Shown: positions 1-64,000 of the stretch, one piece after another
How positions within the stretch are numbered: position 1 is the stretch's first letter
Layout: every line of letters starts with the position of its first letter
Assembly: GCA_045646085.1 (NCBI GenBank)
Contig: JAZRJZ010000006.1
Location: 17,164-81,163 of the forward strand
DNA: 64,000 bases
DNA from: Candidatus Nanosyncoccus sp.
GTDB taxonomy: Bacteria > Patescibacteriota > Saccharimonadia > Saccharimonadales > Saccharimonadaceae
Direction of reading: 5' to 3'
Program-made: the position numbers and the translations under genes
Notes under the pieces: model-generated
Seen by the model: only the letters and a program-made list of their open reading frames with translations
What the model was told of the DNA's origin: nothing
Databases searched by the model: none

Positions 1-2
1 TT

Positions 3-245
3 CTTGAATTGCCCGAAGGCTCTTTGCCGCTAGATTTTGCTTATCGACTCCACTCTGAAATCGGCGATCACGTAGTAGGGGTCAAAATCAACGGCAAAAT
101 GTCAAATCTGAATAAAAAATTAAATCAGGGTGACGTCGTTGAGATTCTCACTTCGAAAAATCAAACTCCAAAGTCTTCATGGATGGATAAAATTATTACT
201 CCCCATGCCCGTCAAAAGCTTCGCCGCGCCCTCAAAAAAGCATAA
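3..245 (+). CDS. RelA/SpoT-family protein, C-terminal end with TGS domain (5' part lies outside the window)
   Basis: The translation ...LPLDFAYRLHSEIGDHVVGVKINGKMSNLNKKLNQGDVVEILT matches the TGS-domain signature of RelA/SpoT homologs. The ORF is open to the window edge. Confidence 0.7.
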   Translation, partial: LELPEGSLPLDFAYRLHSEIGDHVVGVKINGKMSNLNKKLNQGDVVEILTSKNQTPKSSWMDKIITPHARQKLRRALKKA

Positions 246-294
246 AAAATGGAGCCGTTTGCCACTTGGGACGCTCCGCGCTCCAAACGAAGTT

Positions 295-350
295 TGGAGC
301 CGATGGCAGGGTTCGCCCCGAGCAAAGCGAGGTACGAACCCCAATTTTTT
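295..350. repeat. Exact 21-nt copy of the tRNA-Thr 3' end (295-315 = 372-392), closed into a hairpin (308-342) and followed by a T-run
   Basis: Direct sequence comparison. The stem is GGGTTCG/CGAACCC with a 19-nt loop, followed by AATTTTTT on the + strand. Confidence 0.8.
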
Positions 351-371
351 GACATTTTTGTGAAACAAAAA

Positions 372-447
372 TGGAGCCGATGGCAGGGTTCGAACCTGTG
401 ACCTGCTCGTTACGAATGAGCTGCTCTACCAACTGAGCTACATCGGC
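372..447 (-). tRNA. tRNA-Thr (anticodon CGU)
   Basis: Cloverleaf on the minus strand: GCCGATG acceptor, GCTCAGTTGGTAGAGC D-arm, anticodon loop TTCGTAA, GGTTCGAACC T-arm, encoded CCA. Confidence 0.9.
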
Positions 448-506
448 ACTCTTTTATTATACCATATTTGTGCTATAATCATAATAACAATAAGGAGATA
501 ACACCG

Positions 507-1112
507 ATGTCAAAAACTGAGATCATCAAACGGCCTATCGAACAGCTCGGCAGCAGCCTCAAAAAGTCCGCCTGGGCGGCAGTTTTCGAATCTCTAATCA
601 CTATCATTCTAGGGGTGTTACTAATTGTCTGGCCCGACATTGTCATCAAAGTTATCGCCTATGTTGTAGGAGCCTTCCTCATTATCAAAGGTGCCTATCA
701 AGTAATCAATTATTTCGTCGTCAAAGGTCAGAACGACTTCTTCAACAACAACTTTCTCAGTGGCGTAATATCCGTCTTAATCGGTCTAGCTCTTTTGCTT
801 ATCGGCGAGGAGATCGCCAACGTTTTTCGAATCATTATCGGCATCTGGATGATTTACGAATCATTAGTTCGCATTAATACAGCAATAAAATTCCACGCCG
901 CCGGCATCAACGCTTGGAGATACATCCTTATACTCGCATTAATGATGCTTGTACTTGGCGTCTTTGTCACCTTCTACAGTGGCGCCGTTGTCGCCTTAAT
1001 TGGCTGGATGATGGTTCTTGTTGGTATTATTGGTATAATCAGTGACACTATGTTTATTCAATATATTAACCAAGTTAGTGAAGCCATCACGGGGAAAGCA
1101 AAAGAAAAATAA
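507..1112 (+). CDS. HdeD/DUF308-like integral membrane protein
   Basis: Repeated hydrophobic DUF308-type segments are present. The start was moved to the ATG at 507, behind the AAGGAG RBS. Confidence 0.5.
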   Translation: MSKTEIIKRPIEQLGSSLKKSAWAAVFESLITIILGVLLIVWPDIVIKVIAYVVGAFLIIKGAYQVINYFVVKGQNDFFNNNFLSGVISVLIGLALLLIGEEIANVFRIIIGIWMIYESLVRINTAIKFHAAGINAWRYILILALMMLVLGVFVTFYSGAVVALIGWMMVLVGIIGIISDTMFIQYINQVSEAITGKAKEK

Positions 1113-1114
1113 CA

Positions 1115-1477
1115 ATGAAAAGCTTAAAATCTGATTTCCAAAAGATATATCAAAACGAGCGGGGTATTTTAATCGTCATGATTCTTAATTTTGTCCTCTC
1201 AATTGTATTGATGATTTTTTCAATCATTAGCCTCAATCCAGAGAGCGCTGTAGTGAAAGTTGGATATGGCGATATTGGCGGCTATCGTGATGGTTCTTGG
1301 ATCGACATTCTCGCTTTCCCATTACTTGCCATCATCTTTGGGATTCTCCATAGTTTGCTCGCGGTACGCATCTTTCACAAGCGCGGTAGTGGGATGGCAA
1401 AGTTTTTCCTCATCATCACATCAATTCTAATTCTAGGAACTTTTCTAGTTTTAATTCGTCTACTCGGAGAGCGGTAA
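1115..1477 (+). CDS. Small membrane protein, unknown function
   Basis: The ORF is tightly packed with its neighbours and has 3-4 hydrophobic helices. Confidence 0.5.
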   Translation: MKSLKSDFQKIYQNERGILIVMILNFVLSIVLMIFSIISLNPESAVVKVGYGDIGGYRDGSWIDILAFPLLAIIFGILHSLLAVRIFHKRGSGMAKFFLIITSILILGTFLVLIRLLGER

Positions 1478-3103
1478 ATGCGCAAAAATCTAGAAATACC
1501 ACAAGGGAAGCGCGAACCGCTCTATCGTTTTCTAGAAATTTTGCCAGGCGCAATTTCATATAGTGCTATCATTTTATTATTTGTTTTGTCATGGTTAGAC
1601 CCAGTCATCGCCTCAGTCTACCTCTTTACAATCATCGCTATTACTCTTGTTAAAGCGGTCGGAGTAGCATACCGCACCATTCAAGGATATAAAGTCATCG
1701 AACGCGCAATGCGCGTAAACTGGCGTGGGCGTGTAGAGGATCTCGAAAACCCTCATGATGCCTATGAGCGCCTTCACGACGATAATAATAAAAGCTATCA
1801 TTTCGAAGAACATCTCGAAAATCTAAAAATGATGACTGCAATGGAAAGTGAATACCCCAAGCCCTCCAAGATTTACCACGCAGTAATCATGACGGCTTAT
1901 GATGAAGGATTCGAGGTGCTAGACCCTTCGATAGAGGCCGTAGTTAATTCTACTTTCCCCAAGGATCATATCATTTTTGTCTTGGCCTACGAAGAGCGGG
2001 GTGGCGAAGCAATCGAAAACACCGCAAAAGAGTTAGCTAAAAAATACAAAGGCGTGTTCAAAGATTTTATTCTTTCAAAACACCCTGCCGATTTACCAAA
2101 CGAAGTAGTAGGGAAGGGACCAAACCTGACCTTTGCCGGCTACGAATTAGCAAAATACGTCAAAGACAAACATTTACCGGTAGAAAACATTATAGTTACG
2201 TCGCTAGATAGCGACAATCATGTCGCACCCAAATATTTTGACTCAGTGGCTTACGAATTCATTACGCACCCCAATCGTCAGCGCCTCAGCTATCAGCCAG
2301 TTTCTCTCTTTACTAATAACATCTGGGACGCACCTGCCCCATCGCGTGTAATCGCTGTCTCAAACTCATTTTTTAACGTAATTACCACAATGCGTCCACA
2401 TGCACTCAGGAACTTCGCTTCTCATTCGCAGCCTCTCCAAGCACTTGAAGCGATGGATTTTTGGTCCAAACGTACCATCGTAGAAGACGGACATCAATTC
2501 TGGCGTAGTTTATTCTTCTTTAATGGGGATTATTATGTTCTCCCAATTCGTATTCCAATCTATCAGGACGCCGTGATTGATGAGACCTTCTGGAAAACCG
2601 TTAAGGCCCAATTTATTCAAGTGCGCCGCTGGTATTACGGCGCCAGTGACGTTGCCTACGTCGGCTCTCGTTTATTCGTCTCTAAAGAAAAACGCATCGT
2701 GCCTTTTTGGCAGCTATTTCCCAAATTTTGGCGCTTATTAGACGGCCACGTCACCCTAGCAATCCTAGCTCCCATCGTAGCGTTTGGCGGCTGGGTACCA
2801 TTCATCATGAATATGTCATCTCATAATATGGTCGCCTACAGTATCCCCGGTATTGTAGGGGTCGTTGAAACCTTCGCTTCAATCGGCTTAATTGTCTCAA
2901 TTTTAGTTTCATTCAAAATCCTACCCAAACGCCCTAAAAAATACCGCAAAGGGAAGAATGTTCTGATGGTTGTTCAGTGGGTTTTGATGCCAATCACCTC
3001 AATCTTATATCAGTCAATTGCCGGATTTTACTCCCAAACTCGTCTTATGCTCGGCCTCTACATGGAAAAATTCGACGTCACTAAAAAGGTCGTCAAAACA
3101 TGA
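1478..3103 (+). CDS. Membrane-bound family-2 glycosyltransferase (processive, cellulose/chitin-synthase-like)
   Basis: It has N- and C-terminal TM segments, an SLDSDN acidic motif and a QVRRW (QxxRW) motif. Confidence 0.65.
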   Translation: MRKNLEIPQGKREPLYRFLEILPGAISYSAIILLFVLSWLDPVIASVYLFTIIAITLVKAVGVAYRTIQGYKVIERAMRVNWRGRVEDLENPHDAYERLHDDNNKSYHFEEHLENLKMMTAMESEYPKPSKIYHAVIMTAYDEGFEVLDPSIEAVVNSTFPKDHIIFVLAYEERGGEAIENTAKELAKKYKGVFKDFILSKHPADLPNEVVGKGPNLTFAGYELAKYVKDKHLPVENIIVTSLDSDNHVAPKYFDSVAYEFITHPNRQRLSYQPVSLFTNNIWDAPAPSRVIAVSNSFFNVITTMRPHALRNFASHSQPLQALEAMDFWSKRTIVEDGHQFWRSLFFFNGDYYVLPIRIPIYQDAVIDETFWKTVKAQFIQVRRWYYGASDVAYVGSRLFVSKEKRIVPFWQLFPKFWRLLDGHVTLAILAPIVAFGGWVPFIMNMSSHNMVAYSIPGIVGVVETFASIGLIVSILVSFKILPKRPKKYRKGKNVLMVVQWVLMPITSILYQSIAGFYSQTRLMLGLYMEKFDVTKKVVKT

Positions 3104-3129
3104 TTTAGAATAATAGGTTTAAAATACGT

Positions 3130-4119
3130 ATGACAGAATCATTACATAATCATAGCGAGCGAGGTAGCAAAGGCCAAGAACCAACAAGGTGGGATGAATT
3201 AAAAGACATTCCTTTTAATAATGTGAACCAAGCTGAAGACCACGAGAGCGAACAACCACTGTATGAAACAGAGTTAGTTTCTCCCTCTGATGTTTTGAGT
3301 GATATTCAAGAATACACAATCAAGGACGGCAAGGTTTATTCAAAAGAAACCAGCCAAGAAGAAACTGATGAAAATACTATCCTTAGAGTAAAAACATCAA
3401 AGTTACTGTTCAACGAAGCTAAAAGGCTCCGTGATAGGGAATCACATATGCTTGGTGATAGATTTACCGACAGAGGGCCAAACTATTATGTAGATAGGAC
3501 AATGGATAAATATGGTTTCAAGAATGAGGATACTAAATTTGCCGAAGGTAAACTTTTAAAAGACCTAACTAATAATGGCGCTCATCATCAAACAATATTA
3601 GCGGATGATTTAACTGGTTCACAATACGATATGTTTGTGGGCAAAAAAGGAGATCTTGGCAAAGCTCTCTTAAAACGTAGACTTAAACAACACGGGTTAA
3701 AAATGACTAACTTAGAAGTGACTTTAGATTCCTCTACTTTTAAGAAAGACGGATTTTCAACCGTAGACATAAGGGTCGACACTACGTCAACCTCAGTACC
3801 TGAAAATAATCCAGATAGTTCATATACTCTTCATCACCCTGCAACAAGTCAGTTAGGTCAGCTTGAGGCAGAGTTGAAAAAAGCTCAGGATGACGGCGAC
3901 GAGGAGGCCGCGAAAGGATATCGTGCCGCATTAAAAATGGTCGTCGAAAGAAATCGTCTTAATGTATCTCCTGAAGAATGGAGTAACATGAGCGATAATC
4001 AAAAAGAAAGATTTTATATAATAAAGATGAAAGAGGAAAAAATATTAGGAGACAAAGAGGCCTTTAACTATTGGAACGCCAATCTTCAACGCCTAAAAGA
4101 TAAATCAGCAAGGAATTAG
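3130..4119 (+). CDS. Hypothetical acidic protein
   Basis: Long ORF with no recognisable motif. Confidence 0.5.
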   Translation: MTESLHNHSERGSKGQEPTRWDELKDIPFNNVNQAEDHESEQPLYETELVSPSDVLSDIQEYTIKDGKVYSKETSQEETDENTILRVKTSKLLFNEAKRLRDRESHMLGDRFTDRGPNYYVDRTMDKYGFKNEDTKFAEGKLLKDLTNNGAHHQTILADDLTGSQYDMFVGKKGDLGKALLKRRLKQHGLKMTNLEVTLDSSTFKKDGFSTVDIRVDTTSTSVPENNPDSSYTLHHPATSQLGQLEAELKKAQDDGDEEAAKGYRAALKMVVERNRLNVSPEEWSNMSDNQKERFYIIKMKEEKILGDKEAFNYWNANLQRLKDKSARN

Positions 4120-4179
4120 CTCGCACCGTTAGGTCCGAGTCCCGTTTTTTTGAGGTTTTGTGCCAACAAAAATGGTGGG
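4119..4179. repeat. Left copy of a ~60-nt direct repeat (hairpin-loop CACCGTTAGGTC + T-run + spacer + TGGTGGG); its partner is at 5896-5955
   Basis: Hand alignment of gctcgcaccgttaggtccgagtcccgttttttt...aacaaaaatggtggg against 5896-5955 shows only a few mismatches. Confidence 0.75.
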
Positions 4180-4265
4180 GCTTAATTAACCAGGTTTTAA
4201 CAGTATATAAAGAAGATATACGTCTGAGGGCAATAACTTGCACCTCATGATATAATTAAAGGAAT

Positions 4266-5417
4266 ATGGTGTATTTGGACTATGCGGCAACATCGCCTAT
4301 ATTGCCAGAGGTGTTTAATGCTATGCATGACGCGGAAACGCGTTTCTTTGCGAATGCATCGGCTCTACATACTCCTGGACACCTAGCGATGAACGAAATC
4401 GAAGAGGTGCGAAAAACTTTAGCCAAACTGATTGGCGCGAAACCTTCTGAAATTATATTTACTTCTGGTGCCAGTGAGTCAAATAATACAATTGTTCGCA
4501 CGTTTGCCGAGCATCAGATCGAAACGTCGCCGCTTGAACACCATTCAATCATAGAGCTTGCCGACAAAGTCTCTGGCAACAAATTGCCAAAGCTCTATTC
4601 ATATATGCTCGCCAATAATGAAATCGGCGAAATTTTAGATATTCAAAAAATTGTAAAAGAAGCGCGAAGCCTTACAACCCCGAAAGAAGATTCGCTTTTC
4701 GAGCCGATTTCTGAATGGGGCAAGCCATTAGTAACCGACCGACGTGGCGCCTATGTACACTCGGATTTAACGCAGGTGCTTGGTAAGATTCCAATTAACG
4801 TTTACGAGCTCGGTCTAGATTACGCTACTTTCAGTGCGCACAAAATTGGCGGACCTATTGGCGTCGGCGCACTTTATGTTAAAGAGGGTGTTCCGTTCGC
4901 CCCACTAATAATTGGTGGAAATCAGGAAAATAAACGTCGTGGCGGCACCTATAACACTGTTGGCATTATTGGTTTCGGTGCTGCTCTCAAAAAGATTCAG
5001 CGCGAGAAGAGCTGGGAGCAATACAATACGCACGTTCGCAAGCTCCGCGACCTCTTAGCGCGGAGAATTCTTACTGAAATACCAGGTAGTAGTCTCAATA
5101 CCGATATAGCCCCAGGTAAATCCCTGCCAAATATCCTTAATGCTTCTTTTCAGGCCGCCGAAGGAGAGTCGATTCAGCTATATCTCGACGCTGAAGGCAT
5201 AGTGGTTTCGACTGGTTCGGCCTGCGCGTCTGGTGATATAAAGCCGAGCCATGTCCTGATGGCAAAAACTGGCGACGCCGAAGTGGCTCATTCGTCTATT
5301 CGTTTCTCGTTTGGGCTAGATAATACTGAAGCGGATATCGAAAGAGTAATGGAAGTTTTACCAGGTATTATTAACCGTTTGCAAAAGATAAGCACTGTAG
5401 AGATGAAGGAGACATAA
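4266..5417 (+). CDS. nifS: Cysteine desulfurase (NifS/IscS class V aminotransferase)
   Basis: N-terminus YLDYAATSP; SAHKIGGP (PLP lysine region); GSACASG active-site Cys loop. It overlaps the nifU start. Confidence 0.85.
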   Translation: MVYLDYAATSPILPEVFNAMHDAETRFFANASALHTPGHLAMNEIEEVRKTLAKLIGAKPSEIIFTSGASESNNTIVRTFAEHQIETSPLEHHSIIELADKVSGNKLPKLYSYMLANNEIGEILDIQKIVKEARSLTTPKEDSLFEPISEWGKPLVTDRRGAYVHSDLTQVLGKIPINVYELGLDYATFSAHKIGGPIGVGALYVKEGVPFAPLIIGGNQENKRRGGTYNTVGIIGFGAALKKIQREKSWEQYNTHVRKLRDLLARRILTEIPGSSLNTDIAPGKSLPNILNASFQAAEGESIQLYLDAEGIVVSTGSACASGDIKPSHVLMAKTGDAEVAHSSIRFSFGLDNTEADIERVMEVLPGIINRLQKISTVEMKET

Positions 5418-5830
5418 TGGAAAACCAAGAATGGGTTTATTCAGATAAAGTAAAAGATCATTTCATGAATCCGCGCAATTTTCTCTTTGGCGATGAAAGC
5501 CAGTTTGATTATGATGCGGTTGGAACCGTCGGGAATCCAGTCTGCGGTGACCAGATGAAGATGTACATCAAAGTCGAAGATAATAAAATAACTGATGCGC
5601 GTTGGAAAACTTATGGCTGCGCATCAGCGATAGCTTCAACCTCAGCGCTTTCCGAAATGATAAAAGGCAAAACTATTGATGAAGCATTAAAAATTGATGC
5701 TAAGGCAATCGATGAATATCTTGGCAACTTACCGAAACATAAATTCCACTGTTCGATTCTTGGCCACGAAGCACTTGCTGATGCGGTAAAAGAATACGAA
5801 AAGAACCATTCTGCAGGCGAGGGGATTTAA
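5417..5830 (+). CDS. nifU: NifU/IscU-type Fe-S cluster scaffold
   Basis: The motifs GNPVCGD, YGCASAIAS and HCSILG supply the three scaffold cysteines. Confidence 0.85.
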   Translation: MENQEWVYSDKVKDHFMNPRNFLFGDESQFDYDAVGTVGNPVCGDQMKMYIKVEDNKITDARWKTYGCASAIASTSALSEMIKGKTIDEALKIDAKAIDEYLGNLPKHKFHCSILGHEALADAVKEYEKNHSAGEGI

Positions 5831-5879
5831 CAAACATTTATAGATTACGAAATAGTTAAAAATTATTTTATAAACCGTT

Positions 5880-5927
5880 TGGTGGGTTGTGAGGGGCTCG
5901 CACCGTTAGGTCCGAGCCCCGCTTTTT
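5880..5927. repeat. Exact 21-nt copy of the tRNA-Val 3' end (5880-5900 = 5949-5969), closed into a hairpin GGGGCTCG/CGAGCCCC and followed by a T-run
   Basis: Direct sequence comparison. On the + strand it looks like the intrinsic terminator of nifU. Confidence 0.8.
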
Positions 5928-5948
5928 GCAGTTTTCGTGAAACAAAAA

Positions 5949-6025
5949 TGGTGGGTTGTGAGGGGCTCGAACCCCCGACCTTCTCGGTGTAAACGAGACG
6001 CTCTAGCCAACTGAGCTAACAACCC
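5949..6025 (-). tRNA. tRNA-Val (anticodon UAC)
   Basis: Minus-strand cloverleaf: GGGTTGT acceptor, anticodon loop TTTACAC, GGGGGTTCGAGCCCCT T-arm, encoded CCA. Confidence 0.9.
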
Positions 6026-6225
6026 ATTGTCGTTATTATACCACAAAACCTTCTTTTTAAAACCATAAGCAGTTACAAAACCTTCAAATTTCAAATCTTC
6101 TTCACCCCTGTTTAAATTTTGCAATTTTGAAAGATATGAAACAATTGTGTCATATCTTTTAAAATCAAAAATTTATTTTTCAAATAATCTGCTAGAATAA
6201 CTTCAACGGAGGAGAAAGGAAGAAA

Positions 6226-6894
6226 ATGTTAAAAATAGTGGTTTTTGATTGCGGATATGGTGGAGAATTTTTTGCAGACAAATTAAAAGAGGATTTACCA
6301 ATAATCGAAATAATTCGCGTAATTGATTGGCGTAATGCCGACAAATATCTAAAGAGCCCAAAACTAGCTAGGAAATATGCCACGGAGGCACTTCGCCCCT
6401 ATCTCGGCAGAGTAGATTTGATCGTCCTAGCAAATCATTTACTAGGGATTACCAGCCTCAAATATTTTTGTCGCAAATATAAGAATCAAAAATTCCTGGG
6501 TTTTAGTTTAAAACAACCAGACTCATTCATAAAACATGATGTTTTAATTCTAACCACTCAAGCCATCACAAAGACCAAGAGTTACTATAATTATCTTTTT
6601 CAGCTCAAAAGAAAAACTAAGACCCTCTCTCTAGATTCTTGGCCGCTCAAAATCGATGACGGGGAATTAACTAGAGAGGAAATCCGCACCACCATTCTAA
6701 GCCCACTTCTAAAAGAAGACTTTTGTCCAAAAGAAATCGTGCTAGCCTGTTCTCAATTCAATGATATCAAGCCAGACCTCAAAGCTATTTTCGGGCAAAC
6801 CATCAAAATATATGATTGTTATGATGATACAATCCGAACCATTTGTAAAACTCTAAAGATTCGAGGCGGCACCGGTAAAAAGTCCAAACTATGA
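6226..6894 (+). CDS. Divergent Asp/Glu-racemase-like (MurI-like) protein
   Basis: N-terminus IVVFDCGYGGEFF resembles MurI VFDSGVGG. The first catalytic-Cys block reads LIVLANH (no Cys) and the second reads VLACSQF. Confidence 0.35.
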   Translation: MLKIVVFDCGYGGEFFADKLKEDLPIIEIIRVIDWRNADKYLKSPKLARKYATEALRPYLGRVDLIVLANHLLGITSLKYFCRKYKNQKFLGFSLKQPDSFIKHDVLILTTQAITKTKSYYNYLFQLKRKTKTLSLDSWPLKIDDGELTREEIRTTILSPLLKEDFCPKEIVLACSQFNDIKPDLKAIFGQTIKIYDCYDDTIRTICKTLKIRGGTGKKSKL

Positions 6895-6927
6895 TATAAT
6901 AAATAGAATAAAGCAAAGGGAGACAAA

Positions 6928-8664
6928 ATGAATGAATTAGAGAATATGAGGCACACTTTAAGTCATGTGCTTGCCGCTGCGGTTAAAGATCTCTATCCGA
7001 GCGTTAAGCTTGGCATCGGTCCAGCCATCGACAACGGTTTTTATTATGATATTGATTTCGGTAAGACCAAAATTTCCGATACAGATTTACCAAAAATAGA
7101 GAAAAAAATGCACGAAATCGCCAAACGAAATCTTAAAATGCAAAAACGCATCGTCTCCCGCGATGAAGCATTGAAATGGGCTAAAGAAAGTGGCCAAAAA
7201 TACAAAACCGAACTGATCGAAGAACTACCAAGAGACGAAGAAGTATCCTTTTACGATTTAGGTGATATCTTCACTGACTTATGCAAGGGCCCACACGCTA
7301 AAGACACCTCAAATCTCGGCATTTTTAAGCTAACTAAAGTCGCCGGCGCTTATTGGCGTGGCGATGAAAAGAGGGAAATGCTCACCCGCATCTACGGCGT
7401 AGCCTTCACAACAGAAGAAGAACTCAAAGCTTATCTCAAACAACAAGAAGAAGCCAAGGCTAGAGACCATCGCAAACTCGGCAAAGAACTAGATTTATTC
7501 TGTTATTCTGATTTAGTGGGTTCAGGTTTACCTTTATTCACTCCGCGCGGGACAATCCTAAGAGATTTGCTCAACGATTTAGCACAAAGCTACCGCATTG
7601 ACCGTGGCTATCAAAAGGTACGCATTCCTCACATAGCTAACATCGATCTCTACAAGACTTCCGGCCACTACGAAAAATTTCCAGAAATGTTCCAGTTTAT
7701 CTCTCAAGAATCCGGCGATCATTTAGCCTTAAAGCCAGTTTCGTGCCCCCATCACTCGCAAATCTTTGCAAGTTCGCCTAGGTCTTATAAAGATCTTCCG
7801 ATTAAGTATCTGGAAACCACCATGGTCTACCGCGATGAAAGAAAAGGTGAACTCGGCGGTCTTTCTCGCGTTCGTGCCATCACTCAAGATGATTCGCACG
7901 TGTTCTGCACCGAAAACCAAATTGGAGATATTTTTGGTGAATTAATTGAATCCGCCAAAGACCTCTACGCCAAGATAAATATGAAACTAAAGCTTCGCTT
8001 GTCTTTCCGTGATAATGGCGACGGTTATATTGGCACTCCCGAGATGTGGGCCAAAGCCGAAGGCGCCATTAAAGAAATGGCAGACAAATTCGAAATGGAT
8101 TACTTCATTGGCGAGGGCGAGGCAGCGATGTATGGCCCCAAAATGGATTTTATGGCCGTTGATGCGATCGGTCGCGAATGGCAACTTGCCACTGTTCAGT
8201 TAGATTATGCTTTGCCAGCTCGTTTCAAACTCGAATACACAGATGCCGATGGCTCCAAAAAGACTCCAATTATGATTCATTGCGCCTTGGTCGGCTCAAT
8301 TGAACGTTTTATGAGTGTCTATATTGAGCATACCGCTGGTTGGTTGCCAATGTGGTGCGCACCAGAGAATGTACGCATCCTTACCGTCAATAATCAAACT
8401 ACAGATTATGTCTCCGAGATTACAAATATTCTCGAAACCGTAGAATTAAACCAAGTACTGCCACACGGCAAGATTAGATATTCCGTCGATGACTCCGCCG
8501 ACTCTCTTGGCAAGAAAATCCGCCGCGCTACCGAACTCAGAATTCCTACCGTATTAATAGTTGGACCAAAAGACGCCGAAGAAAAAGTCGTTTCGGTTCG
8601 TCTTCGTGATAAAGAAGAAAAAGTTAAACTTACCAAGCTCGCAGACTACTTAAGGGAGCTATGA
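6928..8664 (+). CDS. thrS: Threonyl-tRNA synthetase (short form, no N-terminal TGS/editing extension)
   Basis: Class II core with motifs such as CPHHSQIF, RVRAITQDDSHVF and PIMIHCALVGSIERF, plus a C-terminal anticodon-binding domain. Confidence 0.9.
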   Translation: MNELENMRHTLSHVLAAAVKDLYPSVKLGIGPAIDNGFYYDIDFGKTKISDTDLPKIEKKMHEIAKRNLKMQKRIVSRDEALKWAKESGQKYKTELIEELPRDEEVSFYDLGDIFTDLCKGPHAKDTSNLGIFKLTKVAGAYWRGDEKREMLTRIYGVAFTTEEELKAYLKQQEEAKARDHRKLGKELDLFCYSDLVGSGLPLFTPRGTILRDLLNDLAQSYRIDRGYQKVRIPHIANIDLYKTSGHYEKFPEMFQFISQESGDHLALKPVSCPHHSQIFASSPRSYKDLPIKYLETTMVYRDERKGELGGLSRVRAITQDDSHVFCTENQIGDIFGELIESAKDLYAKINMKLKLRLSFRDNGDGYIGTPEMWAKAEGAIKEMADKFEMDYFIGEGEAAMYGPKMDFMAVDAIGREWQLATVQLDYALPARFKLEYTDADGSKKTPIMIHCALVGSIERFMSVYIEHTAGWLPMWCAPENVRILTVNNQTTDYVSEITNILETVELNQVLPHGKIRYSVDDSADSLGKKIRRATELRIPTVLIVGPKDAEEKVVSVRLRDKEEKVKLTKLADYLREL

Positions 8665-9401
8665 GTGCTCCAATACTAGTAATTCTAGGTCCTACCGGCT
8701 CTGGGAAAACCGGAATTTCTATCAAAATTGCAAAAAAAATCAATGGCGAAATCATCTCAGCCGATTCTCGTGCAATTTATAAGGGGATGGACGTCGGAAC
8801 AGCCAAGCCGTCTCGAGAAGAAATGCAAGGAATCCCTCACTTTGGACTTGATTTGGTTGAACCAGGTCAAAGGTTTACCGTCGCCGATTGGAAAGAGTAT
8901 GCAGAACGAAAAATCGCCGAAATCAAGGCGCGTGGCAAAACCCCGATTATCGTCGGCGGCACCGGTCTCTATATTGACGCCCTAATATACGACTATCAGT
9001 TTAAGGGGCCAACAGGGGAAAAAATCGGCGATTTTGAACAAAAAACTTGCTCAGACAGGGCAAAGATTAAAGGGAACTATCTGATTATTGGCATAGAATG
9101 GACAACTGATGAACTACGAGAACGGCTACATAAACGCATTGATAAAATGTTTAATCAGGATCTATACGAAGAAACAAAAAAGTTAGTTCGGCGATATGGC
9201 TGGGGTAGTCAAGCGATGAAAAGTGATATTTATGAATACGCCTGGCGCTATCTCGAGGGGGAAATTAGCCTCGAGGAGGCCAAAGAAAAATGTTTTTATG
9301 AAGATTGGCATCTAGCTAAACGTCAACTCACTTGGTTTAAGCGTAATCCATCAATAAAATGGATGAAAATAGACCAAATTGAATCATATGTGATAAAATA
9401 A
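8661..9401 (+). CDS. miaA: tRNA dimethylallyltransferase
   Basis: GPTGSGKTGISI P-loop, ISADSRAIYKGMDVGTAKPS, GGTGLY. The start overlaps the thrS stop (ATGA). Confidence 0.85.
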   Translation: MSAPILVILGPTGSGKTGISIKIAKKINGEIISADSRAIYKGMDVGTAKPSREEMQGIPHFGLDLVEPGQRFTVADWKEYAERKIAEIKARGKTPIIVGGTGLYIDALIYDYQFKGPTGEKIGDFEQKTCSDRAKIKGNYLIIGIEWTTDELRERLHKRIDKMFNQDLYEETKKLVRRYGWGSQAMKSDIYEYAWRYLEGEISLEEAKEKCFYEDWHLAKRQLTWFKRNPSIKWMKIDQIESYVIK

Positions 9402-9408
9402 ATATAAG

Positions 9409-10014
9409 ATGAGTAAGGAAAATAACAGTCCAACCGAAAAATTGTTTGGTTCGAAAACTCGTGCCAAATTACTTCGGTTATTTTTTGAAAGTCCCGAGAA
9501 ATCTTTTTATGTCCGCGAGATGACGAGGGTGATCGACGAGCAAATCAACTCTGTCCGCAGGGAACTATTAAATCTCGAAAGTATCGGCATCATCAAAAAC
9601 GAGACCTTTGACAACAAAGTTTATTACTCAGCCAACACTAAACATCCTTTCTGTAGGCCACTAACTGACATTTTCTCGAAAAAAATTGACTCATCGCGCG
9701 AAAAAGATATTATGGAAACCACATGGGAAGAATACTGCCGCCCAGTCAAAAACTATCTCAGAGGCCTTATTGTCACAAATCGCCTACCCGGTCAGGACGG
9801 TATTGATTTATTGATTATTGGCAATGACAAGACTAAGAAACTCACCCGTTGGGCAGAGGTAATTGAGAAGAAACAGGGAAAGCCTATTAATTACGTTATA
9901 ATGTCCCCAGACGATTTTACCTATCGCAAAAGCGTTCGTGATCGATTTATTCTCGAGGTGCTAGAAATGGAAATCACCGAAATAATTGATCCAGATAAAA
10001 TTATCAAAGAATAG
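9409..10014 (+). CDS. Winged-helix transcriptional regulator (ArsR-like N-terminus)
   Basis: SKTRAKLLRLFFESPEKSFYVREMTRVIDEQINSVRRELLNLESIGII is a typical wHTH. Confidence 0.5.
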   Translation: MSKENNSPTEKLFGSKTRAKLLRLFFESPEKSFYVREMTRVIDEQINSVRRELLNLESIGIIKNETFDNKVYYSANTKHPFCRPLTDIFSKKIDSSREKDIMETTWEEYCRPVKNYLRGLIVTNRLPGQDGIDLLIIGNDKTKKLTRWAEVIEKKQGKPINYVIMSPDDFTYRKSVRDRFILEVLEMEITEIIDPDKIIKE

Positions 10015-10021
10015 GAGGAAT

Positions 10022-10468
10022 ATGTTTGAGATAGAAAGTAAAAATCAAGACGAAATTATCATTTCTACAAAAAGCACCACTATTAAGTTTGATGTCGCTA
10101 ACGCCATTATCGATGCAGGCCTTGCGGTCGGCAAAATAACTGGTCCCGGTGAATTCGAAATCGGCGAAGCCACTGTCCGTGGTATTGCCACCGAAAGCGG
10201 TAAAACTATCTATGATGTCGAAGTAAACGGTGTACATATTGGTATTCTCGGGGGTATAGAAGAAAACCTCGACGATATCGTAGCTGACATTCTCTGTACA
10301 TCATCTGTTCGTGCAATACGCGAGATTGAGCCAAAACTAATTGTCTCAATGGGGAATGTTGACGCTATGGTCGCGGATCTCAAACTAACCGCTCACACCG
10401 AAAAGAAACTCAAGATCAAGAATCTCGACTCTCTTCCAGCAACTAAAGAGGTAGTGGTATTGAATTAA
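10022..10468 (+). CDS. Hypothetical protein (short MBL-fold-like)
   Basis: The start was moved to the ATG at 10022, behind the AGGAGG RBS. There is no catalytic motif I can name. Confidence 0.4.
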   Translation: MFEIESKNQDEIIISTKSTTIKFDVANAIIDAGLAVGKITGPGEFEIGEATVRGIATESGKTIYDVEVNGVHIGILGGIEENLDDIVADILCTSSVRAIREIEPKLIVSMGNVDAMVADLKLTAHTEKKLKIKNLDSLPATKEVVVLN

Positions 10469-10471
10469 GCA

Positions 10472-11110
10472 ATGGGCATCAGCGTAATCAGTGTAATTAT
10501 CGTTCTCGTCATTATCGTTGGCTCTGTTATTTTGCATGAATTGGCTCACGGGCTAGTAGCTTACTGGCTTGGTGACCGCACCGCAAAAGATGCGGGTCGC
10601 CTTACCTTTAATCCGATTAAGCATATAGATCCTATTATGTCTATCTTGGTTCCGGTGTTTTTATATCTCTTAAACGCCCCAGTTTTTGGTGGCGCCAAGC
10701 CTGTCCCAGTTAATTATAGTAATCTCAAATGGCGAGAGTGGGGCATGGCGCTTGTCGCTGCTGCAGGTCCACTGACAAACTTTTTGCTTGCCTTCATCTC
10801 ATTTCTAATTGGCCATTTTTCTGGCCTCCTCTATGGTACAGGGGTAGCAGCTTTTATTTTTACTGAGCTCGTATTTATCAATTTAGGGTTTATGATCTTC
10901 AACCTTATCCCTATTCCGCCTCTGGACGGCTCACGTATCCTTTATGCTATATCTCCAGACGGCCTACGTAAGATTCTAATCTCTCTAGAACAATATGGGA
11001 TATTCTTAGTCTATATGCTAATTCTCCTCTTTGGCGAAGTATTCTCACATCTAATGGTCGGGGGAATGAAAGGAATTGTTTATCTATTCCATTGGGTTGT
11101 CGGTGGGTGA
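10472..11110 (+). CDS. Site-2 protease family (M50) membrane metalloprotease
   Basis: HELAHGLVAY (HExxH) lies in TM1, with a later LDG motif; the protein is polytopic. Confidence 0.75.
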   Translation: MGISVISVIIVLVIIVGSVILHELAHGLVAYWLGDRTAKDAGRLTFNPIKHIDPIMSILVPVFLYLLNAPVFGGAKPVPVNYSNLKWREWGMALVAAAGPLTNFLLAFISFLIGHFSGLLYGTGVAAFIFTELVFINLGFMIFNLIPIPPLDGSRILYAISPDGLRKILISLEQYGIFLVYMLILLFGEVFSHLMVGGMKGIVYLFHWVVGG

Positions 11111-11111
11111 C

Positions 11112-11192
11112 GAGTATTATTAAGTTCTTTCGGGACCGTAAGCTTGGCCGAACGGCCTCGAGTGTGTCCCGAAAGTACTTAATAATGCTCGA
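11112..11192. repeat. Long imperfect palindrome: 25-nt AT-rich arms around a GC-rich 29-nt centre
   Basis: The arm GAGTATTATTAAGTTCTTTCGGGAC pairs with GTCCCGAAAGTACTTAATAATGCTC, and the centre holds the mini-hairpin GGCCGAACGGCC. Confidence 0.8.
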
Positions 11193-11351
11193 GATGTGCA
11201 ATAATAGAGTTAGGCTTCGCCGACAACATGATTTTCCTGAATAATCATGTTATAGGGATTTCGTGGCTTACACCCGTGGGTGTATCGCATAAGATTTTAC
11301 CCACCTTGTATATATTACGGGGAAAAACATGCCGGCGGGGTCCCTTAAAAG

Positions 11352-12212
11352 GTGGGTATGAAACAGAGAATTCGCGTAGTAGGTATTATCAAAAACGAGG
11401 AGGGGGTTCTAGTTTTTAAGCGTAGCCGAGGCCGTAGTGAAGCCCCGGTTTTTTGGGAGCTTCCTACCGGCAAAATCAAGTTTGGCGAACAACCAGAAGA
11501 AGCCATGGCCCGCTCTCTTACTGAGTACACAGGGTTAGTCGCCAAATCTGTCAATCTAAAAGACGTGATCACTTTTCTCGCTCCAGAAGGGGCAAGCCAA
11601 CTTAATAACCTCTACATTGTTTATGAATTGAACTTAGAAGGGAACGACAAGCCTAAGCCGCGTGACCGATATACCGCCTACAAATATGTGAAGGATTTTG
11701 CATCCTCAAATGTCCATCTTGACGAAACCAGCGCCTCTGTGATTGAAATCGAGGAAGAGAAAACTACCACTAGCCACACCTCTGTTAGGGATACGGCTAA
11801 TTCCGTCACCATTAATGTGGACGGAGCTTCTAGGGGCAATCCTGGGCCGTCTGGTATCGGTTATTGTATTTATGACAACAGTGGTCGCATGATAGAAAAG
11901 GGCGGCGAGTTCATTGGATTTGCTACTTCTCGTATCGCTGAATACTACGCCATGCGTAAGGGAATTGAGCGCGCCATCGAGTTAAATTATAAAGCAGTTC
12001 GCTTTATCTCTGATAGTCTTATGGTGGTCAACCAACTAAACGGCATTTTCTCGGTCAAAAACAAAGATATTATGCCGATTTATAATGATATACAAGACAA
12101 GCTTGATCAATTTGAGGCAATTTCTTTTGTCCACGTCCCCAGAAGCCAAAATATGCTTGCCGACTCAGAGGCAAATGCAGCCATTAATCAAATTCTCACC
12201 AAGAAGCTTTAA
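11352..12212 (+). CDS. Nudix hydrolase fused to RNase HI
   Basis: The N-terminal Nudix fold contains a degenerate Nudix-box-like segment, GKIKFGEQPEEAMARSLTEYTG. The C-terminus (VDGASRGNPGPSGIGY ... DSLMVVNQ ... RSQNMLADSEAN) carries the RNase H DEDD-type signature. The start may be the ATG at 11358. Confidence 0.75.
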   Translation: MGMKQRIRVVGIIKNEEGVLVFKRSRGRSEAPVFWELPTGKIKFGEQPEEAMARSLTEYTGLVAKSVNLKDVITFLAPEGASQLNNLYIVYELNLEGNDKPKPRDRYTAYKYVKDFASSNVHLDETSASVIEIEEEKTTTSHTSVRDTANSVTINVDGASRGNPGPSGIGYCIYDNSGRMIEKGGEFIGFATSRIAEYYAMRKGIERAIELNYKAVRFISDSLMVVNQLNGIFSVKNKDIMPIYNDIQDKLDQFEAISFVHVPRSQNMLADSEANAAINQILTKKL

Positions 12213-12239
12213 AAAATATTCATTCTGTGATATAATTAC

Positions 12240-12577
12240 CTTGAGCCCAAAAGGCAATCGCTTTTTTAAAGAGGAAAGTCCGGGCAACACAGAGCATGGT
12301 AGTCGCTAACAGCGACCGTCCGTAAGGATAGGGAAAGTACCACAGAAACTATACCGCCTAAGTTTTTAGGTAAGGGTGAAAAGAGTGAGGTAAGAGCTCA
12401 CAGCGCGCGGTAGCGATACAGCGCGGCGGCAAACCCTACCTGTTGCAAGGAGTGCTAATTCACCTCTGCTCGAGGATGCACGCTTACCGCTAGAACGCTA
12501 TAGCAATGTAGCGTCAAGATAGATGATTGCCAACTTCTTCGGAAGTGACAGAACCCGGCTTAATGAAGGCTCATATC
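12240..12577 (+). ncRNA. rnpB: RNase P RNA (bacterial type A)
   Basis: GAGGAAAGTCCGGGC near the 5' end and ACAGAACCCGGCTTA near the 3' end. P1 pairs TGAGCC (12242) with GGCTCA (12568). An extended -10 TGATATAAT sits at 12228-12236. Confidence 0.9.
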
Positions 12578-12607
12578 AAAAAACCACCCGAAAGGGTGGC
12601 TTTTTGG
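12576..12607. terminator. Bidirectional intrinsic terminator between rnpB and rpmB
   Basis: AAAAAA-CCACCC-GAAA-GGGTGG-CTTTTT. Confidence 0.8.
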
Positions 12608-12611
12608 TTTA

Positions 12612-12839
12612 CTATTTCTTAGCCTTTTTCTCGGCTAAAGCCTTTGGGCTCTCAATTAGCCCTTTTTTCTTCAATGTTCTAAGCGCTGATGCCGAGACAT
12701 TGCATTTAACTTTTTGTCCGTTGATAATTAGCGTTCGCTTAGATACATTCGGCTTAAACACCTTACGCGTATGGCGCTGAGAGAACGAAACGTTGTGTCC
12801 ATACATCTTGCCTTTTCCGGTAATTTCACAAATCGCCAT
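12612..12839 (-). CDS. rpmB: 50S ribosomal protein L28
   Basis: MAICEITGKGKMYGHNVSFSQRHTRKVFKPN is the L28 signature. Confidence 0.9.
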   Translation of the reverse strand: MAICEITGKGKMYGHNVSFSQRHTRKVFKPNVSKRTLIINGQKVKCNVSASALRTLKKKGLIESPKALAEKKAKK

Positions 12840-12840
12840 C

Positions 12841-13188
12841 CTATTTCTCCTTTACCGTATTAACAATTGCTTTAAATGCTTCGGGATTATTAACAGCGAG
12901 ATCAGCCAAAACCTTACGGTCGAGGTTTATATTCTTTGCTTTCATACCGGCAATCAATTGCGAGTAAGAAACACCAAGTTCTCTAGATGCGTTATTGATA
13001 CGCGTAATCCAAAGCGCACGGAGGTCGCGCTTACGATTGCGACGGTCCCGGTAGCTGTATTGCAAAGCTTTAATCACGCCCTGTTTACCGAGACGATAAC
13101 TGCGCCTGCGGTAATGTTGCATACCTTTGGTTTTGTTCAAAATCTTCTTGTGTTTCGCGTGTGCCGCGACACCTCTTTTAACTCTCAT
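12841..13188 (-). CDS. rplT: 50S ribosomal protein L20
   Basis: [22 protein letters not shown]...[21 protein letters not shown]. Confidence 0.95.
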
Positions 13189-13190
13189 GA

Positions 13191-13385
13191 CTAAACCCCC
13201 AATGCTTTCTTAATATTCTTATTAATTTTGCCGTTTACGGTCGCAGCGGTCTTGATATTGCGCTTCCTGGCTTTAGATTTTTTAGCGAGAATATGATTCC
13301 CGTAAGCCCTCTCGCGGACTAACTTGCCCGAACCAGTAATTTTGATTCGCTTGGCAGTACCTTTATGCGTCTTTAACTTTGGCAT
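13191..13385 (-). CDS. rpmI: 50S ribosomal protein L35
   Basis: [21 protein letters not shown]. The start was trimmed to the internal Met with its RBS. Confidence 0.9.
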
Positions 13386-13448
13386 AAATTTCCTTTCGTT
13401 AAATTTATTATTCGGAATGTGCAATCGGGAAGCCTAGAAAGTAGGAAA

Positions 13449-13967
13449 TTACTTTTTTCGTACTTGTACCGATAGGTTGCGTCCACTCATTTGCGATTTG
13501 CCTTCTTGTACTACACCTTCGCCCAGAAGGCCGATTACCTTGTTTAGAAGGTCTGTACCGAGCTCTTTGTGGGCCATTTCGCGACCACGAAAGACAATCA
13601 TGATTTTTACTCGATCACCATCGTCCAAGAATTCTCGCATCTTTCGGACTTTTATATTAAGGTCGTTCTCGGAAATCTTGAGACCAATCTTCATCTGCTT
13701 TAATTCGGCCTGTTTTTCGCGGGCCTTTTTACGATTTTTGGCTTCTTCCTTCATCTTTTGGTATTGGTATTTACCCCAATCGATGATTTTAACGACCGGC
13801 GGATTAGCATTGGCGGCAATTTCCACCAAATCTACTCCTTGTTCATTCGCCAGAAGTTGCGCTTCGCGACTCGACATAATACCAAGCTGCTCACCGCTAG
13901 AACCAATCACGCGGACCTCTTCGTAACGAATTTCTCCGTTCAACCGCGTTCGTGAATTGTTTTTGAT
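13449..13967 (-). CDS. infC: Translation initiation factor IF-3
   Basis: The IF-3 N- and C-domains are recognisable. The ORF track starts at the TTG at 13943, but the in-frame codons upstream read ATC-AAA-AAC... (I-K-N-N-S-R-T-R) with GAAAGGA 6 nt upstream, so a non-canonical ATC start at 13967 is plausible. Confidence 0.85.
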   Translation of the reverse strand: MKNNSRTRLNGEIRYEEVRVIGSSGEQLGIMSSREAQLLANEQGVDLVEIAANANPPVVKIIDWGKYQYQKMKEEAKNRKKAREKQAELKQMKIGLKISENDLNIKVRKMREFLDDGDRVKIMIVFRGREMAHKELGTDLLNKVIGLLGEGVVQEGKSQMSGRNLSVQVRKK

Positions 13968-14042
13968 AGTAGTCCTTTCTTCTCTTGAATTAAACTGATA
14001 ACATTATAGCAGAGTTAAGGAAAAATTGCAAGAGAAAAAACA

Positions 14043-14126
14043 TGGGTGGGTGACGCGCATAGGGGGACCCCCAAAATGTTTGCGAAAGCAAAATTTTGGG
14101 GGATAATGCGCGGCAGGACCCGCCCA
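14043..14126. repeat. 84-nt GC-rich palindromic element, copy A (intergenic, 3' of comM)
   Basis: It consists of nested stems TGGGTGGGT/ACCCGCCCA, GCGCAT/ATGCGC, CCCCCAAAAT/ATTTTGGGGG and TTTGC-GAAA-GCAAA. It is a paralog of 57228-57311. Confidence 0.85.
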
Positions 14127-14129
14127 GAA

Positions 14130-15644
14130 TTATCTCTTGCGATAGGTTAATGCTTCTGCCAAATGTTTTGCTTGGATAATTTCCGAGCCGTCAAGGTCCG
14201 CAATCGTTCGGGCGACTTTGATGGTCTTAAAATACGATCGCGCAGAAAGATTTAATCTTTCCGAAGCATTAGAAAGCAGACTTTCTGCTTCCGCTTCTAG
14301 CTTCAGTTTTTGCGAAACTTCAAACGAAGAAAGGGAACTATTGTAAACTCCGTCTTGTCCATATCGTGCTTTTTGACGTTTAAATGCCTCTGTTATAGTA
14401 TTTTTTACAACGATATGCTCAGTGTTTTTGTTTGGTAAATCTTTTAAAAGATCTTCGTTATCAACTTTTTTCACCTCAACATTCATATCTATACGATCAA
14501 ACAAAGGCCCCGATAGCTTCTTTTGATAATTTTGAATTTGAGTCTCGGTACACTTGCACTCATGTGTAGGATCACCTAGATAACCGCAAGGACAAGGATT
14601 CATGGTAGCGATTAACATAAAATCTGCGGGATAAATCGATTTACGATTTGCTCTTGAAATCGCAATTTGTTTATCCTCCAGGGGCTGCCGGAGTGCTTCT
14701 AACACCGAGCGAGGAAACTCCGGTATTTCATCTAAGAACAAAACTCCCTTATGAGCCAAAGATATTTCTCCTGGGGCTGCGGTCGCCCCTCCCCCGATAA
14801 CAGAAATAGAACTGGCAGTATGATGAGGGCTACGAAATGGCCTCTCTGTTATGATACGGTCCATCGATAAACCAGCTATTGAATAGAGCTTGGTGATATC
14901 AATCATTTCGCTCGGGGTGAGCTCTGGTAATAAATTCGCTGCCGCCTTTGCGAGTAGGGTTTTTCCAGCTCCCGGTGGGCCAGATATCAGGATATTATGG
15001 TGTCCGGCAATTGCGATTGCCATGGCGCGTTTAGCCACATTCTGTCCTAAAACATGGTCTAAAAGAGGGCGCCTTGAAGCCTCAGGAGACGTTCTGAGCG
15101 CCTTTTCGAGCACATCAGCTTCATTTAACGTTAATTGATTTTTGAGCGCCAAATACAGGTTCTGTAGCGTATCTGCGCCATAGACTTTGATGCCGGATAC
15201 CAAAGCCGCTTGAGATAGATTGTCAATCGGCACAAAAACCTCTTTAAAGTTAGCATTTTTGGCGGCCTCCACGATATTAATGATTCCTCTAACCGGTTTG
15301 ATTTCGCCGCTAAGAGAAAGTTCACCCACAAACACACGATTAACAGTATCCGACTTTACCAATTGTCCAGATAAAGCCAAAACCGATAAAGCAATCGGCA
15401 AATCTAGATAAGTGCCATCTTTTGCGAGTTCCGCCGGAGCAAGGTTTATTGTGACTTTTTTGCTAGGGAACGAAAATCCCGCATTAAAAATTGCGCTACG
15501 GACGCGTTCTCTAGCTTCGTTTATAGTTTTATTTGCCATTCCGACAATATTAAAAGCTGGTAGCCCACGATTTATGTCGCCCTCAACTTCAACCAGCTTT
15601 CCTTCAAAGCCGTAGGGCACAATGGAATGAATTTTGCTAATCAT
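14130..15644 (-). CDS. comM: Mg-chelatase-like ATPase YifB/ComM
   Basis: N-terminal Lon-protease-like domain, SGPPGAGKT Walker A, LFLDE Walker B, C-terminal ChlI-like region. The start was trimmed to MISKIHS. Confidence 0.85.
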   Translation of the reverse strand: MISKIHSIVPYGFEGKLVEVEGDINRGLPAFNIVGMANKTINEARERVRSAIFNAGFSFPSKKVTINLAPAELAKDGTYLDLPIALSVLALSGQLVKSDTVNRVFVGELSLSGEIKPVRGIINIVEAAKNANFKEVFVPIDNLSQAALVSGIKVYGADTLQNLYLALKNQLTLNEADVLEKALRTSPEASRRPLLDHVLGQNVAKRAMAIAIAGHHNILISGPPGAGKTLLAKAAANLLPELTPSEMIDITKLYSIAGLSMDRIITERPFRSPHHTASSISVIGGGATAAPGEISLAHKGVLFLDEIPEFPRSVLEALRQPLEDKQIAISRANRKSIYPADFMLIATMNPCPCGYLGDPTHECKCTETQIQNYQKKLSGPLFDRIDMNVEVKKVDNEDLLKDLPNKNTEHIVVKNTITEAFKRQKARYGQDGVYNSSLSSFEVSQKLKLEAEAESLLSNASERLNLSARSYFKTIKVARTIADLDGSEIIQAKHLAEALTYRKR

Positions 15645-15800
15645 GGCGACATAATTAACACACGAATTTCCGTTTTTCAACCCCACAAAAAAGCTCATGC
15701 TTTAAATTTGCCAAAAAAGTAAAATATAACCCGCGCCTATCACAAAAATTTACTTGTGGAAAACTCGGCAAAAATATACAAAAATTGTTCAAAAAAACTA

Positions 15801-15829
15801 TTGACATAACCATTTTTTCGGCTTATAAT
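15801..15829 (+). promoter_or_regulatory. Sigma-70-type promoter (TTGACA-17-TATAAT)
   Basis: Perfect consensus hexamers with a 17-nt spacer. Confidence 0.7.
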
Positions 15830-15835
15830 AGGGGT

Positions 15836-16000
15836 AGCTTCTGAATAAAAAAATTATACAGAAGTCAAAACAAAAATTTAGCCAAAACAACTCCACACTC
15901 ACAATAAGACCGGTTTTCCTCGCAGTTACCGGTCTTATTCTATGCCACAAAACATGCTAATTCCCAGCAAAAATCGTTCCAGAAGGAACGATTTTGTTTT
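15836..16000 (+). ncRNA. Candidate small RNA (~165 nt) running from the consensus promoter to a bidirectional terminator
   Basis: There is no credible ORF. Hairpins lie at 15840-15865 and 15903-15939, with a CA-rich single-stranded stretch between them. The terminator is AAAATCGTTCC-AGAA-GGAACGATTTT-GTTTT. Confidence 0.4.
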
Positions 16001-16061
16001 AGGCGGGTCCCGCAGACCAACAAAAAATGTCCAAATGGGACGCATTTATTACAAAATAGTT

Positions 16062-16416
16062 TGGTGGAGCTGCCGGATACTGCCTCCGGGTCCGAATTAT
16101 CACATGGATACCATTCTACGTACATAGTTTTCTGTTTTGTCTTGGCCACATTTAAAAAGCTGCAGAAAACGAAACTTTCTAAAGCCATGGCTGATTGTCG
16201 GACTACTAAACGCCACGTCAGTAGTCGTATTCCCGTAGTATGATAATCCTGATCCTACGGAACCTTAGAACAGGACCAGCCTACGAATAATTAGGCATAA
16301 GCTGGCATGTAAGCAACATGCGCAGTTTTCGTGTTTTTAGCACTTATTTAATACTTACGGTATTCAATCGGTACGCCTGATATCTGTTAATAAACCGTCT
16401 AAGCTTTTTCAGCCCC
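16062..16416 (-). ncRNA. ssrA: tmRNA (SsrA)
   Basis: The minus strand reads 5' GGGGCTGAAAAAGCTTAGACGG ... TTCGGACCCGGAGGCAGTATCCGGCAGCTCCACCA 3'. The acceptor GGGGCTG/CAGCTCC has G3:U70. The candidate tag ORF is GCT AAA AAC ACG AAA ACT GCG CAT GTT GCT TAC ATG CCA GCT TAT GCC TAA. Confidence 0.85.
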
Positions 16417-16427
16417 AACTGTTGTCA

Positions 16428-16456
16428 ATTTTACCATAACTGATTAGAAAAAGCAA
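16428..16456 (-). promoter_or_regulatory. Promoter for ssrA (TTGCTT-17-TAAAAT)
   Basis: The hexamers have a 17-nt spacer and end 11 nt upstream of the mature 5' G. Confidence 0.55.
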
Positions 16457-16734
16457 TAGTCGAGAAAATGGTCTGCCCAACAATTGTTTTTGAGCGAATC
16501 CGCAGGCACCAGTCGTCAAAATTACAACTACCACGAAACCGAATCCGAAACTATAAATTTCGGCGGGATGACTGCGAGCCGAGGGCCAGCAAAAAATATA
16601 AATAAAAACCCACGAAAAGGGCAATAAATACCATTATCGTTGTAAAAAATACAACAAAATGAATAACAAATTAGAACAGGGAAAAAATAGGTGCATCGTT
16701 GTAAAAAATACCTCAATAAAATTGAACAAATCTA

Positions 16735-16763
16735 TTGACTTATTATTCCTTTTATGCTAATAT
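16735..16763 (+). promoter_or_regulatory. Promoter TTGACT-17-TAATAT driving a ~365-nt untranslated leader or ncRNA ahead of 17135
   Basis: The hexamers and spacer were read directly. No terminator lies before the next gene. Confidence 0.5.
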
Positions 16764-17134
16764 CGAAACAGCTGTGAAAGCTCAAATAAAAATTTAAAAA
16801 CAAAGGCAAATTAACAACATGAAATCGTTCAAAACCTAGCATTTAGCGGGCGAAAAGGTAATTTCTAGCCATAAATTACAACATAGGAATTACCTAAAGC
16901 TCCGCTAAATAAAGCGTAGAGCGCGTCAGTAAATCTTTCACTGGTACCTTCGAAATACATAAACAAGAGTGGAAGAAAAAACCGACAAGGATCAATGCTT
17001 CACTTAATGTGAAGCGGTCAAATAGGGAACGGCGGATTAGGGTTCAGGTCAATAGTTAAGATTTAAGAGCCGGTTAACCCCCGCCTCCCTCCAAAATCTT
17101 GGGGGAAATCACCAGTATATGATATAATGAGGTT

Positions 17135-17488
17135 ATGAAGCATAACCGAATTATCTACATAGTAAGTAGCATAGGACTCGCAGTTTTAATACTTATGCTC
17201 ACACTAACATCACCGACGGACATAGGACCTTTCGGTGTTTTATTATTTTTTACAACATTATATTTAGTATCTTTCGGCATTATAACCCTACTTATGCAGG
17301 CCTTCATCAAAATTGCTCTCAAAAAATCCACCTTCCGCAATAAAGATTATCTTTATTCAGCTGTTCTTGCTTTTGGCCCAATTATGCTTCTGATGGCGCG
17401 CTCATTTGGTGCGATTAACCCTTGGACAATCGGCCTAATCGTGGTTTTTCTATTTTTAGCCGAATTTTTAGTATACAAAAGAATCTAA
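17135..17488 (+). CDS. Small polytopic membrane protein
   Basis: Four hydrophobic helices. It is the first gene of the cluster with the VirD4-like ATPase. Confidence 0.5.
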   Translation: MKHNRIIYIVSSIGLAVLILMLTLTSPTDIGPFGVLLFFTTLYLVSFGIITLLMQAFIKIALKKSTFRNKDYLYSAVLAFGPIMLLMARSFGAINPWTIGLIVVFLFLAEFLVYKRI

Positions 17489-17507
17489 AATGTGCTAAAA
17501 TAAGCAT

Positions 17508-18011
17508 ATGGACTATGGTCAACCTGTTAATCCGGATAATAATCAGCCCTTTTTTACGGCTGATAGTGGCACAAATCTCGAAAAAGCTCACACCGCTGAG
17601 GATGATTTTAATTCAAACAGTTGGGATGTTTCGACCGAACGAGATAACAGAGAGTTAGGTAATGCTGCTATCTCCTCATCTGAGATGATAGATCTCCCGC
17701 TTCCAGGCGAAAATCCAGAAAACAACCACGAGCTTGGCGAGGTGATAACTCCAGCAATTACGTCTACTCCCACCCCAGAAAATGTCTCAGTCGCACCAGC
17801 ACAGAACGCCACTAAAGAAACAAGCCACGGCGAGGTCAAAACCGAAGAAAACATCTCTAAAAGCGCAGTCAAAATCATCGAAGACGAATTCGATAAATTC
17901 AACAAAACCGGCAATGCGACCGAGCTTTATACTGTCATCAGAGGCGAAGGCGGTCTAACTGATCAAAACCTAAAAAACTCCTATGATCGAGAGTTAGGGA
18001 AGGCAGCATAA
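17508..18011 (+). CDS. Hypothetical acidic protein
   Basis: The ORF abuts the next gene (TAA-ATG). Confidence 0.45.
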   Translation: MDYGQPVNPDNNQPFFTADSGTNLEKAHTAEDDFNSNSWDVSTERDNRELGNAAISSSEMIDLPLPGENPENNHELGEVITPAITSTPTPENVSVAPAQNATKETSHGEVKTEENISKSAVKIIEDEFDKFNKTGNATELYTVIRGEGGLTDQNLKNSYDRELGKAA

Positions 18012-20819
18012 ATGGATACTTGGGTGGTTATCTTAATAATCTTAGTAGCAATCATCCTTTTCATCTCTATAATTTTTGGCTCAAAAATTGCGAAACTCAG
18101 AAAAGCCAAGAGGTACGAGCGTGGCCTCAAGATGGTCCCACTCCTAATCCATCTTCCACCAACCACCGATGACATCGACGCCGGTAGCCGGGATGCTCGC
18201 GATGTCGCCAATGAAGCCGTCTCTAAGGCTCAGGTAATGTATTCCATCCTTGCATCCACTATCACCAAGGGGTTCAAGACCAAACTGTACGGTCAACGCC
18301 ACTTCTCTTTCGAAATCATCGCAAAAGATGGCTTTATCAGATATTATGCGGTAGTTCCAGCCGTTCTAACAGAGACGGTCAAGCAAGCAATTCAGTCCGC
18401 ATATCCTACCGCTCGTCTAGAGGAAAAACACGAAGAAAACATCTTTGAAGGTGGAGCTGGTGCAGAAGCAGTCGCCGGGGCCGAGCTCACCCTTAACAAA
18501 GAGTTCTATCTCCCTATTGCAACTTACGAAGACACCAAGCGCGACGCTTCCATGGCCTTGCTCAACGCACTCTCTTCAGTGCGCAAAAATGAAGGAGCGG
18601 CTGTACAACTTTTGTTCCGCCCTGCACAAAAAAATTGGTCAAGTCATGGCAAAGAATACATAGAAAGCGTTCAAAAAGGCAAAAAAGTCACTACTGGTGG
18701 CGCTTTGTTTGGCCAACTCATTATAGATATCATTAGAGCCCCATTTGAGCCTCCCGCCGAAAGGGAAGAAAAGAAAACCGAGATTATCACCAATGTCAAA
18801 CAAAGCGAAATAGAGGCTATTGCTAATAAAATGCGCTTTCCGGCCTTTGAAACCCTAATCAGGGTTATAGCCAGCTCCGAGAATAGTTCGCGCTCAGAGG
18901 CGATTATGGGCGGTATTGTTAGTGCCTTTTCTCAGTTCAACTCCCCAGTAAACAATGGTTTCAAGGTCAACACCATGAAAGATTCAAAAAAGTTAGTTAT
19001 AGACTACACTTTTAGATTTTTCCCAATCAGAATTACCTCAAACATCCTAAACAGTGTCGAGCTCGCCTCTGTTTTCCATCTTCCAGAACAAAAATCTATT
19101 CCGACTTCTCAGGTTGAACGCCAGCTTACCAAGCAAGTAGACGGTCCAGCCAGATTGGCTACCGAAGGCGTATTGTTAGGAATCAACGAATTCCGAGGCA
19201 ACAAGAAAGCAATCTATCTAGACGACAAAAACCGTCGTCGCCATATGTACGTAATTGGTCAAACTGGTATGGGTAAATCCGTTTTCCTCGAGAATATCGC
19301 CTTTCAAGATATGTGCGACGGGCGAGGTTTTGCCTTTATTGACCCGCACGGAGATGCCGTAGAGGCTCTTTTGAAGCGTGTCCCAGAGGAGCGTATCGAT
19401 GACGTTATCTATTTCGATCCATCAGATATCGAACACCCGGTCGGTATGAATATGTTTGAATATGCCACCGAAGATCAAAAAGATTTCATCGTCCAAGAGG
19501 GTATTAGTATGCTTCAATCTCTCTTCGACCCCCAAAACCAAGGTTTCTTCGGTCCACGCGGCCAACATATGTTCCGCAACGCCGCCCTTCTCTTAATGTC
19601 AGATCCAGCTGGCGCAACATTTATCGACATCCCTCAGTGTTTCACCGATCCAGAGTTCGTCAAATCTAAACTAAAATACGTTACCGATAAGGCAGTCTAT
19701 GATTATTGGACCAAGGAATATCCAGAGTCTCGCAAATCCAATGACTCCGGCGAAGTGGTGACCTGGTTTGCCTCTAAATGGGGTCCATTCCTCGCAAATA
19801 CTATTATGCGTAACACCTTAGGTCAAGTTAAATCTGGCTTTAATATTCGCGAAATCATGGACGGCAAAAAAATCTTCCTCGTCAACCTATCAAAGGGTAA
19901 ACTAGGCGATATTAACTCAAATCTTCTCGGTATGATTTTTGTCATGAAATTCCAACAGGCCGCAATGAGCCGCCAAGACATCCCAGAAGATCAGCGTCAA
20001 GACTTCTGTCTTTATGTAGATGAGTTTCAGAATTTTGCAACAGATAGTTTCGAATCCATTCTCTCCGAGGCTCGCAAATATCGTTTGAATCTAATTGTGG
20101 CCAACCAATTCATGACCCAGCTCACCGACAAAATCAGGGAAGCATTACTTGGTAACGTCGGCACAATCGTATGCGGTCGTGTTGGTGTTACGGATGCCGA
20201 TTTGATGGTAAAAGCCTTTACTCCTACCTTTACCGCCGAAGATCTCACTAAGACGCCAAATTATCACGCCGTAGCTAAAGTGATGATGTTTGACATGCCT
20301 TCGGCGCCGTTCACCATGAGTCTCCCGTCCCCAATGGGAGAGCCAAATACAGAATTAATGGAGTCGCTCAAGGTTTACTCTGCTACTAAGTACGGCAAGT
20401 CTCGCGCAGAAGTAGAAAAAGAAATTCAAGATCGCTGGTCTGCAGCCGAAAAAGCAAAAGGTGGCGAAATGGGCGATTTAAAGGACGCTGGCGACGCGTT
20501 AGCGTCAAGGCCCAGTAATTTACCGTCTGAACAGCCACAGGCCCCTTCTGGAGCCTCTGAGAGGCCAAAGAAAGGATTTTTGGACAAGTGGATGTCCCAA
20601 AAAGCCACCCAGCCAGCGCCATCGACCGCGCCAACGCCAACTCCAGAGCCTACTCCAACTCCAGCATCAGTGCCAGAACCAGAGCCAATCCCTGAACCAC
20701 CTGTTGCCGAGCCTGAACCAGCTCCAAAACCAGAGCCCGCGCCTGAGCCTACTCCCGAACCCACTCCTGAACCTCCTGTCGAAGAACATCCTCAAGAAGT
20801 AGTTTTCAGAGTAAGATAG
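18012..20819 (+). CDS. Membrane-anchored TraD/VirD4/TraG-like (FtsK/HerA superfamily) P-loop ATPase with a Pro/Glu-rich tail
   Basis: N-terminal TM helix; Walker A GQTGMGKS; Walker B LYVDEFQNF; C-terminal ~70 aa of PEPTPEP-type low complexity. Confidence 0.6.
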   Translation: MDTWVVILIILVAIILFISIIFGSKIAKLRKAKRYERGLKMVPLLIHLPPTTDDIDAGSRDARDVANEAVSKAQVMYSILASTITKGFKTKLYGQRHFSFEIIAKDGFIRYYAVVPAVLTETVKQAIQSAYPTARLEEKHEENIFEGGAGAEAVAGAELTLNKEFYLPIATYEDTKRDASMALLNALSSVRKNEGAAVQLLFRPAQKNWSSHGKEYIESVQKGKKVTTGGALFGQLIIDIIRAPFEPPAEREEKKTEIITNVKQSEIEAIANKMRFPAFETLIRVIASSENSSRSEAIMGGIVSAFSQFNSPVNNGFKVNTMKDSKKLVIDYTFRFFPIRITSNILNSVELASVFHLPEQKSIPTSQVERQLTKQVDGPARLATEGVLLGINEFRGNKKAIYLDDKNRRRHMYVIGQTGMGKSVFLENIAFQDMCDGRGFAFIDPHGDAVEALLKRVPEERIDDVIYFDPSDIEHPVGMNMFEYATEDQKDFIVQEGISMLQSLFDPQNQGFFGPRGQHMFRNAALLLMSDPAGATFIDIPQCFTDPEFVKSKLKYVTDKAVYDYWTKEYPESRKSNDSGEVVTWFASKWGPFLANTIMRNTLGQVKSGFNIREIMDGKKIFLVNLSKGKLGDINSNLLGMIFVMKFQQAAMSRQDIPEDQRQDFCLYVDEFQNFATDSFESILSEARKYRLNLIVANQFMTQLTDKIREALLGNVGTIVCGRVGVTDADLMVKAFTPTFTAEDLTKTPNYHAVAKVMMFDMPSAPFTMSLPSPMGEPNTELMESLKVYSATKYGKSRAEVEKEIQDRWSAAEKAKGGEMGDLKDAGDALASRPSNLPSEQPQAPSGASERPKKGFLDKWMSQKATQPAPSTAPTPTPEPTPTPASVPEPEPIPEPPVAEPEPAPKPEPAPEPTPEPTPEPPVEEHPQEVVFRVR

Positions 20820-20910
20820 ACGTCAGCGACCGACAGGATCTGCCAAGATGCTTGCTTTTTTTATTTTAAGGTGTATAATAAATAAAGATATAAATAAAGA
20901 AGAGGTAAAA

Positions 20911-22896
20911 ATGGCTGGAAAAGCTGAAGAATATGATTCGTCCGAAATTCGGGTGCTAGAGGGACTAGAGCCTGTGCGTTTAAGGCCAGGCATGTATATC
21001 GGTTCCACCGGTTACGACGGGCTACATCACTTAATCAAAGAAATCGCTGATAACTCTATCGATGAGGCTATCGCAGGGTTCGCTAACAGAGTAGATATCA
21101 CTATTCTTAGCGACGGAGGTATCCGTATCGATGATAACGGTCGTGGTATCCCTGTAGATATCCACCCTAAGACTGGTAAATCTACTCTAGAAACGGTGCT
21201 TACCGTACTTCACGCCGGTGGTAAATTCGGTGATGGCGGCTACAAAGTTTCGTCGGGTCTTCACGGCGTAGGTTCATCAGTAGTAAATGCCCTTTCATCA
21301 GCCATGATTGCTGAAGTTTACAGAGACGGCAAGACCCACCATATCGAATTCGACACCGGTAAACCTACCATGGACCTCAAAGTTACCAAAGGTTGCCCTC
21401 GCGAGTCTGGTACCTCTATTGCTTTTTATCCAGATCCGGCCATTTTTAAAGAAACCACCACTTTTGATTATAATTGGATTTCTAATTATGCTAGGCACCA
21501 AGCCTATCTTACCAAGGGCGTCTTAATCACAGTTACAGACGAGCGCACAAACGCTCATGAATCTTTTTACTTCGAAGGCGGCATCAAGAGCTATGTCAAG
21601 CGTCTCAATAATGGCAAAGAGCTCCTCTCTGACGATATCTTTTATGTAGAAAAGCAAGTCCAGGACGCTATGATAGAGGTAGCACTTCAATATAATGATT
21701 CCTTTGCTGAGACCTTGAAACCTTTCGCTAACAACGTTCTCACCCCCGATGGTGGTATGCACGTGGTTGGTTTTCGTACTGGTCTTACCCGTACAGTCAA
21801 CGATTACGCCCGCAAAAACAACCTCTTAAAAGAGAAAGAAGATAATCTTACTGGTGATGATATCAAGGAAGGTCTCACCGCTGTTATCTTGGTCAAACTA
21901 CCAGATCCACAATTCGAGGGTCAGACCAAGAACAAGCTTGGCAATCCAGAAATTCGCGGCTATGTCGACAAGGTTATGAGCGAATATTTCGGCTACTACC
22001 TCGAAGAAAATCCCGCCATTGCCAAAAAAATCGTCGGTAAAGCTACTCTAGCCGCCAGAGCTCGCAAAGCTGCTCGCGCTGCTCGTGACAACGTTATCAG
22101 GAAAGGTGCTTTCGAGGGCCTCAACCTTCCGTCCAAGCTCGCCGATTGTTCCAGTCGTAACAGGGAAGATTGTGAACTCTTTATCGTAGAGGGTAACTCC
22201 GCGGCTGGCTCCGCTAAGGAAGGTCGCAATCCTCAGATTCAGGCCATCTTGCCACTAAGAGGTAAGGTATTAAATACTGAGCGCGCTAGACTAGACAAAA
22301 TGCTTGCCAACCAAGAATTGGTTTCTCTCATCAAAGGTCTCGGCGTTGGTATCGGTGATCAATTCAATATCGACGGCCTCAGATACGACAAAATCATCTT
22401 CATGACTGATGCCGATGTAGACGGTCTTCATATTGCGACGCTTCTCATGACCTTCTTCTTCCGCTATATGCCTCAGGTTATAGAGCAAGGTCACGTTTAT
22501 CTAGCCAAACCACCTCTATTCGGCTTAATCAAAGGCACGGGTAATACTCGCAAAATTGACTACGTTTATGATGAGGTCGCTCTCGAGAACAAACTCACCG
22601 AAAAAATCGAAGAGCGCAGGAAAGCTGGCACCAAAATTGACGAGTCTCAAGAGAGGTTTAAGCAAGCCGGTTATACCGCCCAACAGCGCTTCAAGGGTCT
22701 TGGCGAAATGGACGCCAAACAGCTTTGGGACACTACTATGGATCCAGAGAATCGCATCCTAGTCAGAGTTCATATCGAAGACGCCGAAAGCGCTGACGCC
22801 GTATTTACGAAACTAATGGGAGATCAGGTCGAACTCCGCAAAAACTTCATCCAAGCCGGCGCCGCATCTGTTAATCTGGATGATTTGGACTTTTAA
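20911..22896 (+). CDS. gyrB: DNA gyrase subunit B
   Basis: LEGLEPVRLRPGMYIGS, GGKF, the EGNSAGGSAK Toprim motif and PLRGKVLN. The start was trimmed to MAGKAEEY behind the RBS. Confidence 0.95.
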   Translation: MAGKAEEYDSSEIRVLEGLEPVRLRPGMYIGSTGYDGLHHLIKEIADNSIDEAIAGFANRVDITILSDGGIRIDDNGRGIPVDIHPKTGKSTLETVLTVLHAGGKFGDGGYKVSSGLHGVGSSVVNALSSAMIAEVYRDGKTHHIEFDTGKPTMDLKVTKGCPRESGTSIAFYPDPAIFKETTTFDYNWISNYARHQAYLTKGVLITVTDERTNAHESFYFEGGIKSYVKRLNNGKELLSDDIFYVEKQVQDAMIEVALQYNDSFAETLKPFANNVLTPDGGMHVVGFRTGLTRTVNDYARKNNLLKEKEDNLTGDDIKEGLTAVILVKLPDPQFEGQTKNKLGNPEIRGYVDKVMSEYFGYYLEENPAIAKKIVGKATLAARARKAARAARDNVIRKGAFEGLNLPSKLADCSSRNREDCELFIVEGNSAAGSAKEGRNPQIQAILPLRGKVLNTERARLDKMLANQELVSLIKGLGVGIGDQFNIDGLRYDKIIFMTDADVDGLHIATLLMTFFFRYMPQVIEQGHVYLAKPPLFGLIKGTGNTRKIDYVYDEVALENKLTEKIEERRKAGTKIDESQERFKQAGYTAQQRFKGLGEMDAKQLWDTTMDPENRILVRVHIEDAESADAVFTKLMGDQVELRKNFIQAGAASVNLDDLDF

Positions 22897-22905
22897 GGAG
22901 GAACT

Positions 22906-25488
22906 ATGGAAGACGAACAGAATTTGAAAAAAAACCCGATGGAATCACCATCTGAGGACCATTCGCGACCAACGGGGAGCGAGCGAGCGAGCGACGCCCG
23001 TAACGACGGGTCGGCGCGAAGCGTGTCCGAAGATGGTGTTCCAGAGGGTATAGAGATTAAACCTGTCGAACATACCATGGAAGACTACTTCCTCAGATAT
23101 TCCATGTCCGTCATTGTTGACCGCGCCCTCCCTGATGTCCGCGACGGCTTAAAGCCGGTCAACAGGCGTATTCTCTATACCATGAACAAAAACGGCTGGA
23201 AGGCTCCTCACGCCACAGTCAAATCCGCTCGTATCGTCGGCGACGTCATGGGTAAATATCACCCTCATGGCGACTCGTCTATCTATATGGCGATGGTCAA
23301 CCTCGCTCAGCCTTGGAAAATGCGCTACACCTTGATCGAGGGTCAGGGTAACTTTGGTTCAATGGATGGGGACGAACCAGCTGCCTACCGTTATACCGAG
23401 GCTCGCATGGACAAAGTTGGCGCCGAGTTACTTACCGATATAGAGAAAGACACTGTAGATTTCCGTGATAATTTTGACGGTACCGAGCAAGAACCGGTAG
23501 TTTTGCCGGCCGCTCTCCCCAATATTCTCTTAAACGGCCAGATGGGCATCGCTGTTGGTATGGCTACCAATATCCCTCCACACAACCTCGGAGAATTAGT
23601 AGACGCTACTGTTGCCCAAATCGATAATCCAGACATCACTCTAGATGAACTAATGAAACACGTCAAAGGTCCAGATTTCCCAACTGGTGCCGAGGTTTAC
23701 GGTGGTGCACCGATGAAACAAGCCTACGCTACAGGGAAGGGCTCTGTCGTGATTCGCGCCGTCGCTAATATCGAGGAACGCAAAAACAGCCGTTATAACA
23801 TCGTGATTACAGAGGTACCATACGGCATGAGTAAAGAGGGCTTCATCGAAAAAGTCCGCGAATTGGTACTCGCCAAAAAACTAGATCACATTGCCGATGC
23901 TCGCGACGAATCCGCCAGAGGCAAAATCCGCATCGTTGTAGAGCTAAAGAAAGACGCTTTCCCCAAGAAAATCCTCAATCAACTCTACAAACTCACTCCG
24001 CTCCAAACCGCATTTCATTATAATATGCTCGCCCTCGTTGATGGCGTCCAGCCTCGCATTCTCGGTCTTAAAGAGATTCTGGCCGAGTTCATCAAGCACC
24101 GCCAGGTTGTGACACGTCGCCGCACGGAGTTCGAACTTAAAAAAGCTAAAGAACGCGCCCATATCTTAGAAGGCTTAAAGATTGCATTAGACAATATTGA
24201 CGAGGTTATCAAAGTTATCCGCGCCTCTTATGACGACGCCGATCAACAACTCATGAAGCGTTTCGGTCTCTCTGAAATCCAAGCCAACGCTATCTTGCAA
24301 ATGCAACTTCGCCGTCTCCAAGGTCTAGAAAGAGACAAAATTGAGGATGAACTAAAACAGCTTCACGATTTGATCAAGAAATTAGAGGCAATTCTTGCCG
24401 ACGAGAAAGAAATCCTCCGCGTCATCAAAGAAGAGCTCATCGCCTTGAAAGAAAAATATGGCGACGAGCGTCGTTCCAAGATTATCAATCACGAAGTTGG
24501 CAAATTCTCCGAAGAAGAACTCATCCCTGAAGAAGAGAGTGTAATCTTGCTCACCTCTGAAAATTACATGAAACGCGTCCCGCAGGCCGACTTCCGCAAG
24601 CAAAATCGTGGCGGCAAGGGCAAGCGTGGTATGACCACCAAAGAAGAAGACGTCATTGCTCAGATTCTCACTGCGAATTCTCACGACTTCCTCTTATTCT
24701 TCACTAATCAAGGAAGATTATTCCGCATGAAAGCCTACGAAGTACCACAAGCCTCTCTGGCTGCTAAGGGGACCGCTGCTGTCAACATGCTCAATATGCA
24801 TCCAGAAGAAAAAATCACTGCCATTATCAAGCAAGGCGATGCGGGTGCTGACGGCTATCTCTTTATGGCTACCAAGAAGGGCACCATCAAGAAATCTGCC
24901 ATCAAAGATTTCTTCAATGTGCGTAGCAATGGACTGATAGCCATAAAACTCGCTGATGGCGATGAACTAAAGTGGGTCAAGGAGACTACCGGCGAGAACG
25001 ATATCGTTATTTCCACTTCCGCCGGCCAGGCCACTAGATTTAACGAAAAAGAGGTTCGTGTCATGGGTCGCTCAGCCATGGGCGTAAGAGGTATGCGTCT
25101 TCGCCCGAAGGACGAAATTGTCGGTATGGACGTAATCACCGATCCAAAGCAAAAACTAATTGCCGTTTCAGCTAACGGTTACGGTAAAGCTACCCTAGTT
25201 TCCAACTTCCCACCTCATAAGCGCGGTGGAGTAGGTATTAAAGTTGCCGCTGTTACCGCCAAAACCGGTCCGATTGTCGCTGTTCATACTTTGGATCCAT
25301 TAGCTAAAGAGGTGATTATGATGTCTACCAAGGGTCAGGCCATTCGTGTCGCGATGAAAGAAATTCCTACGCTCGGTCGCGCAACTCAGGGTGTTCGTAT
25401 CATGAAAATGAGCGAGGGTGATACCGTTGCTTCTATCGGTATCGTATTACCAGAAGAAGAAACCGAAGAAAAAGCCAAAAAAGCCTAA
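22906..25488 (+). CDS. gyrA: DNA gyrase subunit A with a ~45-aa N-terminal extension
   Basis: [31 protein letters not shown] (catalytic Tyr) and C-terminal beta-pinwheel repeats. A strong AAGGAGG RBS lies before the ATG at 22906. Confidence 0.95.
22948..23036. repeat. GC-rich imperfect palindrome with a (GCGA)4 tetranucleotide run, lying inside the gyrA N-terminal extension
   Basis: The pairs CCATCT...AGATGG, GGAC...GTCC, CGCGACC...GGTCGGCGCG and CCCGT-AACG-ACGGG are nested. It stands out from the AT-rich coding context. Confidence 0.6.
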
Positions 25489-25563
25489 GTGTTTTACAGG
25501 GGTTGAATTATTTAACAACTCGTGTCTATACTCCTCTCACAACTAAATTAACAGAGGAGTATT

Positions 25564-26646
25564 ATGAAAAAAATCTCTATACTATTTTTGCCAATTCTTG
25601 TTTTTGGATTGGTTCTTAGTCCACAAAAATCAGCTCACGCGGCAATTCAAGCCGAAAACACCACTTGGTGGTCAGTCGAGGAAATGGTCGAATTCTCTCA
25701 CCAAGTAGATAAAGAAAAAGAAGATCTTTGTCACGACGATCAAGTCTGCAAAGAAAATTTCTACCTCTCGATGTACGAGAAAGGTGGCAAGTATAGCGCA
25801 TTACTTAATTTTCTCGAGACCAGAGTATGGCTCACTTCTATTAATCCCGCCAAAGAAACCATCAAAATCTTCTATTTTGACGAAGATAATATGATGAAAC
25901 AAATGGGTATAGAAGAAAAAGCCGATCTCACTCACCTCTATTTCGGTTGGTTCGATGATTGGTCTGGACAAATCTACAACTATAACTACGAACAGTTTAT
26001 GGATGGTTCCATATCCGGCCTTCATACGATGTATGTGGGAGACGAAGCAGAAAACGGTGCTGGCTGGATCCCAGCCTGGGAAGAGGTTGAGCTATCTGTT
26101 GCTGGCTCAGATTTAATTCAAAACACCTCAGGCAAAATCGATTATGCAGCTTTTTCTGGCCCATATTTTAACGCTCAAGGGTATTTTGATATCTCCAATT
26201 GCCTCAACGCCCCAGATTATCGAGAGGGAATGGAGTGTAAACTAATGATTTCGGGCGACCAGTGGGCCTCCTATTTTCCACCTAGAAATGAAACTGAGCC
26301 AGAAAACACAATCACTAGTACGCTAGATAACTCTGTCCAGGCCGAACCAGTTGAGGGAACATCTCAAAGAGAAGGCTTAGGCGAAGCAAATATAGGGAAC
26401 GAACAAATAGCAGTGTCTTCGCAGCCTGAGCCCATAAGTAGTGTTTCATCCATACAGTCAACTAAGGAAAATGCTGTCAAAACTCCAAATACCGGCACTA
26501 TGACTCAACCCTGCGCACAAAAGACCATTGAATTTCCATGGTGGCTCGTATTTCTTATTGCGCTAGGCGATGCAGCTATTATTTGGCTCTTCTGGCCCAA
26601 AAAATCTCATAAAAATCCCAAAAAAACCCTTGACAAAGAAAAGTAA
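25564..26646 (+). CDS. Secreted protein with a C-terminal sortase-like sorting signal
   Basis: N-terminal signal peptide (…SAHA/AIQ). The C-terminus has TPNTG followed by a hydrophobic helix and a KKSHKNPKK tail. Confidence 0.5.
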   Translation: MKKISILFLPILVFGLVLSPQKSAHAAIQAENTTWWSVEEMVEFSHQVDKEKEDLCHDDQVCKENFYLSMYEKGGKYSALLNFLETRVWLTSINPAKETIKIFYFDEDNMMKQMGIEEKADLTHLYFGWFDDWSGQIYNYNYEQFMDGSISGLHTMYVGDEAENGAGWIPAWEEVELSVAGSDLIQNTSGKIDYAAFSGPYFNAQGYFDISNCLNAPDYREGMECKLMISGDQWASYFPPRNETEPENTITSTLDNSVQAEPVEGTSQREGLGEANIGNEQIAVSSQPEPISSVSSIQSTKENAVKTPNTGTMTQPCAQKTIEFPWWLVFLIALGDAAIIWLFWPKKSHKNPKKTLDKEK

Positions 26647-26658
26647 GTGCGATAAAAT
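26630..26658 (+). promoter_or_regulatory. 16S rRNA promoter (TTGACA-17-TAAAAT), overlapping the last codons of the upstream CDS
   Basis: Hexamers and spacer were read directly. Confidence 0.65.
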
Positions 26659-26777
26659 GATGACAGTCTAAAGCTGCGAGTAGATATTTTAGCAGTCTTT
26701 GGAAATAATTTAACAATTTAGTTGTGCAATTAATCATCGTCAGTTTTACTTTATGAGTTTTTGAACAAACTTATACT

Positions 26778-28306
<1,529 letters not shown>

Positions 28307-28471
28307 CTTGAGAAGGAATTGATGCTTATGAATCCGTGAGGACACATAATGCTAGGTCGGTTACGGTTGTGTTAAGTAAGCTTATAACACAACAACTCTG
28401 GTTTACCAGACGTAACACTAAGCTTTACACAAAACTACGAAGATAATTGCACAACTAAGTTGTTAAACACT

Positions 28472-28498
28472 AATCCGCCCCAAAAAGGCGGATTTTTA
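28472..28498 (+). terminator. Intrinsic terminator directly after the 16S processing stem
   Basis: AATCCGCC-CCAAAAA-GGCGGATT-TTT. Confidence 0.8.
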
Positions 28499-28527
28499 TC
28501 CTCAAATGATTATGGTACAATAAAACC

Positions 28528-29589
28528 ATGGAAAATCACAATTCATCTCCATTCAAAAACGAAAACAGTTCACCCGTAGATCATGATTTAGACAAAGGCT
28601 TCGGAGAAAAGGCAGAAGCACCCAGCAAAGTATTTTTAGGAAAAACGAAGGATGGCGCAGAGGTTTACGACAGAATAGACAGCCATTTTCACAGCGAAGG
28701 AGGATTAACGCCTGAGCTCTTGGCGGAGGCCATCGGCACTATAAACTCCAAAGGCAGACCATTCATTAAAGAAAAAATAGACTTCGATCACATCATCGGT
28801 GCTCAAACTTGTGTAGAAACTGGGCCAGAAGACGAAATCGTGATGGTTTATCGCAAGGGAAGAAGCGGCCAAACCCCAATGGTAAAAAATCGAGACACAG
28901 AACCGTGTAATTCGATTATAACCATACTCAGAAAAGACTTTTCAGTTCGCGATAAGGACGCTTATGAGATGGCGACCAGCTATATAGGGAGTGACTCCCC
29001 AAGAGAACCTTGGGATCCTAGCATTAGCACAGACAAAGAGCTTCAACAAAGTACAGATTTTTGGAATTCCCACGCTTTGCTTTATGATGATAGCTTAATC
29101 GATTGGGAAAGGACAAAAGCCTTTGAATTTATGTCCGAGCCTACTAAAAGGGCAGAACTTATTCGGCAAAAAACAATCTATGCTGGACTCTTTGTCGATC
29201 CAGTAGATTTATATCAAAAACAGCCATCAACCCTAGAGAAAAGAATCAAAAACCCGCATGTCACCACAGCATTCAAACCAGGCCTCGATCAGCTTCATCT
29301 CGAACAAATCGGGAGCGTCGCCAGAATATTTGCAATTGGTTATGGCAACGATGGAGAAAATGAAGGCTTACTAGTCAGGATTGAAGCGGATGACCCAGAA
29401 ATTCAAGCGGTGTGCGATAATCTAGAAACTCCCCATATCACTCTATCGATTAGCAAAAAAGGACAAGCTGTAAATACGGCGTTTCTCGATTTTGCGCCTC
29501 TTGAGACCCCATTTGAAATAACAGGATACTACGGGTTATTCTCTCAAGGAAAACCCAGAACTAATCCAGCAGAGCTATCAAATAGTTGA
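28528..29589 (+). CDS. Hypothetical protein with a C-terminal 2H-phosphoesterase-like domain (two H-x-T-x motifs)
   Basis: HVTTAF and HITLSI lie ~58 aa apart in the C-terminal third. The N-terminal ~200 aa are unrecognised. Confidence 0.4.
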   Translation: MENHNSSPFKNENSSPVDHDLDKGFGEKAEAPSKVFLGKTKDGAEVYDRIDSHFHSEGGLTPELLAEAIGTINSKGRPFIKEKIDFDHIIGAQTCVETGPEDEIVMVYRKGRSGQTPMVKNRDTEPCNSIITILRKDFSVRDKDAYEMATSYIGSDSPREPWDPSISTDKELQQSTDFWNSHALLYDDSLIDWERTKAFEFMSEPTKRAELIRQKTIYAGLFVDPVDLYQKQPSTLEKRIKNPHVTTAFKPGLDQLHLEQIGSVARIFAIGYGNDGENEGLLVRIEADDPEIQAVCDNLETPHITLSISKKGQAVNTAFLDFAPLETPFEITGYYGLFSQGKPRTNPAELSNS

Positions 29590-29651
29590 ACTAATTTCGA
29601 CAATTATTCCATTCTTTACCACTATAATTGGCAAGAATTGAAACAACCCAA

Positions 29652-29680
29652 TTGACAAAAACACATTTTAGTGTTATTAT
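29652..29680 (+). promoter_or_regulatory. Promoter TTGACAAAA-...-TATTAT for kinase 1
   Basis: 17-nt spacer. It belongs to the repeated promoter cassette (TTTCGACAA lies 57 nt upstream). Confidence 0.55.
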
Positions 29681-29737
29681 AGCATTATCGCTCAACGGGT
29701 TGAACATTTTCAAGCAATTAGGAGGAGGTGTTATTGC

Positions 29738-30193
29738 GTGGCCAAATTTATTGCGATGGTTGGCATTGCCGGTTCTGGCAAGTCAACGATAGTGGCCAAG
29801 TTGGCAAAAGAGTATGAAGCTGTCGTATGTAGTTCCGATGCTATTCGCGGGGAATTGTATGGCGATGAGTCCATCCAAGGAGACTTTCAGTATGTTTATA
29901 AGCTTATGGAAGAACGTGCTAAGGAGGCTCTCGAGGCAGGACGTAACGTCATTTACGACGCCACCAACGTCACAGCCTGGCGACGCCGTCAAATACTAGC
30001 TTGGCTTCCTCAGGGAGTTGAAAAGGAGTGCGTTTGGGTCAATGTGCCCATTGAAAAGGCACTTCAAAACAATCTGAAGCGAGATCGTCACGTTCCCGAA
30101 TGGGTAGTTCGTCAGCATGCAAAACAGCTAGAGCCGCCCACTTTGACGGAAGGATGGAATCATATTCGCGTTGTCGAATGGCCTCAACACTAA
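29738..30193 (+). CDS. P-loop polynucleotide-kinase-like protein (Pnkp/T4 Pnk kinase-domain type, AAA_33-like), paralog 1
   Basis: GIAGSGKST Walker A, SSDAIRGELYGD, YDATN, RDRHVPEWVV. GTG start behind AGGAGGAGG. Confidence 0.6.
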   Translation: MAKFIAMVGIAGSGKSTIVAKLAKEYEAVVCSSDAIRGELYGDESIQGDFQYVYKLMEERAKEALEAGRNVIYDATNVTAWRRRQILAWLPQGVEKECVWVNVPIEKALQNNLKRDRHVPEWVVRQHAKQLEPPTLTEGWNHIRVVEWPQH

Positions 30194-30219
30194 AGGCGGA
30201 CTAATTAGTCCGCCTTTTT
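30192..30219. terminator. Bidirectional terminator AAAGGCGGACT-AATT-AGTCCGCCTTTTT
   Basis: The stem is almost identical to the terminator at 32162-32189. Confidence 0.8.
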
Positions 30220-30996
30220 ACTATTTTTTTGTTTCAATTCCGTTTGATCAGTTGCTTTACGAATGTATTTTCTAGCAAATAAGAAAAATTGACGCATCGC
30301 ATCAGCTATCTCCGGAGACTCTATCAGCGTAGACATTCCGTCCTTTCCGTAGTTAATAAAGGCTACATTATCTCCAAAAATATCAATTTCCACCGGAGAA
30401 TCATACTCAGAACCAGGCAAAACCGTTCGATCAAGTAATACCTTTTTCGCTGTCTTACTATCTAGATTTACAAAATCATGAGAGGTAATATTATTAGCTT
30501 CAATTTTGGCCGCAACGCGTCGTTTTTTAAAATCTTCAAGCGCCTCGTTATCCGCCATTTCATCAAACTTACTTCTTACAAAATAAAAAGTTCGTCCAGT
30601 ATCCACAATTTTGTCATAGATCATCTTCACCCCCTCCTGCCCATAAAAAGTCGCTACGCCTGGCTCATGTTGACGTTCATTATAATAGTTAATAATCGAG
30701 GGAAGATTACTCTCTAGATTCTTCGCCTGTCTCGCTACAACACGCAGGCGCTTCTCGGCAATGGTTTCAAGTGCAGAAGGATGCTTTGGTACGTAAGCGG
30801 CGATTTTACCTCTGTCTTTCTGGGCAATCAGACCAATTTTCTCTAACTTTTCCGCTGCGGAATAAACCGTAGTTCGATTTTCTCCGATACCATTAGCAAT
30901 TTCAGTAGGGGTGCTTTGCCCGTTTTCTACTAGAAATAAATAGATGTTTGCTTGCATTTCCGACAAGCCAATTTGAGTTAAAATACTTTTGTCCAT
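30205..30996 (-). CDS. TrmB-family transcriptional regulator
   Basis: N-terminal wHTH: LTQIGLSEMQANIYLFLVENGQSTPTEIANGIGENRTTVYSAAEKLEKIGLI. The start was trimmed to MDKSIL. Confidence 0.6.
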   Translation of the reverse strand: MDKSILTQIGLSEMQANIYLFLVENGQSTPTEIANGIGENRTTVYSAAEKLEKIGLIAQKDRGKIAAYVPKHPSALETIAEKRLRVVARQAKNLESNLPSIINYYNERQHEPGVATFYGQEGVKMIYDKIVDTGRTFYFVRSKFDEMADNEALEDFKKRRVAAKIEANNITSHDFVNLDSKTAKKVLLDRTVLPGSEYDSPVEIDIFGDNVAFINYGKDGMSTLIESPEIADAMRQFFLFARKYIRKATDQTELKQKNSKKAD

Positions 30997-31093
30997 AGAT
31001 CCATTATAGTCCCAAAAATAGGATTTTGTCAATATCATTTCGACAAAATTTCAAATCCCCACCTCTATAAAAAATAAATTTATGTTATTATAG

Positions 31094-31122
31094 TTGACAA
31101 AAATAGAGTTTTTTGCTATACT
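31094..31122 (+). promoter_or_regulatory. Promoter TTGACAAAA-17-TATACT for the large untranslated transcript
   Basis: Read directly. It is divergent from the TrmB-like gene. Confidence 0.65.
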
Positions 31123-31128
31123 TACAAC

Positions 31129-32189
31129 AGTTGCGAAAAGTTGGGAGCTTCGAGCAATCGCATTTTAAAACATTGTTCCAAAATCACTTCACAGTTTTTT
31201 AGACAAAGCTTGAGGTGACATTCCAGCGAAATAAAAGGTTGAAGCGGTATTTCGTTGGAGCGTCACCTTAAGCGGACCGCTTTTGGTGGCGACGTCGCGT
31301 CGTATAATGCTAAACCAGTTGTAGAGGTAAGATTTGACCCTTGCCTTGGCTGGATACACAGAAGGCCGTCTTTGACGGCTAGACACGAGAAAGCTATCAA
31401 AAGCAGAATTGCCTCCGTGTGAGATAGCAAGTATCGAGGGAGTTTAGTAATAAACTCCTATACGATACCCGAAAGGGAATCGTAAAAACTGTGTAGTATG
31501 GACGTTTTGGAGCGAACCGATCGTAAGGTTTGCTTATGTTGTACAGCACACGAGCCTAAGAACGGGACACGGTGACGGCCTCTTGCCTCCAAGTGGAGAC
31601 GAGTAGGAGAGAAGGTGGTGTAGTGAATGGCCGCAAACCATTCATCAAACCGCATGGCGTCGCGCTTCCTGAGCCTCAAAAACTCAGGGATGTTTCCCAA
31701 TGTTCGATCCTGGCCTTCAACACAGAGGTGTTGAGGGGTGCCTCAGGAGCCTGCCGGAGGGCAGGAGGTAAGTGGTACCGGGTGGCAAGCGAGGAAGCCT
31801 CGCCTATGAATATGAAACAGTCCTGGACGTTTTGGCGTCCGGGACGAGATTACCGCAAGGTATCTCTAGCCCCTTGGGCTAGCTCGGCGGACTCCGCCGG
31901 TCATATTCAACTCGGTTCGTGTACTAGGTGCCTTACGAGGCTTCCTCACAAAGGTACACGTGGGCAAGCAAACCCAAAGACAGAGGAGTATCGAGTAGGT
32001 GGTCGGCCAACCATTCGAAAGTGCGAGATCTGTTAGAGGGTGTCCATGGCTCAACAACAACAAAACGTTTTCGTCACCAAACCGTAGGGATACGATAAGG
32101 GACGAAGGAAAACCATTGGAAGTATGGCCCCAAGCCAAAACCTTCCTAGCATTTTACACGTGGCGGACTATCAAGTCCGCCTATTTTTT
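31129..32189 (+). ncRNA. Candidate giant structured ncRNA (~1.06 kb), family unassigned
   Basis: It runs from promoter to terminator and carries no credible ORF. At least 13 perfect local hairpins are present, for example 31468-31477 CCCGAAAGGG, GTGAATGG-CCGCAAA-CCATTCAT, CCTGCC-GGAG-GGCAGG, GTCCTGGACG-TTTTGG-CGTCCGGGAC, CTAGCCC-CTT-GGGCTAG and CGGCGG-ACT-CCGCCG. It is more G+C-rich than its flanks. Confidence 0.6.
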
Positions 32190-32265
32190 ACCATAGATTG
32201 TCGAAGTTATTTCGACAAATTCTCGAAATCTCACCCCTGCAAAAATCACAATCATAACTTTGCAA

Positions 32266-32294
32266 TTGACAAAATACGTCATTTCTGCTATAAT
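32266..32294 (+). promoter_or_regulatory. Promoter TTGACAAAA-17-TATAAT for the DUF1874 gene (structured ~165-nt 5' UTR)
   Basis: Read directly. The inverted repeat TTGTCGAA-N5-TTCGACAA lies 56 nt upstream. Confidence 0.65.
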
Positions 32295-32465
32295 GGTAGC
32301 AACAATCAGCAAATGATTGTGCAGTTTAAAATAGCATTAAGATATCCTGTTGGTTCCTGTGGCTAATTGTGGGTTATTTAGTCTAGCCTACAATCAGCCA
32401 CAGGAGACGTCCTTGGCCGAAATATCTTTTCGGCCGACGGGCCAAAAACAGGAAAGGAGCGCGGT

Positions 32466-32792
32466 ATGAATTACCTCGCCAACGCCTTCAGTTTGCAGAT
32501 GCTTGATGTCGCCACGGAGATTAACGTCTCCATCCGGCCTATCGAGCCGACCGAGGTCCCCTCGGACGCGATCAGCTGCATCGGCCATGCCGATACGGCG
32601 AATGTCGTATCCGACCTCCTCGGCCGGCCGGTAGCGTGCCACCGGGCGAGCATTGCCCTTGAAGAAGACGACGTCTTGTACGTCGCCCAAATCATGGGCG
32701 GGCGACTGCCTGAAGGCGCCACCACCCTACCGGAGGGGTTTAGCCTTCAGTTCCTGGAGGTAGTCCCCTACATCAAAGTCCTCCCGTATTAG
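32466..32792 (+). CDS. DUF1874-family protein (AcrIII-1/Crn2-type cyclic tetra-adenylate ring nuclease family)
   Basis: 108 aa. The N-terminus is YLANAFSLQML, followed by SCIGHADTANVVSDLLG and GGRLPEGATTLPEG, the pattern I associate with SIRV1 gp29, STIV B116 and ICEBs1 YddF. RBS GGAAAGGAG. Confidence 0.65.
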   Translation: MNYLANAFSLQMLDVATEINVSIRPIEPTEVPSDAISCIGHADTANVVSDLLGRPVACHRASIALEEDDVLYVAQIMGGRLPEGATTLPEGFSLQFLEVVPYIKVLPY

Positions 32793-32998
32793 GAGGCGCG
32801 ATTGCCCTTCTGGGGCGGAAAGGGGCGGCATATGCTCCGTAGTATCTTCCCAGGGGTCGACCTGGGTTACCAAAACGACACCAAACTCTCTAGGCCCCGG
32901 GGAGAACATATTTAAGGGGTCTGCCGGAAAAACCGGCAAATGGGGGTAGTGTACTCCCGCCCCCTAGAGGGGCAACTAGAGGCGAAAGCCTAGTTGTA

Positions 32999-33085
32999 GC
33001 GCAGTTTTGAGTCTGCGCTCGCCCAGCTAAAGGGTGCACAAGTTAAAACTCAACCTCCAGGGCGGGCTCTCTGCTCGCCCTCTTT
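32999..33085 (+). other. 3'-UTR structured motif copy A: hairpin, mini-hairpin, loop-complementary segment (pseudoknot), terminator-like hairpin
   Basis: GCGCAG-TTTTGAGT-CTGCGC ... CCC-AGCTAAA-GGG ... ACTCAA ... GGGCG-N11-CGCCC-TCTTTCC. Confidence 0.5.
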
Positions 33086-33188
33086 CCATATTTGAAGCTA
33101 GATAATTGCGAACCACTTCGTTCTCAGCTATCTCGTTTCAAACGAAACGGGAGAATGTTTACAATTGGGAAAGAAAGGAGGCCACATT

Positions 33189-33890
33189 ATGGCCACCTCC
33201 ATCAACAACCAAGGCTCCACCACGACCTTGCAGATGGGCGACTTGATCGTTCTGTCGTTGCAGGATGATTACGTTTGGGAAAACGAGCTCATGACGCGCT
33301 CTTTTCCATTCAAACTGCAAGATGCGGCCGGAATGCGACCGGGGGATGTTTTTGCCCCTCGCGCTGGCATCGTCGCTGGCCTAACCTCCTATGAGGGAAT
33401 AGAGACTCTGGTTTACCAGAGCTTCCACTGCGGGCGGTATGCTCCCGCCGGGATGGAGGTTGTCCTTTGCCTAGAGGATAGTCTCTTCTCGGTTCAGCGC
33501 TATTCGCCATGGAGTGGGCACTTCGGCCTTCCTAAGCGAATGGACTCAAGGCAGTTTAGCTTCGACTCCTCCTTCTTCTATGGGGAAGTTTCCCCTAGGA
33601 AAAGGTTGGGCGATGTCTTAGCCGATAACCCCCCTGTCGTCTTAGCTCGCATCAAAGAGGAAGCTCGTCAACAGGCGAGATGTAACTCCTTACAAAGCTA
33701 TGGTGGCAAGGGGGCAGAAGACATCAAATTCCCGCCCGACGCTCTGCTACTCGATTTGTATCGAGCGGCAAGAGTTATGGGGCACAGGGAAGTCTATGTC
33801 CCAACCTTCTACACTCTCCGCTCATGCATTTTAGAGCGGGACGGGGAAAGAAGGAGAATTGCGGCTAGGGTCTCTCTAGAGAATTTCTAG
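33189..33890 (+). CDS. Hypothetical protein (G+C-rich gene)
   Basis: ATG behind an AAAGGAGG RBS. No recognisable motif. Confidence 0.5.
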   Translation: MATSINNQGSTTTLQMGDLIVLSLQDDYVWENELMTRSFPFKLQDAAGMRPGDVFAPRAGIVAGLTSYEGIETLVYQSFHCGRYAPAGMEVVLCLEDSLFSVQRYSPWSGHFGLPKRMDSRQFSFDSSFFYGEVSPRKRLGDVLADNPPVVLARIKEEARQQARCNSLQSYGGKGAEDIKFPPDALLLDLYRAARVMGHREVYVPTFYTLRSCILERDGERRRIAARVSLENF

Positions 33891-33900
33891 TCGTCCGACT

Positions 33901-33991
33901 CGCGCAGTTCTGGGTCTGCGTAAGCCCCTTTTTAGGGCAAAACAAAACCCAGAAAAATCTTTCTGCCCTCGGCTTTATCCGGGGGCTTTTT
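33901..33991 (+). other. 3'-UTR structured motif copy B (same architecture as 32999-33085), ending in an intrinsic terminator
   Basis: CGCAG-TTCTGGGT-CTGCG ... GCCC-CTTTTTA-GGGC ... ACCCAGAA ... CCCTCGG-CTTTAT-CCGGGGG-CTTTTT. Confidence 0.5.
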
Positions 33992-34058
33992 CATTAGTCA
34001 ATGCCCAACCCATCTTTTTTAGACACACCAAGCCCCATATGCTAGAATAACCATAAGC

Positions 34059-34757
34059 ATGCCAAAAAAGAACAAGTCTAAAACAACTAAAATTAAGTTC
34101 AATCTACTCGATTGGTTGTGTTTCGCCATCAGCGCAGTAGTATCTCTTATAATTATTCTTTTTTACCACGAAAACCCTCCTTTTTACACCTTCATGGGTA
34201 TCGTAGCTTTAAATACCGGCGTCATCGGTACAATATTAAACATCAAAGGCTACCGCAGTAATTACATTTTCGCCCTCATCAACGCTTTCGCCTGTTTTTA
34301 TACGTCCTGGATTAATCATTTCATCGGTAACGCACTAATGAATCTCGCATTCTACGGTCCGGCCAATTTAGTAGGTTTTCATTCTTGGGGTAAACACAGC
34401 GGAAAAGACAAAAAAGTGATTGCACGCAAATTTACTCTAATCCAAGCTATTGCCGCTGCCTTCATATTCATTATTACTACCATTCTGTTCAATGTTATTC
34501 TAGTCGCCTTAGGCGGTTCACAAACCATCCTAGATAGCGCGACTACAGTTTTAGCAGTGTTTGCTATCATCCTCTCTATTCTTCGTTTTCGCGAGCAATG
34601 GGTCTTTTGGCTTTTGTCCGACATCCTTCAACTAATCATGTGGACTACAACTAACGACCCGGCCGTGCTCGCGCTTAGAATATTCTTCCCACTTAGTTCT
34701 ATTTACGGCTACATCAGCTGGCGAAAACTCATTAAAAAACCAAAAAATAGGCGCTAA
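34059..34757 (+). CDS. pnuC: Nicotinamide riboside transporter PnuC family
   Basis: Polytopic, with a PnuC-like pattern (NIKGYRSNYIFALINA ... W.N ... SWGKH ... WT). Confidence 0.6.
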   Translation: MPKKNKSKTTKIKFNLLDWLCFAISAVVSLIIILFYHENPPFYTFMGIVALNTGVIGTILNIKGYRSNYIFALINAFACFYTSWINHFIGNALMNLAFYGPANLVGFHSWGKHSGKDKKVIARKFTLIQAIAAAFIFIITTILFNVILVALGGSQTILDSATTVLAVFAIILSILRFREQWVFWLLSDILQLIMWTTTNDPAVLALRIFFPLSSIYGYISWRKLIKKPKNRR

Positions 34758-34798
34758 TCATCCTCGTTTATAAGGGAATAATCTGATATAATTGAGAG

Positions 34799-35500
34799 AT
34801 GAGCACAAGTTACGATATTGTTTATTTTGTGAAAGAAGAAAAAACCAACGAAGAGTTGCGTTTTTCGCTTCGCTCTATAGAAAGAAACTTTCCTCATGCA
34901 AGAGTTTGGTTTTATGGCTGTGCTCCAGAGGGAATTAAACCAGATAAGTTAGTTAGATTTGTTCAGGCTAATGAAGAAAAATATTCAAATGTCGGCACGA
35001 TGATGACCATGGCTTTCGCCAACAAAGAAATCAGTGAGAACTTTTGGATTTTTAACGACGATTTCTTTATTATGAAGCCAGTCAAAGATTATAAACCGCA
35101 TTATGATGGAGATTTATACCGGTATATCGTCGCAGTCGAAAACAACAACGACGAGCAAGTCTCGCGGTATACTCACATTCTTCGCTCAACCGCAAAACTA
35201 TTAGAGGAAAATGGATTGCAGACTAGAAATTACGAAACTCATACTCCGCTTCTCGTTAATCGCGAAAAAGCCCTCTTCATCAGAACGCATTTCGGCGCCG
35301 GTATGGCCTTTCGCTCTCTTTACGGCAATTATTGGAAAATCGGCGGCGTCAATCAGCCAGACGTCAAAACAGCCGATCCATCTACCCCCTTCGACAAAGA
35401 TTCCGACGTCTTATCCACCTCAGATATCAATTTTAAAGTCGGTGATATTGGCGAATATATCCGCAACAAATTTCAAAACAAAAGTCGATTCGAAGACTAA
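34799..35500 (+). CDS. Stealth-like (CR2-CR4-like) putative sugar-phosphotransferase
   Basis: EELRFSLRSIERNFP, FNDDFFIMKPV and ETHTP resemble the Stealth conserved regions. Confidence 0.35.
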   Translation: MSTSYDIVYFVKEEKTNEELRFSLRSIERNFPHARVWFYGCAPEGIKPDKLVRFVQANEEKYSNVGTMMTMAFANKEISENFWIFNDDFFIMKPVKDYKPHYDGDLYRYIVAVENNNDEQVSRYTHILRSTAKLLEENGLQTRNYETHTPLLVNREKALFIRTHFGAGMAFRSLYGNYWKIGGVNQPDVKTADPSTPFDKDSDVLSTSDINFKVGDIGEYIRNKFQNKSRFED

Positions 35501-35590
35501 ACCTCTCTCTGATGGTATAATAGTACTATAGCATTCGTATGAAATGTTAGTACTTCAAAGTTTTGCCCCTACAACAGAAAGGAGGCCGTA

Positions 35591-36034
35591 ATGGCTCCTA
35601 GATTTGTCATGATGGTTGGCTTGGCCGGCTCTGGTAAATCTACAGTCGCCAAACGCCTCGCAACCGAAAACGGCGCTCACATAATCAGCTCTGACTCCAT
35701 CAGGAAAGAGCTCTATGGCGACGAAACTATTCAGGGTGACTCTAAGCTCGTATTTCGACTTATGGACGAACGGTGCCTGGCCGCTCTCGCGCAGGGAACA
35801 AGCGTTATTTACGACGCCACCAATGTCTCTGTTCGTTTCCGTGAACAGATACTGGAAAAAATCCCTCCAGAAGTTGAAAAAGAATGCGTGTGGGTAAAAA
35901 CCTCAGTCGATGTAGCGCTAGAGCGCAATCTCAAGCGCGACCGGCAGGTCCCCGAATGGGTCATCATCCGACAAGCAAGTCGGCTTCAGCCGCCTACCTG
36001 GGAAGAAGGCTGGAGCCAAATCCGTGTTGTTTAG
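35591..36034 (+). CDS. P-loop polynucleotide-kinase-like protein, paralog 2
   Basis: GLAGSGKST, SSDSIRKELYGD, YDATN, RDRQVPEWVI. About 60% identical to the 29738 product by hand alignment (about 88 of 147 positions). Confidence 0.6.
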   Translation: MAPRFVMMVGLAGSGKSTVAKRLATENGAHIISSDSIRKELYGDETIQGDSKLVFRLMDERCLAALAQGTSVIYDATNVSVRFREQILEKIPPEVEKECVWVKTSVDVALERNLKRDRQVPEWVIIRQASRLQPPTWEEGWSQIRVV

Positions 36035-36043
36035 TCAAAATAC

Positions 36044-36072
36044 TTGACAAAATGAGGAAAATTTGGTATAAT
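36044..36072 (+). promoter_or_regulatory. Promoter TTGACAAAA-17-TATAAT (with TGG extended -10)
   Basis: Read directly. Confidence 0.6.
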
Positions 36073-36126
36073 ACACTACATAAACCAAAACCCGACGCCC
36101 CTCGGGGGGCAGAAAGGAGGCTTGCG

Positions 36127-36264
36127 ATGAGCAAGACTTCCACCAAAAAGACGGCAACCTCCGACCGTCAGTCCCTCCAGCGCTACGCGCTGAAGCAGGC
36201 AACCGCCTCCCGTAACGGGTGGCGGGTGGAGGCGAGGGGTGACGCCCTAATCCTTCGGCGTTAG
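36127..36264 (+). CDS. Small basic protein (45 aa), G+C-rich
   Basis: ATG 8 nt after GAAAGGAGG. The product is MSKTSTKKTATSDRQSLQRYALKQATASRNGWRVEARGDALILRR. It has its own promoter and terminator. Confidence 0.45.
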   Translation: MSKTSTKKTATSDRQSLQRYALKQATASRNGWRVEARGDALILRR

Positions 36265-36324
36265 CCCCCCAACCACCGGTTAGGGCGAACCGGACCACCA
36301 AAATCGCCCAAACCACTAACCCTA

Positions 36325-36347
36325 CCCCGGCATCTGCCGGGGTTTTT
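36325..36347. terminator. Intrinsic terminator CCCCGGC-ATCT-GCCGGGG-TTTTT
   Basis: Read directly. It lies between the convergent small ORF and mazG. Confidence 0.8.
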
Positions 36348-36358
36348 CTTGTCGTTGT

Positions 36359-36697
36359 TTATCTGTTGTCGCCAGCGCCGTGTAACTTATTGCGCTCCTT
36401 ACGACTAGTTAGTTTCAGGACATTCATCTTTGCAACCTCAGAAAAGGGAACGTCCAAATATCTTGCGATACTCGCCACGTACCAGATTACATCACCTAAC
36501 TCTTTTACTATCTCTTTTTTGTCCTCATCTGTAGCGCGCCCATCCTTATCGCGTAAAACCTTTTTGACTTTATCGGCTGTTTCTCCGGCCTCACCAGCAA
36601 GCCCCAATACTTTCTCTATGAATCCGACCTCTGTCAATTTCCCTGGCCCATACAAATCAAACTCTTGAATTGCCTCTTGATATTCGTCAAAATCCAT
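36359..36697 (-). CDS. MazG-like nucleoside triphosphate pyrophosphohydrolase (single-domain)
   Basis: GLAGEAGETADKVKK...ELGDVIWY is the EExxE/D MazG helix pattern. Confidence 0.7.
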   Translation of the reverse strand: MDFDEYQEAIQEFDLYGPGKLTEVGFIEKVLGLAGEAGETADKVKKVLRDKDGRATDEDKKEIVKELGDVIWYVASIARYLDVPFSEVAKMNVLKLTSRKERNKLHGAGDNR

Positions 36698-36729
36698 CTT
36701 ACCTCCTCTTTATGCTATAATTATATCAC

Positions 36730-37251
36730 ATGGAAGATACGCGCAATTTGATAGATGAGTACAAAGGGCTCAAAAATGAACAAGTTTTTGATGAACTGTC
36801 CAAGTCGCGTACACCTTTAGAAATTGCCATCGAAAACCTTGAACACGATTTTAATATTGGCTCAATTGTCCGCACTGCCAACTCCTTTAATGTGAAAAAA
36901 GTTCACATCATCGGCAAGAAAAAATACAACCGTCGCGGTGCTATGTGTACAGATAAATATTTAGAGATTTTGCATCACCCCACCATTAAAGAGTTTCTCA
37001 AAACTCAGAAGGGCAGGGAATTGGTTGCCATAGAAAACAATCTAGAGCGCGCCAAACCCCTAAAGGATAAATTATTTGAACAAAATACCACCCTTATTTT
37101 TGGTTCCGAAAGAGACGGCATCACAAAAGAATTACTCAAAAAAGCCAAAGATATTAGGTATATCGAAAGCTTTGGCTCTACTCGTTCAGTTAACGTCGGC
37201 GTCGCCGCAGGGATTGCAATGTATGAGTACATCCGCCAAATCATCCTCTAA
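36730..37251 (+). CDS. SpoU/TrmH-family RNA 2'-O-methyltransferase
   Basis: NIGSIVRTANSF, LIFGSERDGI, SVNVGVAAGIAMYE. Confidence 0.8.
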   Translation: MEDTRNLIDEYKGLKNEQVFDELSKSRTPLEIAIENLEHDFNIGSIVRTANSFNVKKVHIIGKKKYNRRGAMCTDKYLEILHHPTIKEFLKTQKGRELVAIENNLERAKPLKDKLFEQNTTLIFGSERDGITKELLKKAKDIRYIESFGSTRSVNVGVAAGIAMYEYIRQIIL

Positions 37252-38056
37252 AACTCGTTCCAAGAGTAATTTTCTTCAACGTATTAATACTAGGTTTCCT
37301 TGGTTGAAGCTGGTCGCAGTATTAGTTATCGGTATTATCGCTATTCTTGATCTTCTTGATCTCACCATCTCTAAGGCCAATGAAACCTACCACGAAATCA
37401 GTATCGCTCCGATGTCTAAGCATATTCGTATCACAGAGCGAGATATTACTGGCAAAAAACTAGTAGCACTCACTTTCGACGACGGGCCTTCCAGCGCCAC
37501 TACACCATCCTTGCTAGATACGCTCAAAAACCGTGACGTGCCAGCCACTTTCTTTATGCTAGGATATATGGCTCGTAGCAATCCAGAGATCGTCAAACGT
37601 ATCAAAGCGGAAGGTCACGATATTGCTAGCCATACCATGTATCACCAAAATCTAATCCGAATTACTCCAGCCGCCGTTCAGGCAGACATCAACGAAGCAA
37701 ATGCAGTTTTTCAAGATATACTTGGGCATTCACTCGAATATACTCGTCCGCCATACGGCAATATCAATGACGCAGTCAGGAACAACGTCGGTACCCCAAT
37801 GATTCTGTGGTCTGTTGATACTCTAGACTGGAAAAATCAAAACACTGATTCAATCATCTCCACGACGATGAGTGAGGTTTCGGACGGAGCAATCATTCTC
37901 ATGCACGATATTTATCCCACTACTGTTAACGCAGTCCCAGTCTTAATCGATGAACTCAGAAAAGCTGGCTATGAATTTGTCACCATATCCGAACTCACCA
38001 AAATCCGCGACTACACCCTCCAAAACGGAACCGCCTACTACAATTTCCGTCCTTAG
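37223..38056 (+). CDS. Polysaccharide deacetylase (CE4/NodB) with an N-terminal TM anchor
   Basis: LTFDDGPS, HTMYH, RPPYG, LMHD. The start was moved to the ATG at 37223 (the ORF track begins at 37076, inside trmH). Confidence 0.75.
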   Translation: MSTSAKSSSKTRSKSNFLQRINTRFPWLKLVAVLVIGIIAILDLLDLTISKANETYHEISIAPMSKHIRITERDITGKKLVALTFDDGPSSATTPSLLDTLKNRDVPATFFMLGYMARSNPEIVKRIKAEGHDIASHTMYHQNLIRITPAAVQADINEANAVFQDILGHSLEYTRPPYGNINDAVRNNVGTPMILWSVDTLDWKNQNTDSIISTTMSEVSDGAIILMHDIYPTTVNAVPVLIDELRKAGYEFVTISELTKIRDYTLQNGTAYYNFRP

Positions 38057-38292
38057 CCGCCTAGTCCAAACAACAGCCTAATAAGTCCACCAAAGATAAA
38101 AGTATGTAGATTCGCAGCGCATATTAGCCCCACGATAATTGTAATTACTCCTACCAATTTTACTCTCTCGTAAGAAGACACGCCATTTGCAAGGTTATCA
38201 GAAATTTGACGATAAAATATCACCAACAACGCCCCAGCCAAAGCTATTGCGAGTCCCCCAAATAGCCAACTCAAACTAAATTCGTAACTCAT
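38053..38292 (-). CDS. Small membrane protein
   Basis: Two or three hydrophobic helices. Confidence 0.4.
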   Translation of the reverse strand: MSYEFSLSWLFGGLAIALAGALLVIFYRQISDNLANGVSSYERVKLVGVITIIVGLICAANLHTFIFGGLIRLLFGLGG

Positions 38293-38363
38293 AAGCCTTA
38301 TTGTATCACAATCTAAGGCCCCGAGGTTGACAATTTTAACTTTTTCGGTAAAATATAAGCCAT

Positions 38364-38440
38364 GGGGTAATAGCTCAGCTGATTAGAGCGCTGCCTTTGC
38401 AAGGCAGAGGTCCTGGGTTTGAGTCCCAGTTACTCCACCA
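38364..38440 (+). tRNA. tRNA-Ala (anticodon UGC)
   Basis: GGGGTAA acceptor with G3:U70, anticodon loop TTTGCAA, encoded CCA. The promoter TTGACA...TAAAAT lies upstream. Confidence 0.9.
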
Positions 38441-38627
38441 AAGTAGGAGCCGAGCGAAAAGTGAACCTGTTCACTTTTCAAGTAGGTGACGAATTACTTA
38501 AAATAGTGCTTGCACATATTTTAAGTAATGAGGAAGCTACGAAAAGAAAGTTTACTTTCTTTTCCGAGGCGACGTCCATTGGACGACTTTGAGCGTCAGC
38601 GAAAAGTCGACCAAACGTTAAAAATTT

Positions 38628-38704
38628 GGGGATATAGCTCAGCTGGTTAGAGCGCGTCACTGATAATGACGAGGTCTGTGGTTCAAGTCCACATATCCCC
38701 ACCA
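38628..38704 (+). tRNA. tRNA-Ile (anticodon GAU)
   Basis: GGGGATA acceptor, anticodon loop CTGATAA, GGTTCAAGTCC T-arm, encoded CCA. Confidence 0.9.
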
Positions 38705-38741
38705 AATTTTATCTAACTCGGCATTTTAGCCGATTTTTTAG
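38697..38741. repeat. Direct repeat copy 1 (last 8 nt of tRNA-Ile plus its trailer/terminator)
   Basis: CCCCACCAAATTTTATCTAACTCGGCATTTTAGCCGATTTTTTA is repeated at 39825-39870 with about 4 mismatches. Confidence 0.8.
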
Positions 38742-38915
38742 TGGTAAATTTCTGTTAAGTACCCTGCGGCAATAGTATGAAATTTTGAACAATTTTATGG
38801 CAAAAAACTGTCAAAAAACGCAGTTTTTACCCCTATAAAAATGTCTGTTAATACCCTAAACAATTTGGTCTCACAAAAAGCACCTGCAATATAAAACTGC
38901 GATGCTTTTTAAACC

Positions 38916-39731
38916 TTAGTTATTCGTAAAATCCGACGTTGCGAATTGTTCTAATTCTTTAACAGTTCCAGATTCCGCGTTCAAGCTATAGATAGCCCTG
39001 TGATACAATCTCTGAGTGCCGTTGTTATAATGGCAACTATAATTTACGGCAATTGGTATATCCGTACTTAAATCAAAGCCTAGAGATTGAGTCAAATAAT
39101 TATGCCCATTCATATATTCTACCGAGAATGATTCGCATTGAGAAAGATATATTTTATCATCATTAGAATAAAGATTATACTTGGCAACTTCTGGCATTCC
39201 GTTTTTAATCTTTTGATCTGTCAAAGGTTTCATTGCTGAAACTAAATCGAATTGTCTTAAATCATCAGTCGAACCAAGCTTTTTAGTATCCAAGATATAA
39301 TACTTGTCGTCTTCGGAAGAAATGTTGTTGAGGGCCGTTCTAGTACCGCCACTGACGTAAACTAGTTCGTAACGCTGATTTTCTGCATTGCCAAACTTAT
39401 TCACAAATAAAGAATAATTTCCGTTAGAAGTAGACGTCGTTGACTCTTCGGTTATATCGTCAGCCGTAGTTATTTCCGATAACTCATCCTGCTTAGAAAT
39501 ACTTTGTTCTGCTTTTGTGCTTTCTTCTTGCTCAGCCATTTGGTTTTTTAGATTCTCGATTTCTGTACTACTTGAATTATTCTGAATCATACCATAAACA
39601 CCAAACCCAATACCACAAACAGCCACAATACACGCAACTGCCGTAGTGATTTTTAATCCATTACCATTTTTTTGCTTATTTTCTACTATTGGCGCTACTG
39701 GTACCCCAGTATCAGAATTTTGTTCCATCAA
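38916..39731 (-). CDS. Hypothetical membrane-anchored protein
   Basis: One TM helix near the N-terminus. It is the only gene between the two direct-repeat copies. Confidence 0.5.
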   Translation of the reverse strand: MMEQNSDTGVPVAPIVENKQKNGNGLKITTAVACIVAVCGIGFGVYGMIQNNSSSTEIENLKNQMAEQEESTKAEQSISKQDELSEITTADDITEESTTSTSNGNYSLFVNKFGNAENQRYELVYVSGGTRTALNNISSEDDKYYILDTKKLGSTDDLRQFDLVSAMKPLTDQKIKNGMPEVAKYNLYSNDDKIYLSQCESFSVEYMNGHNYLTQSLGFDLSTDIPIAVNYSCHYNNGTQRLYHRAIYSLNAESGTVKELEQFATSDFTNN

Positions 39732-39824
39732 ATTTCCTTTCTATAATACTTATGTTTCTATTATAGCATGGTTTAATATTTCTCGTACGTCTTCCTTATA
39801 GATTGTTAATACCTGCCCAATTTG

Positions 39825-39870
39825 CCCCCACCAGATTTTATCTAACTCGGCAACATAGCCGATTTTTTAT
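39825..39870. repeat. Direct repeat copy 2 (tRNA-Ile 3' end plus trailer)
   Basis: CCCCCACCAGATTTTATCTAACTCGGCAACATAGCCGATTTTTTAT. Confidence 0.8.
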
Positions 39871-40652
39871 TGCCAATCAAAATCATCTGAATCAAAATCA
39901 CCTAAGTCAAACTCATCATCCTCATCCGAGTCGGAAACATCTCTTTCCGCAGAGGGAAGAACAAACGGGTCATTTTCACTTTTTCTCTGTCTTTCCTCTG
40001 TCTGCTTTTTTACTTTTTCAAGTCTCGCATCGAGTTCTTCTTTGAATTCTCCAGATATTTCTGGTTCAAAATGCGGGTTTAATTCTACGACACCAGTTTT
40101 TGCGTTATAGTTTCCCAAAATAAATCTTCTATCTATATAATTTGTTGGTCGTCCTTGCGCATCCTCGTGTTCAACAAAATAAGCCTGCGTCCTCTCTGTG
40201 GGTAGATCCGTATACATATGGTAGTAATCTAAGGGAAAACGCATTAAAATCACGTTTTCTGCATTTCTGTGGGGCCAATTGTCTAGCTTTTCTTTCATTT
40301 TTGAAAAATCCAGTTCGCCCTCCAAAGAGCTCCATAATCCAACGGTGTTATTCGTTAAATCTGTCGATCCTACGATGCGCGAATCTCTGTCCTCTCCGAC
40401 CATCGAACCGAGCGATTCATATCCTCTCACCCCTTCCTCAAAAATACTCTCAACTATCTCGTGCCCGTTTCCGGCGGACGCAGTCCCGTGTCCCGAAATC
40501 ATTGAGTTTTCAAAAGAATAAAGATTAGCAATCTCTTCTAGTTTTACGAATTTTCTCTCTCCAGCAAACTCGGGTACGTCTTTTAAATATTCTTCACCCC
40601 AAATTGATTCTTCCTCTAACTGTTCGTTGCTCGATTGAATAGCTTCGCTCAT
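39867..40652 (-). CDS. Hypothetical protein with a very acidic C-terminus
   Basis: Long ORF ending ...DSDEDDEFDLGDFDSDDFDWQ. Confidence 0.5.
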   Translation of the reverse strand: MSEAIQSSNEQLEEESIWGEEYLKDVPEFAGERKFVKLEEIANLYSFENSMISGHGTASAGNGHEIVESIFEEGVRGYESLGSMVGEDRDSRIVGSTDLTNNTVGLWSSLEGELDFSKMKEKLDNWPHRNAENVILMRFPLDYYHMYTDLPTERTQAYFVEHEDAQGRPTNYIDRRFILGNYNAKTGVVELNPHFEPEISGEFKEELDARLEKVKKQTEERQRKSENDPFVLPSAERDVSDSDEDDEFDLGDFDSDDFDWQ

Positions 40653-40661
40653 TTTTGACCT

Positions 40662-41588
40662 TTATTTAAACAATTTATGATCAAGCTTCAATTTATCGAC
40701 AAAATTCGTAATCAAGCGGATGTCTTTAGTGACTTTCTCGGTTTCGACCGCCTCATCAAGCTCCTTAAATACTCCCGGAGCCTCAAAAGCATCCTTTCCG
40801 TCATTTAACCCTATCAATAGGCGGTTATCCAAAAAGCCGAGCATAAAAGACGCCTCGTACTCGTGGTTTAAATCAAGAATATTATTGATAAAATCTGGAC
40901 CCAGTAGATAAAAGGCCTCAAAATCATCTTCGGCATACGTCTTAAACGAACGGTTAAATTCATCAGACTCCAACTCAATTCTTTTGATCTTGCGACCGGT
41001 CTTGGCATCCTCACTTGGCAATCTGGCAGCGCGAAACCCTTTTTCAACCACCTCAAGGCGGAAATTAAATTTCTTTGGAAACTCAAAAATCATGAATCGC
41101 CCTCTAAAAATCGTGATATAAGAGGTGTTTCCTTCGCCGTCACTACGCTTAACTTGTATATGGGCATCAGCTTGAGCAAAAGTAACATCTTTATATTTAC
41201 CCGTGAAATAGTCATTAGAAGTGTAACTGTCTCCAACATTAATCATCTGGGTGTCAATTAGTGCATCTCTTTCGAGCCCAGCCTCATGATCATAATGTAT
41301 ATCCGTAAAGGTCTGTCGAAGGCTCTTTTCAACAAAATAAGTTTTGTAGGCTAATTTGTAAGCTTTAGCCTCCTTATTAGTAATAAAAAAGACCAGAATA
41401 ATTGCGTAGAAAATCATAAACAGCATCACAATACTGATATAGAAAAAGACATCGAGAAAGGAGCTAACTCTAGAAATAGCGAAAACAGCAATCAAGAGAC
41501 AAATAGCCGTCACGCTCGAAATAACAACTACCTTTTTTGCCTTCCGCTTATAAAGTTGATGCGCATTTAAAACATCTTTGAAATCCAT
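40662..41588 (-). CDS. Membrane protein, possibly DUF3137-like
   Basis: Two N-terminal TM helices followed by a soluble domain. The family call is tentative. Confidence 0.35.
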   Translation of the reverse strand: MDFKDVLNAHQLYKRKAKKVVVISSVTAICLLIAVFAISRVSSFLDVFFYISIVMLFMIFYAIILVFFITNKEAKAYKLAYKTYFVEKSLRQTFTDIHYDHEAGLERDALIDTQMINVGDSYTSNDYFTGKYKDVTFAQADAHIQVKRSDGEGNTSYITIFRGRFMIFEFPKKFNFRLEVVEKGFRAARLPSEDAKTGRKIKRIELESDEFNRSFKTYAEDDFEAFYLLGPDFINNILDLNHEYEASFMLGFLDNRLLIGLNDGKDAFEAPGVFKELDEAVETEKVTKDIRLITNFVDKLKLDHKLFK

Positions 41589-41907
41589 AAACTAATTATA
41601 ACATAAAAGGGAAGCCGGTCCTTTCGGGGCGGGTTCTCAGGTCATACATGTATTTTAAGTAGCCTCGCAGTTTAATCTACTTAAAACTACCTCTATTGTA
41701 TATCACGTGACGCATAATGTCAAGTACTTTTTTCCACAAATTGTTCAAAACTTCGCAAAAAAGTGTTCGGGTTTTTCCACAATTATTACAACATATTTTT
41801 TAGAATTAGCATATTGACAAACGTTAAGCACTATGATATAATGTACTCATACACTCTTAAAGGGTGGTGTTAATTTTTAATTTGGTGGGCAGAATAGGAG
41901 TTCTAGA

Positions 41908-42108
41908 ATGGCTGGAACTAAAGCTGGCGGCATGAAAGCTGCTGCTACTAACAAAGCTAAATACGGAAAAGAATTCTATGCCCGTATTGGTAAAAAAGGT
42001 GGCCAGAATGGTCACACTGGCGGTTTTGCCGCTAATCCTGCGTTAGCTCGTATTGCTGGTGCTAAAGGCGGACGTATCTCTCGTCGTGGCCCAGCGAAAA
42101 AAGCCTAA
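41908..42108 (+). CDS. KGG-repeat general stress protein (YciG/GsiB-like)
   Basis: GKKGGQN, GAKGG and related repeats. The consensus promoter TTGACA-17-TATAAT lies at 41815-41843. Confidence 0.7.
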   Translation: MAGTKAGGMKAAATNKAKYGKEFYARIGKKGGQNGHTGGFAANPALARIAGAKGGRISRRGPAKKA

Positions 42109-42512
42109 GTGAAGTTTTCACAACGTGGACAATGGTACTCCCCATCTGGAGTCTGAAATCGCGTTAGCCCGCACTTGGGACAACGCGATTTTTTGTGCAA
42201 CCAATCTCTATAAGTATCTAATTCGTTTTGAGCTACCTCTTCATCCCACTCCACCTCATATTTATCGGCTAGATTTTTCGCCTGATCCCACGCTTCGACC
42301 TCCATTTTTAGACGTTTTACATCTGTATTAAAATCTCGATGTCCTAGAGTCGCGTGCCCTAATTCGTGCAGGAGTAAAAGCTCTCTATTTTGCTCGTCTG
42401 GACCAATCACGATAGTCCTTGGTGGCCTAAAAGCAAACTTACGTCCAGAAATAAGCTTGAAATCAGGATAATCATGCCTCAATCTATTTAATAAATCATC
42501 AAACGGTACCAA
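42105..42512 (-). CDS. ImmA/IrrE-like Zn metallopeptidase with a C-terminal zinc ribbon
   Basis: HELGHATLGH (HExxH) and CPKCG...CPRC. Confidence 0.5.
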   Translation of the reverse strand: MVPFDDLLNRLRHDYPDFKLISGRKFAFRPPRTIVIGPDEQNRELLLLHELGHATLGHRDFNTDVKRLKMEVEAWDQAKNLADKYEVEWDEEVAQNELDTYRDWLHKKSRCPKCGLTRFQTPDGEYHCPRCENFT

Positions 42513-42518
42513 AGGGAA

Positions 42519-43292
42519 TCACTCCCGTTCTTTTTGGCGAGCATAGATATAACAACCATATATGACCGACTCGTTTGGGCGCTTTGGTCGGCGGTATCTT
42601 ACCTTCAAATCATTAGGTAGATATTTTGTATACAGCTTAAAAATCTTACCAAGAGGCCCTCCAAGCACGATATTATCAGGGTGGTAAGTGTTAACAATAT
42701 CTGGCAGGCCAAGATAAATGCGTTTTGCTACATCTTCTAATGCTTTCTTATCGCGTAAATCCGTAGCATGATCAATATGATAAGAACTCTCGAGCGCGGA
42801 AGCAGCCGCTATATCCTCCCATTCCTTAATCTTACCGCCATACCAGTACATCTTATGGCCAGGCTCAAAGCTCCGCGATTCTGGCAATATATGATTCTTT
42901 TCTACAATTCCACCACCAATGCCAGTTGAAAAAGTCAAGAAAATCGTCTTTCCAGGCAGTCCAAAACCTTCAAAAAGCGCAGCCAAACTAGCATCATTTT
43001 CAAAATAAACTGGGCAGTCGAACAACGCTTTTATAGGGGAGAAAATATCCAAATCGTCCCAATTTCGATTACCAAATTTTACTGTATAATTTTTTTGTAC
43101 AACACCCGGCGCAGCCACAACTACAGAGCGAATTTTAAATCTTCGGAAAGACTGCAACGCGTCATTAAGGTCTTCTAAAAACACTTTTGAGCTTCGTGAT
43201 GTCTTGAATTTGTTACGCTTTAATACTCGGCCTTTTTTCGAGAAAAGCGCTATTAGTGTTTTTGTTCCTCCAATATCAATCGCTAAGTACAT
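42519..43292 (-). CDS. ROK-family sugar kinase
   Basis: AIDIGGTKT N-terminus and GIGGGIV. Confidence 0.7.
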   Translation of the reverse strand: MYLAIDIGGTKTLIALFSKKGRVLKRNKFKTSRSSKVFLEDLNDALQSFRRFKIRSVVVAAPGVVQKNYTVKFGNRNWDDLDIFSPIKALFDCPVYFENDASLAALFEGFGLPGKTIFLTFSTGIGGGIVEKNHILPESRSFEPGHKMYWYGGKIKEWEDIAAASALESSYHIDHATDLRDKKALEDVAKRIYLGLPDIVNTYHPDNIVLGGPLGKIFKLYTKYLPNDLKVRYRRPKRPNESVIYGCYIYARQKERE

Positions 43293-43405
43293 ATCTTGAT
43301 TATATCATAGATATTTGCTATAATTACCTGAATCTTGGGCTCACTCATTACCCTATTTTTGCTTAGTAGGGCAATGAGTGAGTCTAAAGGAAGGAAATAT
43401 TAATT

Positions 43406-44476
43406 ATGGCAAATGCCAAAAAAGTAACTATGGATGAACTTCTCGAGAAAAACGAAGATTCATTCAAGAAAGCCTTGACGGGAGATACCATCAAGGGGAC
43501 AGTTTTGTCTGTCAAAAAGCACGAAATATTAATTGATCTAGGTCCACAAGGTGTAGGCTTAGTTCCGCGTCGCGAAGTTTCATTCGCGCGTAATCTAAAG
43601 GTCGGCGACGAGGTCACTACCTCTGTTATCGAAGACGAAATGAATGATGGCTATGTTTTGCTTAGCCTCAGAAAAGCCGTCAAAGACAAGGGCTGGGATG
43701 AAATCCAAGCCAAATTAGACGGGAACGAAACCGTAGAAGTCACTCCATTTGACGCCAACCGAGGCGGTCTCTTGGTAGAATACGAAGGTATTCGCGGTTT
43801 TATGCCAGTTTCTCAACTTTCTGCCGAGCATTACCCAAGGGTAGGTTCTGCCGACAAGGACGAAATTTTGCAACGCCTCAATTCATTAGTAGGCAAGTCT
43901 ATCAAGGCTCGCATCCTTGATGCCAACAAGAAGGAAAACAAGCTTATCTTCTCCGAAAAAGAAGCAATCAAAGATGGCTTAGCTGAACGCTTTTCTGAAC
44001 TCAAAGTTGGCGACGTGGTTAAAGGCGTCGTTACTGGTGTAGTGGACTTCGGTGTGTTCGTCAATGTAGATGGCATCGAAGGTTTGGTTCACATTTCTGA
44101 AATCTCATGGGAAAGAGTAAGCAACCCATCTGACTACGTCAAAGTTGGTGACACTATCGAAGCAAAAATCATCGCTATCGACAAAGAACGCTTGTCTCTA
44201 TCTATGAAGCAATTAGTTGAAGATCCTTGGATTTCGGAAGTACAAGGTCTCAAAAAAGGCTCCAAAGTCGAAGGTACGATTACTCGCATTACTCCATTTG
44301 GCGCTTTTGTTCAAATCAGCCCAGCAGTAGAGGCATTAGTCCATGTCTCTGAGCTTGGTGAAGGCTCTGATGTAGATCCAGAGAAGATTTTCACCCTCAA
44401 CGAGCGCAAAAGCTTCAAGGTATTAGACATCGACAAGGAAGGTCGCAAAATTTCGCTTTCCATCGCGAAAAAATAG
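43406..44476 (+). CDS. rpsA: 30S ribosomal protein S1 (four S1 domains)
   Basis: Repeated G..V.G.V......G.FV S1/OB motifs. Confidence 0.85.
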   Translation: MANAKKVTMDELLEKNEDSFKKALTGDTIKGTVLSVKKHEILIDLGPQGVGLVPRREVSFARNLKVGDEVTTSVIEDEMNDGYVLLSLRKAVKDKGWDEIQAKLDGNETVEVTPFDANRGGLLVEYEGIRGFMPVSQLSAEHYPRVGSADKDEILQRLNSLVGKSIKARILDANKKENKLIFSEKEAIKDGLAERFSELKVGDVVKGVVTGVVDFGVFVNVDGIEGLVHISEISWERVSNPSDYVKVGDTIEAKIIAIDKERLSLSMKQLVEDPWISEVQGLKKGSKVEGTITRITPFGAFVQISPAVEALVHVSELGEGSDVDPEKIFTLNERKSFKVLDIDKEGRKISLSIAKK

Positions 44477-44532
44477 CCCAGTCTTCATATTTGTATTTGC
44501 TTATGGTATAATCATACCTAAAGGAGTTTTTA

Positions 44533-46251
44533 GTGAAAAATAGTAAGAAAGAATACAAGGGAAGACCTTGGCTCGCATATTATGATGAAGAAGGAATTCC
44601 GTCTCATCTCGAATATCCAGATTGTTCCATGGTAGACATGGTTATTCAGTCGGCTGAAAAATGGCCAGATAACACCGCCTATGTATACTATGGTCACAAA
44701 GTTACCTACAAAAACTTTGTCAAAAAAATCGAAAAAACCGCCCGTGCGCTCAAAAACTACGGCGTCAAAGAAGGCGATCGCGTTACGATTTGTATGCCTA
44801 ATACGCCAGAGGGAATCACCATGGTGTATGCCGTAAACATGGTTGGCGCCATCTGTAATATGGTTCACCCTTTGTCGTCCGAAAAAGAGCTAGAATATTA
44901 CATCAAAGTCGCAGAATCTAAATACGTTTTAGTCTTTGATGCGGTCTTTGACAAAGTCTATCGATTAAGGGACACGGCACAGCTTGAACGCATTATTGTA
45001 GTGCGCCCATCCGACGGTCTTGGCTTCTTGAAACAGCGTATGTACAAGCTCTTACACGTCAAAAAAGTGCGCCTGCCAGCCAACGATAGTCGCGTGGTAC
45101 TTTGGGAAGATTTCATCGCGAATTCCTACTTTTATCAGGGTAGCTATCACGAAGAGCGTGGCGGCAACGACCTCGCCGTCATTATGTATTCCGGTGGCAC
45201 CACCGGTGCGCCAAAAGCCACTATGCTTTCAAATCTCAATATCAATGCCGAGTCTTTATGTGACGCCACGATGATTCGCCAAGTCGAACCAGGAGCCACC
45301 GTCCTCTCGATTTTGCCTATCTTTCACTGTTTTGGCCTCGGGATTTGTATCCATACTCCTCTTTCGAGGGGTATGGGCTGCATTCTTATTCCGGCCTTTT
45401 CGCACAAGCAATTTGCGGACATCATCAAGAAAAACGAGCCAAATTTCATCGTTGGCGTCCCGACGCTGTTTGAGGCTCTCATCAATACAAAACTAAAATC
45501 CAATGACCTTGAATCTGTTTCTGCGGTTATTTGTGGTGGCGACGCCCTCAACCAAACCTTACGCGACAAAGTCAACGAATTCCTTAAAAATCACGGCTCT
45601 AGTGCCAAAATCCGAGTCGGCTACGGTCTCACTGAAGGCTCTGGCGCAATCTGTCTTTCTCCAGAAAACACTTTCTCTGACGGCATCATCGGCGCACCAT
45701 TTCCAGATACAGATGTCAAAATCGTCAAAAACGATACCTTCAAAGAGCTTTCAGCTGGCGAAGAAGGTGAGATATGTGTCTCTGGTCCGCTCGTGATGAT
45801 GGGCTATCTTGGCGACGATGCCGAGACCGCTCAGGCTATCCGTATTCACGATGATGGCAAAATCTGGCTCCATACAGGGGACCTAGGTCGTTTAGGCGAA
45901 GACGGTTTTGTCTATTTCGCTCAGCGCCTCAAACGTATCATTGTTTCTTCTGGCTACAACATTTATCCAACCCATCTCGAATCCATCATTAATTCTCATG
46001 AGGGCGTGCTTACTTCTACGGTAATCGGTATTGATCATCACTACAAGGGCCAAGTGCCAAAAGCTTTTGTCGTGCTTAAACCAGGCTACAGACCGGGGAA
46101 GCGCATCGAGCGTGAAATCCGTGAACTCCTAGAGCGAAATGTTCCGATTTACGCCCTCCCAGTCGCCTACGAATTCCGTGATAAACTTCCTCAGACCAAA
46201 GTCGGCAAAGTCGCCTTCCGCGAACTAGAAAAAGAAGAAAAGAACAAATAA
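44533..46251 (+). CDS. AMP-dependent acyl-CoA synthetase/ligase (FadD-like)
   Basis: YSGGTTGAPKA AMP-binding motif, TGDLG, GKV near the C-terminus. GTG start with an RBS. Confidence 0.8.
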   Translation: MKNSKKEYKGRPWLAYYDEEGIPSHLEYPDCSMVDMVIQSAEKWPDNTAYVYYGHKVTYKNFVKKIEKTARALKNYGVKEGDRVTICMPNTPEGITMVYAVNMVGAICNMVHPLSSEKELEYYIKVAESKYVLVFDAVFDKVYRLRDTAQLERIIVVRPSDGLGFLKQRMYKLLHVKKVRLPANDSRVVLWEDFIANSYFYQGSYHEERGGNDLAVIMYSGGTTGAPKATMLSNLNINAESLCDATMIRQVEPGATVLSILPIFHCFGLGICIHTPLSRGMGCILIPAFSHKQFADIIKKNEPNFIVGVPTLFEALINTKLKSNDLESVSAVICGGDALNQTLRDKVNEFLKNHGSSAKIRVGYGLTEGSGAICLSPENTFSDGIIGAPFPDTDVKIVKNDTFKELSAGEEGEICVSGPLVMMGYLGDDAETAQAIRIHDDGKIWLHTGDLGRLGEDGFVYFAQRLKRIIVSSGYNIYPTHLESIINSHEGVLTSTVIGIDHHYKGQVPKAFVVLKPGYRPGKRIEREIRELLERNVPIYALPVAYEFRDKLPQTKVGKVAFRELEKEEKNK

Positions 46252-47181
46252 TTATTTGTAATAATTCAACCTTACTCTAATTTGAAGTTTCAGCGGTTTT
46301 TGCCGCAAGAAACGGTTTTTACGCCATTTTGGGAAATACTTTTTGAGCATCTCGCGAGAGCGCACAAATCCAGGCTTTCCCTCGGGGAAACGCTCAAAAT
46401 CCTTTGCTGAATCAATTAACAAATTCCAGATAAAAAACCATTCCAATTCGTCGTGGTATTTTTTCTCAGCTTTTTCATCAACAAATCTCTGATAAAGTCC
46501 TTCGAGCACAGGGAAAATATCAAAAATGTGTTTGTTAAACTTTTGCCTATGGAGCACCGAATTTGCATTTTGGGTGTAAAAATACAGAGCCTCATCTATA
46601 CTAGAGAGTCTATCTGTATAGAGAATTAAAGCAGACATTAGCCCCATATCCTCATGAATCAGCCCCTCTGTAAAGGCGAACTTATGCTTCACCCACCATT
46701 CACGACGAATTAATACCTGCCACGGCCCCATACCATATCTAATAAACCTACTTTTGTAGTTCGGTTCATCAGGCGAAACAGGGGAGAGGTAGTCACTGTT
46801 ATCTTTAGAATAAATCCGCTTCGCTCCCATCATTACTAAGTCCGCCTTATCTTTATCCGCAGTCTTCAATAGCTTACCAATTGCTTTCTCAGCGATATAG
46901 TCATCTCCATCTATAAACCAGATAAATTCTCCCTTTGCCCGCTTTGCTCCAAAATTCCTCACTGCAGCTGCACCCGCTGTATGACACTGCAGCACCCGTA
47001 TAGTTTTTGAGTGTTTTTTAGCATATTCCTTCATAAGCGATAGGGAATCATCAGTAGAGTCATTATCTATTACTAAAACCTCTCCCTTTATCCCCTTTAG
47101 CGAGTCAACAATCGAATCAAGGCATCGCTCCAAATATTTTTCGGCATTAAAAACTGGGATAATAATCGAGATTTTAGGCAT
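46252..47181 (-). CDS. Family-2 glycosyltransferase
   Basis: ISIIIPVFNAEKYLERCLDS...DNDSTD...DGDD. Confidence 0.8.
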   Translation of the reverse strand: MPKISIIIPVFNAEKYLERCLDSIVDSLKGIKGEVLVIDNDSTDDSLSLMKEYAKKHSKTIRVLQCHTAGAAAVRNFGAKRAKGEFIWFIDGDDYIAEKAIGKLLKTADKDKADLVMMGAKRIYSKDNSDYLSPVSPDEPNYKSRFIRYGMGPWQVLIRREWWVKHKFAFTEGLIHEDMGLMSALILYTDRLSSIDEALYFYTQNANSVLHRQKFNKHIFDIFPVLEGLYQRFVDEKAEKKYHDELEWFFIWNLLIDSAKDFERFPEGKPGFVRSREMLKKYFPKWRKNRFLRQKPLKLQIRVRLNYYK

Positions 47182-48797
47182 TACTTAAAGATGTCCTTAA
47201 AGATTTTATCAGTAATTTTGCGCCCCAAAGTGCTTCCTACTGAGCCAACTATATTACCGAGCAGTCTATCCTTGGTCTTCTGTGCCTTTTCTTTTGCCTT
47301 TTTGGCCTCTCTTTCGGCTTCTAAGCGCCTTTTCTCCTCAGCCTTGATTCTATCCGCTTCTGCTTTTTCGGCGGCCTTCTGGGCGGCAATACGTTCCTTC
47401 TCGGCTAATTTTGCCTGTTCGCTGGCAGCTTTTTCGGCTGCTTTGTCGGCTGCTATCTGTTGTTTTTCAGCTGCGGCGGCTTCCTCAGCGGCTGCCATCT
47501 CTGCAGCCTTCGTATCTGCCTTTTGCTGAATTATCTCTGCTGCCGATTCCGCATCTACTGCTTCATCATATTTACCCACGAGCGGGCTAGCATTTATCAC
47601 CTTATTACGCGTAATTCCGTCTATCGCACCCATCAAGCTTTGAGGCGGCAAAATTGTTGCTCTCTCTACTATCTCTGGAGCACCTTTTTCATTCTGGAAG
47701 GAAATTAAGGCCTCGCCAGTACCAAGCTCCAAGATAGCCTTCTCTGTATCAAATTCTGGGTTTACACGAAAAGCCTGCGCTGCTGCATGAACTGCCTTTT
47801 GCTCTGATGGGGTATAGGCTCTCAAAGAATGTTGCACTCTGTTACCTAATTGCGCTAATATTTCATCTGGAACATCGGTCGGACTCTGAGAAATAAAGTA
47901 CAACCCAATTCCGCGCGAACGAATCAATTTTACAATCTGAACAATTCTTTTCAACCTATATCCCGGCATCCCATTAAAGAGCAAATGTGCCTCATCAAAG
48001 AAGAATACCAGTTTAGGTTTGTCCAAATCGCCTACCTCTGGTGAAGTAGAGAATAGCGTAGTGAGTAGCCACAAAAGAAATGCCGCGTACATATCTGGGC
48101 TTTCAAACAAAGTTACTGCATGGAGGATATTTATTACGCCACGCCCATCCTCTGTCGCAAAGAAATCGCTAATATTTAATGCGGGTTGCCCAAAGAAATG
48201 ATTAGCCCCTTGATTCTCCAAGGTCAAAAGTGACCTCTGTATCACCCCAATACTTTGAGTGGTAATATTGCCATATTTCGTAGAATACTGATCTTTGTTT
48301 TCGCTGACATATTGGAGTACGGCTCGGAGGTCCTTGAGATCAATCAAAGCCAAATTTTCATCTTTAGCAATTGCGAATGCTATCGCCAAATTACCTTCTT
48401 GAGCCTCTGATAAACCAAGCATTATCGAGAGGACTTCCGGTCCCACCGATTCTACTGTAGCACGCAAAGGGTGTCCCTCAGTCCCAAACAAATCCCAAAA
48501 CCTAACAGGGAAGGACTTAGCCTCAAAGTCCTTAATTTCGAGTTTATCTAGGCGTTTTTGGATTGCATCTGTCATCTCACCTTTTACTGCAGTTCCAGCG
48601 AGATCTCCTTTGACGTCTGCCAAAAACACTGGTACGCCGGCATCCGAAAAACTTTCGGCCATTACTTTTAGTGTAATAGTCTTTCCAGAGCCCGATGCCC
48701 CTGTAATAATCCCGTGCCGATTCGCCATTTGTGGCAAAATCGCCAGTTCCGCCCCCTGTTCATTTTTACCGATTAATATTTTCCCATTTGCCAACAT
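47181..48797 (-). CDS. HerA-like/DUF853 (YjgR-type) P-loop NTPase with an Ala/Glu/Lys coiled-coil tail
   Basis: GASGSGKT Walker A, FFFDEAH Walker B, and a C-terminal AAEKAxxE repeat region. Confidence 0.7.
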   Translation of the reverse strand: MLANGKILIGKNEQGAELAILPQMANRHGIITGASGSGKTITLKVMAESFSDAGVPVFLADVKGDLAGTAVKGEMTDAIQKRLDKLEIKDFEAKSFPVRFWDLFGTEGHPLRATVESVGPEVLSIMLGLSEAQEGNLAIAFAIAKDENLALIDLKDLRAVLQYVSENKDQYSTKYGNITTQSIGVIQRSLLTLENQGANHFFGQPALNISDFFATEDGRGVINILHAVTLFESPDMYAAFLLWLLTTLFSTSPEVGDLDKPKLVFFFDEAHLLFNGMPGYRLKRIVQIVKLIRSRGIGLYFISQSPTDVPDEILAQLGNRVQHSLRAYTPSEQKAVHAAAQAFRVNPEFDTEKAILELGTGEALISFQNEKGAPEIVERATILPPQSLMGAIDGITRNKVINASPLVGKYDEAVDAESAAEIIQQKADTKAAEMAAAEEAAAAEKQQIAADKAAEKAASEQAKLAEKERIAAQKAAEKAEADRIKAEEKRRLEAEREAKKAKEKAQKTKDRLLGNIVGSVGSTLGRKITDKIFKDIFK

Positions 48798-48851
48798 AAA
48801 AACTCCTTTATTCTATTATATAATATAATTAAGTTAAAATAGGAAACAACT

Positions 48852-49442
48852 ATGAAAGAAGTTTTATTTCCAGAGAGCGCTACAGAGGAAGAAAAGAAAT
48901 CTTTTAACCTTGAAATTAGCTCTTCTGATGACCAAGCCTTAGGTTTTGAGCCAGACGGCCATCAGTCTCCAAAAACTAAATTCGCCGTCAGAAACATTGT
49001 CTTAAACGAAAAAGGCGAAATTGCCCTGGTCAAATCCTTTAAATACGGCTATACACAGATACCCGGTGGTGGGCTCGAGGACGGCGAGACCATCGAGGAA
49101 GCTCTAAGGAGGGAAACAACCGAAGAAATTGGCTATAATATCAAAATTATTAAGCCGCTGGGATATTACCGAGAACAACGCGAAAGCAGTCTTAACAAAC
49201 ACTCCTGGACTACCTGCTTTTCTTTTGTCTATCTTTCAAGAGCAGTCGAGCATGTAGGCACCAACTACATGGAAGACGAAATTGCCGAAGAATTCGCACC
49301 GGTTTGGGTCTCGTTAGACGAAGCCATCAAAGCCAAAGAAGCCGAATTCCAGCATTTATTAGATACTAAAAGTAGTTATAGTGGAGCATTTTCCTCTTGT
49401 CGTGATTTGTCAATTCTCAAATATTATTCTCATCTTTCATGA
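48852..49442 (+). CDS. Nudix hydrolase
   Basis: GGGLEDGETIEEALRRETTEEIGY Nudix box. Confidence 0.8.
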   Translation: MKEVLFPESATEEEKKSFNLEISSSDDQALGFEPDGHQSPKTKFAVRNIVLNEKGEIALVKSFKYGYTQIPGGGLEDGETIEEALRRETTEEIGYNIKIIKPLGYYREQRESSLNKHSWTTCFSFVYLSRAVEHVGTNYMEDEIAEEFAPVWVSLDEAIKAKEAEFQHLLDTKSSYSGAFSSCRDLSILKYYSHLS

Positions 49443-49454
49443 TAAAATAGTGAT

Positions 49455-49934
49455 ATGTTTGGGAAAATCCTTATTGTTTTATTGATCTCCATGGTGCCTC
49501 TTATTGAACTTAGGGGCTCAATTCCAGTTGCAGTCGGGATGGGTCTTGACCTTCCCGAGTGGGCGATTCTTATCACGGCCATCATCGGCAATATTATCCC
49601 AGTTCCATTCATTTATTTCTTCGCTCGTAAATTCCTAGAATGGGGAAATAAGCAAAAATGGCAACCGTTACACAAATTCTGCAATTTTTGTCTCAAAAAA
49701 GGCGAAAAGGGCGGAGAAAAATTGCTCAAAAAAGCCAAAGGCGGTGTTTATTGGGCACTTTTCCTCTTCGTTGCTATACCGGTTCCTGGCACCGGTGCGT
49801 GGACCGGGACCTTAGCCGCCAGTATTCTCAATTTAGACTTCAAAAAGACTATCGTCGCAGTCACTGCCGGCGTAATCACTGCTGGCTTAATTATGCTTGC
49901 TGTTTCACTAGGATTATTTAGATTTATTTTTTAG
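49455..49934 (+). CDS. Small multidrug-export-like membrane protein (COG2426 type)
   Basis: MVPLIELRGSIPVAVGMGL N-terminal motif and 4 TM helices. Confidence 0.5.
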   Translation: MFGKILIVLLISMVPLIELRGSIPVAVGMGLDLPEWAILITAIIGNIIPVPFIYFFARKFLEWGNKQKWQPLHKFCNFCLKKGEKGGEKLLKKAKGGVYWALFLFVAIPVPGTGAWTGTLAASILNLDFKKTIVAVTAGVITAGLIMLAVSLGLFRFIF

Positions 49935-50688
49935 TTGGAACAAAATTGTCCATCAAGGCATTATTTTTACTTCGTTTTTTCAAATATAATTCACCAAATC
50001 CACAGAAAACCGCCGCCCCAGCTATATTCACAAAAATATCCTTCATCGTATCCATTAACCCAATATCAAGATAGCCTTCGTCTACTGTAATAGTGTCGCC
50101 ATTAGCAAGATGAATGTCGGTATTCACAATGTCATCCACTCGCACTGGTCGGTTACCGCCGTCTCGTTGCATCGTAATCGTAGATATTTGCCGTACGTGC
50201 GCATCTTTTTGGGCGTCCGTCCTTAGCGTCATATCAAAAGAAAATTCCAAACATTCCCACGCTATCCCTAGTGTTATAGAAAAGCAAAAAGCGAATAACA
50301 GTGTGAAACCTTTTTTACATTTTTCTTTGTTCATAATTTCAACTAACGACAAACCAATCCCGGCTAAGACAAATCCACTCAGAAAATGTAAAATAATATC
50401 CCAAAACGGAAAAGGTCCATAAAACGCAAACACTTCACCCAGAATTAGGGAAGCAAAAACAAAAAGATAAAATGTAATTTCTAGCGCCACGGACAAAGAC
50501 ATCTTAAACTTATTTTTCACTAAAGCCGGCGTCCAATATATTACTAACGCCGAAAAAGCTAAACCGATTTTCATCCAATCATTAAGAGTAATCGCATAAA
50601 CAAAAGCCGCTATAGATAGCGTATAAATCACAACGAATACTATCTGAGATAATTTGTTAGCTTTTTTGACCGACTTCATACGAAACAT
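49924..50688 (-). CDS. Polytopic membrane protein (YjdF/DUF2238-like?)
   Basis: Six to seven TM helices. The family call is tentative. Confidence 0.35.
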   Translation of the reverse strand: MFRMKSVKKANKLSQIVFVVIYTLSIAAFVYAITLNDWMKIGLAFSALVIYWTPALVKNKFKMSLSVALEITFYLFVFASLILGEVFAFYGPFPFWDIILHFLSGFVLAGIGLSLVEIMNKEKCKKGFTLLFAFCFSITLGIAWECLEFSFDMTLRTDAQKDAHVRQISTITMQRDGGNRPVRVDDIVNTDIHLANGDTITVDEGYLDIGLMDTMKDIFVNIAGAAVFCGFGELYLKKRSKNNALMDNFVPTKK

Positions 50689-50743
50689 TATACTACACGC
50701 ATGCTAGTTTACTTTCATAAAAAAATTGGACTCTCGTCCAATA

Positions 50744-50790
50744 TGGCTCCCGGGACTGGACTCGATTCGAAGAACGATGTCCAGCTTTTT
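50744..50790. repeat. Exact 22-nt copy of the tRNA-Asn 3' end (50744-50765 = 50810-50831), closed into a hairpin CTGGAC/GTCCAG and followed by a T-run
   Basis: Direct sequence comparison. Confidence 0.8.
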
Positions 50791-50809
50791 GGGCGCATCG
50801 TTAGATGCG

Positions 50810-50884
50810 TGGCTCCCGGGACTGGACTCGAACCAGCAACCTCGAAGTTAACAGCTTCTTGCTCCACCATTGAGCTACCCGGGA
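50810..50884 (-). tRNA. tRNA-Asn (anticodon GUU)
   Basis: Minus-strand cloverleaf: TCCCGGG acceptor, anticodon loop CTGTTAA, GGTTCGAGTCC T-arm, encoded CCA. Confidence 0.9.
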
Positions 50885-50941
50885 TCGTGCCACTATTATA
50901 GCATATTTTTCCATTTTGTGATAAAATAATTGTAACTTGTA

Positions 50942-51041
50942 GGATGGTTAGAATTTTACAACTGCCCTACGGGACATGAAGACTTGGCCCGAGTGACCTG
51001 GAACGTGCCCGAAGGGCACGTTCGTAAAATTCTAATCATCC
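50942..51041 (+). promoter_or_regulatory. ~100-nt structured leader upstream of infB
   Basis: An 18-bp outer stem pairs GGATGGTTAGAATTTTAC with GTAAAATTCTAATCATCC and encloses GAACGTGCCC-GAA-GGGCACGTTC. An extended -10 TGATAAAAT lies at ~50919-50927. Confidence 0.5.
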
Positions 51042-51075
51042 TCGATCAAATTTTAACACTACAGAAAGGAGAGCT

Positions 51076-52842
51076 ATGGAAGAAAAGACGATTCAAATTG
51101 CCGGTTCTATTACTGTTGACGAGCTTTCAAAAGCCCTTGGTCTTTCTGTAACCGAATTAATCGGTACGCTTTTCAAAAACGGCATCGTTGCCACTATTAA
51201 TCAAAGATTAGATTTTGAAACCGCCTCTATCATTATTGACGAACTTGGTCTTAAAAACGTCAAATTAGAACGCAAAAATACCTCTACTAAAACTTCTGAT
51301 TTTCACAGGGAATTATCCGACAAGGCCGTTACTCGCCCACCGGTCGTTGCAGTAATGGGACACGTCGATCATGGTAAAACTACCCTTCTCGACACACTTC
51401 TTCACAAAAAGACCGTCGACGACGAAGCTGGTGGTATCACTCAACATATTTCTGCTTATCAACTCAAGCACAACGACAGACTAATCACTTTTCTAGATAC
51501 TCCAGGTCATGAAGCTTTCGCCGCCATTCGTCAGCACGGCGCTATGCTCACTGATATCGTTGTTATCGTAGTTGCTGCCGATGATGGCGTCAAACCACAA
51601 ACTATTGAAGCCATCAACTTTGCCAAATCCGCCAACGCCAAAATCATCGTCGCAATTAACAAAATCGACCGCGAAGGCGCCGACATCGACCGTACCAAAG
51701 CCGACCTTTCCAATCACGGCCTTCAACCCGAAGAATGGGGTGGTGATATCATTATGGTACCCGTTTCTGCTAAGCAAAATCAGAATCTCGAACAGCTCCT
51801 AGACATGATTCTTCTTACTGCTGATATCGAAGAACTAAAAGCCGACATCGACATCCCAGCCGAAGGCCTAGTTATTGAATCTCATATGGAGACCGGCAAA
51901 GGCTCCGTAGTCAATCTCTTGGTCACTGGCGGGGAACTAAAAACCGGCGAGTTTATTGTCGCTGGCTCCACCTATGGCAAAATCCGCACCATGCTAGACT
52001 GGAAAGGCAAGCCCAAGGGCAAAGCTACTCCGTCTACCCCTGTTACGATTACTGGCTTTAAAGAATTACCGAGCTTTGGCGATCGCTTTACAGAAGTTAA
52101 AGACGAAAAAACCGCTCGCAAGATGTCACTCCTCAATGCTCAAGCAGCCGCCAATGAATCTGCCGATGCCAACGTTACCAGTTCAGATTTGCTTCGCATG
52201 ATGAATATAGCCGACAACACTAAGACCTTTAATGTCATTGTCAAGGGCGACGTTCTCGGTTCGGTTACGAGCGTAGTGGACAGTCTTCGTCTTATTGATA
52301 CCAAGGGAGAAATCACCTTAAATATCGTTTCTACCGGCGTCGGCGACATTAGCGAGAACGATGTTTATATGGCTGCAGGCGAAAACACTGTTATTTATGG
52401 CTTCAATGTTTCTGTGCCAGTCAATATCAACAAAATGGCTGCTCGCGACAACGTTCCAATTCGTACATACAAGGTGATTTATGAACTATTAGACGACGCC
52501 AAACACGAGATGGAAAATCTCCTTGACGCTGAAATAATTGAAGAAGACAAAGGCGAGCTCAAGGTTCTCGGTGTCTTTCGTACCGAAAAAACCTCCATTA
52601 TTGCCGGTGGTGAAGTCTTAAAAGGCGACGTCAAACCCGGCTACCTCGTTCGTGTAATCCGTGACAAAAAATTCCTCGGCGAAGCCGAAGTTACCTCAGT
52701 TCAAAGAGAAAAAATTGATGCTAAAGAGCTCGTCGCTGGCGAAACCGGTGGTCTTGCGCTTAAAACCACGCAAAAAATCGATCTCCAAATCAATGATAGA
52801 CTAGTCTTCTTTACTCGCGAATCCAAAAAACGCACATTGTAA
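51076..52842 (+). CDS. infB: Translation initiation factor IF-2 (short form)
   Basis: [19 protein letters not shown] and NKID G-domain motifs, plus C-terminal IF-2 domains. Confidence 0.95.
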
Positions 52843-52913
52843 TAATTCAACGCAGAACGAAAAATCGTAAGTGCCATTTGTTGTATGCTATAATTACCAT
52901 AAGGAGAATAATT

Positions 52914-53201
52914 ATGGAATTTGACGAAAAATTTTTACAAGAAATGGGTCTCTCGGCTATGCCAGAGGATGAAAAGCAAAAATTCTTAGCTTACGTCCAG
53001 GAAGAACTAGAGGTCCGCATCGGCGAGCGCATTAGTCGCGGTCTTACCGAGACTCAACTTAATGAATTTGACATGATTACCGATCCCGCCGAAGCCGCCA
53101 AATGGCTTGAGATTAACCGTCCAGATTATCGCGACATCGTCACCCGTACTATCAACGAAATGAAAGAAGAGATTCGCGCTAATCGCAACAAGCTTATTTA
53201 G
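52914..53201 (+). CDS. Small conserved hypothetical protein
   Basis: Start at the ATG behind an AAGGAG RBS. Its tail overlaps the fmt stop region by 8 nt. Confidence 0.45.
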   Translation: MEFDEKFLQEMGLSAMPEDEKQKFLAYVQEELEVRIGERISRGLTETQLNEFDMITDPAEAAKWLEINRPDYRDIVTRTINEMKEEIRANRNKLI

Positions 53202-54078
53202 CGTAACCGTTTAAGAAACTTTTTATATCCATCACCTTACGCCCTTCTGGTTGTAACCTGTCGATACTCAAAATTTGCCCATCAGCGCAGGGAAGCGCCA
53301 AAACCGCCGTCTCACTCGGTTCACACACATGCGCCTCTAAAATGATGCATTTTACGCCAAAAAACGTATATTTCGCTTTTGGAAACCCTTGAAAAGCTAT
53401 AATTTTCCGTAAAGTTTGCTCAGCCGTATCTGTTTTGGGCGTCAAAATTCCCATAGATTTAGTTAATTTACCACAATAAGTCGCCTTTTTATCATCTTGT
53501 GGCCTTGGATGCCGGACACGTTCAACCCATTTTCTATGTTCTTTGACTACGTCTGGTCGGTTAGACTCTCTACCCAGTTTTTCGTATTCCTCATCGTAGT
53601 TTTTGCCCTCAAACGCCTCATCTAGTGTGTTTAGTACCATTCCGGCCAACTCCGCCCCAGTTTTTGCTAAATAATAATAGATTTCATCCTTGTTCAGTGG
53701 TAATCCAGAAATGGTTACTTGCGTATAAACCGGTCCAGCGTCCATCGTCTCCGCTAGTTTCATTACTGATACGCCGAATTCGTCATCTCCCGCCAAAATC
53801 GCCGACTCTATCGGTGATGCTCCTCTATACAAAGGTAGCAGGGAAGGATGAATATTTAAAATCCCCTCTGGCTCGAACAGCTCTAGTAAATCTGGCTTGA
53901 TAATTGTCCCAAACGAAGCCAAAACTCCATGAATCTTGGGGTTTTTTAGCTTCAATTCGCGGACTTTTTTTAAATCTTCGCGTGTTTTGGCGTGAAAAAC
54001 TATCTTGTAATCTTTTTTCAGCACTTCAAGTGCATAGTCTGCTAGCAGCCCATTTCCAAAGAAGATTATCTCTCTCAT
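53194..54078 (-). CDS. fmt: Methionyl-tRNA formyltransferase
   Basis: NIHPSLLPLYRGASPIESAIL, VSVMKLAETMDAGPV. Confidence 0.85.
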   Translation of the reverse strand: MREIIFFGNGLLADYALEVLKKDYKIVFHAKTREDLKKVRELKLKNPKIHGVLASFGTIIKPDLLELFEPEGILNIHPSLLPLYRGASPIESAILAGDDEFGVSVMKLAETMDAGPVYTQVTISGLPLNKDEIYYYLAKTGAELAGMVLNTLDEAFEGKNYDEEYEKLGRESNRPDVVKEHRKWVERVRHPRPQDDKKATYCGKLTKSMGILTPKTDTAEQTLRKIIAFQGFPKAKYTFFGVKCIILEAHVCEPSETAVLALPCADGQILSIDRLQPEGRKVMDIKSFLNGYAK

Positions 54079-54084
54079 TAAAGA

Positions 54085-54663
54085 TTATTCCTCACCCCAA
54101 AGTTTTTCGTTATCGGCAATCTTAGATTCGTAGTCTACCGGAACTAAATCTCCCTCATCATTCATCTCATAAAAAGCATCTTTTTTGCCCTTTATATGAT
54201 CAATAAACAGTATTCCGTTCAGGTGGTCAATTTCGTGCAAAAGCGTTCGCGCCAATTCATCTGTCGCTTTGATTCGTACCTCAGTACCATCCTCTAACAT
54301 TGCTTTAACCTTAACTTTGGTCGCTCTTGGTACCATGCCATAGATCGAAGGCACCGACAAACACCCCTCATAATCAGTCTTCGTTTTGCCTTCGGTCCTG
54401 ATTACCTCTGGGTTAATCAAAGCCGTAAAAGAAGCATTTTTCTTATCCTCCATATCATCACGAATGATAATGATACGCTTATTAACTCCCATTTGAGGTG
54501 CCGCCATCGCCGCGGACAGCTCGTAAGGATGTTTAGTCTCCCAGTCCAGCGATAATTTGCGCATTTCAGCGATAATCTTCAAAATTTCGTCGTCGATGAC
54601 GCGCACTTTCTCTGATTTCTCCCTGAGCCGCTTATCCGGCGTGGTAATAATTTTCATGCCCAC
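54085..54663 (-). CDS. def: Peptide deformylase
   Basis: GMAAPQ-like, EGCLSVP and HEIDHLNG motifs. Confidence 0.9.
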   Translation of the reverse strand: MGMKIITTPDKRLREKSEKVRVIDDEILKIIAEMRKLSLDWETKHPYELSAAMAAPQMGVNKRIIIIRDDMEDKKNASFTALINPEVIRTEGKTKTDYEGCLSVPSIYGMVPRATKVKVKAMLEDGTEVRIKATDELARTLLHEIDHLNGILFIDHIKGKKDAFYEMNDEGDLVPVDYESKIADNEKLWGEE

Positions 54664-54664
54664 A

Positions 54665-55612
54665 TTATACCATAATTATCTCTGTTTTATCAAGGTCATG
54701 GTCTTTCAAACTCACACTCTTTATCTCAAAATCTTCGTACGTATTGTAATAATAAGTCTGTGTCAGGGAAGAATACCCACCAGTGTAAATGGTCTTTTCA
54801 AACCGTCCATCTGCCATCGCTGCGGCTCCATCTATCATAGAAACACCGTTTAGTGTATGAAAAAGCCGCGACACATTAGATGCTTCATTAGGCTGCGCCG
54901 GGTAGTGCGTATTGAGGTATGCAACTCTAACAAAACGCGAAGAAGAATAATAATCACCTGGCAATCCGCGCATCAGGGAACCACTACCAAAAGGCATTAA
55001 TTCTGCATTTTCCCACTTAACTTTTTTAGGCATCAGCGGCAGCAAATTCATATAATTTCGCAAATTTTCTTTGTGCCAGCCGTATCCAGGTTGGTTGGTC
55101 AACACGTCAACTTCATTTTCAAAGATTTCCATACCTCTATTGGTATATTCCACTACAATGGATTTTTCTTTGTCGCCGATTATCCAATGTAACTGCGACA
55201 CAGGATACTGCTCATTAATCGGTCTCGCGACAATTGCTACGTCCACCAGAGCTTGTTCTACCTCTTCAACTGTTTTAAAATTTAAAGCTATCCACAGAGG
55301 GAATTCATATGCCGCTACGTTGGTCTTACCCTCTACAACGTCAGGTTCGTAAGATGCATAGCCAGGGAAGTTTAGTCCCGCCACCGCAAGTCCATATTCG
55401 TTTGCGCAGTCAAAATACAGAGGTACGCCTTCAGCTATAATCCCCATTCCAATTAGGGCCGGAGAATTCGCCATCTCGCCCAAAAATGCTGATTTGTATT
55501 TGTATCCCCTAGGAGTAATCAGGACTTTTTCGCCATACCCCTCACACCAATCCAAATTACGGCCAAAGTACATATTCCCATTTTCATCTGTAAATCTTAT
55601 TCCTGTGCACAT
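54665..55612 (-). CDS. Choloylglycine hydrolase / penicillin V acylase family (Ntn hydrolase)
   Basis: MCTGIRF, with Cys2 as the N-terminal nucleophile; the length and motifs are typical. Confidence 0.75.
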   Translation of the reverse strand: MCTGIRFTDENGNMYFGRNLDWCEGYGEKVLITPRGYKYKSAFLGEMANSPALIGMGIIAEGVPLYFDCANEYGLAVAGLNFPGYASYEPDVVEGKTNVAAYEFPLWIALNFKTVEEVEQALVDVAIVARPINEQYPVSQLHWIIGDKEKSIVVEYTNRGMEIFENEVDVLTNQPGYGWHKENLRNYMNLLPLMPKKVKWENAELMPFGSGSLMRGLPGDYYSSSRFVRVAYLNTHYPAQPNEASNVSRLFHTLNGVSMIDGAAAMADGRFEKTIYTGGYSSLTQTYYYNTYEDFEIKSVSLKDHDLDKTEIIMV

Positions 55613-55649
55613 GTTTCCTCCATTTTATTTACGCATATTATAGCACAAA

Positions 55650-57638
55650 TTAGAGTAATCCTGGCGGGTCAAGTGAAACCTTAAAATTCGGATCTAACTC
55701 TTTGCACGCCTCTAATAAAGCCTTTCTAGAGCAAGATCTTACTATTATCTGCCAGGTATAACCTCTAGCAGTCCTCTCATGAAAGGCCGGTTGAGGTGGG
55801 GAAATCAACAATTTTTTATCGTCTGATAGTTTTTTTATTAATTCTCGAATTTTCCGCACCACCACTGCCTCAGTTTTCATCGTAATTGCAAGCTTCATTA
55901 CGAATCTATACGGCGGAAAGCCGGCTTTTTGTCGCCTTATTACCGCATATCTATAAAACCCCAAATAATCTTCGTCTATAGCATATTTCAAAACAGGGTG
56001 TTCTGGCCTAAAAGTTTGAATAAATACCTCAGCTCTATCTATATGGCCTCGCCCCACGCGCCCCATCACTTGAGTCAATAGCTGAAAGGTTCGCTCCTCG
56101 GCCAAATAATCTGGCAAAGAAAGCCCCGCATCCGCTTGCGCTATCCCCACTGTTGCGAGTTTTGGTAAATCCAGCCCCTTAGCCAAAGTCTGCGTCCCGA
56201 CCAAAATATCCACTTTTCCGTCTCTCACCTCTGAATAAATCGCATTTAGGCTCTCACCTTTTTTGTTGTCAGCATCAAACCTTCTTACTCGTGCATTAGG
56301 GAACAGCTTTTTTAGCTCGCTCTCTAGGAGTTTTGTTCCAAATCCCTTATGAATCAACCCCGGTGTACCACATTTTGGGCAGCCAACTGGTACTTTTTCA
56401 TGAAAACTGCAGGTATGACAAACCAGTTCATAAGTATCAGCATGAAGTGTCAAGGGTAAATAGCAATTTGGGCACAAGATTTCTTCGCCACAATTTTCGC
56501 AAATTGTTAGGGGTGAAGAGCCGCGACGGTTATGAAAAATCAGAGTTTGCCTGTTTTGATCGAGGTTTTCTGAAATTGCCTCAAGTAGGGAATTAGAAAA
56601 ATACTTGTTTTTGGTAAAATTATCCCTGTTTGTTAAATCGACAATCTTAATATTCGGCTTGATCGCCTCCGATTTTGCTTTTTCTTTTAACCAAACCACG
56701 GCTTTCTGCCTTGAAGCCAGATAATAATCTTCTACAGTCGGGGTAGCGGACCCCAGTATCAATGAGCATCCTACCTCCTTGGCGATAAAGCTAGCCACCC
56801 GTATCGCTGAATAACGGGGCGGGTTCTCTTGATAATATGAGTTTTCGTGCTCTTCATCGATAATTATTAACCCCAGGTTAGAGAGTGGCGCAAACAACGC
56901 CGATCTTGGCCCTATCACTATCAAATGATCATCCGAATTCAATATCTTCTCAAATATCAAGTGCCGTTCCGCTTCAGTCTGTCGGGAATGAATTACGATT
57001 ACCCTGTTACTAAACTCCTTTTTGAATATTTGCACCAATTGCCCCGTAAGTGCGATTTCGGGCACTAATAGTATGGTAGATTTTTGCTCTAATTGGGCCC
57101 TAGCAGCCATTTTAAGGTAGATATTGGTCTTACCACTACCAGTTACGCCAAAAAGCAGCTTCGTGGCTCCTGGAGCCTTCTGTAGGCCTTCTAGCGCCCT
57201 TTTCTGCGCATCATTAAGGGGGACACCCTGGACGGGTGACGGTCGTGGAGGGGGTCCCCCAAAATTGCCGTCAATTTTGGGGGAGGACAGCGACCGGCAG
57301 GACCCGTCCAGAGTGTTACCGAACATTTGTTCGGTTTTTCGGCGCTTTTTCTCAACTCCCTGAGGTAATATCAAGGATACTCCTTGTCCTGACGCCGCCA
57401 TGTAATAATCATGCAAAAATCCAATCGTTTTCAAAAGATGTTTCGGCAATGGCTTTGAATACAATACTTTCAAAACCTTGCGTGTTTCAAAATCCGGCTG
57501 CGCAACTTTTTTAACAACAATACCCGGAACATTTCTTCGCCCCACAGGCACTATTACGATTTGTCCAGGAAGCAGGGAATCATCAAAACTATAGGTCAGC
57601 GCTTCCACCTTCCCCTCTGGTATCACCTCGTAAAACAT
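55650..57638 (-). CDS. priA: Primosomal protein N' (PriA helicase) carrying a 28-codon palindromic-element insertion
   Basis: GVTGSGKT, DEEH, a Cys-rich Zn-binding region (CENCG..CPNC..CHTC..CPKCG) and GTQTLAKG. The start was trimmed to MFYEV. Confidence 0.9.
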   Translation of the reverse strand: MFYEVIPEGKVEALTYSFDDSLLPGQIVIVPVGRRNVPGIVVKKVAQPDFETRKVLKVLYSKPLPKHLLKTIGFLHDYYMAASGQGVSLILPQGVEKKRRKTEQMFGNTLDGSCRSLSSPKIDGNFGGPPPRPSPVQGVPLNDAQKRALEGLQKAPGATKLLFGVTGSGKTNIYLKMAARAQLEQKSTILLVPEIALTGQLVQIFKKEFSNRVIVIHSRQTEAERHLIFEKILNSDDHLIVIGPRSALFAPLSNLGLIIIDEEHENSYYQENPPRYSAIRVASFIAKEVGCSLILGSATPTVEDYYLASRQKAVVWLKEKAKSEAIKPNIKIVDLTNRDNFTKNKYFSNSLLEAISENLDQNRQTLIFHNRRGSSPLTICENCGEEILCPNCYLPLTLHADTYELVCHTCSFHEKVPVGCPKCGTPGLIHKGFGTKLLESELKKLFPNARVRRFDADNKKGESLNAIYSEVRDGKVDILVGTQTLAKGLDLPKLATVGIAQADAGLSLPDYLAEERTFQLLTQVMGRVGRGHIDRAEVFIQTFRPEHPVLKYAIDEDYLGFYRYAVIRRQKAGFPPYRFVMKLAITMKTEAVVVRKIRELIKKLSDDKKLLISPPQPAFHERTARGYTWQIIVRSCSRKALLEACKELDPNFKVSLDPPGLL
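57228..57311. repeat. 84-nt GC-rich palindromic element, copy B, in-frame inside priA
   Basis: CTGGACGGGT...ACCCGTCCAG, GGTCGT/GCGACC, CCCCCAAAATTG-CCGT-CAATTTTGGGGG. It encodes LDGSCRSLSSPKIDGNFGGPPPRPSPVQ. Confidence 0.85.
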
Positions 57639-57771
57639 ATTATGATTATAGCATATCAAAAACAGGCGAAAGTTTTACAGGGTAACCGAAATATCATAGA
57701 AAAACAGAAAGAGAATTGTTGTAATTTTTACTAATTCTATGCTATAATAGAGGTAATTTAAGTGAGGTAAT

Positions 57772-58062
57772 ATGTTAGATCTATTTGTGACTTCTAGAGT
57801 GCGCCGAAAAATCATCGTTGTTTTTGCAAAATACCCAGACTTCAAGACACATGTAAGAGGTCTAGCCAAACTCATAAAAGAAGATCCCGGCAATATCCAG
57901 AGAGAGCTAAATCACATGGCTGAGGGCAAATTCTTAATCGTCACCAAAAAAGGCAAGACCAAAATCTATCAAACCAACAAGCAATACCCCATTTTAAAGG
58001 AACTTCAAAGCATCGTTATCAAAAGCCAAAAAGGCAACAAACCATCAAAAACTATCGGTTAA
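57772..58062 (+). CDS. Small winged-helix DNA-binding protein
   Basis: wHTH-like: RGLAKLIKEDPGNIQRELNHMAEGKFL. Confidence 0.45.
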   Translation: MLDLFVTSRVRRKIIVVFAKYPDFKTHVRGLAKLIKEDPGNIQRELNHMAEGKFLIVTKKGKTKIYQTNKQYPILKELQSIVIKSQKGNKPSKTIG

Positions 58063-58074
58063 CAGGGGTACAAA

Positions 58075-59691
58075 TTGAGTAAAATTTTTGAACAACTAGT
58101 CAAAAAGCGGGGCATCTCAGCAGATTTTTTAAACCCCAAATACGAGAATCTAGAAGATCCATTTTCCTTGTTTAGCATGAAAGATGCTATCGCCCGTATT
58201 CAATCTGCTATCAAAAACCACGAAAAAATCTTAATTTACGGAGACTACGACGTTGACGGCGTTACGTCTAGCACCCTTATGGAAGATACTCTAGTACTCG
58301 CCGGTGTCGACCCAGATAATATTGAGATCATGCTACCAGATCGTTTTGCTGATGGCTACGGTATGAGTCCAAAACTAATCAAGCGCGCCCAGAAACAGGG
58401 AACAAAATTAGTCATCACGGTCGACTGCGGCTCGCGCAACCATGATATTATTAACGAGTTAAACCTTTTAAATATTGATACGATTGTTACCGACCATCAT
58501 GAAACCGACGAAGAAATGCCAGAAGCTGTCGCCGTAATTAATCCTCATCGCAAAGATAACCCCACCCCAAAACTACAAAACCTAGCCGGTGTCGGGGTGG
58601 CATTCAAAATAGCTCAGGCCCTAGTCCAGCAGCATTCCATCCAGAATGGGCAAGAAAAATGGCTACTGGATTTAGTCGTTCTAGGTACAGTATGTGACAA
58701 CATGCTACTTACTGGCGAGAACCGTATTCTATGCTACTACGGCGCCAAGGTCTTATCTAAAACTCGACGCCCCGGCCTAAAAGAATTAATGCGTAGCGCT
58801 GGAGTAAAAAAATTGAACTCCGATTCGATTGGCTTTCAAATTGGCCCACGACTCAATGCTGCCGGACGCCTTGAAACTGCCGACATCTCTTTAAATTTGC
58901 TTCGCGCCAAGGCTCAGACCGATGCCGCCGAACTCGCCGCCTCGCTCGAACAACTGAACAAAAAAAGAAAAATTGAACAAAATTCTGCCATGCGCGAAAT
59001 CAAACAACGCGGCATTTCTGACGATCCCGTGATTATCGAGACTGGACATTGGCACGAAGGCGTACTCGGTATTGTAGCTGGACGTTTAGTCGAAGAATAT
59101 CAAAAACCCGCCTTTGTTCTCGCCGAAACTACAGAAGGAATCTACAAGGGCTCTGGCCGCAGCTTCGGTGATTTCAACCTCGCCGAGGCTCTAGACGCTA
59201 TCAAAGATACCATCATTAGTGGTGGTGGCCACGCTGGGGCTGCCGGAGTAAAACTCGACAGCAAAAGCCTCTACCAATTCCGCGAACAAATCAACGAATA
59301 CTATCAAAGCCTTAATCTCAAAAACCAAACCGAGCACCTAAAACAATCCTCAGACCTTAATCTTACAGACTTTTCAGAACTAAACCTTGAATTACTAGAA
59401 GAGCTCAGACAATTAGAGCCCTACGGCGCAGGGAACGAAGAACCTATTTTCTCTCTTAAAGACACGGAAATAATCAATATCGCTCATATGGGCGCTGACG
59501 GCAATCATCTTCGCATCGATATGCGCGACCAGACCGGTAAAACTCTCAAACTAGTTGCTTTTTACGCCCCAGAAGAATGGCTAAATCTTGATCCTCGCGA
59601 CCAAATTGAGCCATTAGTCAAACTCACCGAAAACGACTTCAACGGCGTCAAATCTCTAGAAGCACGCATATGTGATATAATTATCTTATGA
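58075..59691 (+). CDS. recJ: Single-stranded-DNA-specific exonuclease RecJ
   Basis: DHH motifs (GDYDVDGVTS, TVDCG, VTDHH) and the DHHA1 motif GGGHAGAAG. TTG start. Confidence 0.9.
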   Translation: MSKIFEQLVKKRGISADFLNPKYENLEDPFSLFSMKDAIARIQSAIKNHEKILIYGDYDVDGVTSSTLMEDTLVLAGVDPDNIEIMLPDRFADGYGMSPKLIKRAQKQGTKLVITVDCGSRNHDIINELNLLNIDTIVTDHHETDEEMPEAVAVINPHRKDNPTPKLQNLAGVGVAFKIAQALVQQHSIQNGQEKWLLDLVVLGTVCDNMLLTGENRILCYYGAKVLSKTRRPGLKELMRSAGVKKLNSDSIGFQIGPRLNAAGRLETADISLNLLRAKAQTDAAELAASLEQLNKKRKIEQNSAMREIKQRGISDDPVIIETGHWHEGVLGIVAGRLVEEYQKPAFVLAETTEGIYKGSGRSFGDFNLAEALDAIKDTIISGGGHAGAAGVKLDSKSLYQFREQINEYYQSLNLKNQTEHLKQSSDLNLTDFSELNLELLEELRQLEPYGAGNEEPIFSLKDTEIINIAHMGADGNHLRIDMRDQTGKTLKLVAFYAPEEWLNLDPRDQIEPLVKLTENDFNGVKSLEARICDIIIL

Positions 59692-60218
59692 AAAAAGTCA
59701 TCGTCAAATGTAAACTATCTAATCACGAAAACTTTGAACGAAAACTCTCTGATATTGATTTAAATTTTTCTCAAGTCTATTGGCAACACGATCGTATCTA
59801 TGTACCCCGTGACTACAAGAATAATTCCAATTATCCGCGTCTTGTCATCCGCACCGAAATGCGTGCCGTAGACAAGCCCGCTAAATACACCTTAATTCTT
59901 CGTCGCCATATCGAAGACTCTGACATCGATATAGTAGAAGAAACATCGGTCAAAAATTACGAAAGCACCGTCAATATTATCTTTCAGCTTGGCTTCAAAC
60001 TGGCTGGCGAAATCTCCCGCCGACGTCAAGACCTTCGCATGGGTGAGGGGACTAATATCTACCTAGACAAAATCGAAAACCTCCCCGGCTACTATGCCAA
60101 AATCGAATCCAATCTCAGCCCCAACGATTCTACCGTAGATGCCAAATTAGATCTCAAAAACACCTTCAAAACCCTTGGCGAATCAAATATTATCAAAAGT
60201 CCTTATTTTGAGCTTTAG
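59688..60218 (+). CDS. CYTH-like domain protein (CyaB/ThTPase-like)
   Basis: Size and pattern fit (…YLDKIENLPGYYAKIE…), but the N-terminal ExExK is degenerate (VIVKCKL). Confidence 0.4.
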   Translation: MKKVIVKCKLSNHENFERKLSDIDLNFSQVYWQHDRIYVPRDYKNNSNYPRLVIRTEMRAVDKPAKYTLILRRHIEDSDIDIVEETSVKNYESTVNIIFQLGFKLAGEISRRRQDLRMGEGTNIYLDKIENLPGYYAKIESNLSPNDSTVDAKLDLKNTFKTLGESNIIKSPYFEL

Positions 60219-61192
60219 CCTCTCGGTGGCTCACCATCTGGTTCACCGAGTAGTTTTTTACTCTTGATTTCGTATCTGCGCCCATTTACTGGTGACACGT
60301 AATAATCTTCATTCAAGAGGTTCACAAACATTGTCAAATCTTTATCGTCCATGATAATAATCGAGCCGTCGTCATCTGTCATCAAATCTAACTGCATTTC
60401 ATCGGCGTAGTCAATCAGCTTATCCTGCGGCATTTCCTCGGCAATCTCCATGGCCTGGACCTTTTTTAGGATTGGTTTCTTGTCTGCGAGTAGGGAATCG
60501 AGCGTCAGTCCTTCCGCGAAGGAAAGTTTGTATTTCTCGGTCAATTCTTTCGCTTTCGCCTCTGCAATCACCTGAGATTTATAGTCATATTGGAACAAAT
60601 TCTCAAATTTCGCCTGATTAAATACGACAATATTGCCATCCACAATCGCTACTTGATTATCTTCTGGCATCTTTAGAGCGATTTCTGCCGAAAATGGCTC
60701 AAAACTCTCCCCGTTAATCTCCCAACTTGAAGTACCTTTTAGCGCAGATGAAGCTGGCAAAATCTTTGCAATATAAAAAGTCTTCATTCCATCTTCACCG
60801 GGGTAAGTAAACTTCGCGATGATGCCTTTTACCTTTTTAAAATCATATTCGTTTTCTGAGAAATAATCTATGTCTTTGTACTCATTTTCAATCAGGTGGA
60901 TTAAGGTTTCGGCGCGGCCGACCTTGGAAAGGGAAGTGCGATAAATCACTTTTTCTTCACCGTCAGCCTTCTCGTATTCGCGGCATTCGAGCCCTTTATC
61001 AGCCTCTTCGATGATATAATGTATCGCCTCCTGCATAAACATAGACTTCACGGCGCCCGTCAGCTTGTCTGAATATTTTATCTTAAATGGCGTGTAATTC
61101 TTGTTAAACAAAAACAATTCTGCTGAAACATTGTTTTTTACTTCATCAATCTCATTCGCCCAGAGAAAGACATCGAAATCTGATTTATCCAT
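60215..61192 (-). CDS. Hypothetical protein, possibly DUF4868 (KwaB-like)
   Basis: 325 aa with its own promoter and an upstream terminator. The family call rests only on overall resemblance from memory and needs an HMM search. Confidence 0.3.
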   Translation of the reverse strand: MDKSDFDVFLWANEIDEVKNNVSAELFLFNKNYTPFKIKYSDKLTGAVKSMFMQEAIHYIIEEADKGLECREYEKADGEEKVIYRTSLSKVGRAETLIHLIENEYKDIDYFSENEYDFKKVKGIIAKFTYPGEDGMKTFYIAKILPASSALKGTSSWEINGESFEPFSAEIALKMPEDNQVAIVDGNIVVFNQAKFENLFQYDYKSQVIAEAKAKELTEKYKLSFAEGLTLDSLLADKKPILKKVQAMEIAEEMPQDKLIDYADEMQLDLMTDDDGSIIIMDDKDLTMFVNLLNEDYYVSPVNGRRYEIKSKKLLGEPDGEPPRG

Positions 61193-61835
61193 AATATACC
61201 TCGCTTATTTTTCTCTATTATATCACGAAAAAAATAAATAAAAAAAGCCCCCGACCATGAAGGCGATGGCGAAAGTATATATTGCCATCTACAGGGAAGA
61301 ATAGCCACTTATATCTTAATTATACCACAGAACAGGGAATAAGTCAATACCGCTTATGTTCGGTTATTTCAAAACAATATCATAAAACAGTCAATGGCGT
61401 TTGTTCGGGAAAATAACAGAGATGTTTTCCACAACCTGCGAAAAACTAACCTTAAAAAAAGTCCAAAAAAACACTTGCATTTTTTAAAAAAATATACTAA
61501 ACTGAGATTAGCGAATAAAACATACAAAAACGCTAAACAAAAAGTAAGTACCTTAAAAAAGTTTGAGATCGGCCAACTAGGAGTTTTGGCGCGCATTAAA
61601 AAGATAGCGAGATGCGTCAAAAAAATCGTGCGTTCTTTCCTTAAAACACACCTCCCAATAAAACTCTATATGGTCTAAAACCAATACACAATAAGTCTCT
61701 CAACGGCTGCGATATGAGATTAGCTTCGCGCTGGTAAAATCGTGGTGGATTATATTGTGTCAAACAAAAATCAAATCAAAAACAAAACCGCCGAAGTTTC
61801 TAGTTGAACGGTCTCAAACGATGTATAATGAAAGC

Positions 61836-62711
61836 ATGGAGAAATTGCATATCCCAGTGCTATTATCGGAAGTGCTAGCTACCCTAGAACCGCATCCCGG
61901 AGAAAAATATTTAGATTTAACTGCCGGCTACGGGGGTCACGCTAGTAAGGTTTTGGATGTGACACAGAATTATAAAGATGCATGCTTAGTGGATCGAGAT
62001 GAATTTGCAGTGGAGTATTTAAAACGCAAATTCAAATCAAATATCACTATTAAACATGAAGATTTTTATAACGCTATGTTGCAGTTAACCGAGTGTGGAA
62101 AAACTTTCGATATAATACTGGCGGATTTTGGAGTTTCTTCTCCGCAACTAGATATGAAGGAACGAGGTTTTTCGCTTAAAAACGATGGCCCTTTGGACAT
62201 GCGGATGGATCAGCGGCAAAAAAAGACGGCGGACGATATTGTTAATAAATACAGTGAACGCGAGTTGGCAAATCTATTTATTAAATATGGCGAAGAAAGC
62301 CCTGGTCGTGCTGCGATGCTGGCAAGAATAATTATCCATCATCGCCCCATCCATAGTACCGTGGAACTTGCCGAGCTTATTCGAGTACGGCTTCATGGCT
62401 ACTCACGGATTCATCCTGCTACCAAAATTTTTCAAGCTTTACGTATAGAAGTGAATGATGAACTAGGAGAAATCGAACGCGCTTTACCACTTCTACCAAA
62501 ATTATTGAACCCAGGCGGCAGAATTGGAATCATTACTTTTCATAGTCTAGAAGATAGATTAGTCAAAGAATATTTTAGGGAAGCATCAAGCCACGGTGAG
62601 GAATCAGCACTAAGTATTATTAATAAAAAACCTATCATTGCGGAACCAGAGGAGTTGATTATCAACCCGCGAGCCCGGAGCGCAAAGTTCCGCGCGGCTC
62701 GACGGAATTGA
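61836..62711 (+). CDS. rsmH: 16S rRNA (cytosine1402-N4)-methyltransferase RsmH/MraW
   Basis: HIPVLLSEVL, DLTAGYGGH, DFGVSSPQLD, SLEDRLVK. The start was set at the ATG 6 nt after TATAAT. Confidence 0.85.
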   Translation: MEKLHIPVLLSEVLATLEPHPGEKYLDLTAGYGGHASKVLDVTQNYKDACLVDRDEFAVEYLKRKFKSNITIKHEDFYNAMLQLTECGKTFDIILADFGVSSPQLDMKERGFSLKNDGPLDMRMDQRQKKTADDIVNKYSERELANLFIKYGEESPGRAAMLARIIIHHRPIHSTVELAELIRVRLHGYSRIHPATKIFQALRIEVNDELGEIERALPLLPKLLNPGGRIGIITFHSLEDRLVKEYFREASSHGEESALSIINKKPIIAEPEELIINPRARSAKFRAARRN

Positions 62712-62742
62712 TAAAAATAAAAACATAAAAAAGGAGGCAAAA

Positions 62743-62808
62743 ATGCCAAAGCAAATCATGGTTGCGAACAAATCCCGCAAACAGACCATCAAGGTCCACT
62801 TCCGCTAG
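62743..62808 (+). CDS. Candidate 21-aa basic peptide (MPKQIMVANKSRKQTIKVHFR)
   Basis: A perfect AAAGGAGG RBS lies 6 nt upstream of the ATG. It is followed by a ~180-nt GC-rich multi-hairpin block. Confidence 0.3.
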   Translation: MPKQIMVANKSRKQTIKVHFR

Positions 62809-63031
62809 TCTCCCTCACTTGGGCGGCCCGCTGCCGCCCAAGGTTTCGAGAAAAGCGCGACATGGACCTAAAAGGTCCGCCAATTAGAGTTCACACGGAG
62901 AGTGTGGAGTGTATGACCTTCCCGAAGTAGCCTTTATAGCTCACTTATAGCTCTGACTATAAAGGCCTTCGGACTAAGTAAAGAAGGACAATAATATTAA
63001 ATAAAAACAAACATCAGCGAGGAAAAAATTA

Positions 63032-63382
63032 ATGATCAATCAAACGACCTACGTCACGAGACGCGACACTTTCGGGAATAGTTTTGCGCGCAATCGTAAT
63101 ACTGTCCGTCACACCAAAAGGAGTCTAGGCTCTATTTCACAAATCGTAATTGTTAGCATGTTGACTTTAGTATTCGGTTTAATCTACGTAGCCGAGGGAA
63201 CCAAAGCCACTAGTTTTGATTATGAACTTTCTTCCGTCGAAACCGAAATCACCGAAAAGAACGCCAAATTAGAAGATCTCGCTGTTGAAAAGGCTCGTCT
63301 TACTTCGGTAGCCACGGCCAAAGCCAGTACAGTTGCTGCCGCCATGGAAGACGCCACGGTAAGCGGTTATGCCACAGAGTAA
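63032..63382 (+). CDS. ftsL: FtsL-like cell-division protein
   Basis: Single TM helix followed by a coiled coil, positioned between rsmH and ftsI. Confidence 0.6.
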   Translation: MINQTTYVTRRDTFGNSFARNRNTVRHTKRSLGSISQIVIVSMLTLVFGLIYVAEGTKATSFDYELSSVETEITEKNAKLEDLAVEKARLTSVATAKASTVAAAMEDATVSGYATE

Positions 63383-64000
63383 TAATTTAACTAAACGCCT
63401 AAAGATTCTCAAGATTATAATTTTTGTTTCACTGGGAATTATTCTAGCCCGGCTTTTTTTCATTCAAATTATCGAACATGGTGTTTGGGTTGCCAAAGCC
63501 GACGAGCAACATACTTTACTCGAAACTATCACGCCAAAGCGCGGTGAAATATATATGATGGACAAAAATCAGCCTGTAGCCGTAGTCTTAAATCAGACTA
63601 CTTATAACGTAGTCATCGACCCAACCGTCACTCAAAAAGAGGACATCGAGAAGGTAGTTAATGATTACGTAAAAGAGTATACAGTCGTAGACCTAAACGA
63701 AGTTTATAGTCAAGAAGGTCTCAGATATTCTATCGTCGCCAAAGGCATCCCTCGTGAAATTGCCGAACAAATCGCCGAAGCCGAAATTCCTGCAATTTGG
63801 CTCAAAAAAACCAATCAACGGGTTTATCCAGAGGGCGAATTAGCCTCTGGACTTTTGGGTTTCGTCAATAACGAAGGAGTTGGCCAATATGGCGTAGAGG
63901 GCTCCCTAAATCAAATTTTGGCAGGCAAGGACGGCTTAATCAAAACTACAGCCGATATTAACAAAGTGGCACTTTCTATCGGCAAAGACAACGTTAAAAT
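63369..64000 (+). CDS. ftsI: Penicillin-binding protein (FtsI/PBP2-type), N-terminal part; continues past the window end
   Basis: The frame is open from the ATG at 63369: MPQSNNLTKRLKILKIIIFVSLGIILARLFFIQIIEHG...RGEIYM. It is absent from the ORF track because there is no stop codon in the window. Confidence 0.7.
   Translation, partial: MPQSNNLTKRLKILKIIIFVSLGIILARLFFIQIIEHGVWVAKADEQHTLLETITPKRGEIYMMDKNQPVAVVLNQTTYNVVIDPTVTQKEDIEKVVNDYVKEYTVVDLNEVYSQEGLRYSIVAKGIPREIAEQIAEAEIPAIWLKKTNQRVYPEGELASGLLGFVNNEGVGQYGVEGSLNQILAGKDGLIKTTADINKVALSIGKDNVK

Follow-up and report, generated by a model that had tools for sequence, protein, structure and literature searches.

Covarying H-type pseudoknot modules in a hypervariable island of rumen Saccharibacteria and their link to a coremin-like motif

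Two copies of an RNA motif, here called A and B, lie about 900 nt apart in the window, the 64,000-nucleotide stretch of a Candidatus Nanosyncoccus sp. contig analysed here. Both are members of one small family, whose modules are compact H-type pseudoknot RNAs with transcription running in the direction of the neighbouring genes. Together with other structured elements, the module makes up modular RNA units that are set between the genes of a hypervariable island; those genes are unrelated to one another and mostly orphans. Relatives and an RNA virus carry the module beside a motif resembling coremin (xrRNA-C), an RNA that withstands Xrn1 and occurs in benyviruses, cucumoviruses and many other RNA viruses (PMC6546385, PMC10520033, PMC10321173), which suggests, short of proof, that the module blocks RNA decay rather than acting as a metabolite switch.

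Architecture of the two copies

The module opens with a stem, P1, that reads (N)CGCAG/CUGCG(N) and carries an 8–9-nt loop. An optional inserted mini-hairpin follows, and then loop 3, rich in A and with AAAAC/U at its end. P2, a helix of 5–6 bp, joins the hairpin loop to the segment right after the A-run, and a stable hairpin lies 3' of P2 in all ten copies now known, at a distance of 3 to ~50 nt.

In copy A (32999–33080, plus strand, like all the mapped parts of both copies), the sequence and the MFE fold give a P1 of GCGCAG (32999–33004) with CTGCGC (33013–33018), closed by the 8-nt loop TTTTGAGT (33005–33012). The mini-hairpin, CCC-AGCTAAA-GGG, pairs CCC at 33022–33024 with GGG at 33032–33034 at the start of loop 3. 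The A-rich part of that loop, TGCACAAGTTAAA, occupies 33035–33053 together with the P2 3' strand, and P2, drawn from the P2 covariation counts, joins TTGAGT (33007–33012) to ACTCAA (33048–33053). A GC-rich hairpin is folded downstream at 33060–33080 (GGGCGGGC-TCTCT-GCTCGCCC, tail TCTTTCC). Copy A scores 64.6–79.4 bits with the covariance models.

Copy B (33902–33986) starts 11 nt past the stop codon of a gene for a 233-aa protein. By sequence and covariance model, its P1 pairs 33902–33907 (GCGCAG) with 33916–33921 (CTGCGT, with a closing G-U) around the loop TTCTGGGT (33908–33915); its mini-hairpin folds from GCCC (33924–33927) and GGGC (33935–33938), and its A-rich loop 3, AAAACAAA, lies within 33924–33952. 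The covariation counts place P2 between CTGGGT (33910–33915) and ACCCAG (33947–33952). The terminator scan calls an intrinsic terminator at 33965–33986 (GCCCTCGG-CTTTAT-CCGGGGGC), followed by TTTTT and reaching 33991.

The original prediction, that two copies with a shared order of elements lie at these places, is thus confirmed from the sequence, and the two compensatory positions it named are correct (U-A versus C-G, and A-U versus G-C). Its pairing of the full 8-nt loop in copy B is not realistic; the helix has 6 bp instead, because 8 bp would leave zero nucleotides for loop 1. Both copies fold better than shuffled sequences on the plus strand (z about -3), and a 19-nt P1 pattern has 2 matches in the window versus 0.04 expected. 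A and B are the only two module copies in the 705-kb genome; a further window match, at 16125–16183, was rejected since it falls inside tmRNA.

A small family with a covarying pseudoknot

The search for homologs by covariance model that had been proposed as a check was run, and it yielded 10 copies in 4 genomes, all of one rumen Saccharibacteria genus. The carriers are 4 of the 369 genomes of that genus, and no credible copy was found among 150 genomes of the order. Pattern-scan matches outside Saccharibacteria had low scores, and those inspected (L057 and L086) fall inside coding regions; matches in G174 and G147 were likewise discarded as lying inside coding sequence.

Across the ten copies pairing holds in 92% of cells, and 4 of the 6 pairs of P2 show double changes. 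None of 500 shuffles scores as high, and when the P2 register is slid, pairing falls to 21–48%. The conserved H-type pseudoknot, for which the original prediction had two copies to go on, is borne out by these figures. The P1 core, CGCAG/CUGCG, is the same in 9 of the 10 copies (G127 has GGUAG/CUAC), with covariation at the outermost pair and one inner pair of P1. The mini-hairpin varies between copies and pairs in all those with letters there; it is missing in G115_2 and G127, and its loop reaches ~30 nt in G43_5. Rfam offered no relevant family at gathering score over the whole window, at E up to 10 in 32800–34100, at E up to 1 in the G043 locus, or in the loci of the viral contig L096 and of phages.

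Transcript layout and the island

The hairpins that follow the module are of two types. In type 2 copies, such as B, the hairpin is a canonical terminator, and next comes either a promoter-like site or a gap. Type 1 comprises A and three copies from relatives, in which a GC hairpin without a U-tract is followed by a conserved long hairpin and then by the next gene. A G+C-rich hairpin with a U-tract is present in B, G43_2 and G43_5 and absent from A and the other type 1 copies. The prediction that the pseudoknot sits just before transcription termination thus stands for copy B and the other type 2 copies and is not supported for A and the three type 1 copies from relatives. The hairpin of copy A, described as terminator-like, has the poor U-tract TCTTTCC, so that it is not a canonical intrinsic terminator, and the terminator scan that calls the hairpin of B does not call it. 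The long A/U-rich hairpin behind it (33091–33143, plus strand, TTTGAAGCTAGATA...TATCTCGTTTCAAA) was delimited by BLAST, in which window positions 32998–33141 resemble L018 at 7160–7018, and by comparing its arms by eye; these stay complementary in G43_3, G43_4 and G115_1 despite their differing sequence.

Copies A and B belong to one transcription unit, headed by a consensus promoter at 32266–32294 (plus strand, TTGACA-17-TATAAT, 12/12 positions in the promoter scan) and running through the DUF1874 gene, copy A, the 233-aa gene and copy B; the cassette is kept in G043 and G115. Between the STIV_B116-like (DUF1874) gene and copy A lies a G+C-rich, ORF-free, structured spacer (32793–32998, plus strand). 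The hairpin of copy A sits within 396 nt of structured spacer, and the stretch 32793–33190 folds at -161.6 kcal/mol (z = -5.0). The part at 32793–32998 has no BLAST likeness in L018 or L019, the two loci searched, and is unalignable to the relatives' upstream domain; that domain was considered as a self-cleaving ribozyme, and no hammerhead, twister, pistol or hatchet match was found. Downstream of copy B, a promoter-like site, TAGACA-17-TAGAAT with a TG extension (34020–34048, plus strand, 10/12 positions), falls between the terminator and the pnuC start at 34059, and no Shine-Dalgarno sequence is visible between that terminator and the start. Several copies of the module are at 3' ends with a new promoter next, and G43_1 is in a long ORF-free leader with a promoter upstream. 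Contigs from four rumen RNA runs lie over the giant RNA at 31280–32155, apart from a few short ones elsewhere, and none falls on the module.

The island, to which this bacterial family is restricted, occupies the same chromosomal place in G000, G043 and G115, before a TrmH-like gene, and in each it holds unrelated cargo between conserved non-coding units. The gene after copy B is of the PnuC family (Pfam PF04973 at 1e-31, TIGR01528). PnuC is present in 1 other of 40 relatives, without the motif there, and 9 of the 10 copies do not adjoin pnuC. The 233-aa protein has no homologues in 5.8 billion clusters or 1.84 billion representatives, and its gene function therefore gives no clue to a ligand. 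The two genes downstream of A and B are unrelated, which disposes of a tandem gene duplication as the source of the pair. A type III toxin-antitoxin RNA (ToxI-like, with tandem pseudoknot repeats before an endoribonuclease toxin) was also rejected: the copies are single, ~900 nt apart with a gene between them, and the downstream genes are unrelated.

The coremin link

The pseudoknot-bearing units of the relatives open with CGUC-CAACCCAY-GACGUUAAACUG, a segment identical to coremin (GUCCGAAGACGUUAAACUAC) over GUCC...GACGUUAAACU. Coremin hp1 and its spacer follow the scheme GUC-loop-GAC-GUUAAACUAC, and G43_3 and G115_1 conform to it, reading CGUC-CAACCCAY-GACG-UUAAACUG; the other copies have diverged hp1 spacers (CUAAAAUG and CAAAAAAG). 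The relatives' hp1 loops, CAACCCAC, CAACCAAU and CACCCAAC, depart from the YGAD/YGNNAD rule in having A or C at position 2, and the paper calls the rule for octaloops unknown. No coremin-like hp1 was found near A or B, in the window or anywhere in the genome.

The same pairing of motifs occurs in a virus. The IMG/VR contig L096, a tombus-like RNA virus as judged by its RdRP_2/RdRP_3 and S-domain coat protein, carries a coremin-like hp1 and spacer and, 3 nt on, GCGCAG-UUGUGAGU-CUGCGU...AAAACUC. This pseudoknot takes the hp2 position of coremin, between the RdRp and coat genes; model R2 gives it 27.9 bits, and a strong hairpin comes after its P2. Adjacency to coremin was absent from the search pattern that found L096, and the link between bacterium and virus through L096 is a matter of one viral contig. 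Separately, the coremin-like hairpins in 112 viral sequences fold into an H-type pseudoknot of this kind: their loop bases pair with the 5 nt that follow UUAAACU, and double-change cells number 118, where shuffles give 42 (0/500). In the literature searched, coremin-type elements were not reported from any bacterium or phage.

How alike are the two motifs? Coremin, like the module, consists of a short hairpin of conserved sequence and, after it, an A-rich spacer with AAAC; in the coremin-like viral copies (there with the backing of covariation) and in the module the last bases of the spacer pair with the loop, and coremin and module share a stable second hairpin downstream and a location in 3' UTRs or intergenic sites. 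They differ in the first stem, however: that of coremin hp1 is GUC/GAC (4 bp with the flanking pair), whereas P1 of the module is CGCAG/CUGCG, of 5–7 bp. The module also has a longer loop 3, able to carry a hairpin, and its unpaired loop nucleotides are solely on the 5' side. Coremin strictly needs its second hairpin, hp2, in any sequence (PMC10520033); the module has such a hairpin too, 3 to ~50 nt from P2, whereas hp2 comes directly after the coremin spacer. The first reading of this DNA had missed that the pseudoknot is a part of larger conserved RNA units and that it is tied to a coremin-type motif.

Function of the module

Why would a bacterium carry such a module? Our tentative proposal, one that may well prove wrong, is that it halts 5'->3' decay by RNase J mechanically, as a roadblock. 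With the downstream hairpin as its brace, the pseudoknot would work like the coremin-class viral exoribonuclease-resistant RNAs: RNase J degrading the upstream message from its 5' side would stall at the base of P1, and sequence downstream of the stalled nuclease would survive. From type 2 copies (e.g., B), a short 3' fragment of pseudoknot and terminator would be kept; from type 1 copies (e.g., A), the next cistron. The fold, the covariation, the positions and the co-occurrence with a coremin-like motif in bacteria and an RNA virus are observed; the nuclease resistance we infer, as we do the nuclease, which in a bacterial host would be RNase J and not Xrn1.

The genome encodes RNase J at G000:C14:53025-54704 (TIGR00649, 451.7 bits against a cut-off of 400). 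A strong hairpin after 10 of 10 copies is what coremin requires of hp2, P1 is conserved in sequence as coremin hp1 is, and copies at 3' ends before a new promoter hold the classical position of an xrRNA. To these are added the covarying fold in 10 copies, the coremin-identical segment in the relatives' units, L096 and the 112 viral sequences. On the other hand, the window copies and the whole genome are without a coremin-like hp1, the P1 sequence is not that of coremin, the relatives' hp1 loop CAACCCAC is off the published rule, the distance from P2 to the hairpin is variable, and L096 is a single contig. Ordinary frameshift-type pseudoknots do not stall Xrn1 (PMC10321173), and a pseudoknot alone is therefore insufficient.

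If the pseudoknot and its coremin-like partner do stall RNase J, they would be a bacterial counterpart of viral sfRNA-type biogenesis, a new way of setting differential stability inside operons, and a direct test bed for the unsolved coremin fold, whose loop-spacer pseudoknot natural covariation supports. RNAs that resist exoribonucleases are known from eukaryotic RNA viruses. A wider claim, which we regard as doubtful, is that these are the first chromosomal bacterial examples: modular units of coremin-like pseudoknot, conserved core and CGCAG pseudoknot that would stop RNase J, carve out stable 3' fragments or protected cistrons, and share blocks with viral xrRNAs and with coremin-like pseudoknots that form a large uncatalogued family in phage 5' leaders. 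The coremin fold would then be an ancient, cross-kingdom anti-decay device. Even if the roadblock reading fails, a clean new covariation-backed RNA motif in the little-studied Saccharibacteria is left, set in an unusual island whose orphan genes stand between conserved RNA modules.

The module could instead be a cis-regulatory attenuator or riboswitch whose pseudoknot senses a small molecule or protein, which we consider unlikely. When folded, it would let the downstream hairpin or terminator form; when unfolded, part of it would act as an antiterminator by pairing with the 5' strand of that hairpin, and transcription would run on to the next gene. The same element does stand upstream of unrelated genes (the 233-aa ORF, a SufS-like gene, 139- and 211-aa genes), and with the 3' strand of the hairpin omitted, the MFE fold of A, G43_3 and G115_1 pairs the mini-hairpin region with the hairpin 5' strand, by up to 13 bp in G115_1, and in G43_4 in a suboptimal fold only. 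In the full-length RNA, however, P1, mini-hairpin and terminator fold as separate modules, and the putative antiterminators differ by subtype, with none seen by eye in the G127 sequence. That copy has the order promoter, RNA, terminator, gene, and in G115, G127 and G488 the gene after the unit is of one small protein family, which suits this reading; at least four copies (B, G115_1, G115_2 and G43_2) are nevertheless followed by a promoter-like site or no gene, and the downstream genes at large have no common function, many being orphans. Copy B precedes a gene of the PnuC family, a class often under riboswitch control (PMC7749635), and the NAD+-II riboswitch has a comparable layout of pseudoknot and A-strand triplex (PMC10085692). 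Set against this are the lack of any riboswitch family match in Rfam at E up to 10 and the element's restriction to so few genomes of one genus.

An improbable option, too, is a passive transcript-boundary module, with neither sensing nor a 5'->3' block, in which a stable fold insulates the terminator from G+C-rich upstream RNA or adds a second barrier to 3'->5' exonucleases. The module always adjoins a strong hairpin and often begins 9–34 nt past a stop codon, and in G322 (twice) and G373 (once) the upstream domain stands directly before a terminator, with the pseudoknot missing. Such a role would leave the strict conservation of the P1 sequence and the covarying P2 unexplained; moreover, type 1 hairpins are not terminators, and the same pseudoknot is found in an RNA virus, where intrinsic terminators are absent. 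The viral copy also speaks against an element acting as DNA, for which we see very little prospect, be it an operator GCGCAG-N8-CTGCGC (e.g., for the TrmB-like regulator at 30205–31038) or the junction of recombination cassettes that swap cargo. P1 is a near-invariant palindrome, and conserved non-coding units around unrelated cargo at one place in three genomes would fit such swapping. However, P2 and the mini-hairpin change in a compensatory way, the module keeps one orientation relative to the genes and its linker is A-rich, all of which points to RNA; the sites are away from promoters, and no recombinase gene is among the island ORFs scanned.

Comparison with other structured RNAs

The class 3 plant-virus xrRNAs of Tombusviridae and Solemoviridae (PMC6299227, PMC7668246, PMC12397905) share with the module a stem-loop whose apical loop is pseudoknotted with downstream single-stranded RNA, and a location in intergenic regions (for class 3 including the RdRp-coat junction) and 3' UTRs. 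Compared by description, their P1-P2 stem is interrupted by an internal loop and a ring encircles the 5' end, and the module has no sequence or Rfam match to them.

The NAD+-II riboswitch (pnuC motif; PMC7749635, PMC10085692) also has an H-type pseudoknot coaxial with P1, with an A-run in the P1 minor groove, and adjoins pnuC as copy B does. It holds a P1a hairpin and the 5' pseudoknot strand inside the P1 loop, however, whereas the hairpin insert of the module is outside P1; its 3' pseudoknot strand is the ribosome-binding site, whereas here P2 is followed by a terminator with no RBS. The conserved nucleotides differ, and pnuC here has its own promoter-like site. Identity with NAD+-II was thus rejected, the topology P1[pk5', P1a]-A5-pk3' being absent and no Rfam match appearing at E up to 10 in 32800–34100. 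The preQ1-I/II/III, SAM-II/V, fluoride and guanidine-III classes were set aside as well, since Rfam matched nothing over the window at gathering score, around the motif with E allowed up to 10, or over the G043 locus with E allowed up to 1.

A stop-codon readthrough or frameshift signal was rejected for copy B, where the frame closes 10 codons after the stop. In frameshift-stimulating pseudoknots such as SRV-1 and BWYV, stem 1 has ~6 bp, loop 1 has 1–2 nt, stem 2 has 5–6 bp, there is no loop 2, and a long A-rich loop 3 lies in the stem-1 minor groove. The module has the same geometry, but lies outside the coding region and without a slippery site.

A pseudoknot family with a covarying second helix

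The original prediction had placed two hairpin-pseudoknot-terminator copies with compensatory base changes in 3'-UTRs of the window, and sequence and folding agree on their positions and order of elements. Copy A (32999-33080) and copy B (33902-33986) each comprise a GCGCAG/CTGCG(C/T) hairpin with an 8-nt loop (P1), a small CCC/GGG mini-hairpin, a downstream segment pairing with the P1 loop (P2) and a strong hairpin. The two compensatory loop-partner positions are confirmed, but the 8-bp pairing proposed for copy B is too long, a realistic P2 having 6 bp. The P1 pattern matches twice in the window (0.04 expected), and none was found elsewhere in the 705-kb genome.

A covariance model built from both copies (R1), as had been proposed, and a second one built from seven (R2), led to five further copies on one contig of the relative G043 and two in G115; one more, in G127, was reached through a DNA search with the associated upstream domain. 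The family thus totals 10 copies in four genomes of one genus. Fitting of the 10-row alignment used P1 and the mini-hairpin and left P2 out, so that P2 serves as an independent check. Standard pairs occupy 92% of cells, and both sides change at four of the six P2 pairs (for example UUGAGU/ACUCAA, CUGGGU/ACCCAG, UGGAU/AUCCA and AAGGAU/AUCCUU), with covariation also in the mini-hairpin and two P1 pairs. None of 500 shuffles reached the observed score, and sliding the partners by 1-3 columns lowers pairing to 21-48%.

Geometrically this is a compact H-type pseudoknot: stem 1 has about 6 bp, loop 1 has 2 nt, stem 2 has 5-6 bp, loop 2 is absent, and loop 3, long and rich in A, tolerates a hairpin insert of 0 to about 35 nt. 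The P1 core CGCAG/CUGCG is invariant in nine of ten copies; conservation extends to the final loop nucleotide (U) and to the A-run preceding P2. One G043 copy, G43_1, has a weak P2 and lies within a leader of about 355 nt that contains no ORF.

The family is rare and island-bound, since Rfam (searched with the window, the motif surroundings and the G043 locus) gave no match, 150 other genomes of the order gave no credible one, and pattern scans of the genome collection and metagenomes returned the same Saccharibacteria contigs and otherwise only low-scoring matches, of which the two inspected (L057, L086) lie inside coding regions. This RNA family, uncatalogued so far, is of a structural kind already known and has a narrow distribution and a putative function.

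Two subtypes within a larger RNA unit

Every copy has a strong hairpin 3' of the pseudoknot, and two subtypes differ in what that hairpin is. In type 1 (A, G43_3, G43_4, G115_1) a GC hairpin that lacks a U-tract comes after the pseudoknot, and then a conserved long A/U-rich hairpin; next is the downstream gene or, in the case of G115_1, a promoter in which all 12 consensus positions match. In type 2 (B, G43_2, G43_5, G115_2 and the G127 copy) a canonical terminator lies 13 to about 50 nt beyond the pseudoknot, and a promoter-like site or a gap follows. Because of these downstream elements, the predicted placement in a 3'-UTR just before termination holds for type 2 and not for copy A, whose last hairpin lacks a proper U-tract and was not called by the terminator scan that called B.

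A conserved domain of about 150 nt, whose helices covary and which matches no Rfam family, usually lies upstream of the pseudoknot in G043 and G115. It occurs on the minus strand of the G043 locus (L018 11395-11266, 10724-10595, 8601-8475 and 7300-7162) and of the G115 locus (L034), and in G322 (L089/L095), G488 (L090), G127 (L091) and G373 (L092), mostly right 3' of stop codons and 5' of terminators, the pseudoknot being present or absent. It combines a coremin-like hairpin, UAAUACCAAGG, a variable, covarying hairpin and the core CGGGGAAGYUCCGCGGGGCUCUGRYCAGGCCGACAC, a long invariant stretch that would fit an RNA that binds protein or is catalytic. Without the pseudoknot the domain stands directly before terminators in G322 (two cases) and, in partial form, in G373, and precedes a ribosome-binding site in G488; in G127 the order is promoter, 3' half of the domain, pseudoknot, terminator. 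The modules are therefore combinatorial.

A link to viral coremin RNAs

A pattern scan of viral contigs gave one match, the 4.3-kb IMG/VR contig L096 (IMGVR_UViG_3300035300_000100), which is a tombus-like RNA virus, since it encodes an RdRp (RdRP_2/RdRP_3) and an S-domain coat protein. On the coding strand its RdRp-coat intergenic region reads ACGUCC-UGGGUAA-GACGUUAAACUGCCC and then GCGCAG-UUGUGAGU-CUGCGU-GCUAAGGCGAGC-AAAACUC. The second half is the window's pseudoknot (27.9 bits with R2). The first half, which was outside the search pattern, is by its sequence the coremin Xrn1-resistant motif, GUCCGAAGACGUUAAACUAC, in which hp1 and a spacer must be followed by a second hairpin, hp2, whose sequence is free (PMC10520033); P1 lies exactly at the hp2 position. 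With its coremin-like hairpin, the CGCAG pseudoknot and further G+C-rich helices, this region (L096 minus strand, 1345-1180) looks like a composite xrRNA at the point where a coat-protein subgenomic RNA would start.

The upstream domain of the relatives starts CGUC-CAACCCAY-GACG-UUAAACUG and is identical to coremin over GUCC...GACGUUAAACU; both modules therefore co-occur in a bacterial island and an RNA virus. This is an unexpected and testable tie of a bacterial pseudoknot family to viral nuclease-resistant RNAs.

A scan of IMG/VR with CGTCC-N7-GACGTTAAAC identified more than 116 loci in viral contigs (e.g. L097-L212) of the form CGUCC-N5-AU-GACGUUAAACU-N5', many of them multi-copy on phage-sized contigs of 20-140 kb (for instance L110 at 3364-3393, 6199-6220 and 10962-10991; four copies in L157). 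As a rule an ATG follows about 30-40 nt downstream, behind a C/A-rich leader, and one contig region resembles Synechococcus phage S-EIVl. Over 112 distinct copies, changes in the hairpin loop are matched by changes in the five nucleotides that follow UUAAACU; double changes occur in 118 cells, compared with 42 in shuffled controls (0 of 500). The H-type architecture is that of the window's pseudoknot. The coremin pseudoknot is only hypothesised in the coremin literature (PMC10321173), and this covariation gives it natural support. Rfam has no family for these viral pseudoknots, and a literature search for coremin in phages or bacteria found no paper.

What might the pseudoknot do?

A roadblock of the coremin/xrRNA kind is our tentative reading. 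The pseudoknot, braced by the next hairpin, would stall a 5'->3' exoribonuclease, for which RNase J, encoded in the window's genome (451.7 bits, above the cut-off), is a candidate. For copy A the protected RNA would be the 233-aa gene's mRNA, and for copy B a fragment of about 90 nt comprising pseudoknot and terminator. Fold, covariation, positions and the association with coremin-like hairpins are shown; the stalling itself, its nuclease and its products are inferred. Several points weaken the roadblock reading: A and B have no coremin-like partner, P1 differs from coremin hp1, the distance to the next hairpin varies, the viral link is a single contig (L096), and Xrn1 is not stalled by ordinary pseudoknots (PMC10321173).

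A riboswitch or attenuator seems unlikely. If the hairpin's 3' strand is omitted, the minimum-free-energy folds of three type 1 copies pair the mini-hairpin region with the hairpin's 5' strand, as does a suboptimal fold of G43_4; copy B adjoins pnuC, and the layout is like that of NAD+-II. However, several copies lack a gene that they could control, each module folds on its own, gene functions are unrelated, and no Rfam model matches. It is equally doubtful that the pseudoknot is a passive boundary or 3'-end module, which its positions would allow, but which leaves unexplained both the sequence conservation of P1 and the presence in an RNA virus. A DNA-level operator or cassette junction would account for the invariant palindrome and for the exchange of cargo; this is improbable, being at odds with the P2 covariation.

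The islands and their cargo

The host genome is 705 kb and 95% complete. The stretch holding both copies has 52-62% G+C, against about 40% in its surroundings, and a promoter scan places a consensus promoter at its start (32266-32294). An STIV_B116-like/DUF1874 gene (32466-32792; Pfam 2.7e-07) is separated by a structured, ORF-free spacer of 396 nt from the 233-aa gene (33189-33890; G+C 52-55%), which has a good ribosome-binding site with a strong Shine-Dalgarno sequence and whose protein has zero homologues among 5.8 billion protein clusters and 1.84 billion representatives. Between terminator B and the PnuC-family gene (34059-34757; PF04973 at 1e-31, TIGR01528) the scan found a promoter-like TAGACA-17-TAGAAT (34020-34048). 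Since this site ends about 10 nt before the ATG, with no Shine-Dalgarno sequence, the pnuC-family mRNA may be leaderless or near-leaderless. Further upstream, a consensus promoter and a terminator flank a structured, ORF-poor transcript of about 1 kb (31129-32189). Of the 4.6 kb compared, four rumen RNA runs yielded contigs over 31280-32155 and little besides, the motif lying outside the covered part.

The islands of the window (28528-36700, compared with L018 and L034), G043 and G115 share one chromosomal position, immediately 5' of a TrmH-like gene. They carry unrelated cargo genes, except for a P-loop kinase common to the window's genome and G115, and most other cargo ORFs match no Pfam or NCBIfam family. 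A family of small proteins (108-133 aa; GPSLDRIxDSFKY...RAFVxVWF) follows the RNA unit in G115 (L034 9584-9985, minus strand; no Pfam match), G127 (L091) and G488 (L090 1722-2045), and a search of the island regions of the window (28001-38500) and G043 (L018) found no homologue. What is conserved in the islands is the non-coding modules, namely a promoter-plus-leader cassette, the pseudoknot and the hairpins, with about 72-87% identity of promoter-leader cassettes and intergenic RNA modules between the window and L018 or L034. The leader hairpin region upstream of the DUF1874 gene (32390-32445) is 80-83% identical in G043 and G115, although each genome has a different first gene after it.
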